Below are positions 1-21,161 of a stretch of 21,161 nt of DNA, piece after piece. The notes below the pieces were generated by a model. That model ran no database searches. It saw only the letters and a list, made by a program, of their open reading frames with translations, and was not told where the DNA came from. This DNA comes from Candidatus Hodarchaeota archaeon (GTDB lineage: Archaea > Asgardarchaeota > Heimdallarchaeia > Hodarchaeales > Hodarchaeaceae): positions 1-21,161 of the forward strand of contig JAEOTQ010000224.1 in assembly GCA_016839785.1 (NCBI GenBank), read 5' to 3'. The translations under genes were made by a program, and so were the position numbers. The number at the start of each line of letters is the position of its first letter. Positions within the stretch are counted from its first letter, which is position 1.

Positions 1-528
1 GATGCTGAAATGGGTAAATTTCTAAATCTACCTACTCATGCCTATATGAGTTTAAGTGATGCCAAAATTCCTGATGCACAGGCTGGATTGGAGGCTGGGA
101 TGGGCGCGTTGTTGGCTGGATTGACTGGAATTAACATGATTTCTGGCCCAGGAATGCTCGATTTTGAATCCTGTCAATCAATTGAAAAATTACTGATTGA
201 TAATGAAATCGCAGGTATGGTTAAACGATTCTTAAAAGGTATCCATGATTATGGTTCTCCATTTGCAGAAGATATCCTAAAAGATTATGACGATACAAAT
301 GAGTTATTATCTCATCCTTCTACTCTTAAACTTTTCCGCAAAGAGCTTTTCTTACCAAGCCCTATTCTTGCTCGGATGACTCGTGACGAATGGAAGAAAA
401 CAGGTTCTCTTTCTTCAAGGCAAAGAGCAAAAGAGGAAATTTCAGGTATTTTAGCTCAACCACCAGTTAAATCACTTGATAGTTTGACAGCTGGCGAATT
501 GGATCACATTTCCTCTAGCTATCTTTGA
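1..528 (+). CDS. mttB: Trimethylamine methyltransferase (MttB) superfamily protein, non-pyrrolysine type; 5'-truncated by the window edge
   Basis: Frame is open from base 1 (GAT GCT GAA ATG). LPTHAYMSLSDAKIPDAQAGLE, GINMISGPGMLDFESCQSIEKLLIDNEI and HPSTLKLFRKE match the C-terminal half of MttB-family enzymes. The position equivalent to pyrrolysine, just before SDAK, is Leu (TTA, 52-54). Confidence 0.9.
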   Translation, partial: DAEMGKFLNLPTHAYMSLSDAKIPDAQAGLEAGMGALLAGLTGINMISGPGMLDFESCQSIEKLLIDNEIAGMVKRFLKGIHDYGSPFAEDILKDYDDTNELLSHPSTLKLFRKELFLPSPILARMTRDEWKKTGSLSSRQRAKEEISGILAQPPVKSLDSLTAGELDHISSSYL

Positions 529-545
529 AAATGCTTAATAGGGTT

Positions 546-1922
546 TTAGTATATCCATTTCTTTCTCTTTTTCACCTTGTAAAAGATCATTATTCCTAAT
601 CCGACCAGCACGAATGGTAAATTCAAGAATGATGCTTTTGATTCAGTTGTGGTTGACTCTGAAATAGGATTGACTAAAGATTTCAGAATAAATGATTCAA
701 TAAGTTTTAATGGGCTGTATGTCGGGGTGGGGAAGGAATGGTAATTGCTCGAAGTCGTTACAACAACTAGGCTTGCACTAGGTTTGACCATTATGTGTTG
801 TCCTCCGAGTCCCCAAGCAAGAATATAATTCAATTCGTCTTCAATCCACCATTGGTATCCGTAACCCAAAGTGTTACTGTGATCTTGGAATGATTCCTCG
901 ATCCATGCTTCTGGGACAATTTGAGTAGAATTCCAAAGTCCATTATTCAAACAAAGGTATCCAATCTTTACCATGTCTAAAGGGCGTAACCATAAACCAG
1001 TTCCTCCCATTGTTATTCCCAAGGGAGACTTCCACCATACATATTCAGTTATATTTAAGGGTCCAAATAGATATTGTAGTGCAAACTCTTCGGAAGTCAT
1101 TCCTGTCTTATTCTGGATAATGGCAGAGAGAAGAAGGGAATCACCATTACTGTAAAGAAAATTTGTCCCAGGAGTATGTTCCATTGGCTTATCCAGGACA
1201 AATTGAACGTAATCAAGACTAAGGTACATTTGAACCCAATCATTCTCATGATTATATGGCCAGCTTAGAGGCCAGTTCGAAATATCCGCAGTATGATTCG
1301 TAAAGAGGTCATAATCAAAGATATCAATAGTGTCGTTATAATGGGCAAGACTGCCTTGATTCCATTGAATCCCACTTTGCATTTTCAACAGATGACGAAT
1401 TGTTATTGCTTGCTTCTTAGCATCTACATTTGAAAAAGTTCGGTTGGCAAAAATTTCTAGTACTGGTTGATCTAGATTTGGAATAAAACCTGTGGCCTTA
1501 GCAATTCCGATCAATAACCCAATCACAGATTTTGTGACACTAAACATCTGATGAATGTTTGAAAAGTTATAATAGTTGAAGTATTCCTCATAGACTAAAT
1601 AACCATTCCTAATAATTGTCATACTGTCGATTCCTAGCTCTTGTTCAATGATCAAGTCATACATACTGTTAAGCTTTGTTGAATTCATTCCCTGATCTTC
1701 AGGGGTGGATTGACGCCAACCATTGGTTGGAAAATACGGTGTTTCAGCCTTTAAAGAACTTTGTACCATTCCCCCAGAGAAAGTTATGGAAAATATTAGT
1801 AAAATCATACCGTTAGTCAAAAATTTCAGTTTTTTTGTCGTTATTATCCCATCCTTGATAATTATGAAATCGAAACCTCGAACTCCTATGAAATGGTTAA
1901 AGACAGATATAAAATTATGCAT
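546..1922 (-). CDS. Secreted, membrane-anchored serine hydrolase, beta-lactamase class C / 6-aminohexanoate-dimer hydrolase-like family
   Basis: SxxK (FSVTKS), LLKMQSG, PGTNFLYSN (YxN), LRPLDMVKIG, GYGYQWW and AWGLGGQ motifs. Hydrophobic signal-like N-terminal segment. Ser/Thr linker, transmembrane helix and KVKKRKK at the C-terminus. The true start is probably downstream of 1922 (about 1847-1808). Confidence 0.88.
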   Translation of the reverse strand: MHNFISVFNHFIGVRGFDFIIIKDGIITTKKLKFLTNGMILLIFSITFSGGMVQSSLKAETPYFPTNGWRQSTPEDQGMNSTKLNSMYDLIIEQELGIDSMTIIRNGYLVYEEYFNYYNFSNIHQMFSVTKSVIGLLIGIAKATGFIPNLDQPVLEIFANRTFSNVDAKKQAITIRHLLKMQSGIQWNQGSLAHYNDTIDIFDYDLFTNHTADISNWPLSWPYNHENDWVQMYLSLDYVQFVLDKPMEHTPGTNFLYSNGDSLLLSAIIQNKTGMTSEEFALQYLFGPLNITEYVWWKSPLGITMGGTGLWLRPLDMVKIGYLCLNNGLWNSTQIVPEAWIEESFQDHSNTLGYGYQWWIEDELNYILAWGLGGQHIMVKPSASLVVVTTSSNYHSFPTPTYSPLKLIESFILKSLVNPISESTTTESKASFLNLPFVLVGLGIMIFYKVKKRKKWIY

Positions 1923-1977
1923 GAATTCATTAAATCAAATCCCTCTTGATATTTATGATTAGAGCAAAGATGTATGA

Positions 1978-2646
1978 GTGGGTCCTATTTTGATACATAG
2001 AAGAAACTATGAGAAGATTTCACTTCGGGAGAAAGATATAGTTTACTATCTTCAACGTACTGGAAAATCTTCCACTAAATCCACTCGAAAAGCTCTTACA
2101 TCGGATTTAAAGGTACAGATCGATCGAATGGAAAAAATCGCCCACAAGTTATTCGAGCCAAAAGGGATTTTCAAGATTTACCGAGCTGCAGAGCTTCCCA
2201 TCCGAGAATGCTTCGCTGAAGCTGCGAGTATCGCGTTGGCTATTGTAACAATTGGTTCATCTTTACCCTTTGAAGCGAATAGATTGATGAATTCAGGTAA
2301 CTATGTAGACGGTGTTATTTTAGATGCGTTTGGTTCCGCTGCTGTAGAACAGGTGGCTGATCAAGTTAATAACGAGATCAATGAGATGGTAATACATCAG
2401 AATCTTGAATATTCAAAACGATATAGTCCTGGATATTGTCAGTGGGGAGTTCAGGATCAAAAAGTCATTTTTCGAAAGCTACCTGGAGAGGAGATTGGTG
2501 TAACATTATCTGATGGATTTATGATGAATCCCATTAAATCTGTATCTTTTGCCATTAATATAGGCAAGAATATAAAGAAATCCAGATGGGAACTGCGTTG
2601 TAAATCGTGTGAGGATCGAGGACAATGTACTTATCGAATGTATTGA
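1978..2646 (+). CDS. Stand-alone vitamin B12-dependent methionine synthase activation-domain-like protein with a C-terminal Cys cluster
   Basis: ALAIVTIG, ILDAFGSAAVEQVAD, RYSPGYC, IGVTLSDGFMMNPIKSVSF and terminal CKSCEDRGQCTYR are typical of this family, which occurs near corrinoid methyltransferase genes. GTG start is uncertain. Confidence 0.85.
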   Translation: MGPILIHRRNYEKISLREKDIVYYLQRTGKSSTKSTRKALTSDLKVQIDRMEKIAHKLFEPKGIFKIYRAAELPIRECFAEAASIALAIVTIGSSLPFEANRLMNSGNYVDGVILDAFGSAAVEQVADQVNNEINEMVIHQNLEYSKRYSPGYCQWGVQDQKVIFRKLPGEEIGVTLSDGFMMNPIKSVSFAINIGKNIKKSRWELRCKSCEDRGQCTYRMY

Positions 2647-2663
2647 CTCAAGAATGTCTATAG

Positions 2664-2684
2664 TTTTATAAACGAATATCGTTT
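2664..2684 (+). promoter_or_regulatory. TATA-like box (TTTTATAA) overlapping a 6-bp inverted repeat AAACGA-ATA-TCGTTT upstream of the beta-helix gene
   Basis: TTTTATAA at 2664-2671 and a perfect inverted repeat at 2670-2684, about 20-40 bp before the start codon. Confidence 0.4.
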
Positions 2685-2705
2685 GGTGATTCTAAAATTT
2701 CTCTC

Positions 2706-3692
2706 GTGAAGTATATGATAAAACGAGAAGATAAATACCGAAGAAAAATCTTTTCAGGAACTTTAATCCTCTTTTTAGTGGGTTTCGGGTTAACTAACGC
2801 CCAAATAATAAAACCAGACTCATTAATTCCAAATTTTAAATTAAAAATGCAAAGTTATGTTGTCCATGATCCCATTAATATTAACCATGATAATGAACTA
2901 GCTGTTATAGCAAGTAGCGGAACTGGTACAGTCGATGATCCTTTTATTATTGCTGGTTGGAACATCAGTAACGCTCAAGAGTATGGGATCGTCATTTCGG
3001 GGACGACAAAGCATTTTATAGTAGAGAATTGTTGGATTAATAGCTCAAAAAATCATAGGATTTTTGTGGATGATGTAACTACAGGAACGAGTACAATTAT
3101 CAATAACACCTGCACTAACAATGATAAGTCTGGTATCCGCTTTTGGGCTTCTAGTTCTTCCACTCTAGCCAACAACACTTGTACCGGCAACGGAGAAAAT
3201 GGTATATCTATTGGGGGTTCTGGTGATTCAACTATAGCTAATAACACTTGCACTAACAATGTTACAGTTGGTATTTCCATGGGAATGGCTCTTGGGCCTT
3301 CTGAATATAATTTTCTTGTTTGGAATAGGCTGGTTGGGAATGGAGATTACGGGCTTTATTCATCCATGGGTTCGGACAATAATTCCATTCACCACAATTC
3401 TTTTATCGCGAATGGGAAGCATAACTCGCAAGCGTATGATGATGGTTTGAACAATCAATGGTATGATGAAATAGTACTGGAGGGGAATTACTGGTCAGAT
3501 TACTCTGGTAATGGTAATTATGTTATTGAGGGTTCAGCTGGAGCAAGTGATCCCTTTCCCATGCTTGCTCCCTCTACATATTCCAAGGAGACTGATCCTA
3601 TTGATCTCTCACTGTTAATGAGAATTGGATTATTTTTGTCGATTATTGGATTATTTACTCTGCTTTTCATCAGAAATAGAAGAAGCTTTTGA
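2706..3692 (+). CDS. Cell-surface right-handed parallel beta-helix protein (NosD/PbH1 repeats) with signal peptide and C-terminal TM anchor
   Basis: Basic plus hydrophobic N-terminus; HDPININ...SGTGTVDDPFIIAGWNI; repeats of NNTCxxN...GI; IHHNSF, GNYWSDY and DPFP motifs; terminal hydrophobic helix followed by RNRR. Start may be ATG 2715. Confidence 0.85.
   Translation: MKYMIKREDKYRRKIFSGTLILFLVGFGLTNAQIIKPDSLIPNFKLKMQSYVVHDPININHDNELAVIASSGTGTVDDPFIIAGWNISNAQEYGIVISGTTKHFIVENCWINSSKNHRIFVDDVTTGTSTIINNTCTNNDKSGIRFWASSSSTLANNTCTGNGENGISIGGSGDSTIANNTCTNNVTVGISMGMALGPSEYNFLVWNRLVGNGDYGLYSSMGSDNNSIHHNSFIANGKHNSQAYDDGLNNQWYDEIVLEGNYWSDYSGNGNYVIEGSAGASDPFPMLAPSTYSKETDPIDLSLLMRIGLFLSIIGLFTLLFIRNRRSF
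3102..3260 (+). repeat. Three intragenic repeats with a 69-bp (23-aa) period encoding beta-helix coils (NNTCTNN / NNTCTGN / NNTCTNN)
   Basis: aataacacctgcactaacaat at 3102, aacaacacttgtaccggcaac at 3171, aataacacttgcactaacaat at 3240. Confidence 0.85.
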
Positions 3693-3772
3693 TTATCAAC
3701 TCAATAATTCATCATTTAAGCAAGAAGAGTAATTCGTCATAATTGTTTTAGAATCGTTTAAATCCCTCTTAG

Positions 3773-5395
3773 GTGAACAATTTGGATAGTAGCGACTCCT
3801 TGAACACCATGTGTGATGTTTTAATTATTGGATCGGGAATTGCTGGATTATCGATGGCACTTAAAGTTGCTAATATCGGTAAAGTGATTGTCCTAACAAA
3901 GACGAATCTTACAGAATGTGCTACCATATTAGCTCAGGCAGGTATTAGTGCAGTCCTATCTAGTAACGATTCTTTTGATACTCATATTCGAGATACAGTA
4001 AATGTGGGAGATGGACTGTGTCATCAAGATGTCGTTGAAAAAATAGTGTCTGCTGCCCCTGAACGTATCGAAGAGCTTGTCAAATGGGGTGTTCAATTCT
4101 CTAAACAGGATAATGACCAGTATGACTTAGGATTGGAAGCTGGGCATTCCTACCGCCGAGTAGTTCATTCCAAAGACATTACAGGGGCGAATATTCAAAA
4201 AGCGCTTGTAAATCGTGTATTAGAAGATTCTCGAATCACTGTACTTGAGAATCATATTGCTATTAATCTGAAAGTAAGAGCTGGTAGATGTTTAGGTGCG
4301 TATGTATTAGATAAGAATCAGGATCGTGTCAAGAATTTCGCAGCTAAAGTCACAGTACTAGCCACAGGGGGTTTGGGGAAAGCATTCCTTTATACTAGTA
4401 ATCCTGATATTTCAAGTGGAGACGGAATTGCAATGGCATATCGTGCTGGTGCCACGGTTATGAATATGGAGTTTATTCAATTCCATCCTACCCTACTATA
4501 TCATCCACATGCCAAATCCTTTTTGATTTCAGAGGCACTAAGAGGAGAAGGAGCTAAACTCATTGATGAAACAGGTTCTCGCTTTATGCCTTCTTATGAT
4601 TCTCGATTGGAGCTAGCTCCTAGGGATGTCGTTGCTAGAGCAATAGATTCGGAGCTTAAACGTTCTGGGAATGATTGTCTATTTCTAGATATTTCTTTCA
4701 AAGACTCTGACTTTATCAAGAACCGATTTCCAGGTATTTTTACCAAATGTTTTGAGCTAGGTATTGATATTACTAAAGAGCCGATACCTATTGTACCAGC
4801 AGCTCATTATGCTATTGGGGGGGTGAAAACCTCAGTATCTGGTCAAACAGACATTCCTGGACTATTAGCGATAGGAGAAACAGCTTGTACGGGTTTTCAT
4901 GGAGCTAATCGTCTTGCTTCCAATTCATTACTTGAATCTAGTGTGATGGCCCATTATGCCGCGCAAGAATGTCGCAACCTTCTGACCAAAGGGAATCATG
5001 TCTGTTCTTTTTCCCCTTGGCACTCTGGCGATGCAGTGGACAGTGATGAATCTGTAGTAGTTTCGCAAAATTGGATGGAGCTCAGACTACTCATGTGGAA
5101 CTACGTTGGAGTTGTTAGATCCGATAAGCGTTTTCGTCGTGCTCAACAACGTATCCACCTACTACAAGATGAGATAAATCAATATTACTGGAATTTTCAT
5201 CTCACCTCAGATTTGATTGAACTACGAAATCTAGCCGATGTCGCCCAAATGATTATCAATGCGGGTTTTCATCGTAAAGAAAGTCGTGGTGTCCATTATA
5301 CTATTGATTATCCGACGAAACGAAAAACTTCTAAGGATACATTACTCCGAAAATCTGTTAGAAGTGAAATTTTCAATTCTTCTAAATGTGACTGA
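3773..5395 (+). CDS. nadB: L-aspartate oxidase
   Basis: DVLIIGSGIAG (FAD binding), AQAGISAV, EAGHSYRRVVH, MEFIQFHPT, LISEALRGEGA, ELAPRDVVAR, PAAHY, HGANRLASNSLLE and RKESRGVHY. Start is GTG 3773 or ATG 3809. Confidence 0.95.
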   Translation: MNNLDSSDSLNTMCDVLIIGSGIAGLSMALKVANIGKVIVLTKTNLTECATILAQAGISAVLSSNDSFDTHIRDTVNVGDGLCHQDVVEKIVSAAPERIEELVKWGVQFSKQDNDQYDLGLEAGHSYRRVVHSKDITGANIQKALVNRVLEDSRITVLENHIAINLKVRAGRCLGAYVLDKNQDRVKNFAAKVTVLATGGLGKAFLYTSNPDISSGDGIAMAYRAGATVMNMEFIQFHPTLLYHPHAKSFLISEALRGEGAKLIDETGSRFMPSYDSRLELAPRDVVARAIDSELKRSGNDCLFLDISFKDSDFIKNRFPGIFTKCFELGIDITKEPIPIVPAAHYAIGGVKTSVSGQTDIPGLLAIGETACTGFHGANRLASNSLLESSVMAHYAAQECRNLLTKGNHVCSFSPWHSGDAVDSDESVVVSQNWMELRLLMWNYVGVVRSDKRFRRAQQRIHLLQDEINQYYWNFHLTSDLIELRNLADVAQMIINAGFHRKESRGVHYTIDYPTKRKTSKDTLLRKSVRSEIFNSSKCD

Positions 5396-5601
5396 AGCTT
5401 AAGCATGAATGGAAATGTATCTGGTTTGATTGCTTTCTTCTGAAGTAACCAAATCTTAGCTCCTAAAGAATTAAAAAACCTCAACAGAGGACTAGAATGT
5501 GTAGATCACTTCAACGAGAGACATTTTTATTTACATACAAATTTCTCCTTGTTCTTCAACCTCTTCTACAGCAATATCTTAACAAAAGGATAGAACTTAT
5601 A

Positions 5602-5769
5602 ATGTCAATGGAAGAATTACTAACTCTAGAAAATTATCCAGACCTATCTAAACCATGGAATAGCCCTTGCTTGATTTGTGATCATTTAGAACGATGTGGA
5701 GTCGGCCAAGAATTTAATCCCATTGGTTGTCCTTGGTTGAATAATTACATTACTTTACTGCTAGACTAA
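5602..5769 (+). CDS. Small (~55 aa) protein consisting of a TFE-beta/RPC34(RPC39)-type four-Cys Fe-S domain
   Basis: MSMEELL...SPCLICDHLERCGVGQEFNPIGCPWLNNYI has the pattern P-C-x2-C-x5-C-x10-C. AAGGA lies upstream of ATG 5602. The ORF-track extension to 5497 looks non-coding. Confidence 0.7.
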   Translation: MSMEELLTLENYPDLSKPWNSPCLICDHLERCGVGQEFNPIGCPWLNNYITLLLD

Positions 5770-5994
5770 ATCACTTAGGTTCTTAATATCTCTGTTTCAT
5801 TATCATTAGTTCTTAGAGAAATACGATCGAGTTTTTTTACCAATGGTTTTGCAAGTACCTCCTGGTAGAATGTCTAAGACTGATTGAGACGCAAGAAAAT
5901 CGTAAGGAAATCCCAGATCATTTTCATTCACTTCATTCAATGATTTTAGTTGAGAAGTTTTTCAGAGAATATTAAACGTGAAAAGAACGTTTGT

Positions 5995-6834
5995 TTAATA
6001 TTCAGCTAATGTACCACTTCTTTTAGCGGTTGTTACTGTCCTTCGAAAGAACATTATACCCAATAATGGAAAAACAATCGCAAAGAAGGTAACAATACCA
6101 AATTCTAGTTCATATGATAGAAGTTCAGGAGGAATTCCAATCAAAGTCGACCGAAAAAGATCAACACAGTACGAAAGGGGGATTAGACGTGATACAATTA
6201 AGACAATATCTGGCAAAGCGGAGAAAGGAAAGAACATTGCACACACAATCATAAAGAAAAATTGTAAGAAATTTGTTAAGGTATTCATAGATTCTTTATA
6301 TTGTAAGGCCAGTCCTGCAAACCCGAAGGAAAACCCAAAACAGACAAAGAGACTAAGTACTAGAATAATCATTCCGAGAAACACATTCTGAACTGGTAAT
6401 TTTCCAAATACAATTGACATGAAGATAAAAGCAATAGCTACGTTTAGACTTGTCCAAATCACATTTGAAAGGATACGTGATACTAAAGTAGAGAAATAAC
6501 TGATAGGAGACATGAAGAGTGACTCCAATGTGCCTTGATACTGCTCTTCACGTAAAGAGTTTCCAATATCCCAGAGGGCTGTTGAAAAGAACATGAAGAG
6601 AATGAAAGAATAAAACATAATTCCTACTCCAAAGCTTTCCTGGTCAGGTGGAGCTAATACCATAGCAGCTACTGTGAAAACAAACATGATTACCATGATT
6701 TGAACGAAACTGAGGACAAACGAGAATTTATAACGAGTAAGGACAGTAAATTCTTTCTTTGTCATAGCCCAAAATTGACTCCACCATGCTTTCCTTCCAT
6801 GTATCCGATTTTGTTCAGCTGTAGCTAATACCAT
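5995..6834 (-). CDS. ABC-2 type exporter permease
   Basis: About six TM segments; LREEQYQGTLESLFMSP, FFPFSALP and IPLSYCVDLFR motifs; third gene of the ABC operon. Confidence 0.9.
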   Translation of the reverse strand: MVLATAEQNRIHGRKAWWSQFWAMTKKEFTVLTRYKFSFVLSFVQIMVIMFVFTVAAMVLAPPDQESFGVGIMFYSFILFMFFSTALWDIGNSLREEQYQGTLESLFMSPISYFSTLVSRILSNVIWTSLNVAIAFIFMSIVFGKLPVQNVFLGMIILVLSLFVCFGFSFGFAGLALQYKESMNTLTNFLQFFFMIVCAMFFPFSALPDIVLIVSRLIPLSYCVDLFRSTLIGIPPELLSYELEFGIVTFFAIVFPLLGIMFFRRTVTTAKRSGTLAEY

Positions 6835-6846
6835 AATGCTTCTTTC

Positions 6847-7713
6847 CTAAAATTGTCCTATTCCTTCAGCTCTTTTACTTCGTGACTCTGTTCTTGAGAA
6901 GATTAGATAACCTATCAAAGGACAGGTTATTGCGAAAATAAATAAAATGCCTAGATGTCCATACATATTCACAAAAAACCAATCTAATCCCATTAATGCC
7001 GCCTGGATGTTATAGTTAAGCCAAAAACCTGGAAAAAGGTAAGAAACAATTTGAAAAGTAATTGGTAACACAGTTATTGGAAAGAACACTCCCATAAATG
7101 CTCCTACAATCCATTGTAGTGTATTAAGTAAGCTATTAGCTTGTTTGACCTTTAGAACCAATGCTCCTAAGAGAAAAGATAACCCATAGATCGGAACCAA
7201 CCCAAACAGAAGAATGGCCAATGCTAATAGTACTTGTCCCTGAAATGGATTGATCGAAAATAGAAGACACCCGAATAAATATCCCCCCAGAAATGTAATA
7301 ACCGATCGTAATTGCACATAAAGAGTTAGGCCGACAAGAATTGAAATTTGGTGGGCTGGAGACATGAATAAGGCCTCTAGAGTACCAAGAGTTTGCTCTC
7401 GTCTAATAAAGAACCCGAATAACCATAACGAAGTCGTTACTGTAGAGAATACATTTGCTCCAATAATAATAAAGGCCACATAGTTGGCGCCTGTTAAACC
7501 TGTATTCTGTTCGAAATTAGCGGATGCAGCTGAAATTGAACCAGATAATGCTTGTCCTAAAAGAATTGGCATAGCGGCTAACAGTACAGGGGTCAATATA
7601 TCCATAAATAACACGCCTTTATAACGGGAAAAAGTCTTTAATCGTACTACAAATGTTCCCCACACCACTCCCCAATGACTTTTGAGTGTCATCTTCTGAA
7701 TTGGAGCATACAT
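6847..7713 (-). CDS. ABC-2 type exporter permease
   Basis: About six TM segments; IRREQTLGTLEALFMSP and GVFFPITVLP motifs; 2-bp gap from the ATPase gene. Confidence 0.9.
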   Translation of the reverse strand: MYAPIQKMTLKSHWGVVWGTFVVRLKTFSRYKGVLFMDILTPVLLAAMPILLGQALSGSISAASANFEQNTGLTGANYVAFIIIGANVFSTVTTSLWLFGFFIRREQTLGTLEALFMSPAHQISILVGLTLYVQLRSVITFLGGYLFGCLLFSINPFQGQVLLALAILLFGLVPIYGLSFLLGALVLKVKQANSLLNTLQWIVGAFMGVFFPITVLPITFQIVSYLFPGFWLNYNIQAALMGLDWFFVNMYGHLGILFIFAITCPLIGYLIFSRTESRSKRAEGIGQF

Positions 7714-7715
7714 TA

Positions 7716-8771
7716 CTAATCGCTTCCAGTTTTTGTTTTAATTACCTGACTTGTATCATCCATTAATGAGCGACCTGTAATATTAACAAAAACATCCTCA
7801 AGGGTCGTTTCCTTCTTGTCAATATTGCGAATGATTGCACCATTTGTCGTTAATGTGGATATAATCTCTGGTAAATTCTGATGACTATTTTCACAGGTAA
7901 TATTCAAGTAGGGTCTTTTCTCAGTAGATCCATTATTCATCTGTTTGACAAGAATTTGAGTAGACATGACTCCTGGCGTTAATTTCAGTGCAGTTTGAGC
8001 TTTTTCAGGTATTGTTCCCTCAACGCTTAGAATATCGTTTTTCTGTAACCCTTGCTTGAGATCCATTGGATCATCGAGAGCAATAATCTCACCATGGTCA
8101 ATTATTCCAACTCGTTGACACAATTCTTCAGCTTCATGCATCAGATGAGTACAGTATATAATCGTCTTATTATAATCTTCATTTTGCTCTTTCACAATTT
8201 TTCGTAGCCGACGAGCCTCTTTCACGTCCAGAGTGTTCGTAGGTTCATCAAGCATGAGTATTGGAGCATCATTTACAAGAGAACGAGCGAAAACCATCTT
8301 CATTTTTTGACCAGAAGAGTAAGTCTCAACTGTTCTATCAGCAATTTTGTCTAGTTCTAATAGTTCTATTAATGATTTTATTCGGTCTTTTCTGATGGAT
8401 TTAGGGACGTGATAAAGGGCCCCAAAATATTCTAAATTCTCTCTCCCAGTAAGTTTCCAGTATAATCCTCGTTCCCCCATGAGCATTGCCCCAATAGATG
8501 ACTTAATTTCTTTATCCTGATCTAAAGTGTAACCATTAACCTTAGCAATGCCTGAAGTAGGAAGGAGTAACGTTGTCAGAATTTTAATCAAAGTGGTTTT
8601 TCCCGCTCCGTTTGGTCCGAGTAATCCAAAAATTTCTCCCTGATCTACATCAAAAGTTACTCCCTTTAACGCCTTTACGACATTTTTTTCACTCTTGAAT
8701 ATACCTAGACGTTTTTTTGAAGAATAATGCTTTGATAAATCTTTTACTTCAATCATCTTACTTGTGGGCAT
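7716..8771 (-). CDS. ABC exporter ATP-binding protein (DrrA/NodI-like, with C-terminal extension)
   Basis: Walker A GPNGAGKTT, signature YSSGQ, Walker B ILMLDEPT, H-loop CTH, and C-terminal TLEDVFVNITGR. Confidence 0.95.
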   Translation of the reverse strand: MPTSKMIEVKDLSKHYSSKKRLGIFKSEKNVVKALKGVTFDVDQGEIFGLLGPNGAGKTTLIKILTTLLLPTSGIAKVNGYTLDQDKEIKSSIGAMLMGERGLYWKLTGRENLEYFGALYHVPKSIRKDRIKSLIELLELDKIADRTVETYSSGQKMKMVFARSLVNDAPILMLDEPTNTLDVKEARRLRKIVKEQNEDYNKTIIYCTHLMHEAEELCQRVGIIDHGEIIALDDPMDLKQGLQKNDILSVEGTIPEKAQTALKLTPGVMSTQILVKQMNNGSTEKRPYLNITCENSHQNLPEIISTLTTNGAIIRNIDKKETTLEDVFVNITGRSLMDDTSQVIKTKTGSD

Positions 8772-8796
8772 AATTTTGTAACACTCTCAATTATTA

Positions 8797-8824
8797 TGTA
8801 AGTGATTTACACTTTTGTTTATAA
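8797..8824 (-). promoter_or_regulatory. Candidate promoter of the ABC operon: TATA-like TTATAAA followed by the palindrome TGTAA-N5-TTACA
   Basis: Minus-strand TTATAAA at 8824-8818. Inverted repeat at 8797-8811 lies between it and ATG 8771. Confidence 0.4.
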
Positions 8825-8914
8825 GACATATTTTTTCGGCAATCAAAACACATCCAAACTGAAGGAATTACTTACTACCCAGAAACGAAGTCTAAGAGTA
8901 CGAATGTAGTAGTA

Positions 8915-8928
8915 CGAAGGTTTTTTAA
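8915..8928 (+). promoter_or_regulatory. Candidate archaeal BRE-TATA (CGAAGG-TTTTTTAA) upstream of the deoxynucleoside kinase
   Basis: Purine-rich hexamer directly followed by a T/A box. A separate SD-like AGAGGAG sits at 9024-9030 before ATG 9041. Confidence 0.35.
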
Positions 8929-9040
8929 CTCCCATCACCATTAACTATGTAGTAGATACTGAATTATATTTTGATCCAGAAGTACTAAATAAAAGAATAT
9001 ATCTGACTTATTTTTTTGGTTCTAGAGGAGAAAATTTCAA

Positions 9041-9721
9041 ATGGTTCAGCCATTAATCTGGGTAGATGGCATTATTGGAGCTGGAAAAACAACCGCGGTC
9101 ATAGAAATTGGAAACGCATTGAAATTAGAAATTTTCCAAGAACCGTTGAACGAAGATTTACTTAAAATTTACTATGAAGATCAGAATCGGTGGGGTTTTT
9201 CCTTTCAGATTGATATGTTGAATAAACGCTTTGCAGTACAATCGAACGCAGCATTTAGTACTCAACACCGAAATGGTGCAATAATTGACAGAGCACTGCC
9301 AGGAGATCGTGTGTTTGCACAAATGTTGATGAAAGATAAAAAAATTCATCCTATCAACTGGGAAATTTATGAAACTGCCTATAACATGTTTATTCAATCC
9401 TTGATCCCGCCTAATCTATTGATTTTCTTAGACGTTACTCCAGAAGTAGCATATCAAAGAATAAAAGGAAGAAGTCGAGAAGCAGAAGATAGTTCTCTTC
9501 TTCCAATGTCTTATTTACGACGTCTTCATTCCGAATATCAAAAATTACTTACAGAATTGGTCTCAGGCGAGCATCCTTGGAGCTCTCAGATGGAGATATG
9601 GTTAATAGACTGGAATGAGGACTGGCGATCAATGAAACCAATGATTGAAAACATTAAAATTCATTTCCGAGTCTTAAATTTCTTCTACCAAAAGACAAAA
9701 GAGACTATCTTAGTATACTAG
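9041..9721 (+). CDS. Deoxynucleoside kinase (dAK/dGK/dCK family)
   Basis: P-loop DGIIGAGKTT; FQEP; YYEDQNRWGFSFQIDML; IIDRALPGDRVFAQML; PNLLIFLD; lid region RIKGRSREAE; YLRRLHSEY. Confidence 0.9.
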   Translation: MVQPLIWVDGIIGAGKTTAVIEIGNALKLEIFQEPLNEDLLKIYYEDQNRWGFSFQIDMLNKRFAVQSNAAFSTQHRNGAIIDRALPGDRVFAQMLMKDKKIHPINWEIYETAYNMFIQSLIPPNLLIFLDVTPEVAYQRIKGRSREAEDSSLLPMSYLRRLHSEYQKLLTELVSGEHPWSSQMEIWLIDWNEDWRSMKPMIENIKIHFRVLNFFYQKTKETILVY

Positions 9722-9729
9722 ATAATCTC

Positions 9730-9772
9730 AAAAAAAGAATTGAGGGGAGAATCGAATAATATGTTTCTCCTT
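9730..9772 (-). terminator. Hairpin plus U-tract downstream of the thiolase, between convergent genes
   Basis: Minus strand reads GGAGAA-N13-TTCTCC, then after about 9 nt a T7 tract (A7 at 9730-9736 on the plus strand). Confidence 0.5.
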
Positions 9773-9784
9773 AGATGTATTAGA

Positions 9785-10960
9785 CTAGCGCTCTATAATC
9801 ATACTCATCGCCTCTCCACCACCAAGGCATATAGTTGCCAATCCTTTTTTGCCATTACGTTTTGCAAGTTCATGGTAGAGTGTTACTAAGATTCTCGTAC
9901 CTGAGCAACCTAATGGATGACCAAGGGCAACGGCTCCACCATTGACATTGAACTTATCATTAGAGATATTTAATTCATTTCTCACTGCACAGCTTGCTGA
10001 GGCAAAAGCTTCATTGTGCTCGATCAAATCAAAATCGTCGATATTATGATCTGTTTTCTTTAAGAGTTGTTGAACACCTTCAATCGGTGCTTCCATGACC
10101 CATTCCGGTTTAGTGGCGTTGGTTCCATATGCTGATATATGTGCTAGGATTGTAATCCCTTTTTCTTTGGCTAATTCTTCTGACATGATTACCATTGCAC
10201 TTGCTCCATCAGATATCTGTGAAGCATTACCAGCTGTTACTTTACCTTCTTTTGAAAACGCTGGCCGCAATTTTGCCAGTGCTTCCAATGTTGTGTTTGG
10301 TCGAATCCCTTCGTCTTCTTTAACCGTAATTGTACCTTTGCGTGTCTTTATCTCAACAGGAACAATTTCATCCTTAAATTTTCCATCTTTCGTAGCTTTA
10401 TGTGCCCGTTGATGAGATTGATACGCAAATTCATCCATTTCCTCCCTACTTATCTTGTATCTCTTCGATACAATATCTCCTGTATTACCCATTGCCATAT
10501 CATTGTAAATATCATACAATCCATCATGATACATTGCATCAATGAGTTGATTGTTTCCATAACGATATCCTTGTCTCCCTTTTAACAATAAATATGGAGC
10601 CATAGACATATTTTCTGTCCCACCTGCCACTACTATATCCATATCCCCAGTTTTAATCATTTGAGTTGCCCATATGACAGATGCCATACCAGATCCACAT
10701 ACTTTATTAATAGTGATAGCTCCTGTTGAAACTGGAAGATCTGCATATATACTTGCTTGTCGGGCGGTATTTTGAGCACATCCTGCCGATATAACTTGGC
10801 CCATAATGACATGATCAATATCTTTCACATCGAGAGATGATCGTTTAACTGCTTCTCTTATAACTACTGAACCTAAATTAGCAGCTGAAAAATTAGAGAA
10901 AGCTCCCATCATTTTTCCCATAGGAGTTCTTGCTAAGCTTACAATTACTGGTTTATTCAA
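9785..10960 (-). CDS. Acetyl-CoA C-acetyltransferase (thiolase II-like, bacterial-type)
   Basis: INKVCGSG (catalytic Cys), VTAGNASQISDGAS, EHNEAFA, NVNGGAVALGHPLGCSG and CLGGG. TTG start preceded by GAGGT. Confidence 0.95.
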   Translation of the reverse strand: MNKPVIVSLARTPMGKMMGAFSNFSAANLGSVVIREAVKRSSLDVKDIDHVIMGQVISAGCAQNTARQASIYADLPVSTGAITINKVCGSGMASVIWATQMIKTGDMDIVVAGGTENMSMAPYLLLKGRQGYRYGNNQLIDAMYHDGLYDIYNDMAMGNTGDIVSKRYKISREEMDEFAYQSHQRAHKATKDGKFKDEIVPVEIKTRKGTITVKEDEGIRPNTTLEALAKLRPAFSKEGKVTAGNASQISDGASAMVIMSEELAKEKGITILAHISAYGTNATKPEWVMEAPIEGVQQLLKKTDHNIDDFDLIEHNEAFASASCAVRNELNISNDKFNVNGGAVALGHPLGCSGTRILVTLYHELAKRNGKKGLATICLGGGEAMSMIIER

Positions 10961-11043
10961 TATATCGACCTCATTTATGTATAACAGGCTCGCCTTTTCT
11001 CTAGAATTTATTATTTCCTAGAAATTCTTCGCTCCTGAGAAAC

Positions 11044-11261
11044 TTCTTTTAAAAGGGGGTGTCAATGCAGGAAAGCTTTTTTTATTGGTTGTTAAGGAAC
11101 TAATGAAAGAATTGGTGTTAGTTACTAGTAATACTATGATGTAAATCCCCCTCTCATTTTCGTTGGTTTCATAGTTACAGCTTAGAAAAAATTGAGTGGG
11201 TTCATGACTCCTGCCATGAGCGAAATGATAAACGATTCCTTTATAAGGGGGTGTTATTGTA
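11044..11261. repeat. Imperfect 26-bp direct repeat pair with TATA-like cores in the divergent thiolase/GTPase intergenic region
   Basis: TTCTTTTAAAAGGGGGTGTCAATGCA (11044-11069) versus TTCCTTTATAAGGGGGTGTTATTGTA (11236-11261): 21/26 identical, 192 bp apart. Confidence 0.7.
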
Positions 11262-11365
11262 TTATTTTTCAAGTATCACCAACACATAACTCTAAAATAA
11301 AATCATAACCACAAAAGAAAAAGTAAAGAGGCCGGGAAAAATAACAGTTTGGGAAAAAAAGGAAG

Positions 11366-12058
11366 ATGAACCCAGGAGCAACGTCACGTCAGAAAAAATC
11401 TCTCTCAGGGACGAAAATACGAGCAAAGATCGTTCTGATTGGAGATGGAGGAGTTGGAAAAACTGCTCTCCGACGTGCATGGTTAGGTGAAGGTTTTAAG
11501 ACAGAGTATCTTATGACAATTGGTGCTGATTTTGCATCCCAAGAGGTAACGTACTATCACTCTCCCACTAGAACTGCATATGACATAAAATTCCAAGTGT
11601 GGGATTTAGCGGGTCAACCTCGGTTTAAAGCCGTACGAGATCTGTATTATCGGGGTGCTGTCGGAGCTTTATGCTTTTTTGATATCACTAATCAGGAATC
11701 ATATATGAATCTCGTTGAATGGATTCAAAGTTACTGGAACCTAAACGGGATTGGAAAAAGCCCCATACTAATTGTGGGTTCTAAATGCGATTTACGGGAT
11801 AATCCAGCTTTTCCACATCAGGTTTCCGCCCATTATGGAAAGGAATATGCCACAGAACTATCGAAACTACTTAAAGATAAATTAGGCTTTTCTGTTCATT
11901 ATCTAGAAACCTCATCAAAAGAAAGAATCAATGTTGATAAAGCTTTCAAAGTATTGGCTGGCGAGATCATTTCAAGTTATTCCTTTCAGGAAAAAAAAAG
12001 GAATGATAAATCCACAAGTCAAAAAAAAATGATCTCTGACCAAATTAGCTCTCGGTGA
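11366..12058 (+). CDS. Rab-like small GTPase (Ras superfamily, eukaryotic signature protein)
   Basis: G1 GDGGVGKT, G2/RabF1 TIGADF, RabF2/G3 KFQVWDLAGQ, RabF3-like RFKAVR, RabF4 YYRGA, RabF5-like FFDIT, G4 variant SKCD, G5 ETSSK. No C-terminal prenylation Cys. Confidence 0.93.
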   Translation: MNPGATSRQKKSLSGTKIRAKIVLIGDGGVGKTALRRAWLGEGFKTEYLMTIGADFASQEVTYYHSPTRTAYDIKFQVWDLAGQPRFKAVRDLYYRGAVGALCFFDITNQESYMNLVEWIQSYWNLNGIGKSPILIVGSKCDLRDNPAFPHQVSAHYGKEYATELSKLLKDKLGFSVHYLETSSKERINVDKAFKVLAGEIISSYSFQEKKRNDKSTSQKKMISDQISSR

Positions 12059-12192
12059 CAACGTAGATTTTCTTATTGATCTTTTCCTTTCGTCTCTTCT
12101 TCTAATAGAGAGAATAGCTTTAAATAAAGGTAAAACCTTAAAAGCAAGAAAAAAAGACATTTGATCTAAATTTTTCTTAAGAGAGGACAATC

Positions 12193-12990
12193 ATGAGTTT
12201 CATTAAGACGAAAAAAGAAGTTGAAAGAATTCAACGGTCAGAATTTACATTATTTGGAGCTAAGCTAGGTTTTGTTTATTGGTTAACGAATATGGATATT
12301 GTCAAAAAATTGCTTCCTCCACCACTAGAGCCAATTAAAGAGCCTTTAGTTCTCGCCTATATAGCTGATTTTCCAAAAATAAGCTTTGGATTACCTTATA
12401 AGGAGGGCGCAATTTTCCTTGCATGTCATTATCAGAATATTACTGGATTATATTGTCCTTCAATGATTGTCACTCATGATATTGCTATGGCAGGAGGACG
12501 TGAATTCTTTGGTTTTCCAAAAAAGATAGCCGATATCAATATGTCAATAGAAGAATCTTTTATTCGAGGAAGCATTAATCGACGGGGTATTGATTTCTTT
12601 AGTCTGGAAATTGATCTAACCGATGATTCGAATGCTGCAAAAGCTGGCGAGATATTGATGTCGCTTCGAGCAAATCCCGCTGGTACTCCCTATTATAATT
12701 TTATGTACCAATATTGTCCAGGAACTGGTAAGATTAAAGAACCAGTAAATCTAGTGGAATTTTATCTTGGATCAGAGAATGAAGAAGCATTTGATTATGG
12801 ATCTGGGGATGTTAAATTTCAACATTCAATTTTTGATCCATGGTATGAGGTGGAGGTTGAGAAAATGCTAGGTAGTTTTTATGTCGTCCACGACACGATT
12901 ATGAGAAGCGGGAAAATATTAACAGAAGTCGATGTAGAGAGCTATGCACCTTACGCTTACAAAATGTGGGATCCTCTCCCTGATGAGTAA
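12193..12990 (+). CDS. Acetoacetate decarboxylase (ADC) superfamily protein
   Basis: VKKLLPPPLEP, PYKEGAIF and AMAGGREFFGFPKKIADI, which carries the Schiff-base Lys in PKK. SD-like GAGAGGA upstream. Confidence 0.85.
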   Translation: MSFIKTKKEVERIQRSEFTLFGAKLGFVYWLTNMDIVKKLLPPPLEPIKEPLVLAYIADFPKISFGLPYKEGAIFLACHYQNITGLYCPSMIVTHDIAMAGGREFFGFPKKIADINMSIEESFIRGSINRRGIDFFSLEIDLTDDSNAAKAGEILMSLRANPAGTPYYNFMYQYCPGTGKIKEPVNLVEFYLGSENEEAFDYGSGDVKFQHSIFDPWYEVEVEKMLGSFYVVHDTIMRSGKILTEVDVESYAPYAYKMWDPLPDE

Positions 12991-13142
12991 TTTTTACACT
13001 GGTAAACAAATTTTACCTATACATAAATGCAAATTAATTTGATATATTCCTCAAAATTGGTTTGCGTACTTTGTAGATTTTTTGTAGCTACATAACATTC
13101 TTCAAAGATATGTTCCAATTTTGTATGTAAGATACCATGTAA

Positions 13143-14402
13143 ATGGTTCCTGACCATATGGAGATAAACTTCATGAAACAGTTAACAAAGATATTTAAGA
13201 CACTTAATTTTGATAAAGAAGCTCAAGAACAAAATGAAATGATTCTTGACATGGTTTACGAGCTCGCAATGAATGAAATCATTGAGAAAGAGCAAGATTG
13301 GGATGAAGAGGGGGCACACTTTGACCCTGCAACTAAAAAAGTCTCTTTTCCTTCAGGAATGATGGACCTATACAAAAAATGTCAACAGAACGACCTTTTT
13401 TCAATCATCGTGCCAGAAAAATATGATGGCTTTGGTCTTAGTTATACTCTATGGAACGCAGTTATCGAATTAATGGCTAGAGCCTCTCTCGCATTTTCCA
13501 TGTTTTTCCCCAGTCAAGGGCTAAATATAGAAATAATTAATAATTTCGGAACACCCGAGGCGAAGGAAAAATATTTACCGCTTCTCGCAAGTGGTGATGC
13601 CATAGGAGCAATGGCATTCTCTGAACCAAATGCAGGATCTGACATTTCGGCTGTAGGGACAAAAGCTGAGAAAGAAGGAGATTCATATTACTTAACAGGC
13701 AATAAAATTTGGCTCTCACATGGAGGAGCTGCTGGAACGTACATAACTTTTGCAGTAACCGATAAATCAGCTGGGCCAAAAGGATTGAGTGCCTTCATTG
13801 TGGATCCTAAAATTGCTAAAGAGAATATGGAAGTAGTTAGAATTGAGGAAAAAATGGGCTTACATGGATCCATTACATCTTCTATGGCATTGGATCGCGC
13901 AGAAGTTCCTAAAGAAAATCTCTTAGGAAAAGAAAATGATGGTTTCAGATTGATTCTCGGAAGTTTGGCTTCTAGTCGAATTGGTATTGCTGCGCAGTCG
14001 GTAGGAATCTCCGAAACTGCGCTTCAAGAGAGTATTAACTATTCTATGCAACGTACCCAATTTGGAAGGCCCATTGGAAAACATCAAGCTATTTCTTTCA
14101 TGTTGGCTGACATGGCAACAAAAGTACATCAAGCCCGTTTATTATATTTGAATACAGCTCACATGAAACATATGGGAGAAAACACACAGATCGAATCTTC
14201 GATGGCAAAATACTGGGCCACTGAACTGGCACAGAAAGTAACCTACGATGCTGTTCAAATTCATGGGGGTTATGGATATTCTCGTGAATATCGTGTTGAA
14301 CGATTGTTCAGAGACGCTATGGTATTAACGATTTACGAAGGTACTTCAGAAATGCAGAAGACAATTATTTCTCGCGGTACCTTATCTCGTGCTCAAAAGT
14401 AG
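13143..14402 (+). CDS. Acyl-CoA dehydrogenase
   Basis: VPEKYDG, AMAFSEPNAGSD, GNKIWLSHG, EEKMGLHGS, RIGIAAQSVG, RTQFGRPIGKHQAI, QIHGGYGYSREY, and IYEGTSEMQ with the catalytic Glu. Confidence 0.96.
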   Translation: MVPDHMEINFMKQLTKIFKTLNFDKEAQEQNEMILDMVYELAMNEIIEKEQDWDEEGAHFDPATKKVSFPSGMMDLYKKCQQNDLFSIIVPEKYDGFGLSYTLWNAVIELMARASLAFSMFFPSQGLNIEIINNFGTPEAKEKYLPLLASGDAIGAMAFSEPNAGSDISAVGTKAEKEGDSYYLTGNKIWLSHGGAAGTYITFAVTDKSAGPKGLSAFIVDPKIAKENMEVVRIEEKMGLHGSITSSMALDRAEVPKENLLGKENDGFRLILGSLASSRIGIAAQSVGISETALQESINYSMQRTQFGRPIGKHQAISFMLADMATKVHQARLLYLNTAHMKHMGENTQIESSMAKYWATELAQKVTYDAVQIHGGYGYSREYRVERLFRDAMVLTIYEGTSEMQKTIISRGTLSRAQK

Positions 14403-14426
14403 ATTAAAATAATGGATGGTTGAAGA

Positions 14427-15227
14427 TTGAATATTTTAGTTTTTGTAAAAGCAACAATTGATCGAAACGCTCCTTTGGATCCTGATGAGACTTTTCCAGG
14501 AGATCGGGATGATAAGAGCGATGTTATGACAAATAACTATGATAAGAATGCAATTGAAGCGGCATTACGAATAATAGAAGAGAAAGGTGAGGGTAAAGTA
14601 ACAGCAGTATGTCTTGGATCAGACATGGCAGATAAGGTCGTCAAAGAAGCAATTGCCATGGGATGTCATGAAGCCATACGAATTGAGAACTCAAAGGCAG
14701 AAGTAACTCATTTCTACTCTGTTGCAAAAATTCTGGCTGCTGCAGCCAAAAAAGTGGGTGAATTTGATTTACTACTGTTTGGAATGCAGAGTTATGACTA
14801 TGGGACAGCCACTATGGCACCTATGGTTTCTGAATTTCTTGATCTTCCTCTAGCCTGTTGGGTTGAGAAAATAGCCTTTAATGATGGAAAGGTCATAGTT
14901 GATAAGGTTATAGAAGGCGGAATTCGTAAAGTTGAAGTAAAAATGCCTGCTGTTCTCAGTATAGCGAGTTCTGGAGATTTCGAAGAACCTAGATATACCA
15001 GTGTCAGACGAATTATGAAAGCGAGTAAAACTGCTGTTCCAGTTTGGGAAATTGCTGATCTGGGAATTGAAGAAAAGAAGCCCTCTGTAGAATTCGACGA
15101 TATTGAAGAACCACCAGCAAGGACTGAGAAGTGCGTCATTTTTGATGATGGTGATGCCAGCGAATTAGTCGGCGAATTACTTGGAGCCTTGAAAGAGAAG
15201 GGTTTGAATATAGGAGCATACAAATAG
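14427..15227 (+). CDS. etfB: Electron transfer flavoprotein beta subunit
   Basis: MNILVFVK, NNYDKNAIEAAL, EAIAMGCHEA, GMQSYDYGTA and EPRYTSVRRIMKA. TTG start; located between the ACAD gene and etfA. Confidence 0.93.
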   Translation: MNILVFVKATIDRNAPLDPDETFPGDRDDKSDVMTNNYDKNAIEAALRIIEEKGEGKVTAVCLGSDMADKVVKEAIAMGCHEAIRIENSKAEVTHFYSVAKILAAAAKKVGEFDLLLFGMQSYDYGTATMAPMVSEFLDLPLACWVEKIAFNDGKVIVDKVIEGGIRKVEVKMPAVLSIASSGDFEEPRYTSVRRIMKASKTAVPVWEIADLGIEEKKPSVEFDDIEEPPARTEKCVIFDDGDASELVGELLGALKEKGLNIGAYK

Positions 15228-15238
15228 GGTGATTCAAA

Positions 15239-16204
15239 ATGGCAAAAATATTAATTATTTTAGAAAATGCGAAAGGTAAAATCGTTGGACTAACAAAAGA
15301 ATGTCTTACAGTAGTTCAGAAGCTAGCTGGAGAATTAGAAGCAGAAGTTGAAGGAGTCATTCTTGGACAAGATATAGGTAGTTTAGCGCAAGAAGCCGGA
15401 ACATACGGTGTGAAGAAAGTCTATAAAGTTGATGATGCCCAGTTTAGTGGAATCAACATTCTCTATCATACACGTACAATTGAGGCCTTGATTAAAGAGA
15501 CCAATCCAACATTAGTTATTGGCGGGGCAAGTCTTTATGGTCAGGAACTCGTTCCTCGATTAGCAGCAAGATTTGACAAAGCCATGTTTGCCTCAGTAAA
15601 AAGTTTAACCTTTGATGATGACGAATATGAAGGAATTCATCCCTTGTTTGAAGAAAAGTTATTTATCTCCATGGAAGGATCAGCTGGGGAATTAACATTT
15701 GCTACTATCCTTGGGGGTAATAATCCTGAAGCCGAACCTGATGATGGATTATCTGCTGAAGTTGTTGATTTTTCCCCAGTAATTCAAGATTCGGATAAAC
15801 GTGAATCTTTTGTTGAAGAGACTATTGCCAAAGTGTCTGTGGATATTACTAAGGCGAAGCTTCTTGTCAGTGGTGGCCGTGGTGTCGGTAGTGCAGAGAA
15901 GTTCGCAGTCATTACTGAAGCTGCAAAAGCCCTTGGTGGTGAAGTCGGTGCCAGTCGAGCTGCTGTTGATGCAGGTTGGGTTGTATATGATCACGAAATC
16001 GGTCAAACAGGAAAAACTGTCACACCCGATTTTTACATTGCCTGCGGAATTTCTGGCGCTATCCAGCATCTTGTTGGTATGAGAAATAGTAAAACCATCA
16101 TCGTGATCAACACAGATGAAGAAGCGCCCATTATCGAAATGGCTCATTATGCTATCATCGGAGATCTTCACGAAGTCCTTCCCGAATTGATGAAATCGGT
16201 TTAG
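15239..16204 (+). CDS. etfA: Electron transfer flavoprotein alpha subunit
   Basis: LVSGGRGVG, VGASRAAVDAGW, IGQTGKTVTPDFYIACGISGAIQHLVGM and INTDEEAPI. SD GGGTGA upstream. Confidence 0.96.
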   Translation: MAKILIILENAKGKIVGLTKECLTVVQKLAGELEAEVEGVILGQDIGSLAQEAGTYGVKKVYKVDDAQFSGINILYHTRTIEALIKETNPTLVIGGASLYGQELVPRLAARFDKAMFASVKSLTFDDDEYEGIHPLFEEKLFISMEGSAGELTFATILGGNNPEAEPDDGLSAEVVDFSPVIQDSDKRESFVEETIAKVSVDITKAKLLVSGGRGVGSAEKFAVITEAAKALGGEVGASRAAVDAGWVVYDHEIGQTGKTVTPDFYIACGISGAIQHLVGMRNSKTIIVINTDEEAPIIEMAHYAIIGDLHEVLPELMKSV

Positions 16205-16214
16205 CGATTCATTA

Positions 16215-16266
16215 ATTCTCTCTTTTCTTTTCTCTTTGGATTACTCCTATATTTCCTTTCTTCTTT
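16215..16266 (+). terminator. Pyrimidine/U-rich archaeal-type terminator after etfA
   Basis: ttctctcttttcttttctcttt...tttcctttcttcttt immediately downstream of the stop codon. Confidence 0.45.
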
Positions 16267-16477
16267 GAATGGATTCGTAATTATCTTTCAACTGAATTAT
16301 GAGCCGCAAATATTCAAATAAGTAAGGGAGATCCCAAACTTAACTTTCTGAAATATACCAAAATGAGCCAGATCTTCTCGAATCGGAATTTATTAGCAAA
16401 AATCCTTTTCATATGGTCTTGAATCACCATCTGTCAAGAGAAAAATACACGGAAGATAGAGATGCTCTTTAAAACGA

Positions 16478-18685
16478 ATGGGTGAAATAATGATTGATAT
16501 AACACTTACGTTATTACAGGATTGGATTTGGGATGCACGAAGAGAGGCATATTGGCCTAGTAGTATTGAACTGTATGGTAAACAAATTGGTTTTCTAGTG
16601 TACCTATGTGCAGCGATAGCTGTTATTGTCTTACTTATTGGTCTCTATCGGAATATGCGTGTGTGGTTCCGAGGTAAGTATGATCAAGAAGAACAGAATT
16701 TTACTAGCTTTATATTCGGTTTAATCAAACGTGGTTTTAAAAATTTTTTTTCCCGATCTTTTCCCAAACGATTGTATTATGGAATTGGTTCTGGGATCTT
16801 AAAACGAAAGACAATGCAAAAATCAAGTTTCATTGTACATACAATGATCATGGTGGGTTTTCTTGGTTCTGCGATTGCTACTCTTACGCTTACTATCCAT
16901 GAATACGTTTTCCATTATAAATTACTTGTTGGGCCTTTGTATCTTCTTCTCAACGTCGGTGCGGATATTTCGGGAGTACTGCTATTATGTGGGGTAGTGA
17001 TGGCATTCACTCGCCGCTTTCTTCGTGAAAAACCATATTATGAACGAGCAGGGGTTGAAGATCTAGTTTTACTTTTACTACTTCTCTGGATTAGTCTTTC
17101 TGGATTTTTCATTGAAGCTACTCGAATTTTATATGGTCTTAATCATCTACCTCTTGATATCCATGAGATTCTATACACAAATATTGACTTTGAGATGACC
17201 TCGTTCATTGGTTTTCCTTTAGCTCTCATATTGGGTTTTTTCATTACTAATGATAATATGATTTTTACTATCCATGCGTTTTTCTATCTTTCACATTTGA
17301 TGTGTATTCTGATACTTGCCATTATTTTGACCTTTAGTAAGTTTTTCCATGTTTTAGCTGGTGTAGGAAATATAATTCTGACTGATATCGATAAAACTAA
17401 AGGCCAGGTAAAATTTCACCCCGATGGAATAAGTAAAATAGAAGATTTCACTTTCTATCAATTGTTAGAAGCCTCTGCCTGCATGAAATGCCATTTTTGT
17501 CATAACTATTGTCCTGCCCAAGACTCAGGTGAGCCTCTTTCCCCATTGAAAGTTATTCAAGATGTGAAAAATTGGGGAAAGCAACAATATGGTCTGACAC
17601 AGTCAAATAAAGATGTTAACATGCTTGGGGAGCAATCAGGGTTAACTGAAGATGTTTTATGGGCATGTGTCACCTGTTATGCGTGTACCAATGCCTGTCC
17701 TCATTTAATTGGGCATGTGGATATGATAGTGGGTATGAGAGCTTCATTGATAGAAGAAGGCAATGTTCCAAGTACTTTTACCACAATGCTTGAAAGCGTC
17801 TACCAATATGGAAATGTTTGGAATCAACCAAAACGCGATCGAACAAATTGGCTAAAAGAGGGTAAATTACCAAAAATCAAAAAATCAGATTCAAAACTTC
17901 TCTGGCTGCCTGGTGATACCCTTGCGTACGATCCTCGAAATCAGAAAGTCGCCCGTGCTACTTATGAAATTTTTTCTAAATCAGAACTCGATTATGGGAC
18001 ATTTGGAGATTCTGAGAAGAATGATGGTAATGAAATGCGACGTTTAGGTGAAGAAGCGTTATTTCAGATGCTTGCTGAAGATAACATCAAAATGTATCAG
18101 AAACGAGACGTCAAACGAATTGTAACATCATCACCTCATGCATTTAACACTATTAAAAATGAATATCCTCAGTATGGTGGTGAATTTGATGTAGTTCACA
18201 TAACCACCCTATTACTAGAAATGATTGAAGATGGTAGAATTAAATTTAATTCAGATCTAAATTATGAAGTCACCTATCATGATCCGTGTTACCTCGGTAG
18301 GTACAATGATGAATATGAATCTCCACGAAAGATAATAGAAAAGCTTCCAGGTGTTACATTCCGTGAAATGCCTAACCATGGTCAATTTTCTTACTGCTGC
18401 GGTGGTGGTGGAGGTAATATGTTTCGTGAAACTCCTGAATGGGTTGAAACTAGGATTTCTGAAAAACGGGTTTTAGAAGCAAAAGATACGTTAACTTTAC
18501 CAATTCAGGATGATCATAAGCCGCTCAAGAAAATTCTAGTCACAGCTTGTCCATTTTGTACGAGCATGTTGACTGATGCACTGAAGACACAGCAATTAGA
18601 GGAAGAATTTGAAGTAATGGATCTAGTAGAATTAGTTAATGAAGCGATGGGAACTTCCCCTCCTTCTGATGAAAGTTCTTCCTAG
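16478..18685 (+). CDS. Membrane Fe-S oxidoreductase (NarI-like heme b domain, two [4Fe-4S] sites, CCG domains); FadF / ETF:(methyl)menaquinone oxidoreductase-like
   Basis: N-terminal TM helices with candidate heme His ligands (FIVHTM, LSHLM, SKFFHV); CMKCHFCHNYCP and CVTCYACTNACP ferredoxin motifs; YHDPCYLGR, CCGGGGG and TACPFC in the last CCG domain; directly follows ACAD-etfBA. Confidence 0.9.
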   Translation: MGEIMIDITLTLLQDWIWDARREAYWPSSIELYGKQIGFLVYLCAAIAVIVLLIGLYRNMRVWFRGKYDQEEQNFTSFIFGLIKRGFKNFFSRSFPKRLYYGIGSGILKRKTMQKSSFIVHTMIMVGFLGSAIATLTLTIHEYVFHYKLLVGPLYLLLNVGADISGVLLLCGVVMAFTRRFLREKPYYERAGVEDLVLLLLLLWISLSGFFIEATRILYGLNHLPLDIHEILYTNIDFEMTSFIGFPLALILGFFITNDNMIFTIHAFFYLSHLMCILILAIILTFSKFFHVLAGVGNIILTDIDKTKGQVKFHPDGISKIEDFTFYQLLEASACMKCHFCHNYCPAQDSGEPLSPLKVIQDVKNWGKQQYGLTQSNKDVNMLGEQSGLTEDVLWACVTCYACTNACPHLIGHVDMIVGMRASLIEEGNVPSTFTTMLESVYQYGNVWNQPKRDRTNWLKEGKLPKIKKSDSKLLWLPGDTLAYDPRNQKVARATYEIFSKSELDYGTFGDSEKNDGNEMRRLGEEALFQMLAEDNIKMYQKRDVKRIVTSSPHAFNTIKNEYPQYGGEFDVVHITTLLLEMIEDGRIKFNSDLNYEVTYHDPCYLGRYNDEYESPRKIIEKLPGVTFREMPNHGQFSYCCGGGGGNMFRETPEWVETRISEKRVLEAKDTLTLPIQDDHKPLKKILVTACPFCTSMLTDALKTQQLEEEFEVMDLVELVNEAMGTSPPSDESSS

Positions 18686-18696
18686 AAATTCTATAT

Positions 18697-18744
18697 AGGA
18701 GAGTAATATCTTCTCCTTCCTCCATTTTTTATCAGTTTTTTTTT
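18697..18744 (+). terminator. Hairpin plus U-tracts downstream of the Fe-S oxidoreductase
   Basis: AGGAGA-GTAATATCT-TCTCCT (18697-18717), then T6 at 18725-18730 and T9 at 18736-18744. Confidence 0.6.
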
Positions 18745-18822
18745 CCTAAAATTCGACGTTTTATTTTTGGGTAAAATTCAAAAACTGGGGTACTAAATTT
18801 TCCAAATTAATATCAGTCACGG

Positions 18823-19785
18823 GTGATTCAAATGAAAGACTTTTTTCTCATTGTAAATCCAACTGCTGCAGGGGGTCGGGTAGAAAAGATATGGAATGAT
18901 AAAATAAAACCAAAAATTGATTCAAAATTCGATTATGATTTTGAATTTACTATAGGAATAGGCCATGCACTTGAACTCTCCCAGCAAAAATCAAATGAAG
19001 GGTACAAAGTTGTTTGTTCAGTAGGTGGAGATGGTACAGCAAATGAAGTTATCAATGGAGTTTTAAAAGCGGATAAAAATAGTGTTTTTAGTGCTTTCAC
19101 TGTAGGAACGGGAAATGATATTCCAACTGCTTTTGGAATTCCCGAAGGTAATATAGATGCTATCATTGAGATTCTCATCAATGGACAGGATAAAAAATTC
19201 GATGTTGGCTATTGTGTGAATGCAGATCGATATTTTGGGGGTGTTGCGTCAATGGGTTTTGATGCTGAAGTAGCTGATAGATCGAATAGAGGTACTAAAA
19301 GATTAAGCGGTTCTATAAATTACCAACGAGCTGTTTTTACAACACTTTTGAAATTTAAACCATATAATATTATAATTGAACCCAATACTGGTTCTATAGT
19401 AACAGGGCCACGTATGCTTGTTGCAATTGGTAATGGAAAACGATATGGAGGGGGTATGCACATATGCCCCGATGCGGATCCACATGATAACCTCTTTCAT
19501 GGGACCACTCTGAGAAAAATTAGTCGTTTCACCTTAGTTCGTCTTTTATCCTTAGTCTACGATGGTAAACATCTATCACATCCAGCTGTTGAAACTTTTG
19601 AAGGTAATATAATCAAAGTAGAGTCTCCTGATAAAAAATGTCTATACCAGGTGGATGGAGAAATTCTAGGTTATCTACCTGAAACTTTTGTAACCAAGCC
19701 AAATTTTCTAACGGTGCGTGTTCCAGACCCTTGGACCCCCTATGGTGAAACTTGGAAAGAACAGCTAAATTCTAAAAAGAAATAA
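18823..19785 (+). CDS. Soluble diacylglycerol/lipid kinase family protein (YegS/DgkB/BmrU)
   Basis: LIVNPTAAGG, VGGDGTANEVING, GTGND, GNGKRYGGG and QVDGE. The true start may be ATG 18832. Confidence 0.92.
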   Translation: MIQMKDFFLIVNPTAAGGRVEKIWNDKIKPKIDSKFDYDFEFTIGIGHALELSQQKSNEGYKVVCSVGGDGTANEVINGVLKADKNSVFSAFTVGTGNDIPTAFGIPEGNIDAIIEILINGQDKKFDVGYCVNADRYFGGVASMGFDAEVADRSNRGTKRLSGSINYQRAVFTTLLKFKPYNIIIEPNTGSIVTGPRMLVAIGNGKRYGGGMHICPDADPHDNLFHGTTLRKISRFTLVRLLSLVYDGKHLSHPAVETFEGNIIKVESPDKKCLYQVDGEILGYLPETFVTKPNFLTVRVPDPWTPYGETWKEQLNSKKK

Positions 19786-19861
19786 TGGTTATAATTTCAG
19801 TATTATTAAAGAAATACAGATATTTATTTGAATATTAACGGATTTGAGTAGTGAATTTTAG

Positions 19862-21133
19862 ATGAAAATTGAAAAAATACATGCACGAGAAATTTTTGAT
19901 TCTCGAGGTAATCCTACAGTAGAGGTAGAATGTCATTTAGAAACAGGTGTTGTAACTAGAGGTATGGTACCATCTGGTGCAAGTACTGGAATTCATGAGG
20001 CATTAGAATTAAGGGATGGGGGAACACGACTGATGGGTAAATCCGTGTCCAAAGCCGTGCAAAATGTTAATCAATTGGCCTCTCAATTAGTTGGTAGGAA
20101 CCCAGAGAACCAAACTGAGATAGATGAATTCTTATTGGAACTTGATGGAACTCCAAATAAGTCTAAGCTTGGTGCGAACGCGATACTGGGCGTATCTATG
20201 GCCATTGCCAAAGCTGGAGCTGTTAGTAAAAGTGTTCCTCTGTATCAACATTTAGGTGATTTACATGGAAATTCCGATTTTTATCTTCCAGTACCAAGTT
20301 TAAATGTTATTAATGGAGGGGAACATGGTGGGAATGATATAGCATTTCAGGAATATATGTTGATGCCAGTGAAAGCCTCAAGTTTCAAAGAAGGCTTATC
20401 TATAGGGGTTGAAGTTTACCATAAACTTAAATCGATAATTAAAAAGAAATATGGAGTTACTGCCATCAACGTAGGAGACGAAGGTGGCTTTGCTCCACCT
20501 TTAGATAAAGTAGAAGAACCATTAAGACTTTTAATGGCTGCAATTGATGAAGCAGGGCATACAGGAAAATTTCAGATAGCTTTAGATCCTGCAGCGTCAG
20601 AATTCTATTCTGATGGAAAGTATATGGTTGATGGTGAGGTACTCGAGGCTGAGGATTTTATCAATGTATATGAGGGATTCTTAGAAAAATATCCAATAAT
20701 TTCGATTGAAGATGCGTTCGATCAGGATGATTGGGACACATTTAAAAAATTTACAGCTAGAAATGGGGATAAACTCCAGATTGTTGGGGATGATTTACTT
20801 GTCACTAATGTCGATCGCATCCAAATCGCAATCGAGAAGAAAGCTTGCAATGCACTATTATTGAAAGTTAATCAAATTGGTTCAATCACTGAGAGTATTA
20901 ACGCAGCACAGCTCTCTCAAGACAACGATTGGGGAATCATGGTAAGTCACCGTAGTGGGGAAACCGAGGACTCATTTATTGCAGACCTTGTTGTCGGTTT
21001 AAAGACAGGTCAGATAAAAACTGGAGCCCCCTGCCGATCTGAACGTTTAGCAAAATACAATCAGCTAATAAGGATAGAAGAAATGCTTGGTGATAAGGCT
21101 AAATATGCAGGTAAGAATTTTCGTTCTCTTTAA
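19862..21133 (+). CDS. eno: Enolase (phosphopyruvate hydratase)
   Basis: [80 protein letters not shown] and AKYNQL. Confidence 0.98.
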
Positions 21134-21157
21134 GGGTAGAGAATTAATTTTCTATTC
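21134..21157 (+). terminator. Hairpin directly after the eno stop codon (any U-tract lies outside the window)
   Basis: GGGTAGAGAA-TTAA-TTTTCTATTC can pair over 10 bp, including three G-U pairs. Confidence 0.35.
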
Positions 21158-21161
21158 CTCC

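Follow-up and report, generated by a model that had tools for sequence, protein, structure and literature searches.

The window analysed here, a stretch of 21,161 nucleotides from a Hodarchaeales archaeon, encodes a 55-residue protein that we read, with a probability of about 0.7, as the only TFE-beta homolog of the Hodarchaeales lineage, reduced to a linker and the C-terminal four-cysteine domain, i.e. a natural TFE-beta without a winged helix. Hodarchaeales is the archaeal order proposed as the closest relative of eukaryotes. The first-pass annotation of this DNA had proposed a stand-alone TFE-beta/RPC34-type module lacking the winged helix, and that proposal withstood every refuting test that was run.

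The short gene, its conservation and its neighbourhood

An ORF of ~55 codons carrying P-C-x2-C-x5-C-x10-C with a helix behind it had been described from the letters of the window, and translation returns exactly this peptide, which contains SPCLICDHLERCGVGQEFNPIGCPWLNNYI (Table 1). Its four cysteines are C23, C26, C32 and C43, with P22 directly in front, and residues 44–54, after the cysteine motif, are helical in an AlphaFold2 monomer model whose mean pLDDT is only 69. The winged-helix domain is missing, only 21 residues standing ahead of the motif; among them W19 is invariant (alignment A1), and the long proteins of the sister family have a Trp at the aligned position before their own motif.

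Table 1. Coordinates of the microprotein gene and of neighbouring features in the window
Feature	Position	Strand	Basis
nadB (L-aspartate oxidase), conserved upstream neighbour, context only	3773..5395	+	NF006567, TIGR00551 above cut-offs
GAGAGACATTTTTATTTACATA, possible BRE/TATA-like promoter block	5516..5537	+	conserved in the 4 closest loci
AGGA, possible ribosome-binding site	5587..5590	+	11 nt ahead of ATG
CDS, 55-aa winged-helix-less TFE-beta homolog	5602..5769, stop included	+	ATG 5602, TAA 5767-5769; orthologs
N-terminal 21 residues MSMEELLT...KPWNS, linker-like, before cluster motif	5602..5664	+	conserved W19
P22-C23-x2-C26-x5-C32-x10-C43, putative [4Fe-4S] ligand motif	5665..5730	+	invariant Cys, spacing; cluster binding inferred
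C-terminal amphipathic/hydrophobic helix, residues 44-55	5731..5766	+	AlphaFold2 helix, RPC34 alignment

A 90-aa reading from the in-frame ATG at 5497 is not conserved among the homologs, which are 53–60 aa long save three of 83–90 aa that resemble longer gene calls; the NCBI names of the close homologs likewise point to Hodarchaeales. Across 10 orthologous loci, the start codon is ATG in five and TTG in five, AGGA or GAGG lies 7–12 nt 5' of it, and a stop is found at most 12 codons upstream in four. These upstream stops, together with frames that are short in 20/20 of the order's genomes having the gene, show that the gene is not a fragment left from a longer one, in line with the original description. 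The promoter-like block is conserved in register across the four closest orthologous loci, although their CDS have diverged at 54–76% of synonymous sites.

Orthologs with E ≤ 6e-23 are present in 17/21 same-genus genomes, and these 17 strong matches contain no in-frame stop; the four genus genomes in which no convincing match was found are 71–94% complete. Between 10 orthologs, pN is 0.025–0.21 vs a pS of 0.43–1.0, and dN/dS is 0.02–0.19 in the 19 unsaturated pairs, synonymous divergence being close to saturation. None of 28 short homologs departs from P22 or the four cysteines, and in a set of 108 sequences (107 profile matches plus the window protein) these five residues are conserved to at least 90%. 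The gene is real and under strong purifying selection. Its shortness, the absence of any Pfam match and its absence from four genus genomes are what one would expect of the decaying, non-functional 3' remains of a TFE-beta gene that was once full-length, but the low dN/dS, the conserved start codon and Shine-Dalgarno-like motif, the invariant P22 and cysteines and the uninterrupted frames make such a remnant scarcely credible.

The ORF upstream is nadB, scoring above the cut-offs of two NCBIfam models (730.9 bits against NF006567, cut-off 629; 591 bits against TIGR00551, cut-off 452.75). The gap between the two genes is 206 bp, as good as the ~200 bp first noted, and no winged-helix coding sequence lies in it, again as noted. 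All seven genus loci with enough flank (eight were examined) have nadB as the upstream neighbour in the same orientation, while the downstream neighbour varies. This linkage has no tie to transcription, and a Cys4 module of TFE-beta descent could have been repurposed, e.g. to serve NadB and NAD synthesis as a small redox protein carrying Fe-S or Zn; the loss of a DNA-facing domain would be compatible with a changed role, and the monomer fold and Pfam evidence are weak. However, the nadB linkage was not seen outside the genus: in one same-order locus glmS lies downstream of the short gene, and the long genes of the sister family precede rlmE. Within the genus, nadB stands alone in one genome (G020), intact and followed by a different gene, with the microprotein absent downstream, so that this genome may either do without the microprotein gene or lack it in the assembly. 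We consider repurposing improbable, given also that this is the sole TFE-beta-like gene in genomes retaining TFE-alpha, that the residues shared with RPC34 go beyond the cysteines and that a complex with TFE-alpha is predicted (see below), a prediction that may itself echo solved complexes.

Homology to the C-terminal domain of RPC34

A profile built from short forms only (A3, 28 sequences) aligns with eight Pfam-verified RPC34 proteins with an hhalign probability of 98.2% (E 5.7e-14), over 41 columns located at the RPC34 C-terminus; note that the RPC34 set was drawn from matches of a profile already including the microprotein family, and the score thus carries a selection bias. That a profile of the family should resemble the C-terminal domain of RPC34, as the first-pass annotation expected, is borne out by this alignment, in which the microprotein C-terminal helix falls on the ‘Y..WL’ helix at the end of RPC34, and the residues in common comprise P22, G35 and P40 in addition to this helix and the cysteines. 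The best PDB match of both profiles, A1 and A3, is human RPC6/RPC39, residues 284/285–315 of 316, at marginal E-values of 0.0039 and 0.01, and all four cysteines align within residues 285–315 of the human protein. The human RPC39 stretch given for comparison in the first-pass annotation agrees with the sequence of the PDB chain. The PDB matches ranked next are cysteine-rich LIM domains at E ~0.1, so part of the PDB score reflects cysteine composition.

The A1 profile retrieves 107 proteins at E ≤ 1e-3 out of 1.84 billion, and PF05158 is matched by 54 of the 108 scanned sequences (these 107 and the window protein). The window protein itself has no match in Pfam, even at E 10, and none in NCBIfam, while two short proteins of the same order match the C-terminal end of PF05158 with 23.4 and 18.3 bits (E 4.8e-5 and 1.7e-3). 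All three fall below the gathering threshold of 28.4 bits set for a model of 332 positions in which the Fe-S domain makes up only the last ~35–60. As had been foreseen for gene callers, all named records read ‘hypothetical protein’; since Pfam misses the gene as well, a survey based on PF05158 or on annotation would probably score TFE-beta as absent. The structural comparison fared less well: Foldseek with the monomer model returned only two matches, both to human Pol III chain P and both non-significant (E 4.2 and 6.1).

Short and long forms, and the whereabouts of the winged helix

Exactly one copy of the gene is present in 20/24 genomes of the order, always in a stop-to-stop frame of 56–107 aa, which together with its occurrence in the genus confirms a conserved, separate short gene. 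Across the phylum, 139/151 genomes have a match, nearly all of them a single copy in a frame of 112–228 aa. The model of a 138-aa sister-family protein comprises a winged helix (residues 3–69, pLDDT 82–92), a linker and the Cys domain, and Foldseek matches it best to human Pol III chain P (E 1.9e-3). Because most Asgard genomes searched retain the long form, the truncation of the winged helix looks derived and lineage-specific, and for the same reasons the suggestion that the short form bears on how the Pol III C82/C34 subcomplex arose is unsupported. The long gene precedes rlmE in two sister-family loci; in the genus, the slot upstream of rlmE is filled by an SRP19-like gene, as identified by eye. 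Short forms also occur outside the order, under the record labels Odinarchaeota, Hermodarchaeota and others (labels as recorded). Core identity is 17/36 for the nearest out-of-genus short forms and 16/36 for the nearest long form, values too close to separate one old short subfamily from repeated truncation.

The first-pass annotation had left the choice between a split TFE-beta, a minimal TFE-beta and a decoy, of which the minimal TFE-beta is the one that stood. A decoy would rival full-length TFE-beta for TFE-alpha and so tune basal transcription, and in a genome of the same class (G113) a short Fe-S-only gene does lie in tandem with a full-length one. In the order, however, the 24 genomes searched yielded no full-length TFE-beta, which leaves nothing to compete with and makes a decoy very unlikely. 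In the genome to which the window belongs, PF05158 has no match, and the sole match to a long sister-family protein used as query is the 55-aa ORF; the domain profile finds one significant Fe-S-domain match in each of five genus genomes, which include a single-contig genome and one that is 99% complete.

In a split TFE-beta, the winged helix would be a separate polypeptide encoded elsewhere that joins the TFE-alpha/microprotein complex in trans. Sequence conservation is described as poor in the winged helices of TFE-beta, RPC39 and TFIIE-beta (PMC4495717), so a stand-alone half could evade sequence searches, and an HMM of the N-terminal winged helix of the long relatives, run on all 31,645 frames of at least 40 aa from the window's own genome, does match several winged-helix proteins, the best being encoded on contig C134 (E 5.7e-11). 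This protein has a tandem winged helix with weak matches to TFA2_Winged_2 and TFIIE_beta, but its additional B12-binding_2 and B12-binding domains suggest a cobalamin-dependent regulator, and we rejected it as the missing half; the remaining matches were set aside as Lrp/AsnC-, MarR- or TrmB-like regulators by the look of their sequences. Neither PF02186 (TFIIE_beta) nor PF18121 (TFA2_Winged_2) has a match above cut-offs in this genome, and no winged-helix-only gene adjoins the microprotein gene or lies upstream of rlmE in the genus. With no winged-helix half found, a split is in our estimate a long shot, and a minimal TFE-beta is the reading that we retain.

TFE-alpha, the proposed role and comparison with known systems

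A minimal TFE-beta calls for its partner, and a TFE-alpha gene encoding 210 aa is present elsewhere in the same genome, on contig C155 (PF02002, 41.9 bits). Predicted together with this TFE-alpha and a 4Fe-4S cluster, the microprotein reaches a median complex score of 0.83 vs 0.00 for the best of three controls, a result that may reflect memory of the solved RPC62/RPC39 complexes. The mark used for this score is reached by 58/80 solved complexes and 2/110 mismatched pairs, and the unpaired alignments and riding ligand place the present runs outside the calibration of the tool. The complex check called for in the first-pass annotation thus established the cognate TFE-alpha and gave a contrast with the controls, but with this caveat of memory. 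Contact agreement between runs is at least 96% and partner pLDDT at least 81. On the TFE-alpha side, the predicted interface comprises residues 13–21, 118–132, 144–146 and 174–189, i.e. the edge of the winged helix, the next helix and the C-terminal tail; on the microprotein side, residues 13–21 fall within it and residues 46–54 would meet the C-terminal tail. The winged helix of this TFE-alpha contains a lineage-specific acidic insertion of ~18 residues.

From these features a mechanism may be proposed. The 55-aa protein would bind a [4Fe-4S] cluster through C23, C26, C32 and C43, and would dock on the helix following the TFE-alpha winged helix and on the C-terminal tail; docking would stabilise TFE-alpha and its hold on the RNA polymerase clamp, and the TFE so stabilised would favour formation of the open complex. 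The winged helix that faces DNA in canonical TFE-beta has been lost. Because [4Fe-4S] clusters are oxygen-labile, TFE activity would also vary with iron and redox state, a dependence proposed for Saccharolobus. A bolder version, which we regard as speculative and hold at odds clearly below even, is that TFE has been rebuilt in Hodarchaeales: a beta subunit that consists of a 55-aa Fe-S protein and lacks a DNA-contacting domain would have as its sole job to lock TFE-alpha in its active, clamp-binding shape for as long as the cluster is intact, global transcription initiation would be gated directly by iron and redox state, and either the acidic TFE-alpha insertion or a partner still to be recognised might offset the loss of the winged helix. 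In that case the beta winged helix, retained by eukaryotic TFIIE-beta and RPC34, would be dispensable in vivo in Hodarchaeales.

The winged-helix-less protein is probably a variant within the known TFE-beta/RPC34 family, a natural form of what was previously made only in the laboratory. A literature search covering few subscription journals and no supplements found no description of a TFE-beta without a winged helix. A whole archaeal order appears to retain the cluster domain only, the fragment biochemically defined as the minimal TFE-alpha-binding piece, which makes the Hodarchaeales short form a natural test of the in vivo need for the beta winged helix, and its 55 residues a very small and tractable putative Fe-S subunit for redox control of basal transcription.

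Human RPC39/RPC6 (POLR3F) shares with the window protein a four-cysteine C-terminal domain, which holds a cubane [4Fe-4S] cluster in the human protein, whereas the RPC34 proteins of PF05158 are ~300–360 aa long, have several winged helices and are stable Pol III subunits. Eukaryotic TFIIE-beta (PF02186, PF18121) is likewise a partner of the TFIIE-alpha/TFE-alpha family, but it consists of tandem winged helices with no Fe-S domain, while the window protein has no winged helix at all. Haloarchaeal TFE-beta (Haloferax volcanii) is also a lineage-specific reduced form that is still thought to be a general factor (PMC7289017, PMC5861453), and the only reduced natural TFE-beta mentioned in the accessible text of PMC4495717 and PMC7289017; its reduction is the opposite one, the winged helix being kept and the cluster cysteines lost (PMC7289017).

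Another close counterpart is Saccharolobus solfataricus TFE-beta, whose C92/C95/C101/C112 have the identical C-x2-C-x5-C-x10-C spacing (Blombach et al, 2015, eLife, PMC4495717), as the first-pass annotation had maintained for the TFE-beta/RPC39 Fe-S domain and as the human RPC6 alignment also indicates. TFE-beta is described as a two-domain factor made of a winged helix and a [4Fe-4S] domain (PMC4495717, PMC7289017). In Saccharolobus, it is a single-copy gene beside one TFE-alpha, as in the genome studied here, and its C-terminal domain holds a cubane Fe-S cluster and is needed if the protein is to dimerise with TFE-alpha and engage the clamp (PMC4495717); cluster and TFE-alpha binding were measured in that protein, whereas we infer them for the window protein. 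Unlike the latter, with its 21 residues before the motif, Saccharolobus TFE-beta has an N-terminal winged helix (~1–73). The protein lacking residues 1–73 still dimerises, the FeS domain being vital, and the minimal complex is that of the TFE-alpha winged helix and tail with the TFE-beta FeS domain; upon deletion of the beta winged helix, promoters are still opened and transcription is stimulated in vitro (PMC4495717). This engineered deletion retains the linker and the FeS domain and has nearly the same extent as the window protein, ~52 aa (the deletion names imply an end at residue 125) vs 55 aa. It is, however, a laboratory truncation, whereas the Hodarchaeales form is natural, selected and the only copy across the order.

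Coding status and neighbourhood of the microprotein gene

The frame with the four-cysteine stretch picked out in the first-pass annotation is present and encodes 55 residues from its ATG (see table), and the roughly 200 bp then put between it and nadB come to an intergenic gap of 206 bp. The cysteines, C23, C26, C32 and C43 (C-x2-C-x5-C-x10-C), are directly preceded by P22 and followed by a helix at residues 44-54 in the AlphaFold2 model (mean pLDDT 69). Note that an alternative in-frame ATG at 5497 gives a 90-aa reading, of which the putative N-terminal extension is not conserved. Homologs of the microprotein are 53-60 aa long with three exceptions at 83-90 aa, which look like overlong gene calls. 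Across 10 orthologous loci the N-terminus reads M/L-S-M-E-E-L-L, from ATG in five and from TTG in five, with AGGA or GAGG 7-12 nt 5' of the start; a stop codon lies at most 12 codons upstream of the start in four of them.

The ORF codes for protein and is under strong purifying selection. A search with the window protein alone found matches at E ≤ 6e-23, free of internal stops, in 17 of the genus's 21 other genomes. Across 10 orthologs (48 aligned codons), pN is 0.025-0.21 and pS 0.43-1.0, and dN/dS is 0.02-0.19 in the 19 of 45 pairs with unsaturated dS; P22 and all four cysteines are the same in each of 28 short homologs. NCBI names on the close homologs place the organism in the Asgard order Hodarchaeales, and the named homolog records are all annotated 'hypothetical protein'. 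Of the remaining four genus genomes, three gave no match and the fourth a match at E 0.11 that contains two stops; broader profiles added nothing convincing in any of them. In these four the gene may either be missing from the assemblies or have been genuinely lost: the nadB ortholog is truncated by a contig end in G014 and was not found in G018, G007 is a 1.4-Mb record that is 71% complete, and in G020 (L043, G020:C194) an intact nadB is directly followed by a convergent gene, with the microprotein absent.

nadB is the upstream neighbour in all seven genus loci with enough flank (eight examined), and this linkage was not found outside the genus in the loci examined. The downstream neighbour varies within the genus, with ABC-2 permease genes in some loci and a different gene in others; in the window, the permease/ATPase run resembles an unremarkable exporter with no link to the microprotein.

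Features of the window, of its source genome (G000) and of the compared Asgard loci
Feature	Location	Strand	Remarks
Microprotein ORF	window, ATG 5602 to TAA 5767-5769	+	55 residues
nadB	window 3773-5395	+	true L-aspartate oxidase; NF006567 730.9 bits (cut-off 629), TIGR00551 591 (cut-off 452.75)
ABC-2 exporter-like genes	window 5995-8771	-	operon-like series: a pair of ABC-2 type permease genes plus one for an ABC ATPase with DrrA-like C-terminal domain
328-aa protein	window 2706-3692	+	NosD / right-handed beta-helix repeats
222-aa ORF	window 1978-2646		just 5' of the NosD-repeat gene; no Pfam family
TFE-alpha	G000 contig C155, L017:621-1250	+	PF02002 41.9 bits
Tandem-winged-helix protein, 364 aa	G000 contig C134:2388-3479 (L040:781-1872)	-	two N-terminal winged helices, then B12-binding_2 and B12-binding
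Short form	L033 (G086:C104) 763-1005	+	Fe-S-only
Short form	L034 (G079:C142) 861-1121	-	Fe-S-only
82-aa frame	L032 (G045:C2) 781-1026	+	retains just the last part of the winged helix
Two-domain congener protein, 121 aa	L038 (G055:C5) 827-1189	-	comparison for L032
Full-length TFE-beta-like ORF, 181 aa	L037 (G113:C138:7300-9700) ~618-1160	+	winged-helix-length N-terminus and Cys motif
Second ORF, ~87 aa	L037 ~1339-1599	+	Cys motif domain only; ~140-180 nt downstream of the 181-aa ORF

Relationship to the Fe-S domain of TFE-beta and RPC34

Pfam and NCBIfam gave no match for the window protein itself. Two short proteins from a second family of the same order match the C-terminal end of PF05158 (RNA_pol_Rpc34), at positions 271-332 and 298-332 of 332 (E 4.8e-5 and 1.7e-3), with neither reaching the 28.4-bit cut-off. 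We used two profiles, A1 with 12 short forms and three long relatives from the class, and A3 with 28 short forms only. The best PDB match of A1 is human RPC6/RPC39, residues 285-315 of 316, with all four cysteines aligned (E 0.0039), and the same protein tops the A3 search (E 0.01); since LIM domains come next in both (E ~0.1), both scores are borderline and in part a product of cysteine content. Against 1.84 billion representatives, A1 returned 107 proteins at E ≤ 1e-3, many of them 117-160 aa or 225-361 aa long with the aligned part C-terminal. PF05158 is matched at E ≤ 0.01 (best 1.1e-63) by 54 of the 108 sequences scanned, i.e. these 107 and the window protein. An hhalign comparison of A3 with eight Pfam-passing RPC34 proteins, themselves chosen among matches of a profile that included the microprotein family and hence subject to selection bias, gave a probability of 98.2% (E 5.7e-14) over 41 columns up to the RPC34 C-terminus. 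The cysteine spacing is identical to that of Sso TFE-beta, C92/C95/C101/C112 in the excerpts of PMC4495717. From profile similarity and spacing together, we conclude that the microprotein is homologous to the TFE-beta/RPC34 Fe-S domain, in agreement with the first-pass assignment.

Short and two-domain forms across Asgard archaea

Searching all 24 available genomes of the order with A1 gave exactly one match in 20, and every one of these lies in a stop-to-stop frame of 56-107 aa, which bears out the view of a stand-alone gene without a winged helix. Five genus genomes, including a single-contig genome (96% complete) and a 99%-complete one, have one significant match each, in frames of 61-100 aa. 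In the source genome (84.5% complete), PF05158 found nothing, and a 138-aa sister-family protein used as query matched the microprotein ORF only, with no second copy. A full-length HMM also ranked this ORF best (9e-11); its other matches there are weaker and common to a winged-helix-only HMM, and those listed look like generic regulators.

Among phylum genomes at least 80% complete, 139 of 151 match, nearly always once, and frames outside the microprotein's family are mostly 112-228 aa. The model of the 138-aa protein has an H-beta-H-H-beta-beta winged-helix topology at residues 3-69 (pLDDT 82-92), followed by a disordered linker and the cysteine domain, and Foldseek ranks human Pol III chain P first among its matches (E 1.9e-3, probability 0.94), with MarR-type winged helices next. 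The ancestral two-domain form therefore persists in the sister families, the order having the C-terminal domain only. Hodarchaeales have been proposed as the archaea closest to eukaryotes, and the gene had been thought to bear on the origin of the Pol III C82/C34 subcomplex. As the long form is retained in most of the Asgard genomes searched, the truncation in the order is best read as derived and says little on the origin of RPC34/RPC82, so that this expectation is not supported.

The first-pass annotation had also allowed for a split TFE-beta, with the winged helix encoded elsewhere in the genome. In two sister-family loci an rlmE-like gene follows immediately after the long gene; in the microprotein's genus the slot upstream of rlmE holds a gene that we take, by eye, to resemble SRP19. 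A winged-helix HMM built from the N-terminal halves of long relatives and run on 31,645 source-genome frames of at least 40 aa returned proteins resembling, by the appearance of their sequences, Lrp/AsnC-, MarR- and TrmB-type regulators, and PF02186 and PF18121 gave nothing above cut-offs in this genome. TFE-beta winged helices diverge fast and could escape such searches (PMC4495717, in excerpt), but with no specific winged-helix half from the rlmE slot, the HMM or either Pfam family, a split protein is unsupported.

The best match of this HMM in the source genome (5.7e-11) is a 364-aa tandem-winged-helix protein that also matches TFA2_Winged_2 and TFIIE_beta weakly. Because of its B12-binding_2 and B12-binding domains it was rejected as a TFE-beta half in favour of a cobalamin-dependent regulator, of an architecture in which winged helices replace the MerR-type DNA-binding domain.

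Short forms also occur elsewhere. In another Asgard family, both genomes examined have Fe-S-only forms of ~75-81 aa (L033, L034). The L032 genome, from a further family, has an 82-aa frame versus 121-128 aa in congeners, perhaps as a result of a frameshift or recent truncation. G113, of the same class, has full-length and short Fe-S-only genes in tandem; the pair could represent a genuine decoy or an intermediate toward the short-only state. Representative-library matches of 56-93 aa carry submitter labels, given here as submitted, that include Hodarchaeales, Odinarchaeota, Hermodarchaeota and Promethearchaeota. Core identities of short and long forms lie too close together to separate one origin of the short forms from repeated truncation.

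TFE-alpha and a candidate minimal TFE-beta

The source genome has one clear TFE-alpha of 210 aa, with winged helix, zinc ribbon and C-terminal helix. It has 107 homologs, many named TFIIE alpha, and its best NCBIfam match is 'transcription initiation factor E subunit alpha', below the equivalog cut-off of that model. We modelled it with the microprotein and a riding 4Fe-4S cluster, using alignments with 42 and 28 rows. Scores of the three runs were 0.73, 0.83 and 0.85 (median 0.83), and the highest of three controls scored 0.00; 58 of 80 solved complexes attain the mark, as do 2 of 110 mismatched pairs, a calibration that custom alignments and a ligand fall outside. The runs share at least 96% of contacts, with partner pLDDT of at least 81. 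The model supports TFE-alpha/microprotein binding, short of showing it, and the pass may reflect memory of solved complexes in the family. The predicted interface comprises TFE-alpha residues 13-21, 118-132, 144-146 and 174-189 and microprotein residues 13-54, in line with the minimal complex of TFE-alpha winged helix and C-terminal tail with the TFE-beta FeS domain mapped in the excerpts of PMC4495717.

Within its winged helix, at residues ~47-66 (L017, contig C155), this TFE-alpha has an acidic, NEGLDQNETETPEEDNIV-like insertion of ~18 residues. It lies outside the predicted interface, is present in the consensus of Hodarchaeales-type homologs and is absent from TFE-alpha of five sister-family genomes with long TFE-beta; its apparent association with the missing beta winged helix is no more than a correlation within one lineage.

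In the excerpts of PMC4495717, TFE-beta without residues 1-73 still dimerises, mutants C92S, C95S and C112S rapidly lose the cluster, winged-helix deletion keeps promoter opening and stimulates transcription in vitro, and winged-helix charge reversals lower pre-initiation-complex stabilisation. The natural 55-aa protein is nearly co-extensive with this engineered Sso winged-helix deletion, and on this basis we put it forward as a minimal TFE-beta. It would bind a [4Fe-4S] cluster, clamp onto TFE-alpha and enable TFE to engage the RNA polymerase clamp and melt DNA, and the cluster would give TFE iron and redox sensitivity.

The TFE-beta family, a winged helix plus a [4Fe-4S] domain, is already known, also from Asgard archaea (PMC4495717 and PMC7289017, in excerpt). 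The full-text literature searched, with few subscription journals and partly in excerpt, yielded no description of a natural form lacking the winged helix. The only reduced natural variant mentioned in the excerpts of PMC4495717 and PMC7289017 is haloarchaeal TFE-beta, which has lost the cysteines, whereas the microprotein has lost the winged helix.
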